Shown here in pieces: positions 1 to 64,000 of a stretch of 64,000 nt of DNA. Position numbers and translations under genes: made by a program. Source of the DNA: Candidatus Zixiibacteriota bacterium (lineage in GTDB: Bacteria > Zixibacteria > MSB-5A5 > GN15 > JAAZOE01); contig JAGLON010000023.1 in NCBI GenBank assembly GCA_023138975.1, forward strand, positions 6,131-70,130. The letters are read 5' to 3'. How positions within the stretch are numbered: the first letter of the stretch is position 1; each line of letters starts with the position of its first letter. The notes under the pieces are model-generated. The model had not been told where the DNA came from, did no database searches, and saw nothing but the letters and a program-made list of their open reading frames with translations.

Positions 1-4
1 GCAG

Positions 5-2491
5 ATGCATCCGCTTGAAGCTCCAAAATTCAAAACAGTTGTGACTGATAAGAATCAGCTCGATGCTAACATTTCTATTTTGGTTGATGCGTCTTTGTAT
101 ACGCAAATCACAACCAACCTTAACCAGTACATTGCCGATATCGAATCCGAGGGCTACACGGTGTTTTTAAGTACCGTTTCAGGCGGGTCTCCCCAAGATA
201 TCAAAGATTGGGTGATAGACAGGTACAATGCCGGAAGTGAAGGTTTCTTCTTTATCGGCGACATTACCGCTGCCTGGGCCGAAGTGTCCGGCTCCCAATT
301 CCCTTGCGACCTGTTCTATATGGATCTTGATGACAACTGGCAGGATAACGATTCTGATGGCATTTACGAGGTTCACACCGCCGGAACCGGCGATATGGCG
401 CCAGAGGTCTATATCGGCAGGCTTTATGCACATTCACTCTCTTATGGCAGCGAAGCCGGTATGGTCAATGATTACTTCACCAAAGCTCACGCATATCGGC
501 TTGGTCAATTGACCCAACCCTGGCGCAGCCTAGAATATGTCGATGAGGACTGGTGGAGCATGCCCGTCAATCTCGATCTGGTGTATGGCGACAGCGTGGT
601 TCGGTTCGATTATGGTTATTACACAACCGCCTCAGATTACCTCGACCAAATGGATCATGGTCGGCATTTCGTGACAGTTTGTGCCCACAGCTATTCCGGC
701 GGTCACCACTTTGGAACCCGCCCCACCGAATCGGTCGCCTATGCCCACGTCTATGTATATAGCCCGACCACACGAGCAGCCAAGCTTCTCCTGGGCAGCG
801 ACGATGGAATCAGGGTCTGGCTCAATAGCTCTCTTATATATACCAACGACCGCTATGGAGATTGGGTGGAAGACGCTTACGAGGTTGATGTCACCTTACA
901 AGAAGGCTGGAATCAGCTGCTGTGTAAAGTTAGTCAGGGTGGTGGAGGTTTTTACTTCTCGGCCCGGTTCACGGATCAATCGTACTGGACATTCACTGAT
1001 CTTGAGTACCAGATCAATAACCCGGCAGGCTACCCGGCGGAGGCAGAGTTTATCCGGGGATGGCTGTTGAATGGTTTCCATGAAGATATCTCGGACAATT
1101 TTTGGAACTATCTTAATACCAATTATCTCGGTGTCTCCGAGAGCGTGATCAATCCCACCGAAGGGGAAGTAATGGGCGGTAATACATGGACAACTGTCAG
1201 TTCCGGCGGTCCTTATGTGGATATGTCCGCCCACGAAGCCATGAACTATGGTGCCTGCTATTCATTTGCAAAAGTTTACTCGTCAACTGAACAAACCTGT
1301 CAGCTCTGGCTGGGATATGATGATGGTGCCCGGGTATGGCTCAACGGCAACGAAGTGTTGTATGACAATGTTTACGGTGGCTTTGAGGCTGACATATCCA
1401 AAATAGGCATTACATTGAATGCCGGAGAAAACCGCCTGCTCGTGAAAGTGTCTCAATGGATGGGTTCTCACGGATTTAGCGCCCGGTTCTGTCAGCCTGA
1501 TGGCAGCCCGGTGAGTGGTCTTTCTTATGATCCTGAGCCTACACCCATTACGCACATCGGCAGTTGGCTGATCAACGGTCCCTATCTCAATCCCGATGTC
1601 GGTACTCGCCTAATCACTGACTATCTTGAGGGAGAAGAAACGATCACCCCCAGCGAAGGAGATACTGCCACTCTGGGCACCTGGGAATGCAGCCTGAATA
1701 ATGGGTGTCCATTCGATTTCGGCACTTATTACGACCGCGAGGGCGAATGGGTGTATTCCTCGACTATCCAGAATTGCGACCCGCCGGTTTTGTTCTACAA
1801 TCTTTTCTCGTGCGGACCCGGCCGTTTCACCGACGACGACTATCTGGCGGGCTCGTATATTTTCAACACCTCTACCGGTCTTATAACAATCGCGTCTTCA
1901 AAAAGCGGCAGTATGCTCAATTTTCACGACTTCACCGGTCCGCTGTCCGAGGACAACAAAACCATAGGTCAAGCCATGCTTGAGTGGTTTCAAGCCCAGG
2001 CTCCGTTTGAGCTTTGGGAACAGGAATGGTACTATGGTCTGGTAATCAATGGAGATCCGACTCTGCAACTGCTGGTCTGCGTCGACAGTGACGGTGATGG
2101 TTTTGGTGATTCTGGATATCCAGAAAACACGTGTGCCACAGACAATTGCCCCTATATTTATAATGCGATGCAGGAGGATTTTGATCAGGACGGTATCGGC
2201 GATTCATGTGATAACTGTATTGAAGTTTATAATCCTGACCAGTTGGATACTAATGGAAATAGCATTGGCGATATCTGCGAATATATCTGCGGCGACGCAA
2301 ACGGCGACGATGAGTTGAACCTCGGTGATGCGGTCTTTATCATTTCGTATGCTTTCAAAGGCGGCCCGGCCCCCGAGCCAGAAGCTTCCGGCGATGCCAA
2401 TTGCGACGGCGAAGCGAACATCGGTGATGCTGTGTATCTGATCAATTATGTCTTCAAAGGCGGCCCCGACCCGTGTGAGGGGTGTGAGTAA
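5..2491 (+). CDS. C25 (gingipain-like) cysteine peptidase with inserted PA14-like beta-sandwich modules, TSP3 repeats and C-terminal dockerin; probably 5'-truncated by the window edge
   Basis: C25-like motifs [25 protein letters not shown] (His), FSC (Cys), INGDPTL. Two 'LG(S/Y)DDG.RVWLN' modules, DNCP..YN..Q.D.D.DG.GD.CD repeats, CGDANGD dockerin. No signal peptide; frame is open to the window start. Confidence 0.8.
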
Positions 2492-2519
2492 TATAGTAAG
2501 TGCAAACCAGCAGTTAATC

Positions 2520-2547
2520 TAAAGGCCGACAAATATCGGCCTTTTTT
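2520..2547 (+). terminator. Intrinsic terminator, possibly bidirectional
   Basis: AAAGGCCGA-caaata-TCGGCCTTT followed by TTT, between convergent genes. Confidence 0.8.
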
Positions 2548-2809
2548 ATTGTTGATAAAACGTCATGAATTCTTAGACGGTAATTAGTTTTGTCAATTCA
2601 GTTGTAGGTTTCACATCCGGCTCATGCTGCATATAGTTGCGAAACTCGTCCAGCCGGGAGAGCTTAAATGTACAAGAGGGCCCTTTGTCCAGATAGACGA
2701 AGGGCTTTCTGTATGTGGGGCAAAGAGTTTCATCGGTAAAAGTGCCCTCATAACCGGAGGGGAAGGGAAACAACCCTTCCCGCATCCGACTTCCCCCAGG
2801 CATCCCCCA

Positions 2810-5686
2810 TTAGGGACAACAGTTTAAGAGTGCGTGATCTCGAAAGATGTAGTTTATGAGCCCCACGACATCGCCCATATTTACATGCCCATCGCAGTTG
2901 ATATCAGCATGCCCCATATTCACCGGAGGAGATCCTCCAAAAAAAGTGTATTGTATCAGATAAATAGCATCTCCCAAATTGACGTTTCCATCATCATTAG
3001 CATCACCGCAATAAACATCAACACCGATATCTTTGAGCGCCTGTAATAAAACCCGGTAATTCTCAGGGCTTCTCATTAGTGTTAAGGGGAAATTAAGGAG
3101 AACAAATTTATAATCCTCACCCAGATATCGAATACCGTTTATCTGCCCGGAGTTAATCGTATCTGGTACGGATGATTCATAAGTAAAGAGCGGTTCGGCA
3201 TCCTCACGCGGGAATAAAAACCCCGTTGCCGGTAAGAAGTCTACAAAAATATCCTGTGGAACCAGTTTGGTCATATCTGCAGTAAGTGAGTCGTATTCAG
3301 AGTTAAGTGAAACACAACCAGCCAAATCACCGTGAACACCAAGTCCATCATACACAAAGTTTCGACTGACACAACTGTCCATCTTGAAAATATCATACTC
3401 GATATCTCCGGGGCTATATCTATATGTTTTATCCGTAGTACCCTCAAAACCAGCATTTGAAGCTGTAATGATAACACTCCCGCCGTTTTGCATGAAGAGT
3501 GCGATTGAATCAAGGCGGACTTCAGAAATAGGTGATTTGATACTCGAACTACGACCTTCGAGAATAACAACAAGATGAGAGTAGTCGGCCATTTTCTTGA
3601 ACGTGCATGCTTCATACCCATCTGCCATTGTCTGGTGCAATTCTGCCGGTAAACGCGATGCAACTTGCGTATACAGCTCCATGAATTCATTAGTATTAAA
3701 CGGCATCTGAGCCGAGCTACTCATAGCACTGCTATGATCGATAAACAGCACACCCTTATCCATAGCCATGGGGATTTCAGAGACAATTTCAGAGGGCAAC
3801 GATTCATTGCCGAAGAAGTTATTTGCCACTATGTAGTAGTTATATTTGACTCCGGATTCGGTTGTAACATCAATAAAGTAATCCTGAGCCGTTGAGTCTA
3901 ACTTCTCAAACTCACCGTTCCAGGTGGATCTGTAAACCAAATAGTATTCAATATCCGAATCCGAATTCCAATCCCACTGAACCGCTATATTTAACCCCTG
4001 TACTATGGATTCTACACCAGTTACAGTATGAGGAGTATTCGGGACAAGGCTCACAATATCTGATAAAACTGATTCTTGTCCGATATCATTTACTATCGTG
4101 ACCGCAAATTCATGGAGATGTAGAGGCATCGTTATGGGAATTGTATTAGACGTATTGGCAATAGGCGATAGATTCACCTTGTACCAAACATTGTCTCCCT
4201 CGGTGTCACGGTAATAGATATTATATCCGGCTAAATCCGGACGGGCACTGGCATACCAGGATAAATCAACAAAGGTATCGTCGAAAGCCGTAATTGCCAA
4301 CCCCACCGGCAGTCCGGGATTGGCCAGTGTATAACCGGACTGATAAACCTCCTCGGCTCGCTTGTGATGCAGGAGTAACTCGGAAAAGTCCAGCGTCTGA
4401 TAGTAGGCAGTTGGATTGTCGGCATCGAAATAATCGTTGAAATCTGAGCCGTTGACATGCAGATTATCCCCGGCGACTAATGCCACCGTAAAAGTAACCG
4501 ATTCTCCCGCAGGCACATCAAACGGACCACACGACAGTAAAAACCGAGTATCGTAGCCATCGGAAAAATCATTAGCCATATTTGGCAACGGTGGTGGCAG
4601 CCACCCCTCAGCAGAATGATCGATTGCCGTAAACAGTTGATCATAATCAACTTCGGGATGAGAGAGTAAAAAGTATCGATCGGCATCAGAGCCCGCAGTA
4701 CCAAGCGCACCATTGGTGAATTCATAAAACGGATCTTCTGGGGTTCCCAGTCGCCGGGGTCCAAAATCAAGGGAGAGTGAACCATTCGAAATCCACCAGT
4801 TGAAATTTGCATTATCAACATCAAAATCAGCCCCAAGTATTCGAAGAGATATCGCACCCCTAGGCGAAGTTTCACCCCATTGCAGCATCTCTGTTTCAGG
4901 ATCACCGTCGTTATCAAAACTATAAGCGATAAAAGCTCTACTTGACGGGTCATTTTCGTCCAAGAGTGTATCGAGTAATCCGGAACAATCGTCTTGATAG
5001 CCTTCGGTAGAAGACAAGTGAAAGACATCTGCATCAAGCAAAATTCCCACCCATCCGTCAGTTATACTTTCATCACCAACATTAGTTACCGTGTAATCGA
5101 CTAATATAAAATCATCAAAAAGTGTATCTGCCCAGCTATAAGATTTCTGAGTTATTTCAAGATTCAATGGTGTATGCTCATATACTTCATACATCTTATC
5201 GGTAATGACAGTTACGAATTCATCGTCAGCAAAATCTCCGGTGCGGTGTGTTCCGCCAACATCTGGATTATTCGGAAACATCTCCTGATTATACGGAGAC
5301 ATCTCCTGCGGTCCCGCCCATCCGTCATGCATAGTCGATACCAACGTATCATTGTTCACAATTCCACCAACCCAGATTCCCCCCATAAAAATATATTCAA
5401 TCTGACTATTGGCTGGGTAAGTCGTAAAGTTCAGGGTATCACCTGACTCTGGATCTATTGCGGGACTTCCAGAAAATCCCAATGAATAGAACCCGTCATA
5501 AAACGGAGTATATAATTTCCCCGCATCATGCACAGCGACATGCCGAAGATCATCCGGCATTATAACTGCTTGTGTATCAATGGCTGATAAGCTTTTGTTC
5601 TCGACATCTAATCCTCGCGACAATACGCTTCCACTAAGGATCAGACAGAGAGATAGAATAAGAAAAAGGGTTTGACAGCATCTCAT
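2810..5686 (-). CDS. Secreted protein: large N-terminal domain of unknown function, two fibronectin type III domains, C-terminal dockerin
   Basis: Signal peptide; AAGGAGG RBS; Fn3 motifs (LSW..DLAGYNIY, VQW..YYLVYR..KYNYYIVA); CGDANDDGNVNLGDAIYLI..DINCDGHVNMGDVV dockerin. Confidence 0.8.
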   Translation of the reverse strand: MRCCQTLFLILSLCLILSGSVLSRGLDVENKSLSAIDTQAVIMPDDLRHVAVHDAGKLYTPFYDGFYSLGFSGSPAIDPESGDTLNFTTYPANSQIEYIFMGGIWVGGIVNNDTLVSTMHDGWAGPQEMSPYNQEMFPNNPDVGGTHRTGDFADDEFVTVITDKMYEVYEHTPLNLEITQKSYSWADTLFDDFILVDYTVTNVGDESITDGWVGILLDADVFHLSSTEGYQDDCSGLLDTLLDENDPSSRAFIAYSFDNDGDPETEMLQWGETSPRGAISLRILGADFDVDNANFNWWISNGSLSLDFGPRRLGTPEDPFYEFTNGALGTAGSDADRYFLLSHPEVDYDQLFTAIDHSAEGWLPPPLPNMANDFSDGYDTRFLLSCGPFDVPAGESVTFTVALVAGDNLHVNGSDFNDYFDADNPTAYYQTLDFSELLLHHKRAEEVYQSGYTLANPGLPVGLAITAFDDTFVDLSWYASARPDLAGYNIYYRDTEGDNVWYKVNLSPIANTSNTIPITMPLHLHEFAVTIVNDIGQESVLSDIVSLVPNTPHTVTGVESIVQGLNIAVQWDWNSDSDIEYYLVYRSTWNGEFEKLDSTAQDYFIDVTTESGVKYNYYIVANNFFGNESLPSEIVSEIPMAMDKGVLFIDHSSAMSSSAQMPFNTNEFMELYTQVASRLPAELHQTMADGYEACTFKKMADYSHLVVILEGRSSSIKSPISEVRLDSIALFMQNGGSVIITASNAGFEGTTDKTYRYSPGDIEYDIFKMDSCVSRNFVYDGLGVHGDLAGCVSLNSEYDSLTADMTKLVPQDIFVDFLPATGFLFPREDAEPLFTYESSVPDTINSGQINGIRYLGEDYKFVLLNFPLTLMRSPENYRVLLQALKDIGVDVYCGDANDDGNVNLGDAIYLIQYTFFGGSPPVNMGHADINCDGHVNMGDVVGLINYIFRDHALLNCCP

Positions 5687-6027
5687 AACGCCCTCCTTGC
5701 ATTATTGTGCGATAGAATTTTCCCCTGATGTGCGTTAAAGTGATATCTCTATCGCTCCGTTACGCTCAGACATGTCAAAGTATATAAGAATTATACCCAG
5801 CATGCGTGTTATTGATTCAATTTTCTACTTGAGGGGTCCTTTGCCGTATATGTAGGACGCATGTGAAGTATAATTGTTTAAATGATTTTATATTACCTCA
5901 AATTATATTTTTAGTGCAGCATTTACTAACTAAGAAAGTAAATTCGAAACTATACTACCTAAATATAAGCACCGATTTCCCGATTAAGTATATATTGACG
6001 GTAGCCAAGCGGTGTCTTGGCAATTGG

Positions 6028-6056
6028 TTGACCGCAATAAAGAAATTCTTTATATT
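6028..6056 (+). promoter_or_regulatory. Putative sigma70 promoter of the HYR/dockerin gene
   Basis: TTGACC-17 nt-TATATT, 36 nt upstream of the GTG start, which has an AGGAG RBS. Confidence 0.5.
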
Positions 6057-6092
6057 ATAAGTATCTGAGAAACCGCTATCTCAGGAGAGCAC

Positions 6093-8468
6093 GTGAAAAA
6101 CGCGTTATGCATCATTGGGTTATTTCTTCTTTTCGTCTCTCTCTTACAGGCATCTCCAGCTGTAAGAATAGACCGAATCAGTACAACCGGAAACGGACAG
6201 TTGCTTCAGATTCCTATCTATTTTGAAAATGAATTCGGAATACAATCGGGTGGTTTTGATTTTACAATTCAAATGCCGGATTACCTCAGTATAGATTCAA
6301 TTTCCATGGGTCAGCTTATTCGCGACTGTGACTGGGAATTATTCACTACCAGTTATATGGGCGAGAACCGATACCGGATTACTGCTATAGCCGAAACAAA
6401 TAACGGCTCATCTCATCCCTCCTGTTACGCCGATAGTTCCGGTGAGCTGGCACTGCTGACTGTAAGCACAACGGAAACATTCGGTATCTGTACCTTTTTA
6501 CCTATCAAATGGATCTGGCAGGATTGCGGTGACAATGGAATTTCCACGATTTCAGGAGATACCCTGTATGCCTCTCTTGAAGTATATGATTTCGATGGGT
6601 ATGCCGACATCGCGATTGCCAAAGACACTGTTTTCCCTACGATTTATGGTGCTCCGGATAGTTGCCTTCCCGATTCCCGGATGTTGGATTTTTATAATGG
6701 AGGCGTCTGGATAGTAAAAAACGATTTTGTTGATCCAGTGATAATCTGCCCCAGCGATACGACTCTTTATAGCGACCATAATCAATGCGGCGCGGTAGTA
6801 GAATTTGAATTAGACGGTTGGGATGATTGCGGAGATGTTCTACTGTCAAGCAGTCCCTCTAGCGGATCCCTTTTCCAGATCGGTACTTCACGGGTATTCT
6901 GTCTCGCACGAGATATCAGCGGCAACGTAGATACCTGTTCTTTCTCCGTTACGGTTATTGACAATCAACCTCCGGAGATAATCTGCCTCGCCGATACGAT
7001 TGTTGAAAGTCGACCGGGACAATGCTCGGCAATTGTGCAATTTTATCCTGAAATTATTGACAACTGCCCCAATACATATATTTGGTGTTCACCTCCCTCA
7101 GGATATAGTTATCCTATCGGGAATACCGAAGTGCTCTGTATCGCCACCGATTTGGCCGGCCTGACGGATTCATGCCGTTTTACTGTTACCGTTATCGATG
7201 CCGAGCCGCCTGTAATAACCTGCCCGACAGATATTCAACTCCCAATGGAACAGGATATGTGCGGAGCGATGCTGGAATACGAACCGGAGATTACCGATAA
7301 CTGTCCGGGAGTTTCCTATGAAATGATTCCCCCGGGAGGAACCGTTCTGCCAATCGGTAATAATACGGTATTAGTTGCCGCGATAGATGCTTCCGGACTA
7401 ACCGACAGTTGTTTTTTCAGCGTGACTGTAGAAGACAGTCAGGCTCCAGTCATTGACTGCCTCGACGATATTATAATAAGTAATGATTCCGGAACCTGTG
7501 AGGCAACCGCTGTTTATACTCCGACAGCATCAGATAATTGTGGAAGCGTAACAATATCATGCATCCCTCCCAGCGGTTCGGTATTCCCTGTCGGGAGCAC
7601 TCCGGTACAGTGTGTTGCCGTTGACTCATCGGGACATGCCGACACTTGCCTGTTCAATATTATTGTCTCCGATAACGACCCTCCGGTAATGACTCTGCCG
7701 GAATTTGTTTATTCGGCCAACGCTCCCGGAGAATGCGGAGCCTATGTTGAGTTTTCTATTCCCACCGAGGATAATTGCGGAGAGGCATCGGTTATAACCT
7801 CTCCCGAATCAGGTTCCTTTTTTGTTCCGGGAGAAAGCTATGTCGATGTTATTGCCACTGATGAATCAGGTAACAGTGATACCGGCCAGTTTTTAGTCTT
7901 TGTTTTCGACAACGAGTCTCCTACGGTTTCATGCCCTGAAAACATCTCAGCCATTAGTGACAGCGGATTTTACGGGGCACATATTAATTTCTCATATAGC
8001 GGGCAGGATAACTGCGATTCAATCTATACTTACAGTGAACCAGAAAGTGGCAGTTTGTTTCCTGCCGGGCCAACGGAAGTTGCCGTAATCGCAGTCGATG
8101 ATTCTAACAACCGCGACACCTGTTATTTCACAGTCGATATTACTTTGGATGATTCTGATAATGACAGCATCCCTGACTGGGACGATAACTGTCCCGTAGA
8201 TTATAATCCGGATCAGGCCGACAGTGATTTGGATGGTATTGGTGATATATGTGACTGGAGTCATGGCGACGCCAACGGCGACGATGAGTTGAACATCGGT
8301 GATGCGGTCTTTATCATATCCTATGCTTTCAAGGGCGGTCCAGCACCTGAACCAGAACCTTCCGGCGATGCCAATTGCGACGGTGAAGCCAACATTGGCG
8401 ATGCGGTGCACCTGATAAATTATATCTTCCGAGGCGGCCCGGCACCCGACTGCGGTGACGGACATTGA
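6093..8468 (+). CDS. Secreted protein: cohesin-like N-terminal domain, six HYR domains, TSP3 repeat, dockerin (adaptor-scaffoldin-like)
   Basis: Signal peptide; six 'D..PP.I.C..D..DNC..P.SGS.FP.G...V...A.D.SG..D.C.F.V.V' HYR units; terminal GDANGD dockerin; N-domain homologous to 44500-45130 of the giant protein. Confidence 0.85.
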   Translation: MKNALCIIGLFLLFVSLLQASPAVRIDRISTTGNGQLLQIPIYFENEFGIQSGGFDFTIQMPDYLSIDSISMGQLIRDCDWELFTTSYMGENRYRITAIAETNNGSSHPSCYADSSGELALLTVSTTETFGICTFLPIKWIWQDCGDNGISTISGDTLYASLEVYDFDGYADIAIAKDTVFPTIYGAPDSCLPDSRMLDFYNGGVWIVKNDFVDPVIICPSDTTLYSDHNQCGAVVEFELDGWDDCGDVLLSSSPSSGSLFQIGTSRVFCLARDISGNVDTCSFSVTVIDNQPPEIICLADTIVESRPGQCSAIVQFYPEIIDNCPNTYIWCSPPSGYSYPIGNTEVLCIATDLAGLTDSCRFTVTVIDAEPPVITCPTDIQLPMEQDMCGAMLEYEPEITDNCPGVSYEMIPPGGTVLPIGNNTVLVAAIDASGLTDSCFFSVTVEDSQAPVIDCLDDIIISNDSGTCEATAVYTPTASDNCGSVTISCIPPSGSVFPVGSTPVQCVAVDSSGHADTCLFNIIVSDNDPPVMTLPEFVYSANAPGECGAYVEFSIPTEDNCGEASVITSPESGSFFVPGESYVDVIATDESGNSDTGQFLVFVFDNESPTVSCPENISAISDSGFYGAHINFSYSGQDNCDSIYTYSEPESGSLFPAGPTEVAVIAVDDSNNRDTCYFTVDITLDDSDNDSIPDWDDNCPVDYNPDQADSDLDGIGDICDWSHGDANGDDELNIGDAVFIISYAFKGGPAPEPEPSGDANCDGEANIGDAVHLINYIFRGGPAPDCGDGH

Positions 8469-8581
8469 TGTCAATATCAAAATTGCCCACCTACTCTCTC
8501 AGTTCAATACCAGGCTATGATCCACGCAATGGGTAAGTTTTAGCCTACGGACTAATGGGGTTCGTATAGTGTACACCTTTC

Positions 8582-8658
8582 GTCATACCCGCGCACGCGG
8601 GTATCCATACCCAAGCAAAATCATACTCCGCATGGCCCCCTGCTTTCGCAGGGGAGAC
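8582..8658. repeat. Paired palindromic REP/RPE-like element (GTCAT-ACCCGCG..CGCGGGTAT-CCA type)
   Basis: GTCATACCCGCGCACGCGGGTATCCA ... TGGCCCCCTGCTTTCGCAGGGGAGAC: two hairpins in inverted arrangement. Confidence 0.65.
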
Positions 8659-9088
8659 ACTTTTCAAGGTTTTCAAATTGGCATTACCCGTAGGTTTAGA
8701 AAATCTTACGAGTGTTAATGAGTTAGATTATCTTAATCCCGCGTTTTAATGCGGGACGACGAGAAAATGGGTTCACCCGTCTGCGACAAGTACCATGGCG
8801 TTTTCCATTAGAAAATGGGTTCGTTTTTCATATTAACATATGTTTTTAAGAGCCACTTCCTCTAACAAAGAGCGCAAGCGCTAATCAGACAAGAGAATAC
8901 AGTAGATTGTAATAGATTCCTCCATTTTAGGGTAGCCTCACTTTTTTTCGCTTCCGTGTGATGTATAACAAGATTACTTTCGGCCGGATTAGCTATATAT
9001 TCCATAAATATCCTTTCATATTGTCTATATTCTATCGATTAATTCTGATTTAGTGGTATATTGGTAGTGAAAGTGTATGTCTCTCCCG

Positions 9089-9168
9089 GTAGGTCAAGAT
9101 CCCTGCGATCTTGACGATTGCGCGAAGCGCGATAAGTACCTGTCGAAACCACTGGGGTTTCGACCTAC
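9089..9168. repeat. GTAG-type REP doublet (REPIN-like non-autonomous element)
   Basis: GTAGGTCAAGATC-cctgc-GATCTTGAC ... GTCGAAACC-actgg-GGTTTCGACCTAC; inverted GTAGGTC/GACCTAC ends; related half-copy at 61878-61904. Confidence 0.7.
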
Positions 9169-9329
9169 GGACTCATGAGACCTTTGGTCCAACCCCAGCT
9201 GTGCGGGACTAAAGCATTCAGGGTTGGGTTGAGATAAGTCAGTATCGCCTTACCCTGTTTTTTACCTTAGAACAATCAGCAGGTCAACCTAATACTTCGT
9301 ACCCAGTGGGTGCGGTTCAGAGTGTCCAC

Positions 9330-10094
9330 TCAGTGACCCTTTATTTGATATTGACCGCTACTATCAATAGATATTCGGGGAATTACCTTTAACGAATCAA
9401 ACGCCTTATAAATCGGCATCAGTTCATCCCAGAAAGATTTGAGCTTAGGCTTATCAGTGGTTAGCCGTTGTATCAATTGCGAGTTTCCCTTATCGGTCAT
9501 GCGACAGGGAAATATATAAACCGGGATTTTTGTTTGACCATTGGAGCGGGCATCAACTGCAATTGTGTAGAGTTCCTTGATAGCCTCATCCCCCAAAGGA
9601 ATACAGCCAATCGTCACGGCATTGCCGTGAATGAAAATATCACCGCCGGAATCGGGAGCCGATTTGCGGATACGGTCTGATTTATTCGGGTAATTAAGAC
9701 CAAGAGAGAGATGAAAATTACTGGCCGGGTTGTAGCGGTCAATATGATAAACGCCTTCGGGAATTTGTAAATCTCCCTGCCGCCGTTTCGGTCCCAGTGT
9801 TCCGGAAAAGGCGGTAAACGCATACGTCTTTATTAAAACATAAGTCTCAGCCGTATCGGTTTTGGCCCAGACCTCAAGCTCCTTTTCTTCTTTTAGAATG
9901 CGAAGGAGTATTTCAAAATCTATATATTCAACACCGGCTTTAGAGAACAGCTCTTTGACAATTTCTAATTTCTCTTCACGAGCCTGCCTCGGCCGGGGGT
10001 ACTTCTGCTGTTCATCGACAAAATTCATCGCCATATATTCTCCAATCAGGAGAAACAACAGTACTATCAAGAATAAGTAAAACTTTAATCTCAT
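9330..10094 (-). CDS. L,D-transpeptidase (YkuD) family protein, YafK/DpaA-like
   Basis: K..K.LEVW, SG.LGPK...GD.Q.PEG.Y, S.FHLSLGLNYPN..D, GGDIFIHG..VTIGC (catalytic His/Cys). Confidence 0.9.
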   Translation of the reverse strand: MRLKFYLFLIVLLFLLIGEYMAMNFVDEQQKYPRPRQAREEKLEIVKELFSKAGVEYIDFEILLRILKEEKELEVWAKTDTAETYVLIKTYAFTAFSGTLGPKRRQGDLQIPEGVYHIDRYNPASNFHLSLGLNYPNKSDRIRKSAPDSGGDIFIHGNAVTIGCIPLGDEAIKELYTIAVDARSNGQTKIPVYIFPCRMTDKGNSQLIQRLTTDKPKLKSFWDELMPIYKAFDSLKVIPRISIDSSGQYQIKGH

Positions 10095-10110
10095 CAAACA
10101 CCGCTATATT

Positions 10111-11274
10111 TTAATTTGACCGAAGCGCCTCGACAATCTTCAAACGCGCCGCTCGCACCGCCGGTAAAAAACCGCCCACGACTCCCATTACGATAGAAAA
10201 CACCAATGCGGAAACCGCAATCTGCGAATTCAGCTTGAACTTAAACGCAATATCGGTAAAGGTGCTCCAGTTAGTTGTGGACACTTCGACCATTTGCAGC
10301 AAGTATGCGCCCACTACTCCCAATATACCGCCAAAGAATGAAATCAGGATGGCTTCGAGTAAAAACGACGTCAGGATTGCAGAACGCCCGAATCCAAGCG
10401 AGCGCAAAGTGCCAATCTCTTTGGTGCGGTTTGCGACGGCGGCATACATCGTAATCATGGCTCCAACAATCGCGCCGAAACTGAAAATGATACTAATGAT
10501 ATATCCGGTTATTCCCATGAACGATGAAAATATTTGCGATTGATCTTCGTAATACTGTTTTTCCTTTTTAACATCCAGAGGCAACCTGGGATCACCTTCA
10601 ACCTTAGCCCTGAGACTGGCAAACTGAATGGTATCTGAGATTTTCATAGTCAGCGAAGAATATATCGGGCGACGGAAGGCATCCGACATCTGCTGACGCT
10701 CACCCCACACTTCTGATTCAAAACCCGACCCCTCGCTTTCAAAAACACCGACAATAGTCCAATCGCGGGCGCCAAAACGAACCGTCTCGCCTACACCGCA
10801 ACCCTCGAATTTTTCAGCGATTTTTATACCCGCTATAATTTCCGAACCGGGGTCGGTCCACATTCGCCCCTGTGTAATTTTCACATGCGACCGTATTTCA
10901 AATGATTTATCTGTAACACCTCGAACGGTAATATTGCCCGCTTCGCCACTACTGCGGGTCGGAACCGTAATAAGCACGACCGTTTCATTGGTCATAAGCG
11001 GCGAGCCATCGGAAGCCTTGGCGATTTCGGGAAAGGTGCTGACAATCTGCCCTTGCTCGTAATTTATTATAGACATCATCTCTGCTTGAGAAGCCTTGCG
11101 AATCATAATCACATTATCATCGCCACCAGTCGCGACTAATGTTTCTTTCATGCCGTTAGTCAACATCTGTGACGCGGCAAACACAAAAACCACCAGAGCA
11201 ATACCAAAAATGGTCAAAGACGAGGTGATTTTGCGATTCGTAATATTGCGTAATGTATAACTTGGGGGAATCAT
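10111..11274 (-). CDS. ABC transporter permease, MacB/FtsX family
   Basis: N-terminal TM helix, periplasmic domain, RTKEIGTLRSLGF motif, three C-terminal TM helices, PAVRAARL; GAGGA RBS before ATG 11274. Confidence 0.92.
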   Translation of the reverse strand: MIPPSYTLRNITNRKITSSLTIFGIALVVFVFAASQMLTNGMKETLVATGGDDNVIMIRKASQAEMMSIINYEQGQIVSTFPEIAKASDGSPLMTNETVVLITVPTRSSGEAGNITVRGVTDKSFEIRSHVKITQGRMWTDPGSEIIAGIKIAEKFEGCGVGETVRFGARDWTIVGVFESEGSGFESEVWGERQQMSDAFRRPIYSSLTMKISDTIQFASLRAKVEGDPRLPLDVKKEKQYYEDQSQIFSSFMGITGYIISIIFSFGAIVGAMITMYAAVANRTKEIGTLRSLGFGRSAILTSFLLEAILISFFGGILGVVGAYLLQMVEVSTTNWSTFTDIAFKFKLNSQIAVSALVFSIVMGVVGGFLPAVRAARLKIVEALRSN

Positions 11275-11289
11275 TATCAAATCCTCATC

Positions 11290-12447
11290 TTAATCGATAA
11301 CCCGCAGGCCATCTACTATTTTCGTACTCAATACCCGCTGAATCGGGAATATTGAAGCTATCAAACCAACCAGAAGCGCGGTCACCATACAGGTAATAAA
11401 GGTAATCGGTTCAACTGCGAATCCGGGAAAGAAAGCGCTTAAAGCCACCGCCGCGCCTTTGGCCACAACCACAAGAAGTACCAGTCCCAGTAGTCCACCA
11501 AGAATTGCGATAAAAAGCGACTCTCCTAAAATCAGGCCGGATAAATGATACCCCCGAAATCCGAGCGTTTTCATAAACGCATTTTCAGAGGTACGCTCAC
11601 GAGCCGTCATTGACATCGTGTTTACAAGAATCATCAGAATCACTCCGATAATCAGAAATGATACTATCCGCAGCCCAAGAATAATCTGGCTCGACAACTC
11701 TATGAAACTCATCTGAAACTCTTTTTCGGTTTCCGTCTGGGTCTCAGCCCAGGAATTATCAAACCTTGCATCAACCTGCGAACATATTTGAGCGGCCTGA
11801 GACGGATCTGCTATTTTTAGCGCATACCAGCCAACATTGCCCGCCCGTCCCGGAGATTCCTGCTTTATCCGCTCATCAAGATAGTCATATCGCATATAGA
11901 AAATCGTTTCATCGGTATCGACTTGTGCCCCGTTATAAATACCACGGATTGTAAAATCCCAGTCTCCCGGATAAATCGTGCCGATGAGCGATATCTTATC
12001 GCCGATTTTCCAACTGAAGCGATCAGCGAGACCTCGCCCGACAATAACCGCATTGCGTTCGGCTTTAAACGCCTCAAACTGATCCGGCGGAATCAAGAAT
12101 TCCGGAAAGAGATCAAAATAGTTGGTGTGATCAATGCAAAATTGAGGGAAAAAATTCGATGCTTCTATATACACGCCCCCAAACCAGTTGGCATAAGTAA
12201 CGTCTTTGACTCCATCAATTTTCAAAAGCTGTTCTTTATACGCCATCGGCAGCGTAAAGACAATCGACACCGCATGACGGGTAATCAGTCGATCCGGCGA
12301 AGCAGCCCTGGCTCCGGCATACCAAGCCGAAATAAACGTCTGGATTAATCCAAACGCCATCACTGCCAGAGCGATTCCGACAATCGTAAGAATCGTCCTC
12401 AGAACATGCCGCAGGGAGTTCTTGAATATAAGTTTGAATAACTTCAT
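11290..12447 (-). CDS. ABC transporter permease, MacB/FtsX family
   Basis: R..LT..GIA, RERTSE.A.MKTLGF, MacB topology. Confidence 0.92.
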   Translation of the reverse strand: MKLFKLIFKNSLRHVLRTILTIVGIALAVMAFGLIQTFISAWYAGARAASPDRLITRHAVSIVFTLPMAYKEQLLKIDGVKDVTYANWFGGVYIEASNFFPQFCIDHTNYFDLFPEFLIPPDQFEAFKAERNAVIVGRGLADRFSWKIGDKISLIGTIYPGDWDFTIRGIYNGAQVDTDETIFYMRYDYLDERIKQESPGRAGNVGWYALKIADPSQAAQICSQVDARFDNSWAETQTETEKEFQMSFIELSSQIILGLRIVSFLIIGVILMILVNTMSMTARERTSENAFMKTLGFRGYHLSGLILGESLFIAILGGLLGLVLLVVVAKGAAVALSAFFPGFAVEPITFITCMVTALLVGLIASIFPIQRVLSTKIVDGLRVID

Positions 12448-13121
12448 CAGCTCAATTCTCCCTTATTGAGATGGCGAATAAGCTCAGCCTTTTCGGCCGC
12501 CATAGGGTCGTGTGTGACCATAATAATAGTTTTATTGAATTCCGATTTCAAACGCCCCAACAGCGTCATGATTTCCTCGGCCGACTGTTTGTCCAGATCA
12601 CCAGTCGGTTCGTCGGCTAAAATAATCGAAGGATCCGATACTATTGCCCGGGCGATGGCAACCCGCTGTTCCTGACCACCGGATAATTCCCGGGGGTAAT
12701 GTTTTATTCGATCACCGAGTCCAACGATAGAAAGAGCCGTTTCGACATGTTGACGGCGATCTTTTTTGGAGAGATTAGTCAACAGTAGCGGCAATTCAAC
12801 ATTTTCAAAAGCGGTTAGAACCGGCAGTAAATTATAGAACTGAAAGACAAACCCAATATGATGCGAGCGCCATTTCGCCATTTTACTTTCGGATAGCTGA
12901 GTGATATCCTCACCCGCAACAGACAGGCTTCCGGAACTGGGTTGATCGATACCGGCCAGCAGATTAAGCAGAGTCGTCTTGCCGGAACCGGACGGCCCCA
13001 TCAAGGCCAAAAATTGGCCTTCAGGAACCTCAAGATTAATACCATGTAACACCGGTATTTCCATTGCGCCCCGGAAATAAGATTTTGTAACCCCCGATAG
13101 TTTCACCATTGTCTCTGACAT
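12447..13121 (-). CDS. ABC transporter ATP-binding protein (LolD/MacB-like)
   Basis: Walker A GPSGSGKT, LSGGQ signature, Walker B ILADEPTG, VTHD. Confidence 0.97.
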   Translation of the reverse strand: MSETMVKLSGVTKSYFRGAMEIPVLHGINLEVPEGQFLALMGPSGSGKTTLLNLLAGIDQPSSGSLSVAGEDITQLSESKMAKWRSHHIGFVFQFYNLLPVLTAFENVELPLLLTNLSKKDRRQHVETALSIVGLGDRIKHYPRELSGGQEQRVAIARAIVSDPSIILADEPTGDLDKQSAEEIMTLLGRLKSEFNKTIIMVTHDPMAAEKAELIRHLNKGELS

Positions 13122-13132
13122 AATCGCGTTCC

Positions 13133-14332
13133 TTATTGAGAAATCTCTACTTTATCACCTGTTTTCATGCCTCCGGGCGGAGATAGTATCACTTTTTGCC
13201 CAACTGTAAGGCCGGATAATATTTCTGTCACATCGGCTAATCTGCGGCCAATAGTCACCGGAATCATTTTTGAATAATCACCCTCAACAGCAAAGACTAC
13301 TTTTTGATTGTCTCGGGATGTAATCGCAGCATGTTCGACAACCATCACAGGCTTGAATTCTTCTGTTTCGCTCTGTTCAGCGCTAATCGGAAGAAAGTTC
13401 ACTCGGGCAGACATCTCAGGAAAGATTCGATTATCTAAGTTATCGAAAGCTATTTTAACCTGAATCGTCGCCCGGGCTCTATCCGCGGTCGGAACAATCT
13501 TTTTTACAAATCCGCTGTACTTTACTGTTTGATACGCATCGAGAATAATCTCGCATGGCGCATTTATTTTCACTTTTTGAATATTTGACTCGGACACATC
13601 CGCTTCAACTTCGAGAGAGCTCATATCAGCAAGCGTAACCACCGCTCCCTTTGAGGAGGCTGATGAGGCAAACGGAGTAACCATTTCCCCGACATCGGCG
13701 TTCTTGCTCAAAACTGTTCCATCGAATGGCGCACTGATAATCGTATAGTCCAAATCTACTTTGGCGGCTTTCAATGATGCTTTCATGGCTTCGACTGAGG
13801 CTTTAGCTTTTTCATAAGTTGCTGTAGCCACCTCTAGAATTTCTACTGTTGTATGACCTGATGCCAGCAGCTTTTTCTGACGCTCATAGTTTAAATAGGC
13901 TGCGACAGAATCGGCTTGGGAAATTCTTAAATTTGCCCTGGCAATATCGAGTCTGGCCTTGATATCCTCATTAAACAGCTCCGCCAGAACCTGATCCTTT
14001 TCAACGACATCCCCTTCCTCGACATTGAGAACCTTTAATCGACCAGTTGCCTTTGATGCTACCGCCGCCTTAATTTGAGCAACGACATACCCTGTCGCGA
14101 CTAACTCTGAAGCCGATTCAGTACCGGTCAGCATATAAACGGTAGCAGTCCGAACGCTAAGGGCTGGGGTAATCTTCTGTAATCCCGTTTGATAAAAAAA
14201 GTAGATTGCAATCGGCAATAATATCCAGAGTAGATGAAACCATCTCTTCCATCGGCCGGGAGGTTTGTTTTTACCGCTTCTATCGATTGTTAAGCCATTT
14301 AGATCCGCATTGCGGGCATTTGAGTCTGACAT
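13133..14332 (-). CDS. Efflux periplasmic adaptor (MacA/HlyD family membrane fusion protein)
   Basis: N-terminal TM anchor, lipoyl-like halves (VEEGDVV, APFDGTV), alpha-hairpin, VEADVSE, PEMSARV. Confidence 0.92.
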   Translation of the reverse strand: MSDSNARNADLNGLTIDRSGKNKPPGRWKRWFHLLWILLPIAIYFFYQTGLQKITPALSVRTATVYMLTGTESASELVATGYVVAQIKAAVASKATGRLKVLNVEEGDVVEKDQVLAELFNEDIKARLDIARANLRISQADSVAAYLNYERQKKLLASGHTTVEILEVATATYEKAKASVEAMKASLKAAKVDLDYTIISAPFDGTVLSKNADVGEMVTPFASSASSKGAVVTLADMSSLEVEADVSESNIQKVKINAPCEIILDAYQTVKYSGFVKKIVPTADRARATIQVKIAFDNLDNRIFPEMSARVNFLPISAEQSETEEFKPVMVVEHAAITSRDNQKVVFAVEGDYSKMIPVTIGRRLADVTEILSGLTVGQKVILSPPGGMKTGDKVEISQ

Positions 14333-14572
14333 GATTATACCTATTACCCATATCTACGCACATATAGATTCATTTAGTTTAAGAAAAGAAATATTGCACA
14401 GCACACAATCACATATTGAAATCGTTACGTTATGAATAGGGGAAAGTTTCTTAAAATACAACTTTTTTATCAGTCTTTTGTGACCGGTGTAAAATCACAA
14501 GCAGTGTTAGCTTATTGGCTCAGACAAATATAGTAACGTTAAAGCCCCGATCAGTGTGAGTTTATGGGGTAT

Positions 14573-17500
14573 CTACTTAAGCAACAGCATCTTTTTACAC
14601 TCAACGAAATCTCCGGCCCGCATCAAGTAGAAGTAAATACCGGTCGCTACCGCATGCCCGTTATTATCAGTACCGTCCCATTGAACAGTATACGATCCGG
14701 CTGGAGCCTCGGCATCAACCAGCGTCTTTACGTACCGCCCCAGAATGTTATAGACTTTCATGCTAACCATACCTCGTGAAGTTAGACTATATTCAATAGT
14801 CGTGGCCGGATTAAACGGATTGGGATAGTTTTGAGAAAGATTATAGTTGATCGGAATAGCTGATAAATCTGTTTCATCATCTGCGGCAGTCTGGTCATAC
14901 AGTTTATTGAGCAGAATTGAAAGCCCACCTCTTTCGTTGTAAAAAGAAAATCCGCCGTGACAGGCGACGACCAGATCGTTGTCGCCGTCATCATCATAAT
15001 CAAGAGCAACTATTGCTCGGGGTAGTGGGCCTACAGGATATTTGTTTTGAAAAGTAAAAGTTCCGGCGCCATCGTTTATATAAAGTGAGATTTCATAGAC
15101 AGTATAATGAATAACCGCCAGGTCGAGAAAACCGTCATTGTTCATATCAATTGTACAGAGGTCGATTGCCGTGGCGCCCGGAGAATAGTCATCGCGAAAA
15201 TGGAAGGTACCATCACCATTGTTCAATCTCACCGACATCAACGCCGGACCACCACATGTCGCTATGTCCGACCATCCATCGTTGTCTAAATCAGCAATAC
15301 AAACACCGGTCCCGCCTCCCGATAATGTTGTTGCCGGTGATGCGAGCGTACCGTCGCCGTTACTAAAGAAGATTGATGTAGAGCTGGAGGCTATGACAAG
15401 ATCATCGTATTCGTCATTGTTAAGGTCTCCGGCCTTGATATCTGTTGCGGTCCCGCTAAATCCGTATACAAGACTATCCGCAAAACTGCCGTCTCCGTTA
15501 CTTATTTTGGCATACAAGGTGCCGGTAGCAATCATCAGGTCGTCATTGCCATCTTTATTAAGGTCTGCGGAGCACACTTTCCCTTTGATATAATTAACCG
15601 TTCCCTCTCCGCCAAAACTGCCGGTCCCCTGATTCATTGCCCGCAGCGTACGCAACATTTCAGATGCTGCGATATCGTTTGCCCCATCGCCATTGAAATC
15701 GCCGGCACAGAGATTGAAGAACGGGTTGTCATCAGCGTTATACCAGTTTCTGGCGTCATCCCATTCTATGTAATTCTCGTTGGTAAGTTGTTTAGAAATA
15801 TCTCGAGTCAAAACCGTGATCCGATCCCGGAAATTTGTAGTGGGAGTTCCGGTAAGTATTTTATATGATGAAAAAGCCAGGTCGTCGAGCGTATCACCGT
15901 CGAAATCAGATGCTATTATATCATAAACTTCAGCGCCCTTACCGGACCACTCGTAGGGATAAAACAGCTCCTCGCGAGGAGTTTCTCCAATGGTATTAGG
16001 TAAGATGACAATGGCATCTACAGACGTATTAGCAATAGCCAGATCATTGTCTCCATCGCCGTCAAAATCAGCGGCACATACGGAACGAGGAGACCCGCCG
16101 GAGAAGACATTGACGGGGTCACGAGGATTAGCGGCGCCCGCATTGGGGAATACCAGCACATCGCCTGTGGCAACGATTATATCATTATCGTCGTCGGCAT
16201 CCATATCAGCGGCATAGATTGCTTTTCCTATGCCAAAATCAATTTTGGAACGAAGGCTGAAATGACCGGCGCCGTCATTTTTCATTGTGGCCACATCATG
16301 ATCATCCCAATCAAGTCCGTACATTGTGAAATCCAGATCACCGTCGCCGTCAAGATCAGAGGTGAAAATATCATAATAATACGTGCCGGGACTGCCAACG
16401 GAGTACGAACTACTGCTAAATCCGGACTCACCGTTGCCATAATAAACACGAACGCCACCCATTAAAAACAATGCGGCAAAATCAAGATATCCATCTCTGT
16501 TAAAATCGCCGGTACAAACACTGTTCGGATCCTGAGGATTTAACCCGTAATAATTGAAATTCCTCGCACCGGCAAAAGTACCATCGCCATTATTCATTAA
16601 CAAAATGATCCGATCAGACGAGTACGCCCCTTCCACAATTTCATCAGTCAGGGGGACGACAATATCAGGATATCCATCGCCGTTAAAGTCTCCGGCGGCA
16701 AGTTTTAAAGGTCGGTTAGTTCCGTGATCGTGACTTTGGATGGCAGGGTATTTCACTGGTGCCGCAAAAGTCGCATTTCCATTATTAATCAGGACGGATA
16801 TGCTGCCTTCTGACCAATTGGCGACAGCCAAATCGAGATATTGATCACCGTTATAATCGGCGATTGCTATATCTCTGGGGCCGGAACCAGAAGTGTAGCT
16901 AGACGCTTCCTGAAACGTGAGATTTCCATTACCTAAAAGTACTGAAACCGTTCCGGAACTGTAATTGGCTGATACTAAGTCCAGGAGCCCATCATTATCC
17001 AAATCGGCGGAACGAACACAGTATGGATTATCCCCAACTGGATAGAATAGCGGGTCACCGAATGCCAATGCGCTTGAATCTATTTCCGACGCTGTGATCG
17101 TGACGGTTGTGCTGGGTGACCAGTTAGCCTCAATATTTGGGTGCAGTTTACAGCGAGCCTTAACGATGATATTGTAAGTGTTTTCGGTCATCCAGGAATG
17201 GGATGCCGAATCAATAGTTGTCCAGGTTGAAAAACTGCCATCTCCCCAATTGAATCTATATTGCAGATCGTGTCCGCAGCTGCTGATCGCACCGGAGACT
17301 TTATAGGTTAAGCTTCGGTCTTCTTCACCGGTAACCGGACCAATGGGGCTGTTTGCAATAGAAACGTATTCTACCGGACACGGGTCAGGGGTTAAGATTG
17401 TGAGTTGGGTGGCGGTAGACCAATTAGCCTCCACTGTCTTATGCTTGACGCATCGGGACTTAACGATGATATCATATGTACCCACTATGGGCCACATATT

Positions 17501-18829
17501 GGAGACAGTTGTCGAAGTCGACCACGCCGATAGACTGCCATCACCCCAATGAAATCGATATTCTAGTCCATGTCCGCAGCTACTTGAAGAACCCGAAACC
17601 GTGTATTCCAGGTTTGTGCCGCCATCGCCCGTAGTCGGTCCTGCCGGTGCATCGGCAATAGTCACGATTTCATCGGGACAATTAGGCGGGGTCGTATTTT
17701 CCCAGGTACAAATATAGTTCTGATAGGCGGTTGCGACGGCAAGATCGTTGTCGCCATCACCGTCAAAATCTGCGGCACAGATCGACCGGGGCCAATCTCT
17801 GGTTATTCTTTCTGACTGAGGCCCAAGGTGAGCCAAGCCATAGTTGGGCAATATTCTAGCGCTCCTGGAGGCGAACAGTAAATCCTCATCACCATCACCA
17901 TCCATATCGGCGAAGTTGATTTCCCAGGGGTCGTATAACCAGGACTCGCCGACCAATCGCGATTCTCCTGCAGTAAACTGCCTGCTTCCGTCATTTAGAA
18001 TGATGTTTGCTCGCTGCGCACTTTCTGTTATGGTGGCGAAATCCAGATAGGAGTCACCGTCAAAATCAGCCGCGCAGATATCTACCGGTGTATTAGAGTC
18101 AGCATACAACTGTCTGGCAAAGGTAGTATCGCCATTGTTCCAAAAAATGTCCACCCAATCGCTACGACACGCGATGGCCAAGTCGGTATGCCCGTCCTTA
18201 TCAAAATCACCTGCACATAGACCTCGAGGATCGTCACTTACTTCCCAACTGGAATTGAATTGAAAAGTTCCGTTGCCGTTGTTTAGAAATAGGTATACTT
18301 TATCATTGGGAACTGCTTCGCCAAAGGTTCTATTGGTAACGGTTACTGCCAGATCGGGAGATCCGTCCAGGTTATAGTCGGCTGATTCAATATTCCATGG
18401 CTGGCAGCGACCACCGTCGTTGTCGTCGTGGCTGGCAAGATAATTGACGGTTATCGGGAATGTACCGTCGCCATTATTGAGAAGGACTGAAATACTGTCG
18501 GAAGCTTCATTGGCAACTGCCAAATCCAGCCAGTTGTCACCATCGTAATCGGCGATGGCTAAATCCCGAGCTCGGGCACCGGCGGGATAGGCGACACCAC
18601 TCTGAAAAGTACCATCACCATTACCGAAGAACACCATTACATTTCCCTGGCCACGATTGGCCGAAACGAGATCAATATGTCCGTCATTATTGAGATCGGC
18701 GGCACGAACACAATGTGGGCTTGCATCAACTTTAAGCCACCTCTTCGAAGTAAAGACAAAATCCCCAGCCATAGCTTGGCCAACAAAAATCAAGATGCAG
18801 GCGCCTACTATAAAATATTTTGAACTCAT
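14573..18829 (-). CDS. Secreted FG-GAP/VCBS repeat protein with two PKD-like domains and T9SS/FlgD-type CTD
   Basis: Many ADLxxDGxxDL / GDFNGDG repeats in three blocks; two YRFxWGDG PKD-like units; LSQNYPNPFNP..KKMLLLK tail; start ATG 18829 chosen from RBS. Confidence 0.88.
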   Translation of the reverse strand: MSSKYFIVGACILIFVGQAMAGDFVFTSKRWLKVDASPHCVRAADLNNDGHIDLVSANRGQGNVMVFFGNGDGTFQSGVAYPAGARARDLAIADYDGDNWLDLAVANEASDSISVLLNNGDGTFPITVNYLASHDDNDGGRCQPWNIESADYNLDGSPDLAVTVTNRTFGEAVPNDKVYLFLNNGNGTFQFNSSWEVSDDPRGLCAGDFDKDGHTDLAIACRSDWVDIFWNNGDTTFARQLYADSNTPVDICAADFDGDSYLDFATITESAQRANIILNDGSRQFTAGESRLVGESWLYDPWEINFADMDGDGDEDLLFASRSARILPNYGLAHLGPQSERITRDWPRSICAADFDGDGDNDLAVATAYQNYICTWENTTPPNCPDEIVTIADAPAGPTTGDGGTNLEYTVSGSSSSCGHGLEYRFHWGDGSLSAWSTSTTVSNMWPIVGTYDIIVKSRCVKHKTVEANWSTATQLTILTPDPCPVEYVSIANSPIGPVTGEEDRSLTYKVSGAISSCGHDLQYRFNWGDGSFSTWTTIDSASHSWMTENTYNIIVKARCKLHPNIEANWSPSTTVTITASEIDSSALAFGDPLFYPVGDNPYCVRSADLDNDGLLDLVSANYSSGTVSVLLGNGNLTFQEASSYTSGSGPRDIAIADYNGDQYLDLAVANWSEGSISVLINNGNATFAAPVKYPAIQSHDHGTNRPLKLAAGDFNGDGYPDIVVPLTDEIVEGAYSSDRIILLMNNGDGTFAGARNFNYYGLNPQDPNSVCTGDFNRDGYLDFAALFLMGGVRVYYGNGESGFSSSSYSVGSPGTYYYDIFTSDLDGDGDLDFTMYGLDWDDHDVATMKNDGAGHFSLRSKIDFGIGKAIYAADMDADDDNDIIVATGDVLVFPNAGAANPRDPVNVFSGGSPRSVCAADFDGDGDNDLAIANTSVDAIVILPNTIGETPREELFYPYEWSGKGAEVYDIIASDFDGDTLDDLAFSSYKILTGTPTTNFRDRITVLTRDISKQLTNENYIEWDDARNWYNADDNPFFNLCAGDFNGDGANDIAASEMLRTLRAMNQGTGSFGGEGTVNYIKGKVCSADLNKDGNDDLMIATGTLYAKISNGDGSFADSLVYGFSGTATDIKAGDLNNDEYDDLVIASSSTSIFFSNGDGTLASPATTLSGGGTGVCIADLDNDGWSDIATCGGPALMSVRLNNGDGTFHFRDDYSPGATAIDLCTIDMNNDGFLDLAVIHYTVYEISLYINDGAGTFTFQNKYPVGPLPRAIVALDYDDDGDNDLVVACHGGFSFYNERGGLSILLNKLYDQTAADDETDLSAIPINYNLSQNYPNPFNPATTIEYSLTSRGMVSMKVYNILGRYVKTLVDAEAPAGSYTVQWDGTDNNGHAVATGIYFYLMRAGDFVECKKMLLLK

Positions 18830-19088
18830 TGCTTTCCCCAATAATTCGAATAAATAATAGAATCAATTTCTCCAGATGTACCCTAAGATGTCTCACTGAC
18901 CCACTATAAATATCGGCTAAATTTCAATAAAAACAAACGGTTTTATAATTTATTGAGATAAATCTATACAGGATGGAATTAATGATAATTACGGTTTGTA
19001 AAACTATACTGCTATGCCCATACTGAACTTTGATAAGAATACTTCAATTGTCCAAAAGCTGCATAATTCAAATGGAAAACCAGTGCAT

Positions 19089-20762
19089 CTAATCAGAATT
19101 AACAAACCAGTGAGGCGCCAGCTTTTCGGTAACTTCAACGATCTCACGGTTGCGCTCTCCGATAGCATCACGCTCAATAAGACCATGAATAGCATTGTGG
19201 AGCAGCACCATTTTATCACGCACCGGAATAAGCGCCGGGTAGTATTCATTATTGAAGAAGATACGGAATCGTTCTGCCAAGAAATCATCATCAAGCATAC
19301 CGCCGATGACTTTTTCAAGGTCCGGGCCGCTTAAATCGTATAGTAGTTCTTTCGGCGGCACCATCAGGCTGATGGTATAGTCAATACTCTGCTCGGCTTT
19401 AAATGTCATTTTCCAGCACTGCAGAATTCCTAGGGAGTTAATAACGACCACAGTTACATTAATAGTCCGTCTTTCACGGTCAGCCGTGACCCCTTTTGCC
19501 ATTGGTAAATAATAATTGTCAGTAATAGACCCGAAAGCGCTGATGCCTCCGGCAAATGGATCTTCCATTATATCATAAATTGTAAAATAAGGTTTACGTT
19601 CAAACCGGGCATCCTGAATTGTCATAAACTCTTCTTCGGTAAAATGGAACCGCTCTTTCCAGCGTTCCTCAGGAGACAAATTCGGGTTTGTTAAAACGGT
19701 CTGACTGGTAAGCATCCCTATCGCCTGACCGCCTCGCCAGACCAGCGGTAATACTCCCAGAGCCCATTCGGCTGAACCGCCGATTTCACCTATCATGGCA
19801 TTGAGGTTGCGTCCATCGGGAAAAGTCAGACCATCAAGTCCCAAGACGATTCCCGGCATCAAATCACCATCATCATCGACCGGAGTCGCGATTCCCCTTC
19901 TGTGAAGAACCTCAAAAGCCGGTCTGTGCCGAGCTCTATCAAGAAAAAACGCGCTTAAATCATCAACTGATGACATATTATAAGAATTCGCTATTATCTC
20001 AGCGGCCCCTTCGGTTTTTGTTTCGCGAGGATTGAACTCATTAAAAAACTCACCACTGCACCAACGCTGAACATAAATATCGGGCAAATGCCGCTTTACT
20101 CCGGATTCGGTGACAAACAGCGATGTCATGCTCGAATGAATATCCATAACTGATTTCGTCGTACCTTCAACAACATCACTCCCCATCGACAGCAGAGTAA
20201 CATTTTTTGGCATAGTTAATCCATACTGAGAACGATGCTGCTCTTTACCAAAGACCGCTCCGACGGCAATCGTCGGGTTTCCACCCAGCTCTTTACCCGG
20301 CTTAGCTCGGGCGCCTTCGGTTAAAGTGGATTCAATTAAAACCTCTTCACCAACCGGCAGAGTTTCAGCAGTTGTCTGGAGAACTTCAGAAATAACCTGA
20401 GCGGCTGTTCGATCATTAGCACGTTTCAGTTTATTGGTAAGTTCTTTGGTAACGTGCTCTTTGGGCACCTCGTTCAAACTTCCCCGTCCATGCAGCCCGA
20501 CTGCTACTGCCGATAGCGCGGCGGAGAGAATAACCGATTGACGAAGCTGACGGTTACGAAGCGCACCAAGATTTGATTTGTGATTTATTTTATCACTGAG
20601 AGTACAGATAGTACAATCTTTCAGCTCTATATTATAATTACTCAATACCACTTTATGGCGATGATTAAACTCGAATATCTGGTCTGAAGAAAACTTATCC
20701 TCAGCAGATGGGCCGTTATATTCCAACCGTTTATCCGCGACATTAAATAATAAATCACTCAT
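19089..20762 (-). CDS. Divergent, enlarged class II fructose-1,6-bisphosphatase (GlpX)-like protein
   Basis: GlpX-like motifs in order: G.GRG..D..A, DVVEGTT, LDRARH, DGDL, IGGSAE; 557 aa versus about 330 aa for typical GlpX. Confidence 0.65.
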   Translation of the reverse strand: MSDLLFNVADKRLEYNGPSAEDKFSSDQIFEFNHRHKVVLSNYNIELKDCTICTLSDKINHKSNLGALRNRQLRQSVILSAALSAVAVGLHGRGSLNEVPKEHVTKELTNKLKRANDRTAAQVISEVLQTTAETLPVGEEVLIESTLTEGARAKPGKELGGNPTIAVGAVFGKEQHRSQYGLTMPKNVTLLSMGSDVVEGTTKSVMDIHSSMTSLFVTESGVKRHLPDIYVQRWCSGEFFNEFNPRETKTEGAAEIIANSYNMSSVDDLSAFFLDRARHRPAFEVLHRRGIATPVDDDGDLMPGIVLGLDGLTFPDGRNLNAMIGEIGGSAEWALGVLPLVWRGGQAIGMLTSQTVLTNPNLSPEERWKERFHFTEEEFMTIQDARFERKPYFTIYDIMEDPFAGGISAFGSITDNYYLPMAKGVTADRERRTINVTVVVINSLGILQCWKMTFKAEQSIDYTISLMVPPKELLYDLSGPDLEKVIGGMLDDDFLAERFRIFFNNEYYPALIPVRDKMVLLHNAIHGLIERDAIGERNREIVEVTEKLAPHWFVNSD

Positions 20763-20888
20763 GGTATTGTCCGTCCTATTACCTGAACTGCAAGTTAGTA
20801 AACAAAGAAATACGCACTGCTAATGAGTTAGTTTACGCATCATATCTTCTCTACCGCAATAGAAAAATGATGATTATACGATTACTAC

Positions 20889-22067
20889 CTAAAAAAGATA
20901 AGAAAGACCTAAAACAACTCCAAAAACGACCGTTGCCGGCCCGGCCAGCCGGCCAACCATTAGCCTAACCGGCATTTTAAAATACTCACATGTGACAACC
21001 AGACAAGGGTGTGCCGGAGACATAATATACCCAAAATAAACCGAACTGTATAACAGTGCGAAAATTCCCGGGGTAATTATATCGCCCGATGCCAGATAGA
21101 TCGGAATAACTATCGATGCCGGCAACTGAACCCGACCGGTAAAAAACCCCAATAAAAACCCGCCACACATAGAAAGGGTAAGAATTGGCAAAGGAAGCTG
21201 ACTGATAGCGGTCCCGGCATTTGTCTGCATAAAAATATGCTGATATAAAAACATTCCGATAATTATCAGTGAGAAATTCCATGGCCTCATCTTGAAAACT
21301 ATCTTTTTCATATCAAACGACCGCCGCCGCAGGAGAATGGCCAATAATAATGCCGTTGACACACCTATCAGTGTTGAAACTGCGCCAATCCCCAGAAGCC
21401 GTTTTAACAAAAAATCTGTAATGGGTGCGATGGTAATTATAACCAGTGGAATAGATAAATCTATGGCTGAAAATCTCCCGATGAAATTCGGCCGCCCATT
21501 AACTTTTCTGAGAAAGAAAATATAGCCCAGAATCGCGGCAAGAATTACGACAGGAAACAAGTATAGCATTGCGACATATAAATCCAGATTGGACATTTTA
21601 GTCGCCACGATAAGTGCCGGTTCCAGCGGATAGATCAGGATAAACAAGTGCCGGAACCATACATTAATAAAACCTTTTAATTCACCATCAACGCCTTTCC
21701 CACCAGCCTTGTCGACTATCGGGGCAGATAAAAGCGCTCCACCCGGCATTGGCAGCAGCCCCATTATTGAAGCGGAAAACGGCAATAAAGTACGCTTGGG
21801 AAGTCTAACGTTGTTTATCAAGAGGTCAATCTCACCGCTTTCTTTCATCACACCGCCCAACAGCGGAATGATTCCCATCGCAGCCGCAATAATCAACACG
21901 GTGGGATCTGACAACGTTTTGGAGATCTGATTAAGGACAGATGAAAACGGCAGAGTAAAAACGCCTAAGATTATCGCCCCTCCAATCAGCCCAAGCGGGA
22001 GATTTCTTTTCGAGACTATGAGTATCGTTACAAGCGACACAATGAAGCCGGCCCAGGTCCAAAGCAT
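20889..22067 (-). CDS. DUF401-family multi-pass membrane protein (transporter-like)
   Basis: GLLPMPGGALLSAP, NVWFRH, SPAHPCLVVT.EYF motifs; about 11 hydrophobic segments; likely start MLWTW at 22067. Confidence 0.85.
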   Translation of the reverse strand: MLWTWAGFIVSLVTILIVSKRNLPLGLIGGAIILGVFTLPFSSVLNQISKTLSDPTVLIIAAAMGIIPLLGGVMKESGEIDLLINNVRLPKRTLLPFSASIMGLLPMPGGALLSAPIVDKAGGKGVDGELKGFINVWFRHLFILIYPLEPALIVATKMSNLDLYVAMLYLFPVVILAAILGYIFFLRKVNGRPNFIGRFSAIDLSIPLVIITIAPITDFLLKRLLGIGAVSTLIGVSTALLLAILLRRRSFDMKKIVFKMRPWNFSLIIIGMFLYQHIFMQTNAGTAISQLPLPILTLSMCGGFLLGFFTGRVQLPASIVIPIYLASGDIITPGIFALLYSSVYFGYIMSPAHPCLVVTCEYFKMPVRLMVGRLAGPATVVFGVVLGLSYLF

Positions 22068-22150
22068 AGAGATATCTATACCTAAAGCCTGAATAAAAGC
22101 AAGAGCAAGTTTCAAGATATACAGACAATGATGGCAGGAGACCCTTTGTA

Positions 22151-22178
22151 TTGACAAAATCGATAAAATGGTTATCTT
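22151..22178 (+). promoter_or_regulatory. Putative sigma70 promoter of the 22355 gene
   Basis: TTGACA-16 nt-TATCTT in the divergent intergenic region. Confidence 0.45.
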
Positions 22179-22354
22179 TATTAAAGTTATACTTTTCTTC
22201 GCATGCAAGTTTATTGCCCAAGGGTTATAAGAACACTGCAAAATAGAGCACTCCAATAAAGTTAGATAAGGGGCATCTGAGTAGGTTTATCAAACTCTCA
22301 TTTTTATGACCTGCTTGCAGATTTACTATAAATACTCACCCATCGGGGGATGTT

Positions 22355-25300
22355 ATGAGAAACCTCACTATTATATCAGCAATCATGCTGTTGGTTTTGT
22401 TTTCTGTCGCAAATTCAACAGATTCACAATCAGGAAATCAGAACAATGAAGGCATAAGCATCGGCGAATTTCTAACGCCTGACGGTCGTTTTGACATCGA
22501 AGCGGCCCGGCAGGCCGGTTTTGAAGGCTCACTTGACATCGAGGGGTTTGATATCATACTCGACCAAAATGACGGCGCACCTCTACTGAGTTCACAAGCG
22601 GCTAATTCTGTCCCTGATGATCAGTACTGGCATGACATAACCGCACCGGATGTCGGAATGAATAGTATAGTCAGAACTTTGGCAGTCTACAATGGTGACC
22701 TGATTGCCGGGGGACAATTTACGACCGCCGGCGGAGTTCCCGCCAATTATATCGCCTGCTGGGATGGTTCTACCTGGCAGCCTCTCGGCTCAGGGATGAA
22801 TAACAGGGTCTACTCGCTGATTGTCTATAATAGTAATCTGATTGCGGCGGGTCAATTCACAACTGCCGGTGGGACTTCTGCCAACAGAATTGCCCGTTGG
22901 GATGGCTCGACCTGGCAACCCCTCAGTACGGGAATGAATAACTGGGTTACCTCATTGTGTGAGTTTAACGGCAATCTTATCGCCGGGGGATACTTCACGT
23001 ATGCCGGCGGGTTTTCTTCCTTTTTTATCGCCAGTTGGGATGGTTCGATCTGGTCCCCAATGGGCTCCGGAATGAATGCCAGCGTTTGGTCGATGACGGA
23101 ATACAACGGTGATCTGATTGTCGGGGGACAATTCACATATACCGGTGTGGATCCCGCCAACAGAATCGCCCGTTGGGATGGTTCGTCTTGGCATTCGCTT
23201 GGCTCGGGGATGAATGCCAGTGTTTTTGCTGTAACAGCCTATGGTGATGACCTGATTGCCGGGGGAGATTTTACGACTGCCGGGGGAGTTACTGCCAATT
23301 ACATTGGCAGCTGGGATGGCTCTGCTTGGCAAGCGATTGGTTCGGGGATGAATGGAACCGTGAATTCTCTGATGGTAAACGGCGAATTGTTAGCCGGAGG
23401 ATTTTTCACGACTGCCGGTGGGACTTCTGCTAACAGAATTGCCCGTTGGGATGGTTCGAACTGGCAATCACTCAGCTCTGGATTGAATAGTGTCGCGTAT
23501 TCGATGACGGTCTTTAACGATGAACTCACTATCGGGGGAAGTTTCACGACTGTTGGGGGGATTTCAGCCAACTATATCGCCCGCTGGGATGGCAGTACTT
23601 TTAAACCACTCGGGTCAGGAATGGATGCACAGATATATGCCTTGGCAATTTATAATGATGATTTGATTGCTGGAGGTTATTTTACGTCAGCCGGAGGCGG
23701 ACCGGCATATCTTATTGCTCGGTGGGATGGCTCATCATGGCAACCATTGGGCTCTGGGTTCAGCGGTGGTATTTATCCCAATGTTTCGGCGTTAACGGTT
23801 TATAATGGTGACCTTATTGCAGGAGGTTATTTCACGAATGCAGGAGGAACAGCAGCGAACAATATTGCACGATGGGATGGCTCGACTTGGCAACCGCTTG
23901 GAACAGGATTGAGTTCCATAGTATTTGCCTTTACAGTTTATAATGGAAACTTGATTGCCGGTGGCTCCTTTGAAACGGCTGGTGGTATAACAGTCAATAA
24001 TATAGCCAGCTGGGATGGTGCGTCGTGGGATTCTCTGAGTTCTGGAACTAACCATACTGTTAAGGCATTGACTGTTTATGATGGTGAATTAATTGCAGGT
24101 GGTCTTTTTACGCAATGTGGTATATCTTACCACTATTACATTGCCCGTTGGAATGGAACTATCTGGCAATCAGTAGGCAATGGAATGAACAGTAATGGTG
24201 CAGTGGAGGATTTTGTTGAATATGAAGGAGATCTGGTTGCCGTAGGCCGATTTACGGGAGCCAGCAATGTTCCTGCCAACTATATTGCCCGGTGGAATGG
24301 AAGTGTTTGGGATTCTATTGGTTCAGGAATGGATTATACTGCTGCTGCATTGACTATATACAATGGTGAGTTAATCGCCGGTGGTTCATTCTCAACAGCA
24401 GGAGGAGGAGCCGCAAACAATATAGCTCGTTGGGATGGTTCGGTTTGGCAGCCGCTTGGCTCCGGTGCTAATGAAATAGTCAAAGATCTTCTCATCTACA
24501 ATGATCAATTAGTAATAGCGGGCTTCTTTACAACTGCCGGCGAAAAATCATGTCCATATGTTGCTCTTTGGGATAAACCGGCAACTGATACCGACGGTGA
24601 CGGTGATCCCGACATGACCGATCCAGACGATGACAACGACGGTGTGGCTGATGCCTCCGACACAGATTCACTTGACCCCTCTATTTGTCAGGATGCGGAT
24701 GGCGATGGATGCGACGATTGTTCCATCGGCGCTGACGGGTTCTGCCCCAATCCTGATTACGATATAAATAACGATGGAACTGATACTGATAGTGATGGAA
24801 TATGTGATTCCGGTGACACCGACGATGACAATGATGGCGTACCCGACGGCTCGGACACAGATTCACTTGACCCCTCAATTTGTCAGGACGTCGATGGCGA
24901 TGGTTGCGACGACTGTTCCATCGGCGATGACGGTTTCGGACCCAATCCTGATTACGATGTTAATAACGATGGTACTGATACCGATAGTGATGGCCTTTGC
25001 GATTTAGGTGACACCGACGATGACAATGACGGTGTGCCCGATGGAGCGGATTCCGATCCGTTAGATCCCTCAATTTGTCAGGACGCGGATAGCGACGGTT
25101 GCGACGACTGTTCAGTTGGTGATGACGGTTTTGGACCAAACCCTGATTACGATGTTAATAACGATGGTACTGATACCGACTATGATGGTCTTTGCGATTC
25201 CGGTGACACCGACGATGACAATGATGGTGTGCCTGACGGAGCGGACACAGATTCACTCGACCCGTCTATTTGTCAGGACATCGATGGCGATGGTTGCGAC

Positions 25301-25876
25301 GACTGTTCGATTGGCGATGACGGTTTCGGACCCAATCCTGATTACGATGTGAATAACGATGGATTAGATACCGACTCTGATGGTCTGTGTGACTCCGGCG
25401 ATACCGACGATGACAACGATGGTGTGCCTGACGGAGCGGACACAGATTCACTTGACCCCTCTATTTGTCAGGATGCGGATGGCGATGGTTGCGATGATTG
25501 TTCAGTTGGCGATGACGGCTTTGGACCCAATCCTGATTACGATGTGAATAACGATGGGACTGATACTGATACCGATGGTATTTGTGATTCGGGCGATAAC
25601 TGTCCGGAGGATTTTAACCCCGATCAGGCAGACAGCGACGGTGATAATATTGGTGATGCCTGCGACTTCCTCTGCGGTGACGCTAACGGCGACGAAAGCA
25701 TAAACGTCGGTGATGCGGTCTATATCATCAATTACGCTTTTAAGGGCGGTCCGGCTCCTGACCCAATTGAAGCTGGTGACGCCAACTGCGATGAATCGTG
25801 CAACGTCGGTGATGCGGTCTATATTATTAATTATGCCTTTAAGGGCGGCCCGGTGCCATGTTTTGAATGCCCGTAA
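22355..25876 (+). CDS. Secreted beta-propeller repeat protein (14 ~48-aa blades) with Asp-rich TSP3-like tandem repeats and C-terminal dockerin
   Basis: Signal peptide; 14 'GMN..V..L..YNGDLIAGG.FT.AGG..AN.IARWDGS.W..LGS' repeats; 5 x 65-aa Asp/Cys repeats; CGDANGD dockerin. Confidence 0.88.
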   Translation: MRNLTIISAIMLLVLFSVANSTDSQSGNQNNEGISIGEFLTPDGRFDIEAARQAGFEGSLDIEGFDIILDQNDGAPLLSSQAANSVPDDQYWHDITAPDVGMNSIVRTLAVYNGDLIAGGQFTTAGGVPANYIACWDGSTWQPLGSGMNNRVYSLIVYNSNLIAAGQFTTAGGTSANRIARWDGSTWQPLSTGMNNWVTSLCEFNGNLIAGGYFTYAGGFSSFFIASWDGSIWSPMGSGMNASVWSMTEYNGDLIVGGQFTYTGVDPANRIARWDGSSWHSLGSGMNASVFAVTAYGDDLIAGGDFTTAGGVTANYIGSWDGSAWQAIGSGMNGTVNSLMVNGELLAGGFFTTAGGTSANRIARWDGSNWQSLSSGLNSVAYSMTVFNDELTIGGSFTTVGGISANYIARWDGSTFKPLGSGMDAQIYALAIYNDDLIAGGYFTSAGGGPAYLIARWDGSSWQPLGSGFSGGIYPNVSALTVYNGDLIAGGYFTNAGGTAANNIARWDGSTWQPLGTGLSSIVFAFTVYNGNLIAGGSFETAGGITVNNIASWDGASWDSLSSGTNHTVKALTVYDGELIAGGLFTQCGISYHYYIARWNGTIWQSVGNGMNSNGAVEDFVEYEGDLVAVGRFTGASNVPANYIARWNGSVWDSIGSGMDYTAAALTIYNGELIAGGSFSTAGGGAANNIARWDGSVWQPLGSGANEIVKDLLIYNDQLVIAGFFTTAGEKSCPYVALWDKPATDTDGDGDPDMTDPDDDNDGVADASDTDSLDPSICQDADGDGCDDCSIGADGFCPNPDYDINNDGTDTDSDGICDSGDTDDDNDGVPDGSDTDSLDPSICQDVDGDGCDDCSIGDDGFGPNPDYDVNNDGTDTDSDGLCDLGDTDDDNDGVPDGADSDPLDPSICQDADSDGCDDCSVGDDGFGPNPDYDVNNDGTDTDYDGLCDSGDTDDDNDGVPDGADTDSLDPSICQDIDGDGCDDCSIGDDGFGPNPDYDVNNDGLDTDSDGLCDSGDTDDDNDGVPDGADTDSLDPSICQDADGDGCDDCSVGDDGFGPNPDYDVNNDGTDTDTDGICDSGDNCPEDFNPDQADSDGDNIGDACDFLCGDANGDESINVGDAVYIINYAFKGGPAPDPIEAGDANCDESCNVGDAVYIINYAFKGGPVPCFECP
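24587..25561 (+). repeat. Five tandem 195-nt intragenic repeats (65-aa Ca-binding TSP3-like units)
   Basis: DTDxDGxCDxGDTDDDNDGVPDGxDxDxLDPSICQDxDGDGCDDCSxGDDGFGPNPDYDVNNDGT recurs with an exact 195-nt period. Confidence 0.95.
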
Positions 25877-26060
25877 ATTTGGCTGATGCCAGATAGTGAT
25901 ATTTTGAGGTAGAGCACAAGAAAACCCGGTGGAAAATATATTCTTCTGCCGGGTCTTTTCTATTTTCACGATTCTATTTCCGTCTTTACCTTTTGGAGAA
26001 AATATCTTACTTTCGGGTATAAGAGACAAATATAGACTTTATTTCAACTGGAGTTTTTTT

Positions 26061-27248
26061 ATGGCCCGAGCGTTAATACTGTTCTCTGTCGCCCTGCTGA
26101 TATTAACCGGCATCAGTTTTGCCAATCCTCCGCAATCTCTCGAACAAGCAAAAGTGCTCGCCAAACAGACCGGGAAACCGATCCTGATTGAATTTTACCG
26201 CGACGACTGAGAATACTGCGCCAAAGCCGCTCGTGAAGCGGAAAATGAACCATCCATGATCAACGCGCTTAAAGCGGTAGTTCATCTATCTTTAAGCGCA
26301 CAATATGATGAGGGTCTTAAACTCTCCTCCGATTATCAGGTAGGCAATACGTTCCCGGTATTCATACTAACCAATAGTCAGGGCGAAGTAATTTTTCGCT
26401 GGGACGGATTTGGCGGAGCCAAACGATTTGTCAATTCGCTCAAGGCTGGTATGGCTGATTTAACTTCAGTCAAGGAACGTCGGGCCAAAGTCGCCGTCAA
26501 TCCTAATTACCGAGATGCTCTTCAACTGGCCAAATATTACTCCGATACCCGCCAGTATCTTGATGCCATAACGTATTATAAACTGACACAAAAACTCAGC
26601 CCGAGCAAACAGGCTAATTACTCATATCAAATATTTTCAAACACTGCCAATGCGGTCTGGACTGACATCTGGCCCTTTGATTCGGCTATGACCGCCGCTG
26701 ATGTTGTCCTTAATTATAAGATTAATAAAAATAATATATCTAAATGCGTCAAAGTTCTTGGCCGGGTTGCCCGCCGCTCAGGAAGAACCAATGACCTGAG
26801 GAACTACCTCTATGCCGCATTAGAAGCTACCGCTAATTCGACCGATTCAAAGCTAACCTTGGCTCATCAGGAATTTGTGATCGATACTATCTTATATATT
26901 ACCGGTATCGAAGGTCGTGCGACTCGCTCCAAAGAAGCGACCCTCGGAGCCAACTGGCAAAATGACCCAAAGAAGTTTTACCCTTATGCCAAGTGGTGCC
27001 TGGAGAGGAAAGTCAATCTTAATAAAGCCGAAGCTTATGCCCGAACGGCCGCCGACAGAGCCGGTTCCGGGGCTTTCAAGGGACAGGTACTGCATACTCT
27101 GGCAAGTATTTTGGATGTCGTTGGCAAACATAAAGAGGCCGTTCGCATAATGGAAATGTCGGTCGCTGAAGACCCCACTAATCCGTATTATGCCAAAGAG
27201 TTAGATCGTATTCTTATCAACTGGTCAAAAGCGGAAAGTAAACAATAA
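26061..27248 (+). CDS. Probable selenoprotein: secreted thioredoxin-fold (UxxC) protein with TPR-like C-terminus; TGA 26208-26210 read as Sec (395 aa)
   Basis: GGAG RBS and signal peptide; SLEQAKVLAKQTGKPILIEFYRDD-[TGA]-EYC continues in frame into ORF 26256-27248; downstream cis-Pro-like loop YQVGNTFPVFIL; TPR-like helices. Confidence 0.85.
26227..26241 (+). promoter_or_regulatory. Candidate bacterial SECIS stem-loop
   Basis: CCGCT-CGTGA-AGCGG hairpin; loop starts 21 nt after the in-frame TGA and has G at its second position; stem is short. Confidence 0.55.
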
Positions 27249-27472
27249 CTTTGCCGTTTAATAAACGGTTACAGCAGCAGGAATTATAGGGTAATCATGT
27301 CCCAGATCATTCCACTGATGGGGCACATTTTCCCAAAAAAAGTGAATCTTTATAGGCAACCTGGCGTCTTTATACTACTAACTGTATTGTTTAAACTAAT
27401 TGGACGAATATATTCTAACAATTGTTGTCCTGTGATAATATAATATTGAAGGCAATTTGGGGGAGGTTTGTA

Positions 27473-29818
27473 ATGCAGCCTAAAGGCGCTGGTTATAACA
27501 AGTTTATTTTCGGCCTCATCACCACTCTTATTTGTTTGGGTTTTAGTGTTATCTCATTTGCCGACGATGGTTATCCACCGGTTTTTAAACCGGAAGTAAA
27601 TATTAGCCAGGCTGCGGGTGAGATTAAGATTGACGGTAATCTGGACGATGCCGGATGGAACAATGCGGCAATCTGTGATCATTTTGTCGAGAACAAACCC
27701 GGAGACCAGATAAAACCTCCAGTCGAGACAAAAGGTTACATTGCATACGATGACAATTATCTCTATGTGGCGATTGTCTGCTATGACAATCCGGAAGATA
27801 TTCGCGCGTCATTTTGTGAACGGGACCGCATTTATAACGATGATAATGTCGGCTTCTTTTTCGATACTTACGGAGATGGATCCTGGGCTTATACATTAAA
27901 CGTCAACCCTTATGGCATTCAAGCTGATGGCCTTTGGACCAACGGTTTTGGCGAGGACAGTAAATATGATTTAATCTGGAAATCAGCCGGGCAAATTACA
28001 GATTCCGGGTATCAGGTTGAGATTGCCATTCCCTTTTCATCACTCAGATTTCCCAATAAGGAAAAACAGAACTGGCGCATCGAATTCTGGCGTCACCACT
28101 CACGGGATGTTCATCACAATATATCCTGGTCGGCTTATGATAGAGACGAGCCGTGTTGGGCCTGCCAATGGGGTTACATGAATGGGCTCGAAAATGTCAA
28201 GCCGGGCAAGGGAATCGAAATTATTCCTTCATTTGTTGGCATTCAGTCCGGGGAAGCCACGGCTTTCTACGACAGTACTGACACAATTATCGATTCACTC
28301 ATATTCAACAATGACGATGCTGACGCCGATGTGTCATTAAATTTTAAGTATGCCATAACTTCGAGTGCGACAATTGAGGCGACTTATAATCCTGATTTCT
28401 CTCAAGTAGAAGCCAATGCTGACCAGATTGATGTCAACACAACCGTAGCCTTATTCTTTCCCGAAAAAAGACCGTTTTTCCAAGAGGGTCGTGATCTTTT
28501 CAGAACCCTGTTTAATACTGTCTATACCCGCTCTATAAACAAACCCGATTTCGCGGCCAAGTTTACTGCCCGAATCAACCGCACCAGTATCGCGTATCTC
28601 GGCGCACACGATGAAGTCAGTCCGTTTATCATCCCATTCGAAGAACACAGTAAAAGTTTCTCACTCGGAAAATCAACCAGTAATTTCTTCCGCATACGCC
28701 AAACATTTGGAGAAAACTCACAGGTTGGTGCATTGGTTACGGACCGGCGCTATGAAGGCGGTGGTTCCGGTTCGGTGTTAGGACTCGACGGTTCATTCCG
28801 TCTGCATCAGAGTCTGAGGTTTAAGATCCAGACTCTCGCCAGCTATATCGAAGAACCGAACGACACATCTCTGACCGCCAACAGGAAAACCTATGATAAC
28901 ATAAGTGAATCCAATGTCCTGCTAAGTGATTACACCTTTGGCTCGAATGATCAATACACAGCGGGATTCGATGGAGAAGAGTTCTGGGGACATGCAGTTA
29001 CAGGAATTCTGGATTATGAAGTCCGGGATTTGTATATCAGCGCGCGTCTATCACGAATTAGCGATGCCTACCGAGCTGATAATGGATTTGAACCCCGTAA
29101 TAACCGGCAACAGGTATTCTTTATAGCTGATAAAAATTTCTGGTTTGATGGCGGCCTTGTGGAACGTTTCTCGCCTCAGATATTTGCTGCCCGAATCTGG
29201 AACATGGACGGACGCATAAAAGACGAATGGGTCATGGCTGAGTTATCCTATGATCTGCGCAAGTACCAAGCAAGCTTCGACACCCGTTTCATGATCAGCC
29301 ACGAAAACTTCGCGGACATTCAATTTGATGACATTTGGAACATCTCACACGATTTTGAATTCGTGCCAAATGAATATATCTCCTTCGGTGGAACAATTAA
29401 CTACGGCAACCGTATCGCCCGATATGCGAAAGTCATGGGTAAGGAGTTCAGTTTCCGTACCGGGATAGACTTGCGGCCATTTGACCGCCTTCTTTCTGAG
29501 TTTTCTTACAATTATATACAGAGCCGTGCTAACGAGACAAAGGAATTGCTCTTCTCCGGTCACGTCCTGAGAAATAAAATAAGTCTGCAGCTAAGCCGGG
29601 AGCTATCATTCCGTTTTGTTGTCCAGTATAATGAGTTTGAAAAGACCTGGGACTTTGACCCGCTGATTACTTATCGTCTCAGCCCGTTCTCGTTGTTTTA
29701 TATAGGTTCGACGTATGATTATCAGGAGTATACCAACTATCGGCAACTGGGTACCAATGCAACCCGTCTGTTATCAAGACAGTTTTTCATGAAATTGCAG
29801 TATCAATTCCAGTTATAG
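27473..29818 (+). CDS. CBM9-like domain + DUF5916 outer-membrane beta-barrel protein
   Basis: IKIDGNLDD..W, YDDNYLYV, FFDTY.D, VEIAIPFSSLRF, TYNPDFSQVEAN, FPEKRPFF.EG; C-terminal FMKLQYQFQL; GGGAGG RBS. Confidence 0.88.
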   Translation: MQPKGAGYNKFIFGLITTLICLGFSVISFADDGYPPVFKPEVNISQAAGEIKIDGNLDDAGWNNAAICDHFVENKPGDQIKPPVETKGYIAYDDNYLYVAIVCYDNPEDIRASFCERDRIYNDDNVGFFFDTYGDGSWAYTLNVNPYGIQADGLWTNGFGEDSKYDLIWKSAGQITDSGYQVEIAIPFSSLRFPNKEKQNWRIEFWRHHSRDVHHNISWSAYDRDEPCWACQWGYMNGLENVKPGKGIEIIPSFVGIQSGEATAFYDSTDTIIDSLIFNNDDADADVSLNFKYAITSSATIEATYNPDFSQVEANADQIDVNTTVALFFPEKRPFFQEGRDLFRTLFNTVYTRSINKPDFAAKFTARINRTSIAYLGAHDEVSPFIIPFEEHSKSFSLGKSTSNFFRIRQTFGENSQVGALVTDRRYEGGGSGSVLGLDGSFRLHQSLRFKIQTLASYIEEPNDTSLTANRKTYDNISESNVLLSDYTFGSNDQYTAGFDGEEFWGHAVTGILDYEVRDLYISARLSRISDAYRADNGFEPRNNRQQVFFIADKNFWFDGGLVERFSPQIFAARIWNMDGRIKDEWVMAELSYDLRKYQASFDTRFMISHENFADIQFDDIWNISHDFEFVPNEYISFGGTINYGNRIARYAKVMGKEFSFRTGIDLRPFDRLLSEFSYNYIQSRANETKELLFSGHVLRNKISLQLSRELSFRFVVQYNEFEKTWDFDPLITYRLSPFSLFYIGSTYDYQEYTNYRQLGTNATRLLSRQFFMKLQYQFQL

Positions 29819-29836
29819 CCAAAAAATAGAATGCCT

Positions 29837-29870
29837 AAAAAGAAGGGCCGTCCGTTTTGGATAGCCCTTT
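29837..29870. terminator. Probable bidirectional terminator between convergent genes
   Basis: AAAAAG-AAGGGC..TCC-gtttt-GGA..GCCCTT-T imperfect hairpin. Confidence 0.5.
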
Positions 29871-29909
29871 GTGATGTGGTGCAATAGGTAAGTGCACAAG
29901 AGATATTTT

Positions 29910-31163
29910 TTATTCGTAGCGCAATGCCTCAATCGGATCGATTCGTGCCGCTCGCCAGGCCGGATACATCCCGGCTATTACACCGGTACTGATAGATACC
30001 GTCAATCCAATCAAAATCCACAACGGCGAAAGATAATAATGCCATTCAAGCGATGTGGTAATTATTAATCCGATTACAGCCCCAAATATAATTCCCACAA
30101 TTCCTCCGAGACCAGTCAGCGTCCCGGCTTCAACTAAAAACTGAAAAAGGATATTCTTGCGGCGGGCTCCCAGAGCTTTTCTGACACCGATCTCGCGAGT
30201 TCTCTGCGTAACCGCAACGAGCATTATGTTCATGACTCCGATAACACCAACCAACAATCCGACACAGGCGACGGAGACGGCAACCATATGAGCAACGTCG
30301 GTTATTTCACCGACCTGATCTCTCAGTTTGTCCTGAGTTTCAATTCCAAAATTATTCTCTTCATGCGATCGAAGTCTCCGGACTCGACGCAGCGCATTCA
30401 CAACCTGGTCCATCGCCTCACCGAATTGAACGCGAGAAACAGCGCTGACTAATAAATAGACTCGCTCTCTATTCGGATACAAACGCTCAAAGGTTGTCAT
30501 CGGAATATAGATAAAATCATTTTCGCTGATACCGAACAAATCATCGACTTCCTCCTGAACGCCAATGACTCGAAAATCATATCCGTTAACCCGAATTTCC
30601 TTTTCAAGCGCGTCCGGTCGGGTATCAAACAAGGCATCGGCTACTTCAGGTCCAATAACACACACCCGCGCGCTGCGGCGAAGATCATTTTCATCGATAA
30701 AACGGCCGTGCGAAACATCACGGTTAGTCACCACCGCCTGCTCCGGCCAACATCCTCGAAAATCATCAGGGTTCCTGATTTCTTTATCTTTATACTTGGC
30801 GACGTTGCGCCATGCCTTTTTCTCAGGCGATACCGCTTCGACCAGAGGACACATTTTTTGAATAGCATAGGCTTCGTCCATCGTGATATTCTTACGACGC
30901 CTTTGTTCCTCTGTTAAATTATCAAAATCGGTATTGTCATCCCACTTAGTGATATACATGACATTATTACCGATTTTCTCAATCGACTCATCCACATAAT
31001 GATTGAAACCATCCATAATTGTATTGACGATAATTACTGCGCCGACACCTATCATTACTCCAAGTATTGTCATAAAAGAACGGAATTTGTTCGCTCGAAC
31101 TGAATCCAGCGCGAGCCGAACGCCTTCCTTAATTTCATCCAGTGATTCCAGCCATTTACTCAT
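29910..31163 (-). CDS. ABC transporter permease, MacB family
   Basis: RSFMTILGVMIGV, GVMNIMLVAVTQRTREIGVRKALGA, DPIEALRYE. Confidence 0.95.
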   Translation of the reverse strand: MSKWLESLDEIKEGVRLALDSVRANKFRSFMTILGVMIGVGAVIIVNTIMDGFNHYVDESIEKIGNNVMYITKWDDNTDFDNLTEEQRRRKNITMDEAYAIQKMCPLVEAVSPEKKAWRNVAKYKDKEIRNPDDFRGCWPEQAVVTNRDVSHGRFIDENDLRRSARVCVIGPEVADALFDTRPDALEKEIRVNGYDFRVIGVQEEVDDLFGISENDFIYIPMTTFERLYPNRERVYLLVSAVSRVQFGEAMDQVVNALRRVRRLRSHEENNFGIETQDKLRDQVGEITDVAHMVAVSVACVGLLVGVIGVMNIMLVAVTQRTREIGVRKALGARRKNILFQFLVEAGTLTGLGGIVGIIFGAVIGLIITTSLEWHYYLSPLWILIGLTVSISTGVIAGMYPAWRAARIDPIEALRYE

Positions 31164-32388
31164 AAGTCAGTGCCTTTATAGGATCAAGCTTAGCCGCTTT
31201 ACGGGCTGGATAAATACCAAAAAACAGCCCCACTCCCGTAGAAATTCCTAACCCGAGAATTACCGCCAGAGTCGTCGGTGTAATGTAAATATCCATTACC
31301 GAATTTAATATCCAAGTACCTAATTGCACGCCCAGCAATAGTCCGATACCTCCGCCAATCATAGACAATATCACCGATTCATATAAAAACTGGATGAGGA
31401 TATTACCCCGGCTGGCTCCCAGAGACTTTCGAATTCCAATTTCCCGGGTCCGCTCAGTTACCGAAATCATCATGATATTCATAATCACAATACCGCCGAT
31501 AATTATAGACAACAACGGCAATGATATTAAGATCACTCGAAATGCTTGAGTTATATCGTTGATAAAACTAAGAATATTATCCGGGGTGAACATCGCGAAA
31601 TCATCTTTTTCATCATAAGGTATGTGCCGGGCAGAGCGCAGTACTACCCGAACCTGATCCATAGCTTTTTCACGGCGTTCAAGTGACACTGCGCTGATGA
31701 CAAAGTTAACCGGATTGCCGGGTTGCCGGTAAATTTTCTGATGCGTAGAGATGGGAATAATGGCGCACTCGTCCAGCCCCTGAACAATTTCAGTATCAAG
31801 CTTTTCGGCAACGCCTATGACCGTAAATTCTCGATTGCCTATTTTAATAATCTTCCCGAGGGGGTCCTCGTCTTTTTCCTTGAAAAATTTATCATAAACC
31901 TCATGTCCGATAAATGCGACCTGCCGCCTTCGTGCATCATCCTCATCTGAAATATAACGTCCTAATAAAACATCAATCTTGCGAGTACTCAACAGGTTGG
32001 GCGTTTCACCTCGAATTTCAACCCATCGCATCCGGGACTTGCCGTATTTAAGGTGATCTGACTTATATGCCTCAGCCCCAACCTCGTCGCAATCGGGACA
32101 ACCGCTCTTAATCGGCTCAATTAAATCGACCGTAAGCTTTTTCCGTTTCAAAAGCTTGAGATATTCGGACCAGGTTACGTTAAAACCAAAACGGCTTACG
32201 ATAAATGACCGTGGTCCCATAGACTCAAAAATATTCTCGATACTTGACTGCATCCCCTCCACTGCGGAAACAATCGTTATAACCGAAGTTACTCCCATGA
32301 CCATGCCCAGTATGGTCAGAAATGAACGCAAACGATTTGTCCAGAGAGCGGAAAAGGCCTCCGGAATAATAGAAAGCATTACTTTCAT
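31156..32388 (-). CDS. ABC transporter permease, MacB family
   Basis: RSFLTILGMVMGV, MNIMMISVTERTREIGIRKSLGA, DPIKALTYE; likely start 32388. Confidence 0.95.
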   Translation of the reverse strand: MKVMLSIIPEAFSALWTNRLRSFLTILGMVMGVTSVITIVSAVEGMQSSIENIFESMGPRSFIVSRFGFNVTWSEYLKLLKRKKLTVDLIEPIKSGCPDCDEVGAEAYKSDHLKYGKSRMRWVEIRGETPNLLSTRKIDVLLGRYISDEDDARRRQVAFIGHEVYDKFFKEKDEDPLGKIIKIGNREFTVIGVAEKLDTEIVQGLDECAIIPISTHQKIYRQPGNPVNFVISAVSLERREKAMDQVRVVLRSARHIPYDEKDDFAMFTPDNILSFINDITQAFRVILISLPLLSIIIGGIVIMNIMMISVTERTREIGIRKSLGASRGNILIQFLYESVILSMIGGGIGLLLGVQLGTWILNSVMDIYITPTTLAVILGLGISTGVGLFFGIYPARKAAKLDPIKALTYE

Positions 32389-32410
32389 AATGATATTTCC
32401 CTGCCTGCCA

Positions 32411-33778
32411 TTATTCCGAGTCCGAATCTTCAAATTCTTTCATTTTTTCCAGAGAATCATCGTCAATGACGACAACTTCGCCTTCTTTAATTTGGCGCAG
32501 CGTCTGGTACGACCCGGAGACAATCGTGTCAGCCGGATTGAGGCCGGATAATACCGCTATATTTCGGTCATCGGCAATACCGGTTTTAATCGCAAAGAAT
32601 TTGGCTTCACCGTTTTCGACAACGAACACACCCTCTAACTTAGTTTTCTCTTTCTTCTTTTTCGGCCCCTTATTATTATCAGAGGTCTTGCTGTCAGAGG
32701 CATTGGTGGCTGTTGCGAATGATGCGTTTATTCCCTTGACTGGCTGGCTGTTAACTACCGGAGGAACATTGGCCGGCAAAGAATCGGGGTTAAACTCACG
32801 GGTCACTACTGCACCATAAGGAATCAATAAAGCATTTAGAGCTTGAGCTGTTGTTATATCTGTCGTAGCTGACATACCGGGTCGAATTGCAGTATTGGTT
32901 TCATCAAAGCGAATTTTGACCAGAAAATTAGTCGAGTAGTCCTCGGTTCCTTCACCCATGATCTTGGCTGAATTACCTATTTCAACCACTGTCCCCAAAA
33001 ATGTTGTATCGCGAAAGGCATCGACTCTAATTTGAGCCTTTTGATTGATTCGCAGCTTCGCTATTTCTGTTTCATCAATATCGACTTCAACCTCAAACAC
33101 TGACAAATCAGCTATTGTCATCAATCTCCTGCCCTGAGTGTAAGCTGTCTGAGCCTGAGCAATCTCCCCAACTTCGACATTAAGATATGTGACAATACCG
33201 TCCATCGGGGAGGTAATCCTGGTTTTCCCGAGATTATCCCTGGCTTTATCCAAAATCGCTTGGCTAATATTGACCTGGGCCTTACGAGCTTCGTAATTTG
33301 CCTTGGAGTTTTCCTGAATAAAAGTGCCATCCGCAAACTCGGTTTCAGAAATTAGCTTTTGATTAAACAATCGTATTTGGCGTTCATACTCCCGGCTGTC
33401 TTTCTTAAATTGTGCCTTGGCAGAGGCAGTTCGGGCCAGTGTCTCATCGAGCGAATATTTGGCTTGGTATAAATCAGATTTTAGCTGTACAGTGTCAAGC
33501 GTCAATAATAAAGCCCCCCGCTTGACAAAATCACCTTCCCTGATATGGAGTCCGATAATTTCAGCCGAAACCTCGGCAGAGATATCAACCTTGGTTTGAG
33601 GCTGAATTCGCCCGGATGCCGTAACTTTCTCAGAGATATCATCAATATACGCCAAATCGGCCTGTACCGTAGTCTGCTCATCGCCATTACTTTGCAGACC
33701 TATAACAACTATGACGGCAATGATTATCAGTCCTGTGCTGCTAAACCATATCAATTTTTTACGCTTCTTTTTAGCCAT
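32411..33778 (-). CDS. Efflux periplasmic adaptor (MacA/HlyD family)
   Basis: Basic N-terminus + TM helix, ASGRIQP, EGDFVKRG, SPMDGIV, VDIDETEI, RPGMSA. Confidence 0.92.
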   Translation of the reverse strand: MAKKKRKKLIWFSSTGLIIIAVIVVIGLQSNGDEQTTVQADLAYIDDISEKVTASGRIQPQTKVDISAEVSAEIIGLHIREGDFVKRGALLLTLDTVQLKSDLYQAKYSLDETLARTASAKAQFKKDSREYERQIRLFNQKLISETEFADGTFIQENSKANYEARKAQVNISQAILDKARDNLGKTRITSPMDGIVTYLNVEVGEIAQAQTAYTQGRRLMTIADLSVFEVEVDIDETEIAKLRINQKAQIRVDAFRDTTFLGTVVEIGNSAKIMGEGTEDYSTNFLVKIRFDETNTAIRPGMSATTDITTAQALNALLIPYGAVVTREFNPDSLPANVPPVVNSQPVKGINASFATATNASDSKTSDNNKGPKKKKEKTKLEGVFVVENGEAKFFAIKTGIADDRNIAVLSGLNPADTIVSGSYQTLRQIKEGEVVVIDDDSLEKMKEFEDSDSE

Positions 33779-34110
33779 TATACACCTATCCATTTACCAC
33801 ATCTTTGGTTAATTTTGCCGGCCATAAGTTAAAGAAGGGAGGGTTTGACAAAAGTAAGTGCCGGTTCATCGGGTACCTATTATTATTTGACTTGAAAGTG
33901 GAGAAATTGTTGCACGTATTGTGTTTTAATTAATAAAGAATCGATTTTTTTATTTATTAAAGTTAATCTTAATGGCCGGACCAGAGCTTTAGACAATCAT
34001 CTGGAACCTCTTGCCCAATTTTAGTTTCGCTCTTGAGCAATACTTGTTGCGCAAATATAAAAAACCTTTGTATCTATTAATTAAAGAAGCCCAACTCGAA
34101 AGGAAGAAAC

Positions 34111-34671
34111 ATGAAAAAAGCGCTTATTTTTGCGGTACTGATACTCTTTGCCTTGTCCTCTGCTATTATTGCCACGGACGATGAAGAGGCTATGAAAAAA
34201 ACCATGAATATCAAGGCTATCGACTGGAATAAACTGGCTGGATGTTTGCCGGATAAGGTTGAGGGCATGAAGGTCAGCGAACTTGATGGTGGAGAAATGT
34301 CCATACCTGACATGACTAATCCGGGAACAATGTTCAGCTATAGTTTCGCCGAACGAACATATTCGACTAAAGACAAGACCATTATTCTGCGGATTACTGA
34401 TACCGGCTTTAATCAGATGCTGCAAATGCCGTTTATGATGATGATGGAGATGGAAACTCCCGAAGTATCCTTTAAAAACACGGAAATCGCTGGCAATCCG
34501 GCAAAAAGAATGATCAATAAGGAAAAGGGCAAGGTAATTAATACCCAGTATCTGGTTTTAATATCCGACCGGGTGCTTGTCATGAGTGAAACCGAGAATA
34601 CCGATGCTGATGAGGTGGAAGCATTGATAAAACTAATCAATTTTAAAGATTTGGCTGTTCTTGCCAAATAG
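34111..34671 (+). CDS. Hypothetical secreted protein
   Basis: AAGGAAG RBS, MKK signal peptide, 186-aa ORF followed by a terminator. Confidence 0.75.
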   Translation: MKKALIFAVLILFALSSAIIATDDEEAMKKTMNIKAIDWNKLAGCLPDKVEGMKVSELDGGEMSIPDMTNPGTMFSYSFAERTYSTKDKTIILRITDTGFNQMLQMPFMMMMEMETPEVSFKNTEIAGNPAKRMINKEKGKVINTQYLVLISDRVLVMSETENTDADEVEALIKLINFKDLAVLAK

Positions 34672-34688
34672 TTTTAGAGATGGAACAG

Positions 34689-34727
34689 AAAACGCTGTTG
34701 ATTTTTGAACCAACAGCGTTTTTTTTT
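34689..34727. terminator. Bidirectional intrinsic terminator
   Basis: AAAACGCTGTTG..CAACAGCGTTTT plus T-run, between convergent genes. Confidence 0.8.
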
Positions 34728-34729
34728 AT

Positions 34730-35083
34730 TTATCCGATAGCCTCTTTAACCGCAGCCATAAGTTTATCCCGGTCAATCGGTTTATCAAATACTGCCGCCG
34801 GCTTTTTTACAGCCAAATGCCTCCCAGGAACACCGCTGATGACAATCACCGGAATATTCCCGAATTTCTCATTTCGATGCATCTTTCGGTAAAAATCAGT
34901 ACCAGTATTATTAGGCATTTGCAGATCGAGAGTTATGAGATCAGGAGCTTCACTTTCGAGTGCTTTTAATCCTTCGACACCATCAGTAGCCGTCGCAGTG
35001 ACGTATCCTTCATTCTTAAACAGCGTTTCCAGATAATTTCTAATATCCAGCTCATCATCAACAATGAGTATTTTCTTCGGCAT
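34730..35083 (-). CDS. Single-domain response regulator (CheY-like receiver; resembles the DVU0259 family)
   Basis: ILIVDDE, LITLDLQMP (phospho-acceptor Asp), VISG, DKP. Confidence 0.92.
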   Translation of the reverse strand: MPKKILIVDDELDIRNYLETLFKNEGYVTATATDGVEGLKALESEAPDLITLDLQMPNNTGTDFYRKMHRNEKFGNIPVIVISGVPGRHLAVKKPAAVFDKPIDRDKLMAAVKEAIG

Positions 35084-36044
35084 ATGCTTCTCCCAGACAG
35101 ATATTTGCCTTTCGCCGTATGTTAATACAATCCGGCATACATTTCATCTAAAATACACGGCGAATTAAGTATTCGCAAGCTATTTTGACCGATGTAGGCA
35201 CCATTGTGGATATTAAAAAACACTTACTACACTTCTTTTAAATAAAAAAACAATTTCCTAACTCGCATATTGTCAATCGCAAAATACTAAATATCTTTAA
35301 AAATAGATCTATATAGATAAGGACTATACGAATAATGCCGATAATTAGAATGATAAATGCGATGCGAACAGATAGGGAGTTACAAACTTCCTCCGCATAC
35401 GGAATAAAAGCGAGTCGATTGATAGGATGCAGTCGGATAAATTGAAGCAGTCTAATCCTTAATTGCCGATAGACATTGGAGGTCATAACGGCAACATAAA
35501 CCACAGTCCCTCACAAGCTTACAATGCGACACCACACAGGCTTTTTACGGAGAATGGAAACATTAACTTATATCTCAAGCAAAATTCTCGTATCACCTAC
35601 TGCGATGAAATGATTGAACCCCCCTTAGGTATCACAAACCATGTCGGGAGTGCTAAGACCCAAAAGATTATTAAACAATGCGCACGGATGCGAGATGAGC
35701 ATGATTCTCACACAACATCAATTTCATGTATCCCGTTCATCGCTGAGGAAGCTGTTATTCTGTTGGATAGAAAATATTTAAATAACTTGGGAATGACCCT
35801 TTTTTTTGTTGACTTATATAGTAATTATTCCTGATTTTCTTATTGGAAGAGTATGGTCGGAAAAGGACAGGTATGTCTCGACTCAAGGATGATAAAAAAA
35901 ATGTAACTTAACTTTAATCATACAAAGAATCTAATATTATTCTGCAAGTAGGTGGAAAGGAGAGTAGCCTATGCGAAAAAATGATAATGAAAGGTTAAGG
36001 GAGATAACTTGTCAATACCACTGACAAAGGAGGAGTATTCTAGC

Positions 36045-38972
36045 ATGAAGCCAAAAATTTTACTTGCGGCGTGCTTTATCGCATGCTTATTGGCTGGCCC
36101 GGTTTTTGGAGCGGTGACTGGTTCCATAACCGGTACGGTTATCGACTCACAATCAAAAGAACCCCTCGCCGGTGTTTCGGTGAGTGTCGATGGTTCTCGA
36201 ATGGGCTCAAAGACCGATGCAAATGGACGTTATCATGTGCTTAACGTTCCCGTCGGTACGTATAAGCTCATTTTCAGTTCCATCGGTTATGCCAAAGTCG
36301 AAGTTTCCAACGTTCACGTGTCCGCGGACTTGGCGACTTTCCAAAATCGTGAGCTTGAGCAGGAAACGACTGAAACCGGCAAAATTATCACAGTAACCGC
36401 AGAACGCCCGATGGTTATTAAAGATAAAACGACGTCGGTTAACATCGTTGAGCGCGAACAGCTCCTGGCTATGCCAACCCGTGGATTCGAGCAGGTCGTT
36501 GGCATTCAAAACTCGGTTGTCCGCATGAACTCAAACGTTGACATCAGTCAGCGCGGCGGCCGCACATCTGTTGCCACGGCCCCCTCAATCAACCTTCGCG
36601 GCGGCCGACCATCTGAGGTAGCCTATTATGTTGATGGATTCTCACAGCAGGATCCACTGTCAGGTATCTCAACAGCTAATATCAACAATAACGCTATCAA
36701 AGAGGTGTCTGTTACTACCGGCGCATTTTCCGCCGAATATGGTCACGTCGCTTCCGGTATCGTCAATGTTACCACTAATTCCGGTACTGACGAATACAAA
36801 GGAAATGTAGAAGTAGTCAGCGATAACTTCGCCAGCCCGTTCGGATATGACAGTTTCGATCAGAATTGGTATTCCGGCGATATCTCCGGTCCACTACCCG
36901 GCCTGGAACGCGCCTATTTCTTCTTCTCCGGTGAGCGTCGGTTCCTCAGAGATCGTTCACCTTCTCTCAAGACCAAGGAAGTCTTTGAGAAGTTCGGTTT
37001 AGATAGTAATTTTGAAGAACCGCAGCGTCTTCCTAACAACCACGTAAGCGGTTGGTCTTATCAGGGTAAATTGAACTTTGACATTACATCCAACATCAAA
37101 CTGATGTTAAGCGGAAATGGTTCAATTGATAAATGGCAACAATATCGCCATTCTTACATGAATCCTGATTTCCCGACTCAGGTTGCTCATTCACCGAAAT
37201 ACGATGATCGCAACCAGGGATTGAATGCCAAGATTACCCACACCCTCAGTCCGGAAACATTCTATAACCTTAGTATTTCTTATTTCCGTACTGAGCGTCA
37301 TCGTGGTGATGGCATAGTCTTTGATGACTATCCTGCCTATGACCGTCCCCTGATTGGCAATCCGGAATTCGATGAGCATAATCTATTCCGTGAAGGCGAT
37401 AGTCTTTTTCAAAGCGATATAGATGTAAATGTAGATCCAGGTGATCCAACCGATACATTTATAGCTTTCTACGAATCGTATTGGGGTAATTTCATGCGTC
37501 GTAAAGCGACCTATATCGGCTTTAAGGGTGATCTTACACATCAGTTTAACACCTATAACACACTTAAGATCGGTTTTGATTTCCAGCGTCATACAGTGCG
37601 ATTTTTTACGAACTTGAACGCTACCCAGAATCAGGATCCCGCCTTTACAGGCACTAGATTAAACCGTTACGGATATGATATTTACGGCATGGAATCAGAT
37701 GCTGATGATTACAAAAATAGTACCAAGCATCCGATCAACCTCGGCTTGTATTTACAAGATCGTTTTGACTGGCGCGGATTTATCGTAAGTACTGGCATTC
37801 GATTCGATTACTTTGATTACAAAGCGCTACGCTTTAAAGATCTGGAAAATCCAATCGGTGACGGAAGTGATGCGACGATTGATCCCGAGGACCTTGAAGA
37901 ATCAGAGAAGTATATGCGCCTTTCACCGCGTCTGGGTATCTCCTTCCCTGTCTCTGACAAAACCCAGATGTATATTAACTTTGGTAAATTCTACCAGCGT
38001 CCGGATCTCAACCTTTTGTATACAGGCTATGACTTCTTTGAAGCACGAATTGACGGCGGTTCCTATTATGCGCAGGGAAGCCCCAATCTGGAACCTGAGA
38101 AAACTACTCAGTACGAGTTTGGTTTAACTCATGCACTTGCCGAAAACGTTGCATTTACCATTGCAGCCTATTACAAAGACGTAACCGATCTGACTCAGAT
38201 ATTCCATCAGAAAGCTGAGCCGAAGTCATATGATTACTATTCCAATGGTGATTATGGAACCATCAAGGGATTTGATTTTAGTCTGACCATGCGCCGGACG
38301 AATAATATTTCCCTGGATCTGAAATATTCACTCAGCTATGCAACCGGGACCGGTTCATATGCCGGTACGGCAAGAAACATTGCCTGGAAGCAGACCGATG
38401 GATTCCCGAAACAAACCTTCCCGCTTGATTATGACCAACGTCACAGTATCATTGGTATCATCCACTATACGACGTTAAAGGGTGAAGGACCGAAAATCGG
38501 CGATACGTATATCCTGGAAAACTTTGGTCTCAATACTGTCATCCAGGTTTCCAGCGGTACACCTTATACAGCAACCGTACCGTATGATGCCGTCAGCCCG
38601 AATGCGTCTGTTCAGCAGATCCCAACCGGTTCTATTAATTCATCTAACCTGCCATGGTCATTTGTCATCGACATGAAGGCTCAGAAGACATTCAATGTCG
38701 GGCAGTTTAAACTGGTTCCGTATATTTGGGTAAAAAACCTTCTCAACACCGAAAATGTTTATTCCGTTTATGAAGGTACCGGTAAACCCAATGTCTCCGG
38801 TTATCTCGAAACAGAAGAAGGTCAAGTTCGCGTTAACGATACCAATATACTCCAATCAACTGGTCGTACCAGAGGTGAGGAGTATGCATTCCGTTACGAC
38901 CTTGGTCAGCAGAACCCCAAAAACTATGCCAATCCGCGGATGATACTGGTTGGACTTAGGATGTCATTCTAA
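36045..38972 (+). CDS. TonB-dependent receptor with N-terminal carboxypeptidase-regulatory-like domain
   Basis: GSITGTVID..PLAGVSV; plug LRGGR..EVAYYVDG..GAFSAEYG..SGIVN; LSPRLG; NLEPEKTTQYE; terminal Phe (GLRMSF); AAGGAGG RBS. Confidence 0.93.
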   Translation: MKPKILLAACFIACLLAGPVFGAVTGSITGTVIDSQSKEPLAGVSVSVDGSRMGSKTDANGRYHVLNVPVGTYKLIFSSIGYAKVEVSNVHVSADLATFQNRELEQETTETGKIITVTAERPMVIKDKTTSVNIVEREQLLAMPTRGFEQVVGIQNSVVRMNSNVDISQRGGRTSVATAPSINLRGGRPSEVAYYVDGFSQQDPLSGISTANINNNAIKEVSVTTGAFSAEYGHVASGIVNVTTNSGTDEYKGNVEVVSDNFASPFGYDSFDQNWYSGDISGPLPGLERAYFFFSGERRFLRDRSPSLKTKEVFEKFGLDSNFEEPQRLPNNHVSGWSYQGKLNFDITSNIKLMLSGNGSIDKWQQYRHSYMNPDFPTQVAHSPKYDDRNQGLNAKITHTLSPETFYNLSISYFRTERHRGDGIVFDDYPAYDRPLIGNPEFDEHNLFREGDSLFQSDIDVNVDPGDPTDTFIAFYESYWGNFMRRKATYIGFKGDLTHQFNTYNTLKIGFDFQRHTVRFFTNLNATQNQDPAFTGTRLNRYGYDIYGMESDADDYKNSTKHPINLGLYLQDRFDWRGFIVSTGIRFDYFDYKALRFKDLENPIGDGSDATIDPEDLEESEKYMRLSPRLGISFPVSDKTQMYINFGKFYQRPDLNLLYTGYDFFEARIDGGSYYAQGSPNLEPEKTTQYEFGLTHALAENVAFTIAAYYKDVTDLTQIFHQKAEPKSYDYYSNGDYGTIKGFDFSLTMRRTNNISLDLKYSLSYATGTGSYAGTARNIAWKQTDGFPKQTFPLDYDQRHSIIGIIHYTTLKGEGPKIGDTYILENFGLNTVIQVSSGTPYTATVPYDAVSPNASVQQIPTGSINSSNLPWSFVIDMKAQKTFNVGQFKLVPYIWVKNLLNTENVYSVYEGTGKPNVSGYLETEEGQVRVNDTNILQSTGRTRGEEYAFRYDLGQQNPKNYANPRMILVGLRMSF

Positions 38973-38991
38973 ACTGATGAGGATGCGTAAA

Positions 38992-41900
38992 ATGAAAATA
39001 AAATTGTTAGTGTGTTTGCTGATCTTCCTTTTTGTGATGCCATTGACGGCAGCCCCGCCAAAGGGAAAATCCAGCAATATGGCGCTTAAGATTGATAACA
39101 CAACATGGATTGATGCCAATAAGATCCTAATGTTTGTTACCAACCATGGTAACTTCGGACGAGATCTCTCCGATTATTTTGGCAACGACTACGGAACTTT
39201 CTATCCGTACGCAGGCGATCCCGATCCGATCTCAAATAGTGAAGCACTGGCGGTTCGTTCGCCTCTGTACGCCGCCGGTCTATGGTGTGGTGCCATTGAT
39301 TCGGCCTCACAAAGTATTCGAGTTATCGTTGCGGAATACAACGATGAATATGTTCCCGGCCCGATGGTAGGCGGTAGTTTTGTCACGGATAGTGCACACT
39401 TCCGGACTTATAAGCTTACTAAAAGCACATTGCCAACGGATCAAGAATACATTGATTATATGACCTACGCTGTTAATTATGGCGCACCAACTAAGGATGT
39501 TGGTGGTACACTTGTCCCGGATATTGTCGGTGACCAGATGCTATGGGCCGTCTATAACGATGCTGATCCAACTCACCACATTAATAACTCTGGTGAAACT
39601 CTCCCAATGGGACTTGAAATCCAACAGACGACTTTCGCATTCAATCGTGAAGATCCTTTGGGACATATTGTGTTTTTGAAATGGCAGGTATATAACAAGG
39701 GTGGAAATACCCTACAGAACTGTTATTTCTCAATTTGGTCAGATCCGGATCTTGGTGGCGCAGGTGATGATCTGGTAGGTGTTGATACAATTCTATCGCT
39801 CGGCTACACCTACAATGCTAATAATAACGACCAGTTCTACGGCTCAACTCCGCCTTGTATTGGATTTGACTTTTTCCAGGGACCGCTTGAATTCACCGGT
39901 GACGATGCTGATACCGCGAGATTCTTTGGTTCCCGAATGCCGCAGTATCGTAATTTACCAGCGGCATCATTCAACAAGTACATAAACGGAACTGACCCGG
40001 ACGACGCACAGGAAACATATAACTATATGCGAGGTCGGAAAAAGGACGGTGAGCCATATGTCTATAATGGAGATACTCTCCTGTTCCAAACCTCCGGTGA
40101 TCCCGTAACCGGTTCCGGTGATTTGGATATTGCCCCTAATGATCGTCGTATGATGATTAGCACTGGACCGATTACTTTTCGTCCCGGTGACTCCACGGAA
40201 ATCCTGGCTGCTATTATAGTCGGTATGGGTGGTGATAGAAAATCATCTATTCAGGTTATGAAATATTACGATCGTTTTGCTCAGTCAGCCTATGATGTTG
40301 ATTTTGAAGTTGCCCAACCACCAGAACAGCCAATTGTTACAATTGGTGAGCTGGACGGTGAAATCGCATTGATGTGGACCGATACTTCAGAAGTCGTTTC
40401 CGGTGATTATCCTTTCCAGGGATATTCAATTTTCCAAGGAGTGGCCTCATCCGGTCCATGGACATTGATAGGCAACTATGATGTTATTGACGGTACCGCC
40501 CAGATTCTGGACGAGGTTCTCGATCCGCTTACCGGCGCGCTCGAAATTCGCGCCACCAAACTCGGTATCGATAACGGACTTAAAAGGTATTTTGTGGTTG
40601 ATGAAGATTACCTTATTGGTGGACCGCTTCGTAATATAACCGAATATTACTTCCGAGTGGAAGCATATTCCTACAACCCGGTCGAGACTCCGCTGACCTT
40701 GACATCTGCCAATCAGTCTCCAATTGTGGTTCATCCACAGGAAGAAATGGCTGATGAAGAGTATCAGGGAGATCCCGGAGATATGTTCAACGAAGCCGCG
40801 GGTACTGTTACACACGCCGGTACTTCCGGTGGTCGTGTCTGGGTTGAAGTAATCGACCCGTCGATCTTTACCGGTCACGATTACCGTGTTGTATTCCAGG
40901 ATTCTCTGGCGTTCATGGTTGATACGACTTATGATCCGGAATACCCGGGTGATATCGCCCATGCAAGCATTGACTCTGTTAACATAATCTGGCATCTCGA
41001 TGATGCGACCACCGGTCAGCGTTTGATTGCGAATCAGTACAATCAGTCCGGTGACAACGATTACTTTACGGCCGCCGATGATGGCACTCAACTCGGATTT
41101 ATCGTTCGTGTCGCTGGTCCCTCACCGGGATTCATCAGCTTCCAGGTTGTCGCCAACAATGCCGGCGTAATTGATCCTCCGGAAGCCGGTGCCGCCGAAT
41201 GGCGTCACTTCCCGGTTCCAACCGATCCGTCCGACGGTAGTAATCTACGCCCGACGGCTGCTCAGCAGTCCACAGGCGGTGGTCTCTGGCTGTTCCATAC
41301 TGGTGATAATACATCGGCTACCGAAACTGGTACCCGTCCCACTTATGAGAACTTTTTGGCTCGGGTTCATCGCGACGATCCAGCCCGTATCGCTCAAATT
41401 GGCGCTTATGAATTTGAGATGCGTTTTACTGGCTCTCCCGCCAGTCCGGGCGTAAATGGTTCCTGGGCCTGGGAATGGGCCACAGATGGTTCAGCCTACT
41501 GGGTTCCATTTGAAGTCTGGCGCATAGGCAGCGGAACAGAAGACGATCCATCTGATGATGTTCGTATGTATCCGTATATCTATGGTGACGGTGCTGATGC
41601 GGCATATAATATGTCAGCATGGGGTCCGACTGAAGACGGTACTTGCGGTCCGGGCGGTTGTGAACATTCCGTATCCGGCGGCAGCAATGACCCGTATATG
41701 GATTGGATTTACTGGAAATTACCGGGTGACGTTACACCGGGTGAAGCTGGCTATTTGGCCTATGAGGCTGATATGACATCCGATCCGGAGAACCATGTCG
41801 ATGACGCTTCCAGCGTCATGGGACGTACCGTTCTTGTCAACTGGAACGGCCACACTGGAGCCGAAGAAGGTGACACACTAACGAATCCTCCGGTCTTTAA

Positions 41901-42339
41901 CATGGATATGCCGGAAGAGGGAACAGTCTTTCGTCTGGTTACGGCAAATCCGAACTCACCGGGCGATACCTTCTCCTTTAACGCTCCGGCCCCGGTTCAG
42001 GTAGCTAAGACAGAAGACGTGCTTGAGAAAATTAAAGCAGTTCCGAACCCGTTCTACCTGTATGACAATTATGATCTGTCACCAGGCAGTAAAAGACTGG
42101 CTTTCCATCATTTGCCAGAAGTTTGCACCATTAATATTTATAACCTTGGCGGTGACTTAGTCAAGTCTATTGCAAAAGAGGATGATGGCTCTGCTATCGC
42201 TTATTGGAATCTGCTTACTGACAGAAATCTTCCAGTCGCTTCCGGTATCTACATTTATGTCGTAGATGCTCCGGGATTCGGCACGAAGATCGGGAAAGTG
42301 GCTATCTTTACTGAAGCGGAAGTTCTGAAGATATTCTAA
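38992..42339 (+). CDS. Large secreted protein with VPNPF-type C-terminal sorting-like domain, encoded between the TBDR and PorV-like genes
   Basis: Signal peptide; IKAVPNPF..INIYNLGGDLV..WNL....LPVASGIYIYVV..KIGK tail; N-domain similar to that of 2810-5686. Confidence 0.8.
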   Translation: MKIKLLVCLLIFLFVMPLTAAPPKGKSSNMALKIDNTTWIDANKILMFVTNHGNFGRDLSDYFGNDYGTFYPYAGDPDPISNSEALAVRSPLYAAGLWCGAIDSASQSIRVIVAEYNDEYVPGPMVGGSFVTDSAHFRTYKLTKSTLPTDQEYIDYMTYAVNYGAPTKDVGGTLVPDIVGDQMLWAVYNDADPTHHINNSGETLPMGLEIQQTTFAFNREDPLGHIVFLKWQVYNKGGNTLQNCYFSIWSDPDLGGAGDDLVGVDTILSLGYTYNANNNDQFYGSTPPCIGFDFFQGPLEFTGDDADTARFFGSRMPQYRNLPAASFNKYINGTDPDDAQETYNYMRGRKKDGEPYVYNGDTLLFQTSGDPVTGSGDLDIAPNDRRMMISTGPITFRPGDSTEILAAIIVGMGGDRKSSIQVMKYYDRFAQSAYDVDFEVAQPPEQPIVTIGELDGEIALMWTDTSEVVSGDYPFQGYSIFQGVASSGPWTLIGNYDVIDGTAQILDEVLDPLTGALEIRATKLGIDNGLKRYFVVDEDYLIGGPLRNITEYYFRVEAYSYNPVETPLTLTSANQSPIVVHPQEEMADEEYQGDPGDMFNEAAGTVTHAGTSGGRVWVEVIDPSIFTGHDYRVVFQDSLAFMVDTTYDPEYPGDIAHASIDSVNIIWHLDDATTGQRLIANQYNQSGDNDYFTAADDGTQLGFIVRVAGPSPGFISFQVVANNAGVIDPPEAGAAEWRHFPVPTDPSDGSNLRPTAAQQSTGGGLWLFHTGDNTSATETGTRPTYENFLARVHRDDPARIAQIGAYEFEMRFTGSPASPGVNGSWAWEWATDGSAYWVPFEVWRIGSGTEDDPSDDVRMYPYIYGDGADAAYNMSAWGPTEDGTCGPGGCEHSVSGGSNDPYMDWIYWKLPGDVTPGEAGYLAYEADMTSDPENHVDDASSVMGRTVLVNWNGHTGAEEGDTLTNPPVFNMDMPEEGTVFRLVTANPNSPGDTFSFNAPAPVQVAKTEDVLEKIKAVPNPFYLYDNYDLSPGSKRLAFHHLPEVCTINIYNLGGDLVKSIAKEDDGSAIAYWNLLTDRNLPVASGIYIYVVDAPGFGTKIGKVAIFTEAEVLKIF

Positions 42340-42359
42340 ACAAGGAGGATGATATAAAA

Positions 42360-43352
42360 ATGAAATACAAAATTGTAGTATTAATTATGGTTCTCCTTGT
42401 TGTAAGCCTGAATCTGGCTTACGCGGGGAACGACCGACGCATAGGTACAGCGGGAGCTCAGGAACTCCGCATACCAATTGGCGCACGCAGTACTGCTATG
42501 GGTGGTGCGGTAATAGCTGATGTATCCGGTGTCGAAGCCGTTTATTGGAACCCTGCCGGTTTGGCATCGCTAAACGGTACGGAAGCAATGTTTTCACACC
42601 AGCCCTACTTTGCGGCTATTGATGTAAACTTCGTCGGCGTCGCGACTCGTATCGAAGATTTTGGTACTATCGCCGTCTCGGCAAAAATCGTCAATATCGG
42701 AGATATGGAAGAGACTACTGTCCTGCAGCCGGATGGCACGGGCCGTGTCTTTTCTCCCACCTTTTCAGTACTTACTCTATCATACGCTCGTATTTTAACC
42801 GCGAACGTTTCACTTGGCCTAAATGCTATGTTTATCAATGAACAGATATTCGAAGCTTCAGCCAGTGGAATGGCGTTTGATGTAGGTATTCTTTACGATC
42901 CCAACTGGAACGGACTTACTATGGGTATGGTCATCAAAAACTACGGACCGGAAATGGAATTCTCCGGCCGCGGTTTTGACCGTTCTGATGGCAGCCGTCC
43001 AGTCAGCGGTACCTCCGCATCATTTGACTTGCCCAGCTCTCTTAATATGGGTATCTCCTATCGTTTCCTCGATCAGGATAAAAACATGGCGAGTTTCAGC
43101 GGTAACTACCGCTCCAATAACTACTCGCTTGACTTGTGGCAGTTCGGCGGAGAATATGTCTATGACGACGTTTTCTCACTCCGCGGCGGCTACAACTATT
43201 CGACCCAGGAAGATTACATGTACGGTCTGACTCTCGGCGGCGGATTGAAGTATGGCTTCGGTTCTTCGACCTTGAGCATCGAGTACACCTGGATGGAAAC
43301 CGATGATGTGTTTGACGCTAACCAGTTCTTCACGGTTAAGGCTATGTTCTAA
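42360..43352 (+). CDS. PorV/PorQ (UPF0164/FadL-like) family outer-membrane beta-barrel
   Basis: GTAGAQELRIPIGARSTAMG, AVYWNPAGLA, FDVG, NYG, LPS, EY..LRGGY, terminal Phe. Confidence 0.88.
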   Translation: MKYKIVVLIMVLLVVSLNLAYAGNDRRIGTAGAQELRIPIGARSTAMGGAVIADVSGVEAVYWNPAGLASLNGTEAMFSHQPYFAAIDVNFVGVATRIEDFGTIAVSAKIVNIGDMEETTVLQPDGTGRVFSPTFSVLTLSYARILTANVSLGLNAMFINEQIFEASASGMAFDVGILYDPNWNGLTMGMVIKNYGPEMEFSGRGFDRSDGSRPVSGTSASFDLPSSLNMGISYRFLDQDKNMASFSGNYRSNNYSLDLWQFGGEYVYDDVFSLRGGYNYSTQEDYMYGLTLGGGLKYGFGSSTLSIEYTWMETDDVFDANQFFTVKAMF

Positions 43353-43371
43353 GACCTTACCCGATTAGATT

Positions 43372-43407
43372 AAACGCCGGATATCATTTGATATCCGGCG
43401 TTTTTTT
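43372..43407 (+). terminator. Intrinsic terminator of the TBDR-PorV operon
   Basis: AAACGCCGGATATC-attt-GATATCCGGCGTTT followed by TTTT. Confidence 0.9.
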
Positions 43408-43483
43408 ACCCAAGATGAGAGACTAATAACATACTGCCTTATAATCTAAAACTGTCTCATTGTTATCTTTGATAAAGAACACG

Positions 43484-43518
43484 AAAAAACCCGGAAGTCC
43501 CCAATTAAGACTTCCGGG
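43484..43518 (-). terminator. Intrinsic terminator about 155 nt downstream of the giant gene
   Basis: Minus strand: CCCGGAAGTC-ttaattggg-GACTTCCGGG-TTTTTT. Confidence 0.85.
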
Positions 43519-43673
43519 TATTTCTCTCTCCCAAAGAACTAAACAAAGTTCCTCAGGTATCCCCCATATTCCCCCTCGATCCGAACTCTTAAAACCACCT
43601 CTTACTTCCGGGTCCTCCTCACCAGAAATTTCTCACTATCTGCTCTGTGGCAACAGAGTATATTTTCCCCCCT

Positions 43674-46600
43674 CTATTTTAGCAGAATCATCTTCTTAGA
43701 TTGAGTATTGGCACCGGCTTTCAACTGGTAAAGGTAAACACCGGTCGCATATTGCTCAGCCTTCCAAACTATATCATAGCTGCCGGCTTCGTTCGTACCC
43801 GACCATGTCTCCACAACCTGTCCGAGGATATTATAAACGGTCAAACTCCAGTCCGATGCTTCCGGTAATGAGAATTGTATTGTCGTCACCGGATTGAACG
43901 GATTCGGATAGTTTTGGCTTAGCTCAAATACTCTCGGTATATTTTCTATCGTAGTCGATAACGGTCGGCCGAAGTAATCAGCCGCTTCCACCCGCACCAA
44001 CTCGGCCTTCCCGGAAACTGGAATCGATAGCAAACGTCCCTGGCCCGGTAAAATTGAGTTGGCTCCGATGTTGTAAATCAGAACTCTCAATTGCCCATCC
44101 TCTGCATTATAGACGACATCCATTGTGTTGGTTGTCTCGCTCAAAATCGGAGCACCGGATTCGGCATTAACGTTGAAGATAAGAGCCATAGCTCCGATGT
44201 TGGCATTTGAGCTATAATCGACCGTAATTGATTTATTATCAGTATATACCTCAAGCGATACTTTCGCCCCCGGTAATGGTTTGGCCAGCGGTGCCGCATC
44301 ACCAATGATTACCCTGATTAAATAGACCAAATCCGCGACCGATAGCGCTGTGCCGTCTCCGTTAACATCAGAGGCCGCGATAGAACCCTCTACATGCTCC
44401 CCAAAGGCGCTCAATCCCGAGATAAAGAAGTTCGTAAACATTACAGCATCCGAGACTTCATTGGCTATACCGTTGAGGTTAACATCTCCCCGTGCATCGA
44501 TTGAGTCAGGATGAATTATAACTATTCCTCCATTAGTGAAATCAACACACCTTTCCGGTCTGGTTTTAGCTGATTCATCAGGATCAAGACAATAATCCGG
44601 CACGCCGTATCCTCCAGGGAACCCGTAGGAATAATTGGTAATGTTATTCCACTCAATATCATAAACCACTCGCGATACCCAAAGAGTATCTCCCAAGATG
44701 CTTGAGAATGAATTATCAGCGCAATCAAACCAGAAGAATTCCACCGGCGCGAATTGACCGCCGTGCGTGTAATTGTTCGGGACATAAAACGTGACACTTG
44801 CGATTGTACCAATTTGACCCTGCCAAGTACAGCTTGGATGATAAGCGCCGTTATTTGTCTCGGCTAATCCAACTAAGCGTAGAATACCGGTGGGACAATT
44901 CTCACAATTACCACTTTCGCCAAAGCGATATGTAAAGTATTCCCAATCACAATTCTCGAACAGTTGGCCGGCTTCAGCTCCTGAGGCAATAATGACAGAG
45001 GGGTCATAAGCTATCAGTATATCAAATCCACCGAGGTCTTTGCCGGAGCCGTTCAGCGTGATATTCAAATCACGATAGTGCCCCTGATAAACATTTGGCG
45101 CATACTCAATTTGTACGAATAAACACTCGTCAATCTCGACTCCCACTATAATTGTATCAACCGTTTCGGCCCCACATGAATCTACCGCTGAAACAACAAT
45201 TGTATATACGCCGGTTGTGTCGGTATCAAAACAGATTTGACCGGTCGTCTCATTGTAGGCTCCAATCGGAGAAACTGAATACGATTCAAGATTACCGTTT
45301 TCATCCTCAATATCTGCTTCAAAGCAAATCTCTCCCATACCCAAAACCAAGGCCTGGAAATCGGACGGCAGAGTTATCGCCGGCGGGTCATTAAATTCAA
45401 CTGTTAACCATGATGTATCCGTGTCTATAAGACCGCATGAATCGGTTGCCTCAAGAATAAACGCGTATGAGCGCTCAATTCCAGTCGCGACATAGAAACA
45501 GATTTCTCCGGTTCCTGCATCATAAGTACCATCGTCAGAGACTAACTCACAATTCGACAGGTTTCCGTCGGGGTCACTACAGGATGCCGCCCAGCAGTAA
45601 GTCTCACCGGGTGAGCAGAAGAAATGCTGCATATCATCGCCGGCATGGGCAATCGGCGCGCGGTTAATTTCAAAGTTGACAATGAACGTTCCCTCACAGA
45701 ACGCCCCGCATTCGTCATGAGCCTGAACAACTATTGTATCGGACTCGTTACCGCTCGGCGTATGAGTCCAGTTTCCGGAAACAATTGCCCCCGGTCCGCT
45801 CACTAAAGTCCAGTGATCAAAGTTATTATCAGGATCAGTAACTCCCAATGGTAATGAGGCTTCAGTAAGTCCGCATTGGAACAGTGTTGTATCCGATGGG
45901 AGACTGCAGACTGGAGGAAGATTAATCGTCAACGACACTATCATGGTATCATCCCCGGTCAATCCGCATTCGTCCTCGGCTCGAATTACTATTTCGTATA
46001 TTCCGGCAGTGTCCACATTGACGCATACCTGATTGCCAACCATCTGAGCATCTCCGCTGTAGATATAGCATGTATCCAAATTATTATCCGGATCAGTACA
46101 GGTCACCGGGAAGCAATAATCTTCTTTCCCGCATTGGAAGAAGAAATGATCATCACCTGCATTTGCAATCGGAGCCGAGTTAAAGACAACTTCAATTTCA
46201 ATAGTATCGACTCCACCGGCCAGATAGTCTCCGCATTCGTCTTTAACTCCAACAATAAACTGCCAAGTACCGGCCATTGTCGGAGTAAAACAGAGACGAT
46301 TATTAAGAGTGTCCAGAGTTCCGCCACCCTGAAGTATCTCTTCCATTACGATATTGTCATCAGGATCATCAACTGAGTAGTCAAAGCAAAATTCCTCAGG
46401 ACCGCACATGAATACAGTTGTATCAAAGGGAAGAGTCAAGACCGGTGAAGTATTGATGATAACATTATATTGCAGTGAAACGGTATCGGCGTTACCACAG
46501 GTATCGGCGACCAGCGCGCTGACCGTGTAACTGCCGTTTGCAGTAGCCGAGAAACACCATAGCCCTGAGGCGTCAACTGTTCCCGCACCCGATAACCTGC

Positions 46601-49600
46601 TCCATGTCAAAGCGCCGCCCTCGGAATCGATTGCGCTAAACTGATAACATATATCGTCCGTCGCGCATATAAAGGTATCGACCGGACTCGGCGGATCAGT
46701 CGCTACGGGAATATCGTTTACTGTTGCATAAACGCGGAAAATACAACTATCAGAACCGCAGGCCGATAACGCGGCAACGGTTATATCATACACGCCCGAA
46801 GTGTCAGCATTGAAGCAAACATTTCCAGCATCATAGGTACCAATCGGAGATACAGTTACAAGCGTATCAATCGTTATGTCAACCGGACGGCAGATCTGAC
46901 CCGGCTCACAAAGGAACATCACCGTATCAACCGGACAGCTAACGTCTAATGAGACACCAAACTGTACATCAATATTTATGATATCCTGACTAAATCCTCC
47001 GCACTCGTCAGTCGCCCGAACTATAAACTGGTATATTTCCGAAGCCGTCGGAGTAAAGCAAATTTCATTGGTGACCGTATCTATCGTACCGGTACCACCC
47101 ATAAGTTCCTCGACTGCCACATTGTTATCCGCATCGGAAACAACATAATTGAAGCAGTACGATTGACCATCACAAAGGAAGAGGCTGGTATCATTAGGCA
47201 CCGTAACAATCGGATCAGAATTAAGGGAAATGTTGTAAGTCATGGATACTGTATCCGACGCACCGCATAAATCGGAAACAGCGGTTGTCATTGTCCATAT
47301 ATTTGTACCGCTGGCCGTGAAACACCAGTTTCCGTCAGGCGTTATTGATCCATCTCCGGAAATCTTGGACCAGGTCAACGCCCCACCATCAACGTCATTG
47401 GCGCTGAACTGGTAACAGATACTGGCCGCGGCGCATATAAACGTATCAACCGGCGTAGTCGGCATTACCGCTACCGGTGGACTGTTCAATACCACATCAA
47501 CCGCAAAGCTGCAGTCGGTGCCGCCACATACCGAAGCGGCACTAACATTTATTACATAATGCCCGCTGGTATCCGGTGTAAAGCACACCTGACCTGCGCT
47601 ATAAGAACCAATCGGAGTCACAGTTACCAAGGTATCCAACGATATTGTCACCGGTCGGCAAATTTGCGTCGGCGTACATTGGAACACTGTTGTATCAGCC
47701 GGACAGGTAATGCTCAAGGGTAAACCGAAATCTACGGTGATATCAGCCGTATCAGTGTATTGTGCTCCACAAGCGTCAATGGCCTGTACTATAAACTGAT
47801 ATACTCCGGAAGCGGCCGGAGTGAAACAAACGGTGTTGGTATTGATATCTATCGTACCGGTTGCGCTCAAAAGCTGCTCGGTAACGATATTATTGTCGCT
47901 GTCAGTTGCCGTATAGTTGAAGCAATATTGAGAACCTTCACAAATAAAGATAGCAGTGTCATTCGGCAATGCCACCATCGGACCCGAGTTGATATCAACA
48001 TTATATGTTAGTGAGACAGTATCCGCTGCCGTACAGCTATCAGTTACAACCGCGCTTATTGACCAACTACCGTCTCCGGTAACGTCAAAACACCAGTTCC
48101 CCCCGGAGGTTATCGCCCCGTCTCCTGATAATTTGGTCCATATCAGAGTTCCGCCATTCGCGTCGGACGCGCCGAATTGATAGCAAATTTGATCAGAAGA
48201 ACAAATAAAGGTATCAATCGGAGAAGTAGGAATCACCGCTACCGGTGTGGAGTTTATGACAATATCAGCGATAATGTCACAGGTATCAGCTCCGCAATCG
48301 GTAGTCGCGATGATATTAATTTCATAATGCCCTGACGTATCAGCATCAAAGCAAATATTTCCGGCAGTATAGGTTCCTATCGGTGTAATGGTAAACACCG
48401 CTTCGGGTGTCACGACCGATATCGGAACACAAATGTCTCCAGCTTCACAGATAAACAGACTCTGGGACGCTGGACAGGCAATTTCGGCTGCCTGACCGAT
48501 ATCTACATTATAGACTATTTCACAAGTATCAGATCCGCAGGAAGCATCAGCAATGATTTCGACTATATAAATACCCGATGTATCAGGTGAGAAGCAGTGC
48601 TGTCCTCCGGAGTATGTGCCCAGTGATACCGAAACTGAAGCGGAAGCAGGAGTTATATCAAGCATGCGACAAACTTCGACCGTATCACACAACGATACCG
48701 GTATCGGATCAACCGGACAATCTATTGAAGCAAACTCGCCGAAAGTAACCGAGACCACGACAGTATCTTCGTCAGTAGCTCCACAGCCATCTGTGACACC
48801 TATGATAAACTCATAAACACCACTGGCTGTCGGAGTAAAGCAAACAACATCATTATCGGTATCAATCGTTCCATAACCTGATATCAATGTCTCAATCAAA
48901 CCCGGGGGTTCTTTTAGGCCATCAGCATCAAAAACAGTATATGAAACGCATATCTCCTGAGAGACACACAGGAACAAACTCGTATCGGCCTGAGCAGTCA
49001 TCACCGGAGCCGAATTTATCGTGACATCAATATTGACGGTGTCATAATCTTCGACACCGCATGCATCAGTTGCCTTTAGAATAAACTCATAAGAGGCTGT
49101 AGAGGATCCCGGTGTGAAACATATCTGAGAACCGTTATAACTGCCGGGACCGGAGATTAAATCACAACTCGTCAGGTTTCCATCAACATCACTGCATCCT
49201 GCCGACCAGCATATCTCTGCCGGAACACACTGGAATATGTCATTGTCCGTGCCAGCGTCAGCCACAGGAGCGGTATTAAGCGTAACGTTAAATGTCACCG
49301 TACAGGTATCAGAACCGCATGACTCGTCGGCGATAACTTCTATATTGTAGGTGCCCGCACTTGAGGCCAGGAAGCGAATCGCACCGTCGGCGTAAATACC
49401 TTCGGATACGGAGACTGTTGCCGTTAACGGAGTTATGGTCAGTGGCTGAATTATCGAATCGGTCACACACAGGAATTCATCAAAGGCTGAGGTCGGACAA
49501 TCAATCGAAGCAAACTCGCCCATAGTAACCGAGACCACGACGGTATCTTCGTCGGTAGCTCCACAACCGTCAGTTACACCGATGATAAATTCATAGTCGC

Positions 49601-52600
49601 CACTGGCAGTCGGAGTAAAACAAACAATATCATTATCGGTATCAATCGTTCCATAACCTGATATCAGCGCCTCTATTAACCCCGGAGGTTCTTTTAATCC
49701 ATCAGCGTCAAAAACAGTATATGAAACGCATATCTCCTGAGAGGCGCACAGGAACAAACTAGTATCGGACTGAGCGGTCATCACCGGAGCCGAATTTATC
49801 GTGACATCAATACTGACGGTGTCATAATCTTCGACACCGCAAGCATCAGTTGCCTTGAGAATAAACTCATAGGATGCCGTCGCTGCACCCGGTGTGAAAC
49901 ATATCTGAGAACCGTTATAACTGCCCGGACCGGAGATTAAATCACAACTGGTCAGGTTTCCATCAACATCACTACAACCGGCCGCCCAGCATATCTCTGC
50001 CGGAACACATTGGAAAATAGCATTATCAACACCAGCGTCGGCCATAGGAGCGGTGTTAAGTGTAACATTAAACGTCACCGTACAGGTATCAGAACCGCAC
50101 GACTCATCAGCTATAACTTCTATATTATATGTTCCCGCGCTCGAAGCCAGAAATCTTACAGCACCGTCAGCGTAAATACCCTCGGATACGGAAACTGTCG
50201 CTGTTGACGGAGTAATGGTCAGTGGCTGAATTATCGAATCGGCCACACACAGGAATTCATCAAAGGCTGAGGTCGGACAATCTATTGAAGCAAACTCACC
50301 AAAAGTAACCGAGACCACGACGGTATCTTCGTCAGTAGCTCCACAGCCGTCAGTGACACCAATGATAAACTCATAGTCGCCGCTAACAGTCGGAGTAAAG
50401 CAAATTCTGTCATTGGCAGCATCAAGTGCACCGTATCCAGATATCATTGTTTCAACAAGTGTTGCTACATGGGATGCATCGGCATCGGTCGCACTATAGG
50501 AGACACAAACTTCCTGAGAGGTGCATAGGAATAAACTCGTATCAGCTTGAGCGGTCATCACTGGAGCCGAATTTATCGTGACGTCAATACTGACGGTGTC
50601 ATAATCTTCGACACCGCAAGCATCAGTTGCCTTGAGAATAAACTCATAAGAGGCGGTCGCCGAACCCGGTGTGAAACATATCTGAGAACCGTTATAACTG
50701 CCCGGACCGGAGATTAAATCACAGTTAGTTAGATTTCCATCAACATCACTACATCCTGCCGACCAGCATATCTCGGTTGGAACACACTGGAACACACTCT
50801 GATCCGCACCGGCATCGGCTACCGGAGCGCTATTGAAAGAAATCGAAACGGCTAGTGTATCAAATGCGGCCACACCGCATGAATCGGTAATACTGGCTAC
50901 GAATATGTATGTACCGACAGTATCAGGTGTAAAACAAAGTTCGGATGACAACTCATTAAGAGTCCCAAAAGCCGATAACAGCGATAGAGTAGTTGACTGT
51001 CCGGCATCACCATCGGATGACGTAAACGGCAGACAAACTTCCTCGCTGGCGCATAAGAAAATTGAACTATCTGCTCCGAGAGACAAAGCAGGTGCTTCAT
51101 TAATATCAAATGTGACGGTAAAGGAAGATTCGCAATATGCCCCACAACTATCCTGGCAACGTAAAGTAACGGTCACAGCCTGATCAGTAGTCGGGGTATA
51201 ACACCAATCTCCTCCAACTAATGAACCGGGACCGGAAATAATCTGGCAGGACTGCAGATTATTGTCAACATCAGATGCCGAATATGGAAGACAAACCTGA
51301 GTTGGAGCACATTGGAATATTGAAATATCGGAAGGTACGGTACAAATTGGCGCAACGTTAAGCGTTACCGTTATAAATGCCGTATCAGCATCGGTCGCAC
51401 TGCAATCATCGGTAGCATCCAGAATAAATCGATATACACCTGATGTATCGGGAGTAAAGCAGATATTGGTTCCGTCATAAGTACCTGTACCAGCATTGAG
51501 GACACATGACTGAAGATTTCCATCAACATCTGTGCAGGATGCCGGCCAGCATATCTCCGTAGGAGTACATTGGAAAAAAGACGCATCCGCACCAGCATCG
51601 GCCACCGGAGCGGTGTTGAGCGAATAATAAACTACTACCGTATCGAAGCCTTCCAGTCCGCAACTGTCAACCGCTCGCATAACAAACTCATAATCAAGCG
51701 TTCCGGTGGGAGTAAAGCAGATCTGTGAACCGTCATATGTACCCGGACCGGTAAGCTTTTCGACCAATTCGAGATTCCCGTCAATATCACCATAGGTCAC
51801 TGACCAGCAGATTTCAGAAGGAGTACACTGCGAAATCGTCTGATCCGCTCCGGCAGCTACTGTCGGAGCGTGATTTTCGCAAACAGGGAACGCGAAATGG
51901 CTGGTGGGCGCCGACTGCGGCAACGATACCGTTACCAAACCATCAGATGCGGTCACATAGTACTGAAGACTGTCAGTGGCGCAGGTCAATTCAGATGAAG
52001 GTATCGAATAACAGTATAAACTGTCGGTCCGATTCATTGTTACTGAAGTATAACCGACCGTATCAGAGTTCCGGTAGAATAGCTGGACCGTCAAATCTTC
52101 CTGAGGAGTATCCAGGTCAGTTATATACGCGCAAATCTCAACTTCTGTATCCCAAAGTTGACAGGTACTGTCTAAAGAAATTGTCGGAGGTGTGCGAACT
52201 ATAACCGGCGGAGCGACTTCCTGACACGAGGAAGTATCACACACGTCACTGCAGGAGCCATCAGGATTTCTCCGGCATATCTGAATCGTATGCCAATCGC
52301 CGTTCTGCACTGTATCAGGACTGTCATAGCATATCAAATAGCGGCTACAGAGACGGGTTTTAATCTCATCATAAACAAATTCAATATCATCTCCCGTGGG
52401 AGCATGATTATATGTACCTCCGGTAGCATTAGCAAGTTTTATTAGATACTGCGGATCAAAACTGCTCCCGAGACTAATGGTATAAATCGGAATACTGGCG
52501 CCGTTGGCTAAATCGCAAATCAAAGTGGAGTCATCTCCAAAATAACCATCGCTTAAACCATCCGGAGTGCCCGAACCTCCACAGTATTGACTGCGATTTT

Positions 52601-53273
52601 CCATTCCGTCGGTAATTGCTATTACCGCTTTGCTGCCAAGCTCAGTAGTAGTCAGATCAACACCCTTCCAGATGCCGTCAAATGCGGCCGTCCAACCATA
52701 GGCGGAGAGAGTATTTATCTTACTGTGAAGCAGGGCTTGATCACTGGTAAAATCTTGAACGACATTGTAACAACTGGCAAAGGTGACAATCGCGACCCGA
52801 TCATAAATATCCATCTTATCAACAAAATCATGGGCCGCGTCACGAGCGGCTCCTATCTTGTTGTTAGTGTTCATACTACCACTCAAATCAATAACAAGGC
52901 ATATCGATGTAATGCATGAATCCTGAGTCAACTCTTCGACTGTGAAAGAACTTATCGGCGTACCATCCTGGTAAACACAAAAACTATCTGAGGTCAAGCT
53001 ACCGATAGGATCACCAGTCGAATCCAAAGCTTCCACGTAGGTGCACATATATGGAAACATCCCACAATCAAGCTGTGAGACTTGTAAGGAGATAATCGTC
53101 TGGTAGAAAAAATCATCAGGATTTACAAACATCCCCGGCGGCGGTGGTGTCGTCTCGATAGAATCATCAACGATATAAGGATCGTCATCCGGTCCATAAA
53201 TAATCGGATCGGCTACGATGTTCGAAAGAAGAACGAAAACCGCAATGAATAAAACATACAGCCAGCGTCTCAT
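43674..53273 (-). CDS. Giant (3199 aa) secreted surface protein: VWA domain, many Cys-rich Ig/cadherin-like repeats, cohesin-like domain, dockerin, second beta-sandwich, T9SS/FlgD-type CTD
   Basis: Start MRRWLY with AAGAAGGGG RBS and signal peptide; MIDAS motif DLSGS..T..TDG; repeated 'N.AP.ADAG..C..D.DG....ICFTP...Y.F...ATD.CG'; RGDVNLNG..SDVNGDG dockerin; LSQNYPNPFNP..KKMILLK. Confidence 0.88.
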   Translation of the reverse strand: MRRWLYVLFIAVFVLLSNIVADPIIYGPDDDPYIVDDSIETTPPPPGMFVNPDDFFYQTIISLQVSQLDCGMFPYMCTYVEALDSTGDPIGSLTSDSFCVYQDGTPISSFTVEELTQDSCITSICLVIDLSGSMNTNNKIGAARDAAHDFVDKMDIYDRVAIVTFASCYNVVQDFTSDQALLHSKINTLSAYGWTAAFDGIWKGVDLTTTELGSKAVIAITDGMENRSQYCGGSGTPDGLSDGYFGDDSTLICDLANGASIPIYTISLGSSFDPQYLIKLANATGGTYNHAPTGDDIEFVYDEIKTRLCSRYLICYDSPDTVQNGDWHTIQICRRNPDGSCSDVCDTSSCQEVAPPVIVRTPPTISLDSTCQLWDTEVEICAYITDLDTPQEDLTVQLFYRNSDTVGYTSVTMNRTDSLYCYSIPSSELTCATDSLQYYVTASDGLVTVSLPQSAPTSHFAFPVCENHAPTVAAGADQTISQCTPSEICWSVTYGDIDGNLELVEKLTGPGTYDGSQICFTPTGTLDYEFVMRAVDSCGLEGFDTVVVYYSLNTAPVADAGADASFFQCTPTEICWPASCTDVDGNLQSCVLNAGTGTYDGTNICFTPDTSGVYRFILDATDDCSATDADTAFITVTLNVAPICTVPSDISIFQCAPTQVCLPYSASDVDNNLQSCQIISGPGSLVGGDWCYTPTTDQAVTVTLRCQDSCGAYCESSFTVTFDINEAPALSLGADSSIFLCASEEVCLPFTSSDGDAGQSTTLSLLSAFGTLNELSSELCFTPDTVGTYIFVASITDSCGVAAFDTLAVSISFNSAPVADAGADQSVFQCVPTEICWSAGCSDVDGNLTNCDLISGPGSYNGSQICFTPGSATASYEFILKATDACGVEDYDTVSIDVTINSAPVMTAQADTSLFLCTSQEVCVSYSATDADASHVATLVETMISGYGALDAANDRICFTPTVSGDYEFIIGVTDGCGATDEDTVVVSVTFGEFASIDCPTSAFDEFLCVADSIIQPLTITPSTATVSVSEGIYADGAVRFLASSAGTYNIEVIADESCGSDTCTVTFNVTLNTAPMADAGVDNAIFQCVPAEICWAAGCSDVDGNLTSCDLISGPGSYNGSQICFTPGAATASYEFILKATDACGVEDYDTVSIDVTINSAPVMTAQSDTSLFLCASQEICVSYTVFDADGLKEPPGLIEALISGYGTIDTDNDIVCFTPTASGDYEFIIGVTDGCGATDEDTVVVSVTMGEFASIDCPTSAFDEFLCVTDSIIQPLTITPLTATVSVSEGIYADGAIRFLASSAGTYNIEVIADESCGSDTCTVTFNVTLNTAPVADAGTDNDIFQCVPAEICWSAGCSDVDGNLTSCDLISGPGSYNGSQICFTPGSSTASYEFILKATDACGVEDYDTVNIDVTINSAPVMTAQADTSLFLCVSQEICVSYTVFDADGLKEPPGLIETLISGYGTIDTDNDVVCFTPTASGVYEFIIGVTDGCGATDEDTVVVSVTFGEFASIDCPVDPIPVSLCDTVEVCRMLDITPASASVSVSLGTYSGGQHCFSPDTSGIYIVEIIADASCGSDTCEIVYNVDIGQAAEIACPASQSLFICEAGDICVPISVVTPEAVFTITPIGTYTAGNICFDADTSGHYEINIIATTDCGADTCDIIADIVINSTPVAVIPTSPIDTFICSSDQICYQFGASDANGGTLIWTKLSGDGAITSGGNWCFDVTGDGSWSISAVVTDSCTAADTVSLTYNVDINSGPMVALPNDTAIFICEGSQYCFNYTATDSDNNIVTEQLLSATGTIDINTNTVCFTPAASGVYQFIVQAIDACGAQYTDTADITVDFGLPLSITCPADTTVFQCTPTQICRPVTISLDTLVTVTPIGSYSAGQVCFTPDTSGHYVINVSAASVCGGTDCSFAVDVVLNSPPVAVMPTTPVDTFICAAASICYQFSANDVDGGALTWSKISGDGSITPDGNWCFTASGTNIWTMTTAVSDLCGASDTVSMTYNISLNSDPIVTVPNDTSLFLCDGQSYCFNYVVSDADNNVAVEELMGGTGTIDTVTNEICFTPTASEIYQFIVRATDECGGFSQDIINIDVQFGVSLDVSCPVDTVMFLCEPGQICRPVDITIDTLVTVSPIGTYDAGNVCFNADTSGVYDITVAALSACGSDSCIFRVYATVNDIPVATDPPSPVDTFICATDDICYQFSAIDSEGGALTWSRLSGAGTVDASGLWCFSATANGSYTVSALVADTCGNADTVSLQYNVIINTSPVLTLPFDTTVFMCGPEEFCFDYSVDDPDDNIVMEEILQGGGTLDTLNNRLCFTPTMAGTWQFIVGVKDECGDYLAGGVDTIEIEVVFNSAPIANAGDDHFFFQCGKEDYCFPVTCTDPDNNLDTCYIYSGDAQMVGNQVCVNVDTAGIYEIVIRAEDECGLTGDDTMIVSLTINLPPVCSLPSDTTLFQCGLTEASLPLGVTDPDNNFDHWTLVSGPGAIVSGNWTHTPSGNESDTIVVQAHDECGAFCEGTFIVNFEINRAPIAHAGDDMQHFFCSPGETYCWAASCSDPDGNLSNCELVSDDGTYDAGTGEICFYVATGIERSYAFILEATDSCGLIDTDTSWLTVEFNDPPAITLPSDFQALVLGMGEICFEADIEDENGNLESYSVSPIGAYNETTGQICFDTDTTGVYTIVVSAVDSCGAETVDTIIVGVEIDECLFVQIEYAPNVYQGHYRDLNITLNGSGKDLGGFDILIAYDPSVIIASGAEAGQLFENCDWEYFTYRFGESGNCENCPTGILRLVGLAETNNGAYHPSCTWQGQIGTIASVTFYVPNNYTHGGQFAPVEFFWFDCADNSFSSILGDTLWVSRVVYDIEWNNITNYSYGFPGGYGVPDYCLDPDESAKTRPERCVDFTNGGIVIIHPDSIDARGDVNLNGIANEVSDAVMFTNFFISGLSAFGEHVEGSIAASDVNGDGTALSVADLVYLIRVIIGDAAPLAKPLPGAKVSLEVYTDNKSITVDYSSNANIGAMALIFNVNAESGAPILSETTNTMDVVYNAEDGQLRVLIYNIGANSILPGQGRLLSIPVSGKAELVRVEAADYFGRPLSTTIENIPRVFELSQNYPNPFNPVTTIQFSLPEASDWSLTVYNILGQVVETWSGTNEAGSYDIVWKAEQYATGVYLYQLKAGANTQSKKMILLK
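48714..50835 (-). repeat. About 2.7 tandem copies of a 780-nt (260-aa) intragenic unit
   Basis: Matching blocks at 48721, 49501 and 50281 (GAAGCAAACTC..AGTAACCGAGACCACGAC) with long identical runs. Confidence 0.9.
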
Positions 53274-53892
53274 ATATGACCCCTTCTTAAGCCCGAAATG
53301 AAAATCCTCCGACGTTCCGGACATATAAGTAAATAATAGATTCTGTTTAAATGAATCAAGTAAGGAAGAATTGACCGAACGCGCCCCGCTCAAACGATCA
53401 ATCAAAACGGATATTTATCCGCTTAAGTTGTGACAGTACTTATAGTGAAACCTTTGCGGAACAAACCCCCGGCGGTGAAGTAAAAAGAATTTCCGGACGT
53501 TTATCGTTACCGATTCTTCCTCTCTCGTCCTCCTGTATACCCCGCTACATGCTTTGCCTGTGCGCTCAGACAAACACCATGTCTCATGTTACCCAGACTT
53601 ACTATGCCATTACATAACAAAACATGCAATAGCGGGTATGTTAAAAACTTACCCAGATGTCCTTCAAATGCTGTTAACTATATGGGGTGTGCTCTTTTTT
53701 TACATATTTCGTATGTACAATTCCAATATACTCTTTTTCTCTCATGAGTCAACGACTTTTTGTGGCAACAAGTCCAATAACTATATAAATATCAACCACT
53801 AACGTGGACATAAACCATCATGTTTCAGGCCTATACACATTAAGAACGAATCGCTGTGCGTCATTATGGCGCACGAGTCTGCCATTAAGCCG

Positions 53893-54957
53893 TTAACCGT
53901 CCGACTCCTTCGCATTTAAGAGATCTGATACATATTCATATCTCTTTTTAAGCCGTGTGAGTCGTTTTTTTAACTGGACCTCCGCATCCGGGCCGGGTGA
54001 GCCCTTCAGCTCACTTTCTACTTCTGACACTTCCTGAGATATTTGCTCTAGTTTTTCCTTTAGATTCTCCAAAGATTCCGCTTCGTCAGCTTTGTCGAAA
54101 GCAACCTCTTCCACTTCCGGTTCTGAGTCAGTATTCTCAGCTTTCGAAGGTTCCGACACCGGGATAAACCGTTTCCCATCGGAAAAGTCCCGAGTATTCA
54201 TAAATGTCGGCGAAACTATTTCTACTCCGCCCTCGTGCAGTACGTCAAGAACTTTGCCTTTTAGGCGCGAACGGCCCGAAATGATATGCTTAGGATCTTC
54301 CAACAGTCCGGCAACCAAGTACTTAACAGAGTAATCACCCAACTCCTTGACATGCACAAACGGTTCGCTCAATTCGGCCTGACCGGCTGCCTCAAGAAGC
54401 AGTTTTTTTATCTTTGACCGGGGGATATCATACCCGAGTGAAACTGATGCCGATATAATCGTTCCGCTGGAGCGGATAACCTCGACCGGATTTGAAGCCA
54501 CATAAATATTCGGCAATGTGACCAAATCCCGCTCTTCGTTCTGGATCTCAATATGAAAAAGCCCCCGTTCGGAAATTCTGCCAAAATAATCTCCAACCGT
54601 AATAAAATCGCCCGCCTTAAAATTCCGGACTGCCCTCAGCATTATACCGGCCATCGCGTTTCCTACCAGCGTCGCTGATGAAAGCGCAATCACAGCGGTT
54701 ATTAGTATCCCTATTAGCGAAAACAACTGCCCCCGCTGTGAATCTGAAAAAGGCGCTATCAAAATGATGATAATCAAGCCAATAAACAGAATACATATAG
54801 TAATAACCTGACGCCGGAAACGATATCCCGGCTTGTCGGCAAAACGCTTATCTAGTATCAACCGCGTCACAGATAAAACGACAATTACGATAACGATACC
54901 GATGGCCGAAGGAATATATTCTTTCAGGTATTCAAAAATTGAATTCAGGATTTCCAT
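53893..54957 (-). CDS. Small-conductance mechanosensitive channel (MscS) family protein
   Basis: Three TM helices, GNAMAGIML, FKAGDFI.VG..GRI, LPN, SLGYD; C-terminal coiled coil. Confidence 0.9.
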   Translation of the reverse strand: MEILNSIFEYLKEYIPSAIGIVIVIVVLSVTRLILDKRFADKPGYRFRRQVITICILFIGLIIIILIAPFSDSQRGQLFSLIGILITAVIALSSATLVGNAMAGIMLRAVRNFKAGDFITVGDYFGRISERGLFHIEIQNEERDLVTLPNIYVASNPVEVIRSSGTIISASVSLGYDIPRSKIKKLLLEAAGQAELSEPFVHVKELGDYSVKYLVAGLLEDPKHIISGRSRLKGKVLDVLHEGGVEIVSPTFMNTRDFSDGKRFIPVSEPSKAENTDSEPEVEEVAFDKADEAESLENLKEKLEQISQEVSEVESELKGSPGPDAEVQLKKRLTRLKKRYEYVSDLLNAKESDG

Positions 54958-55070
54958 ATTCTTTTGGTAAGTATATCGACACTCAGTTTCAACAACAATT
55001 TACTTCAAGATGTAATCTCTTGCCTGCTGCACAACTTTAACTATTTGTTTTAACCTATAAAAACTCAAAC

Positions 55071-55099
55071 TTGACACATCTCTCTACGATTGATATCTT
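55071..55099 (+). promoter_or_regulatory. Putative sigma70 promoter of lipoprotein 55147
   Basis: TTGACA-17 nt-TATCTT with extended TG; paralogous to the 57115 promoter. Confidence 0.65.
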
Positions 55100-55146
55100 T
55101 CTCTCAGTAAGAATCACTTCTATTGACTTTATCATAGGAGACCCTC

Positions 55147-56259
55147 ATGTCTTTAAAACATATTCTTTTAGTACTTTTCTCCCTGTCGCTTATCTTCACC
55201 TTAGCCGGATGTTCCGATGATGATACACCAACCAGCTCCGGTGGAGATACGACCACGACCGGAATCGGCCCAGCGGGCGGTACGATACAGATCGCAGGAT
55301 CTGTCAGCCTGGTTATCCCACCCGGAGCATTGCCGGACACCATCGATTTTACCATTACAACCAACGGATCACCAGCCGCAATGTCCGGCACTACCGGCCC
55401 GGTATCACCCTGTTTTACGATTGAGCCGTCCGGTACCAACTTTACTTCCCCGGCAACTATAACTATCAATTACAATCCGGCCCTGGTAGCGAACGCTGGC
55501 GAACAGACCGTTGGGCTATACACTGACAATGGTCCCGGATGGGTTTTGCTTACGACTATCAGGGATACCGTCAACAACACGGTAATCGGTCCCGTCAGCC
55601 ATCTGTCTGATTTCACTGCCGGAGGTGACACCACTCAGGCGTCCGGATCCGGTATCTTCGCCGAATTTGTCGCGGGCCGAACAATTTTCACCGATCCTGT
55701 TTTTATGCTGTTCGATGCCTATATCGCCCGACTTGACAGTGCCTATGCTCCATGTAATCCCCTTCAACCAATCAGCGGAGCAACAATTACCTGCAATGAC
55801 AGTACCTTATATTGGGTTTCGCAGGGGAATCAATATACCACCGCAGGAATGGGATTAGTTGCCCCCGGTGCTTCTTATACCTTCACTGTGACTGCCGGAA
55901 ACGGCATACCGGCATTGACTCAGAGCATTACTTTTCCTACATCACAAACTCAATTGAGCTCTCCGGCAAACAACGCTTCTATTTCTCCCACTTCCAATAT
56001 CAACGTCTCATGGACCGGCGCGCAAGTCGGCACGATTGACATTGTCATCACTAGCATGGCCGGTGATTCGGTCTATTTTGTCCAAACCGCTAATGATGGT
56101 TCACATATAATTCCGAATGCAGAGTTGTCCAATCCGAGTGGTACTTGTTCCTTAATACTAAGTCATTACAATCGCAACACCATCACAGCCGCCGGATATG
56201 ACTCGAGAAGCTTTATTGCAGGCAGAGTTATGCACCCGATTACTATAACGTTCGAATAA
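55147..56259 (+). CDS. Lipoprotein with ZU5-like N-terminal domain
   Basis: Lipobox LAGC; IGPAGGTI..LVIPPGAL..EPSGTNF..PATITINY..HLSDF. Confidence 0.8.
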   Translation: MSLKHILLVLFSLSLIFTLAGCSDDDTPTSSGGDTTTTGIGPAGGTIQIAGSVSLVIPPGALPDTIDFTITTNGSPAAMSGTTGPVSPCFTIEPSGTNFTSPATITINYNPALVANAGEQTVGLYTDNGPGWVLLTTIRDTVNNTVIGPVSHLSDFTAGGDTTQASGSGIFAEFVAGRTIFTDPVFMLFDAYIARLDSAYAPCNPLQPISGATITCNDSTLYWVSQGNQYTTAGMGLVAPGASYTFTVTAGNGIPALTQSITFPTSQTQLSSPANNASISPTSNINVSWTGAQVGTIDIVITSMAGDSVYFVQTANDGSHIIPNAELSNPSGTCSLILSHYNRNTITAAGYDSRSFIAGRVMHPITITFE

Positions 56260-56272
56260 GAGAAAACTAAAC

Positions 56273-56299
56273 AGCCTCCTGTTCCGGCAGGAGGCTTTT
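56273..56299 (+). terminator. Intrinsic terminator
   Basis: AGCCTCCTG-ttccgg-CAGGAGGCT followed by TTT. Confidence 0.7.
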
Positions 56300-56304
56300 C
56301 TATC

Positions 56305-57105
56305 ATGGAAACAGAAACAATACTAACATTCCTTAAGACTCACATCACGGTCACATACACTGCTGCTATTATAACCTTTACCTTTACGTTTGCTTTCTTA
56401 CGAAAAAAACAGATATCGTTTATTGAATGGAATCTTGGACCTCCCAAACAATCCGGTCTTCTGAGTCTGCTGGCTATCCTTGCGACCTTTCTATTAATGA
56501 CACTTCTAATTAGTCTTGGTAGCGAAGCATCAGATTCTTCCACTCGTAAATATGCTGGCATTGATGCTCTAAGCCAACTCATCGGTTTACTTATTGTTTC
56601 GTTACCGGTCTTATCTATTATGAAGTGGCAAAAGGAACCTCTTGCAACGGCTGGTATCTCGAAATTGACTATTAGGATATCTCTTATACTCGGCTTCATT
56701 ATAGGCATAGGCGAACTCTTTATTGGCACCGGCGTTTCATGGCTTGGTAATCTCAATATGATGTATTTTTGGGCGCTTATGCAGTTTGTCTTTGTCGGAT
56801 TTTTTGAGGAGTTCCTTTTCAGGGGATATTTGCAGACCCGCCTTATGAGGTGGCTCGGTACTTATAAAGGTTGGATTCTTGCTTCACTCATGATGTCCTT
56901 AAGTCATATCTCAATCATTTACGGATGGCACGGTAAATCTCTATCGGATGCGTTTCTACTATCGTTTGAAACATTTCCAATTAGTCTAGCCCTTGGGTAT
57001 ATCTATATGAAGACAGGGAATATTACCGGGCCAGCGATTATCCATACTTTTATGAACTTCGCATCCGCCGTCAACGAGATAGGACAAATTAGCTCCGACA
57101 TCTAA
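56305..57105 (+). CDS. CPBP/Abi family intramembrane glutamic endopeptidase
   Basis: EEFLFRGYL, SLSH, IIHTFMN motifs; multiple TM helices. Confidence 0.92.
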   Translation: METETILTFLKTHITVTYTAAIITFTFTFAFLRKKQISFIEWNLGPPKQSGLLSLLAILATFLLMTLLISLGSEASDSSTRKYAGIDALSQLIGLLIVSLPVLSIMKWQKEPLATAGISKLTIRISLILGFIIGIGELFIGTGVSWLGNLNMMYFWALMQFVFVGFFEEFLFRGYLQTRLMRWLGTYKGWILASLMMSLSHISIIYGWHGKSLSDAFLLSFETFPISLALGYIYMKTGNITGPAIIHTFMNFASAVNEIGQISSDI

Positions 57106-57114
57106 AACACAAAC

Positions 57115-57143
57115 TTGACACTCCTGCCTGTGATTCATATTAT
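57115..57143 (+). promoter_or_regulatory. Putative sigma70 promoter of lipoprotein 57189
   Basis: TTGACA-17 nt-TATTAT. Confidence 0.65.
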
Positions 57144-57188
57144 TCTTTCAAACTAATTCATATTTGAATATCTTTTTAGGAGATTTCC

Positions 57189-57896
57189 ATGTCACTGAAA
57201 CGCGTTCTAATAGCACTCTTTGCCCTTTCACTTATCTTTACAATCTGCGGCTGTTCTGAGGACGATGATCCAATCAGCTCCGGCGGCCTGCAGGCTCCCG
57301 CACCTCCGGTAATTCAAAACGTTGAATGCCCCGTAGGAATGGCTGCGTCCACCAATCCGTACGCAACTTACGCTGAGAACTATCTGTTATATTTAAACGC
57401 TTTCACCGCTTTTGACTCTTACATAACACCGGCAAGCAATGCTGTCGTAACTCAGGTCGGAGACACGGTCAAAGCAGTCTGGACCAGCGGTACTCTGGAG
57501 TATGATGTTCGCTTTGTTACTGATGGCGGATATAACAAATGGTTTGTATATTTAGACGGTAATGACGGACCGTTGGTTTATTCCAATCAGCTCTACATTG
57601 AAGCCCGCATTGACCCCTCAAGCAACAACGACGGCTATTTCATGGCCCATCCCAATCCTTCAAATTTCAATGAAGTTCTTTCTTGGTCCTGGGAAACTGT
57701 ATCCGGTATCTATCGCATTACTTATACTAACAGCACAGCTAACTCTTACAAAGTGACCCGCGCCACAGACGGTTCCGGTATTGTTGAATATCTTATCAAT
57801 AGCGCTGCTTCCATAGTTGTCACCTGGGTTCCCGACGGTAACAGCGGAACCTGGAATAATATCTCCGGTAGCCAAACCGGCACCTGGCAATTGTAA
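57189..57896 (+). CDS. Hypothetical lipoprotein
   Basis: AGGAG RBS, lipobox ICGC, N-terminus paralogous to 55147. Confidence 0.8.
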   Translation: MSLKRVLIALFALSLIFTICGCSEDDDPISSGGLQAPAPPVIQNVECPVGMAASTNPYATYAENYLLYLNAFTAFDSYITPASNAVVTQVGDTVKAVWTSGTLEYDVRFVTDGGYNKWFVYLDGNDGPLVYSNQLYIEARIDPSSNNDGYFMAHPNPSNFNEVLSWSWETVSGIYRITYTNSTANSYKVTRATDGSGIVEYLINSAASIVVTWVPDGNSGTWNNISGSQTGTWQL

Positions 57897-57921
57897 CTGA
57901 ATCTCCGAATGAAAATATCTT

Positions 57922-57950
57922 AACCGGTTGAAATATCAGCCGGTTTTTTT
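57922..57950 (+). terminator. Intrinsic terminator
   Basis: AACCGGTTGA-aata-TCAGCCGGTT followed by TTTTT. Confidence 0.8.
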
Positions 57951-58029
57951 ATTTAGTAAAATCTTGAATTAGATACACAGTTTTTTGTATTTTAAGTTTG
58001 TGAACCAATCTTGATTAAGTAGAACTACT

Positions 58030-58692
58030 ATGTCCGGATACTATAACGAAAAACTGTCAGCCGAAAAGCTCAAACAATGCTATGATGCTGCCGACGAACG
58101 CATTCGCCAATACCTGACGGCAGAAATCAATTTCGTTATCAGCCATCTCAAACCTAATGATATAGTTCTTGAACTCGGATGCGGCTTTGGCCGGGTTATA
58201 AAACAATTACAACCGCACTGCCGCTTGACTATCGGAATCGATACCGCCTTTTCAAGCCTTAAGCTGGCACAAGAATCTGGTCAACTTATAGCCTTAATGG
58301 ATGCCTCGAATCAAGGCTTCCGGGACAACTCGTTTGATCATGTCATCTGTATTCAAAACGGATTATCAGCCTTCCAAGTTGACCGCTTACAACTTATCGA
58401 AGAATCTCTTCGAATTACCAAACCGGGCGGACTGGTACTCTTCTCGACCTATGCCGAAAAATTCTGGCCCCATAGACTGAGATGGTTCGAGGAACAATCT
58501 CACCGCGGCCTGTTAGGTGAAATCGACTACGATAAAACCGGCGACGGAGTCATCATCTGCAAAGACGGCTTCCGCTCCGATACAATTTCACCAAATGAAT
58601 TTAATTCACTGGCATCTCAATGCGATTGTAGTTTTGAACTTGAGGAGGTTGACCAATCGAGCCTGTTCTGCATTTTAACAAAGAACAGCTAA
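58030..58692 (+). CDS. Class I SAM-dependent methyltransferase
   Basis: VLELGCGFG, GID, MDA, SFD, TKPGG. Confidence 0.92.
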   Translation: MSGYYNEKLSAEKLKQCYDAADERIRQYLTAEINFVISHLKPNDIVLELGCGFGRVIKQLQPHCRLTIGIDTAFSSLKLAQESGQLIALMDASNQGFRDNSFDHVICIQNGLSAFQVDRLQLIEESLRITKPGGLVLFSTYAEKFWPHRLRWFEEQSHRGLLGEIDYDKTGDGVIICKDGFRSDTISPNEFNSLASQCDCSFELEEVDQSSLFCILTKNS

Positions 58693-58741
58693 CTGTTTTT
58701 CTTTCTGGCATTCTCTTCGCCCGTTCACCATATTCTACCCA

Positions 58742-59668
58742 ATGAAGGTTTTCTGCGACCATACCGGCTTTGCAAAGAGTCTGTTTGACTGTGACTTACA
58801 GAAGTCAAACGACAATATCCCATCCCAATTACTTCCGTTGACCGAGAAGATTTTTACAAGCTCAGAAGTATTTCAGGCCGATATCCCCTCCCTCTCCGGA
58901 TGGAAATACGGCTTAGTCGTCGAGGAGGCGCAGGCTTCACAATACGATACTGTTATAGACCTGTGCCAGCAGAATATAGAACTTCCCGACGGGCTCTTTT
59001 GCGTTGCAGGCTCGAGCACCAAGTTTCACGGTCAGCGAGGTCGTACTTGGGCTTCCCCTCAAGGCAACATCTATCTGACTGCACACGTAAGTCCGAAAAT
59101 AAAAATCGACGGCTTCGGCGTCGGATTCCCTATTCTGGCAGCCGTTTCGGTGGTCGAGACTATCGATTCTGTTCCCGGTCTTACCGGTCAGGCCGGTATC
59201 AAATGGGTCAACGATATCCTGATCGACAACGCCAAAGTTTCCGGTTTTCTGGCATACTCGCAAAACATCGAAGGTATTGTCAACTCCACCACCATCGGTA
59301 TCGGCCTGAACGTGCTATCCAAGCCTCACCTCCCGCTTGACAAATTTGTCCAACAGGTAACATCATTGGCAGAGCACACCTCCACCTGTACTCTGGCTAA
59401 CCTCCTGCCGGTTTTACTAAAACGACTCTGGTACAATTATCATTTATTGCTTACTGGGCAGTACCGAACACTTTTAGATATATATAGAAATCGCTCGGTA
59501 ATCATTGGACAAGAGGTCGAAATTATCTCCGACCCCATCAAATATAAAAATGAAGCGGAGATTATCGCATCCGGCCGAGTCACCGGCATCGGAGACAACC
59601 TTGAGCTTTTCATCGAAGGCAACCCCTCCCCCATCACCCACGGCCGTCTAATACTTAAGAATCAGTAA
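58742..59668 (+). CDS. birA: Biotin-[acetyl-CoA-carboxylase] ligase-like protein (BPL/LplA fold, no HTH)
   Basis: GQRGRTW.SP.GNIY, IKWVNDI, KVSGFL, IGIGLNV, C-terminal G.V.GI...L; biotin-binding loop is divergent. Confidence 0.65.
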   Translation: MKVFCDHTGFAKSLFDCDLQKSNDNIPSQLLPLTEKIFTSSEVFQADIPSLSGWKYGLVVEEAQASQYDTVIDLCQQNIELPDGLFCVAGSSTKFHGQRGRTWASPQGNIYLTAHVSPKIKIDGFGVGFPILAAVSVVETIDSVPGLTGQAGIKWVNDILIDNAKVSGFLAYSQNIEGIVNSTTIGIGLNVLSKPHLPLDKFVQQVTSLAEHTSTCTLANLLPVLLKRLWYNYHLLLTGQYRTLLDIYRNRSVIIGQEVEIISDPIKYKNEAEIIASGRVTGIGDNLELFIEGNPSPITHGRLILKNQ

Positions 59669-59680
59669 TGCAAGTCCCAT

Positions 59681-59725
59681 ATTCGGTATCCCAAGGCTTA
59701 AGCCATGGGGTACCAGTTTGTATTT
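59681..59725. repeat. Palindromic repeat A (copy at 62037-62081)
   Basis: ATTCGGTATCCCAAGGCTTAAGCCATGGGGTACCAGTTTGTATTT; 41/45 identical to 62037-62081. Confidence 0.85.
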
Positions 59726-59742
59726 TGTAGAAATACTAGGAA

Positions 59743-59787
59743 ACGTCATTCAGAGGAGCGAGGCTCTAAGGGAGCCAGACGACGTAG
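59743..59787. repeat. Repeat B, GTCATT-type REP-like (copy at 61797-61861)
   Basis: ACGTCATTCAGAGGAGCGAGGC(T/C)CTAAG 27/28 identical, then GGAGCCA..CGACGTAG. Confidence 0.8.
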
Positions 59788-59958
59788 CGGGGCAGCCCAT
59801 CATTCATGATGGGATTTTACGGTCAATGTCAATTCACTTTTCCCACCATAAATGGATGGGATACCCGATCAACTGGTTGCACTCTTTCCGCCGATTTTAT
59901 AGTTTATTCCGACGTACCGTTTGCTTAGTATAAATTAGAATTTAACCGGTAGGCATAT

Positions 59959-61758
59959 ATGAAAAATCATAAACCACTATTACCTGTATCTCTATTTTTT
60001 ATAGCTCTACTCACAATATCAGTCTGCTCTGCTCAGACACCGCTTGATGTTGGAAATACGAAGCAACTCTTTATTGATGATTATTTTTTAGCCGACACGA
60101 CCAACGTATCGTTTACCGTCAATCCACCCCAATGTCTCGGACCGGTTGTACTGCCTGATAACCCCTGGGAAAACTGGTCGCTTAGCTACTTCAACATCAT
60201 GGACGACGGCGGTACTTACAAAATGTGGTACGGATGCTGGGAATGGCCCAGCCGGACACGGCGAATTTGCTATGCCACCTCGCCCAACGGTGTAACCTGG
60301 GACAAACCGAATCTGGGATTGGTCGAATTTCAAGGCTCTTATGATAACAACATTCTGCCTGTTGTCTTCGATGACGGCGGAACGGTTTTTATCGATCCTC
60401 TTGCCCCGGATGAAGCTCGCTACAAGATCACCGGAAACAATCCGTACCCGTATATTTATAATTCCTCCGACGGCATAAACTTCACTCTGGTTGATTCGGC
60501 CCTTTTGGATATGATGCCCGACAGTCATAATCCGATGTTTTATGATACCCGGCTGGACAAATACGTCGCCTACTTGCGCAGTTGGAACTTCCTGCCTGAT
60601 TATGATAGCGAAGCTATCCCCAACCGCACAGTCAGCCGTGTTGAGATGCTTGACCCTATTTCTTTCTGGGAATATCCCCCTGTCGATACTCATTTTTATA
60701 AATTCGGAGACACTCGCCCACCCGCGATAAGCGATGAGCTGGATATTGTCATGACGCTGGATTCTCTCGACCCGCCAGACGCCGATATTTACACATCGGG
60801 CATCATCCAATATATGGACAACAACGCAGTCTATTTCGCCTTCCCTTCTTTGAATTACCATTATCCCGAACCGCCGACCGGAGAATTCTATAACGATGGT
60901 ATTTTGAATATTCAATTGGCAGTCAGCCGCGACGGGTTGAATTGGAAACGATACCGTACGCCATACATTGATAATGCTGCCTGCGGGGATTCGCTCCGCC
61001 AAATGTATATTGGACTGGGACTGCTCAAGATAAACGATTCACTCTATCAATATCTGTACGGCGTTGAGGAAACGCACGGTGACTCTTTAAAGACCAGCGC
61101 CTATTACCGTTTCGGTCAGAGGTTGGATGGTTTTGTTTCTCTCGACGCCGGTTTTTCGGTCGGAAGCGCCGAGACTGTACCAATTTCGTTCTCAGGTAAT
61201 TCGCTTGATATAAATTATGAAACGTCGGGAAACGGATATGTTTTGTGCGAGTTGTTGGACGAGAACGGACTAGTTATCCCCGGTTTTTCAAAGGACGATG
61301 CCGATACGCTAAGAGGTTCGGAAACTACCAGTCATGCCTCATGGAACGGCCTGCGGAATATTGAATCTCTGCAAGGTACAACAATCAAACTTCGCTGGGA
61401 AATACAGGATGCAAAAATATATTCATTTCAATTTATCAATGACCCGGCCCTTGATGTTGATGATAATATAATCATCCCTGAACTGTTGTCGCTAAGCCAA
61501 AACTACCCCAACCCATTTAATCCAACGACCCGGATTGAATATCATCTAACCAGGGGCGGGTTCATTAGCCTGACGGTATTTAATCTGTCGGGACAAGTTA
61601 TCAAGTCGCTGATCAATAAAAGGCAACCTGCCGGAACTCATGTTGCAAAGTGGGACGGATCAAATGATTCCGGTCAGCCAGTCGCGTCAGGAATATATTT
61701 ATATGAAATTTCCTCAGATGCTAAACGAATTGCAAAGAAGATGGTGCTAATCAAATAG
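59959..61758 (+). CDS. Secreted five-bladed beta-propeller glycoside-hydrolase-like protein (GH32/43/130-like fold) with T9SS/FlgD-type CTD
   Basis: Signal peptide; QLFIDD, YKMWY, YATSPNGVTW.KP.LG, S.DGI, QLAVSRDG..W.R, RLDGFVSLDAG; LSQNYPNPFNP..KKMVLIK. Confidence 0.75.
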   Translation: MKNHKPLLPVSLFFIALLTISVCSAQTPLDVGNTKQLFIDDYFLADTTNVSFTVNPPQCLGPVVLPDNPWENWSLSYFNIMDDGGTYKMWYGCWEWPSRTRRICYATSPNGVTWDKPNLGLVEFQGSYDNNILPVVFDDGGTVFIDPLAPDEARYKITGNNPYPYIYNSSDGINFTLVDSALLDMMPDSHNPMFYDTRLDKYVAYLRSWNFLPDYDSEAIPNRTVSRVEMLDPISFWEYPPVDTHFYKFGDTRPPAISDELDIVMTLDSLDPPDADIYTSGIIQYMDNNAVYFAFPSLNYHYPEPPTGEFYNDGILNIQLAVSRDGLNWKRYRTPYIDNAACGDSLRQMYIGLGLLKINDSLYQYLYGVEETHGDSLKTSAYYRFGQRLDGFVSLDAGFSVGSAETVPISFSGNSLDINYETSGNGYVLCELLDENGLVIPGFSKDDADTLRGSETTSHASWNGLRNIESLQGTTIKLRWEIQDAKIYSFQFINDPALDVDDNIIIPELLSLSQNYPNPFNPTTRIEYHLTRGGFISLTVFNLSGQVIKSLINKRQPAGTHVAKWDGSNDSGQPVASGIYLYEISSDAKRIAKKMVLIK

Positions 61759-61796
61759 AAAACTACCGTTGAAGTAACAGCTTCCATTAATACTCC

Positions 61797-62081
61797 ACGT
61801 CATTCAGAGGAGCGAGGCCCTAAGAGCTATAGTCCCGCTTAGCGGGAGCCAAGCGACGTAGGAATCTCTTTTTCCCCGTAGGTCAAAACCCCTGCGGTCT
61901 TGACAAAAATACTGTTTTACATCCTGCAAATTTAGTGGGAACCAGATGTCCACATCTGCCAGAGATATACCCGGTACCCCAAGTCTTTAGACTTGGGAAA
62001 TGATAACACTCTATATACTTCACTACAATAAACTCGATTCGGTATCCCAAGGCTTTAGCCTTGGGTTACCAATTTGTATTT
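61797..62081. repeat. Cluster of five palindromic REP-like elements
   Basis: Repeat B 61797-61861; GTAG hairpin 61878-61904; GTGGGAAC-CAGATG..CATCTG 61935-61958; CCCAAGTC-ttta-GACTTGGG 61978-61997; repeat A 62037-62081. Confidence 0.75.
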
Positions 62082-62156
62082 CCACCGAACTTTTACTACA
62101 CTTCCGCGTACAAAGAACACTGCGGAACCTGCGACTACTTATTTTACGAGGATACG

Positions 62157-62579
62157 TTGAACGAACGACAATTCATCGAAGATAAAATTAAAATTTATTT
62201 TGAAATCGAAGAACACAATTGCGCCGTTTGTGTCATCAAAGTTTTATCCGAACGATTTGACTTTCCTATCGAGCAACAGACCCTCGACGCTTGCCTGGCT
62301 CAAAACGGACTCGGTCAATACGGAGCCCAATGCGGACTAATCACCGGAGCAACAATGTTTTTAGGCATCGTTGCTGCGCAGAATAATTGGGAAAAAGAAA
62401 AGCTATATCTCCACACAAGAGAATTGACAGCGCTATTTGAAAAGAAATTCAAATCGCTTCTGTGCAGTGCTATCCGGCCCGAGGGGTTCCACGAAGACAA
62501 CCCGCCCTACATTTGCCAACCCCGGACAGTTGACGCATTAGAAATATTTATAGATTATCTAAAAATCCACTTAGACTAA
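62157..62579 (+). CDS. C_GCAxxG_C_C family putative redox-active protein
   Basis: HNCA, GLG..G.QCGLITGA, F...F.SL.C, terminal C; likely TTG start at 62157 after a GAGGA RBS. Confidence 0.85.
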   Translation: MNERQFIEDKIKIYFEIEEHNCAVCVIKVLSERFDFPIEQQTLDACLAQNGLGQYGAQCGLITGATMFLGIVAAQNNWEKEKLYLHTRELTALFEKKFKSLLCSAIRPEGFHEDNPPYICQPRTVDALEIFIDYLKIHLD

Positions 62580-62592
62580 GCTTTGGCCAAAC

Positions 62593-62618
62593 AAAAAAGG
62601 CCCGCAAGTGCGGGCCTT
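62593..62618 (-). terminator. Intrinsic terminator between convergent genes
   Basis: AAAA-AAGGCCCGCA-ag-TGCGGGCCTT. Confidence 0.8.
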
Positions 62619-62638
62619 AAATCAATAAATTCGTAAAC

Positions 62639-63034
62639 TTACTTCTGGGTCGACTCGATTTCCATCTTACCTTGGCCGGTCACTACCTCGCCGGTGTGAT
62701 TGGGTCCAACGATGCGAATCGAAAAATGACCATCAGTTTTATTCCCAACTTTGACATAGCGGGACTGAGCATTATCGGGAAGATAAACGACGGCATTTCC
62801 TTTGCCCTTAAGTTCGCGGACGCCACCAGGCTGACCGCTGCCGGAACCGGAAAAGGTACCGTACCATTCGCCGTTGGCCTGAATTTCACAATACCAATCG
62901 CCGGAATAACCGTGTTTATAGGTCATGTTAGCATTTTCAAAAGTTTCACCATAGCTGCCGGATTTATACCCGCCGCAACCGAGCAAAAGCAGCATACAAA
63001 TTCCGGTAATGACAAAAGCTGATATACGAAGCAT
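62639..63034 (-). CDS. Small hypothetical lipoprotein
   Basis: AAGGAG RBS, lipobox LLGC, 131 aa. Confidence 0.7.
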   Translation of the reverse strand: MLRISAFVITGICMLLLLGCGGYKSGSYGETFENANMTYKHGYSGDWYCEIQANGEWYGTFSGSGSGQPGGVRELKGKGNAVVYLPDNAQSRYVKVGNKTDGHFSIRIVGPNHTGEVVTGQGKMEIESTQK

Positions 63035-63161
63035 TTTGTATCTCCTTATGGGATTACTATCACAGATTCCATTCTTTGATAGTATCGGTCATAGTTTAGC
63101 TGGCTGTACAGGGAGATGCAATATAAATAAACTTCTACTAATAGCCGAAGCCAACCAGTGT

Positions 63162-64000
63162 TTATTCTATCCGTTTAGAAAAGCGCATCCACGAGAGGGT
63201 GAAGATAATTGCACTGAAAGTTATCATAGCGAATATTTCTCGATAGAGCTCGGCTACTCCAGCTCCCTTCATCATTATTCCCCTGACAATCGCCATAAAA
63301 TAACGGAGAGGATTAAGGTAAGTAATATATTGCACAAAATCGGGCATATTGGAAATCGGAGTAAAGAAACCGGAGGTCATTATAGCGAAAACCGAAAAGA
63401 ACCAGGCAAAAAACATCGCCTGCTGCTGGGTAGCGGTAATAGTCGAAATAAACATTCCGACCCCCAGAGTCGTAAACAGAAAAACAAACGCCAATCCATA
63501 TAGCAATACCCATGAACCGGCAAAGGGGATGTTAAACCAGAGAATGCCAAACGCCAGCGCCATTGACATCTCGACATAGCCCAGTATCGCAAAGGGAATT
63601 GTCTTCCCAAAAATGAAGGCTGGAGTTTTTATCGGGGTGACCATCAGTTGTTCGAGCGTTCCTGTTTCCCGTTCCCGAACAATGGCCATTGAGGTTAGCA
63701 TGACCGTTATCATGGTCACCAGCACCGCAACAATCCCCGGAACCATAAAATAAACAGACTCCGCCTCCGGATTATAAAGACGCTTTTGCCGAAGCTCAAT
63801 CGGTACCCCTGCTTTCGTTTGCCGGTTGTTGAATTGAGCCGTGATCTGCCCGGCATAGGCCATCGCAATGGCTGCCGAATTAGCATTAGCGGCATCGACA
63901 ACAAACCCCGCCGTTATCGGTTTCCGGAGGGTAATATCTGATGAAAACCCACTCGGTATTATCAGAGCTGCGTCATACTGCCCTGATTTGAATCCGCTAT
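63162..64000 (-). CDS. ABC-2 type transporter permease (YbhR-like), 5'-truncated by the window edge
   Basis: YNP, FMVPG, VRERETGTLEQLMVTP, GKTIPF, SGFFTPISNMP, NPLRYF; frame is open to the window end. Confidence 0.93.
   Translation of the reverse strand, partial: SGFKSGQYDAALIIPSGFSSDITLRKPITAGFVVDAANANSAAIAMAYAGQITAQFNNRQTKAGVPIELRQKRLYNPEAESVYFMVPGIVAVLVTMITVMLTSMAIVRERETGTLEQLMVTPIKTPAFIFGKTIPFAILGYVEMSMALAFGILWFNIPFAGSWVLLYGLAFVFLFTTLGVGMFISTITATQQQAMFFAWFFSVFAIMTSGFFTPISNMPDFVQYITYLNPLRYFMAIVRGIMMKGAGVAELYREIFAMITFSAIIFTLSWMRFSKRIE

Follow-up and report, generated by a model that had tools for sequence, protein, structure and literature searches.

Related systems and comparison with the locus

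Thioredoxin-fold selenoproteins with a UxxC motif, predicted periplasmic ones included, are a long-established class, and the prokaryotic selenoproteome inventory lists a 'thiol:disulfide interchange protein' family (PF13098, UxxC) (PMC13188914). The Trx7/PDZ (seleno)protein NF041199 is likewise a recognised selenoprotein with a Thioredoxin_7-type domain, and is listed with a CxxU motif and a PDZ domain. Among solved thioredoxin domains, the closest to the one described below is the gamma domain of DsbD, which is periplasmic, carries cysteine and is fused to a membrane electron conduit. In CnoX (YbbN; PDB 3qou and 3qdn), a cytoplasmic protein, a thioredoxin domain is followed by TPRs. CnoX is described as combining a redox-protective function and holdase activity in one protein.

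Here we describe a gene on contig JAGLON010000023.1 of a Candidatus Zixiibacteriota bacterium, lying in an analysed stretch of 64,000 nucleotides (the whole of which we call the window), that appears to encode an exported thioredoxin-TPR protein with selenocysteine (Sec) at the first position of a U-E-Y-C motif. We place the probability of this reading, Sec coding and an exported oxidoreductase together, at about 0.85; taken by themselves, Sec coding by the UGA at codon 50 is very highly probable from the comparison of sequences, and an exported oxidoreductase as the product is likely.

Like the PF13098 UxxC family as it is listed, the predicted protein has a thioredoxin fold in which Sec takes the N-terminal position of a CxxC-type motif, has Cys homologues and has its candidate SECIS within the coding sequence; compared with the listing of that family rather than with its sequences, it differs in that about 260 residues of TPR domain follow at the C-terminus and in that all loci of the species-genome scan (30/30) come from MAGs labelled as Zixibacteria or FCB-group. 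NF041199 is the best NCBIfam match, but at 18.7 bits against a cut-off of 300 and over the thioredoxin part only. Membership was rejected on this score, on the motif, which is UxxC here, and on the absence of a PDZ match in a Pfam search of the protein, where TPRs take that place; the same search gave no DsbD_TM domain. Unlike the gamma domain in DsbD, the protein described here has Sec and is soluble, stand-alone and joined to TPRs. It shares with CnoX the order of thioredoxin and TPR (Foldseek E 1.3e-4), although global superposition is poor (TM ~0.2, rmsd ~20 Å, 13-14% identity), the TPR domain is longer, a signal peptide is present and the motif is UEYC rather than the SQHC given for E. 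coli CnoX. The host genome also encodes a second candidate exported Trx-TPR selenoprotein (C43:38909-39865, minus strand, locus L056), which likewise has a signal peptide, a thioredoxin domain (motif UPWC), TPRs and a hairpin that starts 16 nt after its UGA, with the loop CGUGAC. The two proteins are 25% identical over 194 residues (E 3e-11), but L056 is shorter (318 residues), has TPRs of the YbgF/BamD type and belongs to a different family.

Gene structure

The features of the locus, in window coordinates, are these:

26050..26053, + strand: GGAG, Shine-Dalgarno-like, 7 nt 5′ of the ATG at 26061, by direct reading of the sequence
26061..27248, + strand: complete putative selenoprotein gene, 395 codons plus TAA, translated with TGA as U, with 1 in-frame TGA
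26061..26123, + strand: predicted Sec-type signal peptide, residues 1-21 (ending in ISFA, followed by NPPQ), read from the sequence
26133..26453, + strand: thioredoxin-fold domain, DsbD-gamma-like, about residues 25-131 (Pfam, PDB profiles, Foldseek)
26208..26210, + strand: putative Sec codon UGA, residue 50, first position of U-E-Y-C
26217..26219, + strand: probable resolving Cys53 of UxxC, invariant (n=97 aligned sequences)
26227..26241, + strand: SECIS-like hairpin, stem CCGCU/AGCGG, apical loop CGUGA at 26232-26236
26355..26357, + strand: Pro99 codon (TFP), likely the thioredoxin-fold cis-proline, invariant (n=29 aligned homologues)
26469..27242, + strand: all-helical TPR-like domain, residues 137-394, 14 helices (AlphaFold model, Foldseek)
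26994..26999, + strand: conserved Trp312-Cys313 (WCLER) in a TPR helix, from alignments

The preliminary description of this DNA, made from its letters and open reading frames, had proposed a selenoprotein split between two ORFs, and what it says of the sequence stands at each point. ORF 25929-26210 terminates at the TGA at 26208-26210 in the context KPILIEFYRDD-TGA-EYC, and the 45 nt at 26211-26255, which had been noted as an offset within an open frame, are free of stops and lead in the same frame into ORF 26256-27248. Read from the ATG at 26061, the full frame comprises 395 residues with the sole TGA at codon 50, and it is intact for 345 codons 3′ of that codon. The hairpin (CCGCT-CGTGA-AGCGG in the DNA) occupies exactly 26227-26241, and the TFP proline that had been likened to a cis-proline is the invariant Pro99. 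The evidence strongly supports the locus as a single putative selenoprotein gene, wrongly split by gene callers.

An independent assembly, a Logan contig with a mean word depth of 16.2, shows 0 differences from this DNA over 25900-27400; it derives from the single public DNA run that holds the locus, probably the source sample, and its identity therefore shows only that the TGA is no assembler artefact. A search of public sequencing runs for the locus listed this one DNA run and no RNA run. Across the whole window, Rfam at gathering thresholds gave no match and ARAGORN no tRNA.

Selenocysteine and cysteine forms among orthologues

The query protein matched 94/285 genomes of the phylum. By hand count, 75/116 match rows contained exactly one TGA and 41/116 contained none. 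We read 60 loci and, after setting aside 14 duplicates and 2 that do not extend over column 50, the column of the putative Sec residue, were left with 44 distinct orthologous loci. Comparison of these loci shows a column that alternates between TGA (35/44) and TGC or TGT (9/44), with both flanks conserved, so the alignment of homologues that had been proposed as a check bears out Sec coding. Of 97 full-length database homologues, at least 90% have Cys in the same column, and the orthologue alignments run across the TGA from about residue 1 to residues 385-395. Of the first 25 Sec loci, 24 have no other in-frame TGA in the part that aligns; in the remaining one, L027, another TGA follows 342 codons further on, roughly where the query has its stop. 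Beyond the active site, Cys313 is invariant in the 29-row alignment, and Trp312 and Cys313 are each present in at least 90% of the 97-row alignment.

On a quick tree of the 44 proteins, the distribution of Sec and Cys needs at least 6 changes, of which well-supported branches force only 2. The sister genome G148, of the same genus, carries the Cys form, and Sec/Cys switches thus occur in the lineage of the window's organism. All of the 30 loci labelled in the species-genome scan with the 29-row alignment come from Zixibacteria or FCB-group MAGs, and by its sequence matches the thioredoxin-TPR family spans Zixibacteria.

A candidate SECIS element within the coding sequence

The stem of the hairpin begins 16 nt after the UGA and has 5 bp, and the loop begins 21 nt after the UGA, with G then U at loop positions 2-3. 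The bacterial SECIS model, as far as it is set out in the source used here, gives a loop of 3-9 nt, an upper stem of 4-16 bp, a G in the first two loop positions, a UGA-to-loop distance of 16-37 nt and an MFE of at most -7.5 kcal/mol (PMC13188914). With a stem of 5 bp, a loop of 5 nt that reads C-G-U-G-A and a distance of 21 nt, the hairpin agrees with the four geometric features. The isolated hairpin folds at -5.7 kcal/mol; within 40-50 nt the value is -7.0 kcal/mol, slightly weaker than the -7.5 limit of the model, which is passed only within 60 nt (-8.1 kcal/mol). Folded as a single sequence the region is not significant (z = 0.09; 108/200 shuffles fold at least as well), and the weight of the hairpin as evidence therefore comes from the comparison across loci.

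That comparison separates the two forms. All five pairs are present in 31/35 Sec forms, the remaining 4 keeping 4/5 pairs with the bottom pair lost, and in 0/9 Cys forms; the earlier proposal of a SECIS next to the UGA is supported by this contrast as well as by the geometry. Among 25 Sec forms, 96.8% of cells in the stem are paired, and two compensatory double changes and a single G-U occur. Over the loci read, U-A is replaced by C-G in L044 and L083 and by A-U in L046, and L039 has the G-U; covariation is thin, with double changes at one pair only. In GCC GCU CGU GAA GCG the third codon positions do not vary, or hardly vary, between proteins that share only about 40% identity, and they are fixed across the hairpin in Sec forms only. 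The peptide AAREAE is retained in the Cys form L080, with the codons GCC GCG CGC GAG GCC, which leave 3 pairs. Comparison of the loci thus shows constraint at the level of the RNA, and the conservation of the hairpin together with the synonymous-site constraint, both in Sec forms only, argues for a putative function as an RNA element.

Selenocysteine use and machinery

The phylum is a consistent user of Sec, with selA in 264/285 genomes and in 13/13 of the same family, Cys-form genomes included; selB was found in 3/3 close relatives tested and tRNA-Sec in 5/5. Four of 25 Sec-form genomes inspected, all incomplete, gave no selA match (G031, G170, G197 and the host's own, G000). In the host genome itself, TGA is an ordinary stop, ending 361/1703 stop-to-stop frames of at least 300 aa, which agrees with the earlier statement that there is no genome-wide code change. 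At least 4 other genes of this genome keep an in-frame TGA at a Sec/Cys position with open frames. The genome has selD (376 bits), itself with an in-frame TGA in the motif SCAGUASKVG, an ArsC-family (seleno)protein (NF041106, 139.9 against a cut-off of 85) with the TGA at UTSC, and a DUF3179 gene with WUPLC, DUF3179 being a listed selenoprotein family (PMC13188914).

The search for the Sec machinery that had been proposed as a check gave a divided result: selD and the other TGA/Cys genes are there, but selA, selB and tRNA-Sec were not found in the host's 93.6%-complete, 108-contig assembly. The queries were PF03841, TIGR00474, TIGR00475, SelB wing domains, RF01852 and ARAGORN, with tblastn of the G148 proteins at E 0.01; the best RF01852 match scored 44.7 against 47 bits and lies on a tRNA-Leu called by ARAGORN. 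At 93.6% completeness, and with tRNAs for several amino acids also missing from it (ARAGORN), the assembly makes the absence of these genes uninformative. In G148 a stretch of about 14 kb contains selC, selA and selB, and the lack of a single contig could thus account for the loss of all three. The genes that flank selA-selB in G148 match inside the host contig C21, not at a contig end, and nucleotide similarity was too low to place the selA-selB region of G148 against the host genome.

A scan of the host genome for read-through frames with UxxC or CxxU gave 150 candidates, of which 8, picked by coding score or length, were run against Pfam. One proved a false positive in which the stop of hdrC adjoins the start of hdrB, another matched only a C-terminal dockerin domain far from the TGA, and two had no Pfam match.

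Alternative explanations

The main alternative is a dead or dying selenoprotein gene in an organism that has lost its Sec machinery, with translation stopping at codon 50. No search found selA, selB or tRNA-Sec in the assembly, as loss would predict, and the Cys form of G148 speaks for the same reading in so far as Sec/Cys switches happen in this lineage. Yet the frame stays open for 345 codons beyond the TGA, the hairpin is perfect, and at least four other genes with an in-frame TGA have been kept, among them selD, which would itself be inactivated. With selA present in every one of the 13 family genomes, Cys-form ones included, and an assembly that is incomplete to the point of lacking many ordinary tRNAs, we regard a decaying gene as very unlikely.

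A TGA that acts as a true stop would instead give two products, an exported peptide of 49 residues and, from the ATG at 26256, a TPR protein of 330 residues, in keeping with the public gene calls of 303-332 residues for 19/38 database homologues, the product of this locus included. Such a stop would cut the thioredoxin fold between strand 1 and helix 1, whereas the Cys forms are single proteins of 382-408 residues and the 45 nt between the ORFs are conserved in frame as coding sequence. The starts of the short calls vary over alignment columns 77-90, as expected of an arbitrary first ATG, GTG or TTG, and we consider a genuine stop extremely improbable. Decoding of the UGA in some other way, by near-cognate read-through as Trp or Cys or through a local or global code change, would likewise give an open frame, but nothing specific speaks for it. 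The use of TGA to end 361 of the long frames, the restriction of the codon to a single catalytic Cys column, the agreement of the hairpin with the published geometry of the bacterial SECIS and the almost universal selA of the phylum together make it scarcely credible. Sec at codon 50 is the reading that we carry forward.

Protein architecture and proposed function

Two Pfam thioredoxin models, Thioredoxin_7 (PF13899, 33.4 bits) and Thioredoxin_2 (PF13098, 27.9 bits and thus barely above the cut-off of 27 that applies to both), span the TGA position. PDB profiles matched 2kuc at 1e-19 and the C-terminal domain of DsbD at about 1e-15, and Foldseek against DsbD-gamma gave a TM (target) of 0.60-0.72, an rmsd of 2.4-3.1 Å and 25-27% identity, so that comparison shows a thioredoxin fold. 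In the AlphaFold model (pLDDT 96.2, pTM 0.90), U50 falls between strand 41-46 and helix 51-62, where the helix begins, and P99, the likely cis-proline, comes directly before strand 100-104. Pfam TPR matches are weak and all below their cut-offs; for the helical domain, Foldseek returned consensus TPR, OGT and LGN superhelices. The signal-peptide region forms a helix at residues 2-17 of the model, and full-length homologues have equivalent hydrophobic N-termini; reading of the N-terminal sequence found no twin-arginine motif and no lipobox Cys, and cleavage is predicted after residue 21. The matches, the model and the signal peptide uphold the earlier description of a secreted protein with a thioredoxin fold and TPR-like helices.

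We propose that UGA at codon 50 is read as Sec during translation, the hairpin 16 nt downstream inside the coding sequence recruiting SelB with Sec-tRNA(Sec), and that the N-terminal signal peptide would direct export of the product through the Sec translocon, probably to the periplasm. The exported product would consist of the DsbD-gamma-like domain, with the active site U50-E-Y-C53, and the TPR domain of about 260 residues, and would act as a thiol-disulfide oxidoreductase. The U50 selenolate would attack a substrate disulfide or oxidised cysteine and C53 would resolve the selenenylsulfide; by analogy with the domain logic of CnoX/YbbN, the TPR domain may hold an unfolded or peptide substrate. 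The same genome encodes a full-length DsbD as a separate gene (C43:126698-127783), which most likely would keep the protein reduced. A role as a reductase or isomerase with holdase-like TPRs is a tentative suggestion, drawn from this analogy, that we think somewhat less probable than its opposite.

More speculative still, and in our judgement unlikely, is a phylum-wide exported seleno-chaperedoxin of Zixibacteria, a periplasmic counterpart of CnoX. Were it true, its Sec-thioredoxin and client-binding TPR domains would rescue or isomerise oxidised envelope and secreted proteins, and several exported selenoproteins, namely the thioredoxin-TPR family, the UPWC Trx-TPR paralogue and an HGUPSC dockerin-type protein, would have in common a CGUGA-loop SECIS 16 nt after the UGA.

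The gene directly follows one for a large Cys-rich secreted protein (22355-25876), as had been observed, and the preliminary description named the Cys-rich secreted proteins as plausible substrates for folding. Conservation of flanking genes does not reach past the closest relatives: when the 1.5-kb flanks of 30 loci were compared, none of the flanking gene clusters occurs in more than 5 loci, all of them close relatives, and the downstream CBM9/DUF5916 gene is common only to the two closest Sec-form relatives. Because no cluster spans more than 5 loci, we dropped both the link to the Cys-rich protein and any function based on an operon.

Annotation in public databases

The Sec forms are stored publicly as N-terminally truncated TPR proteins of about 303-332 residues that have lost the thioredoxin domain, two of the 19 short-called homologues bearing the NCBI name 'hypothetical protein', while the Cys forms go under the name of thioredoxin family proteins. 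Once the UGA is recognised, roughly one third of the Zixibacteria genomes searched regain a predicted redox enzyme. The architecture of an exported Trx7-type UxxC domain with TPRs was not found in the 2022 and 2026 prokaryotic selenoprotein inventories, supplements aside, and searches of the literature on Zixibacteria selenocysteine and on thioredoxin-TPR selenoproteins found no account of this protein; on Thioredoxin_7 selenoproteins they found only the PDZ family. The thioredoxin-TPR selenoprotein is a fairly ordinary addition to a well-known kind of protein, and it leaves knowledge of how Sec is encoded unchanged. As a compact natural SECIS candidate with a built-in control, the Cys forms in which the peptide is kept and the hairpin lost, the element could serve studies of SelB recognition.

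A single reading frame interrupted by UGA

The preliminary description had proposed that one thioredoxin-TPR (Trx-TPR) selenoprotein gene is split in two by ORF callers, and its coordinates for the ORFs, the TGA and the hairpin all proved correct on re-reading the sequence. The frame stays open through the TGA and through the 45 nt that lead, without an in-frame stop, to the ATG used by the gene caller at 26256. On translation, the residues flanking the TGA are KPILIEFYRDD-U-EYC-AKAAREAENE. The features of the gene are:

26050-26053, +, GGAG before the start, read from the sequence
26061-27248, +, Trx-TPR selenoprotein gene, a single frame of 395 codons plus TAA, read from the sequence
26208-26210, +, in-frame TGA at codon 50, the sole one in the gene on translation with read-through
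26227-26241, +, hairpin with stem CCGCU/AGCGG and loop CGUGA, 16 nt after the UGA (UGA to loop, 21 nt)

TGA is a normal stop in the genome to which the window belongs (G000): among its 1703 stop-to-stop frames of at least 300 aa, 915 end in TAA, 427 in TAG and 361 in TGA, in agreement with the earlier view that there is no genome-wide code change. Conservation across species rules out a sequencing error or a strain-private nonsense allele. A contig assembled separately from the only public run holding the locus (a cold-seep metagenome, probably the source sample) is identical over 25900-27400, which speaks against an assembler artefact.

Selenocysteine and cysteine forms across the phylum

The read-through protein scores 33.4 bits against Pfam Thioredoxin_7 and 27.9 bits against Thioredoxin_2, the cut-off being 27 bits for each. 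Several Pfam TPR models also match, all under their cut-offs, and no NCBIfam model comes near its own (top model Trx7/PDZ (seleno)protein, 18.7 versus 300 bits). A word-indexed search of 5.8 billion proteins returned 38 homologues in three length groups, namely 18 of 382-408 residues, one 348-residue fragment, and 19 of 303-332 residues, among which falls the window's own public gene call. D/E/G-C-x-x-C occupies the TGA column in each of the 19 other rows spanning the motif (18 full-length proteins plus the fragment), while the nine short homologues aligned all start 10-23 columns past it. Lengths split into the same two classes among proteins found by an exhaustive HMMER search of 1.84 billion representatives (1025 at E ≤0.001, 133 at E ≤1e-30). 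NCBI names, all from Zixibacteria MAGs, are 'thioredoxin family protein' for one long form and 'hypothetical protein' for two short forms.

When 285 genomes of the phylum were searched in six frames with stops read through (E ≤1e-20), 94 matched the query protein, and the 116 resulting rows, counted by hand, contained exactly one TGA in 75 cases and none in 41. Sixty loci were read individually, 30 from this search and 30 from a species-genome scan, the latter all in MAGs labelled Zixibacteria, FCB group, 'uncultured bacterium' or, by submitters, Ignavibacteria-type names. Setting aside 14 duplicates and 2 loci that do not cover the column left 44 distinct loci, in which column 50 is TGA in 35 (Sec forms) and TGC or TGT in 9 (Cys forms). 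Both flanks align around this alternation of TGA and Cys, in line with the proposed selenoprotein gene. The column-50 TGA is the sole in-frame TGA of the aligned region in 24 of the first 25 Sec loci; the remaining one has another TGA 342 codons further on, roughly where the stop of the query lies. A quick maximum-likelihood tree of the 44 proteins, built with the Sec column masked, intersperses Cys forms with Sec forms and needs at least 6 Sec/Cys changes, with only 2 forced by well-supported branches. In this tree the Sec form from the window groups as sister to the G148 Cys form (support 96), G148 being a genome of the same genus. Many of the genomes G239-G261 (families f16 and f17) carry two family copies, ~40% and ~30% identical to the query, and most of the second copies also have one TGA, counted anywhere in the match.

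What the preliminary description observed stands, and its interpretation largely so. The Trx-TPR family is a genuine selenoprotein family that extends across the phylum, is mis-annotated and combines its domains in a distinctive manner. UxxC thioredoxin-fold selenoproteins as such go back to the first prokaryotic selenoproteome surveys, according to the text of PMC13188914. Our full-text literature search found nothing on a Trx-TPR selenoprotein family, and the terms 'TPR', 'tetratricopeptide' and 'Zixibacteria' are absent from the text of the 2022 and 2026 reviews of prokaryotic selenoproteins, whose supplementary tables could list the family.

A conserved hairpin downstream of the UGA

The bacterial SECIS consensus set out in PMC13188914 has a loop of 3-9 nt and an upper stem of 4-16 bp (Fig. 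2 legend), a G among the first two loop nucleotides, usually with G or U next, a UGA-to-loop spacing of 16-37 nt and a minimum free energy no higher than -7.5 kcal/mol. The hairpin of the gene has a 5-nt loop (C-G-U-G-A), 5 bp and a spacing of 21 nt. Its energy is borderline, coming to -7.0 kcal/mol when folded within 40-50 nt and to -8.1 within 60 nt, and in the window sequence alone the hairpin is indistinguishable from chance (z = 0.09). The SECIS element proposed earlier is favoured by placement, loop, stem and conservation in Sec forms, but not by a single-sequence signal, and its energy straddles the limit.

All five pairs are present in 31 of the 35 Sec forms and four pairs in the other 4, versus none of the 9 Cys forms with five (4 pairs in one, 3 in five, 2 in three). 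In an alignment of 25 Sec forms, 96.8% of cells pair, as against 24-43% with the 3′ arm slid by 1-3 columns. Covariation is thin, since paired changes in these 25 are limited to the closing U-A pair, altered on both sides to C-G and to A-U, and one G-C pair that becomes G-U. Constraint at synonymous sites is the stronger argument: the third positions of GCC GCU CGU GAA GCG are fixed in Sec-form proteins ~40% identical, whereas codons near the hairpin (GAA/GAG, TAC/TAT, TGC/TGT) vary freely. A natural control at the sequence level is the Cys form L080, which encodes the same peptide CEYCELAAREAETE via GCC GCG CGC GAG GCC and retains just three pairs. Comparison among relatives shows UGA-50 to be a Sec codon served by a coding-region hairpin, so far as can be read from sequence.

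Probable selenocysteine decoding in the host genome and its relatives

The G000 assembly comprises 4.15 Mb in 108 contigs at 93.6% completeness. Of the Sec genes looked for in it, selD was found, but not selA, selB or tRNA-Sec:

G000 contig C19:227318-228238, selD, 376 bits, with in-frame TGA at the Sec position (GU motif)

The selD TGA sits in ...SCAGUASKVG... and is followed by a 7-bp hairpin. No selA was found with PF03841, TIGR00474 or tblastn using the G148 protein (E 0.01). Searching for selB gave just EF-Tu and other GTPase-domain matches under the cut-off, and no SelB wing domains; ARAGORN called no tRNA-Sec, the best RF01852 match (44.7 versus 47 bits) lying on an ARAGORN tRNA-Leu. 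Missing tRNAs say little here, as not one of the 37 tRNA genes in the assembly is for Asp, Asn, Cys, Phe or Ile. By comparison, selA is present in 264 of 285 phylum genomes, including 193 of the 198 of high quality and all 13 from the same family, while selB and tRNA-Sec exceed their cut-offs in 3/3 and 5/5 relatives tested. In single-contig G148, tRNA-Sec, selA and selB lie within ~14 kb, so one unassembled or unbinned piece could remove all three. Among 25 Sec-form genomes whose loci were read, 21 have selA, and the four without a match (G000, G031, G170 and G197) are all incomplete. All five Cys-form genomes among the first 30 loci keep selA, and the Cys form is therefore no sign of lost Sec decoding. 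We infer that Sec decoding takes place in this organism and that the assembly lacks its selA, selB and selC. Separately, at C35:21406-21480 (-), ARAGORN calls a tRNA of no assigned identity whose anticodon-like loop has four bases (tccc); the call may be an artefact for tRNA-Gly.

Other genes of G000 also have TGA at a Cys-type position with frames open on both sides:

C87:64294-64641, ArsC-family (seleno)protein, TGA at UTSC, NF041106 139.9 versus 85 bits
C40:16783-17802, DUF3179 protein, TGA at the Sec position (WUPLC)
C43:38909-39865, -, outside the window, L056, second exported Trx-TPR candidate of 318 residues, TGA at ...KSPT-U-PWC
C38:10411-11796, +, outside the window, L055, exported protein of 461 residues, TGA in ...TAHG-U-PSC... 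(HGUPSC)

DUF3179 is listed among selenoprotein families in the text of PMC13188914. The gene found here has GGCAU-CGUGU-AUGUC 15 nt after the UGA. Exactly two of the six Thioredoxin_7 matches in G000 contain TGA. L056 combines a signal peptide with Thioredoxin_2 (50.4 bits) and TPRs of the YbgF/BamD type, and its 7-bp hairpin (loop CGUGAC) begins 16 nt after the UGA; it shares loop motif and spacing with the gene under study. The two proteins are 25% identical over 194 residues. L055 has a dockerin-type C-terminus and no other Pfam or NCBIfam match. Among the matches listed for its relatives (41 genomes, hand count), 33 are near-full-length, 21 with one TGA and 12 with none, TGA being counted anywhere, and L055 may represent a further unnamed Sec/Cys family.

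Predicted structure and proposed action

An AlphaFold2 model built on an alignment of 97 full-length homologues (pLDDT 96.2, pTM 0.90) predicts the following, to which a conserved site is added:

Residues 2-17, signal-peptide helix
Residues 27-131, thioredoxin fold
U50, at the start of helix 51-62, after strand 41-46
P99, invariant, before strand 100-104
Residues 137-394, helical domain of 14 helices
26994-26999, Trp312-Cys313 (WCLER) in a TPR helix, conserved in all or nearly all members of the family

On inspection, the predicted signal peptide shows neither a twin-arginine motif nor a lipobox cysteine, and Sec-dependent export with cleavage after SFA21 would be expected. The nearest solved proteins by profile are the putative disulphide isomerase 2kuc (1e-19) and the DsbD C-terminal domain (~1e-15). 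By fold, the thioredoxin domain resembles DsbD-gamma (TM on target 0.60-0.72, rmsd 2.4-3.1 A, 25-27% identity), and the helical domain resembles consensus TPR, OGT and LGN superhelices. At E 1.3e-4 the whole protein also matches YbbN/CnoX of E. coli (3qou) and the homologue from Salmonella (3qdn), but TM ~0.2 and rmsd ~20 A indicate the same domain order, not the same assembly.

The protein is encoded in an established way and most likely acts in one too. By analogy with thioredoxin-fold enzymes and UxxC selenoproteins, the selenolate at the N-terminal position (U50) would attack a substrate disulfide or oxidised thiol and Cys53 would resolve the selenenylsulfide; the architecture suggests that the TPR domain could bind a peptide or unfolded client. 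The conserved lone Cys313, in an exported protein with a Sec active site, might be a third redox residue. The same genome encodes a full-length DsbD (contig C43, transmembrane domain plus Trx7 domain) that could keep the protein reduced; it would then serve as a reductase or isomerase and not as an oxidase, a tentative assignment with the odds somewhat against it.

Genomic neighbours

Folding of Cys-rich secreted proteins had been suggested as the role of the protein. One of these lies directly upstream:

22355-25876, secreted beta-propeller protein with Cys-rich acidic repeats and a dockerin-type C-terminus

A terminator-like hairpin closes this gene, and on the downstream side of the selenoprotein gene lies one for a CBM9/DUF5916 protein. 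In the 30 loci compared, conservation of neighbours does not reach past close relatives, which leaves a partnership with the Cys-rich neighbour unsupported. The propeller protein ends in a duplicated C-terminal module (Pfam Dockerin_1, 25664-25876) that occurs in dozens of large secreted proteins per genome, with at least 40 matches in most related genomes, and looks like a phylum-typical sorting or anchoring tag.
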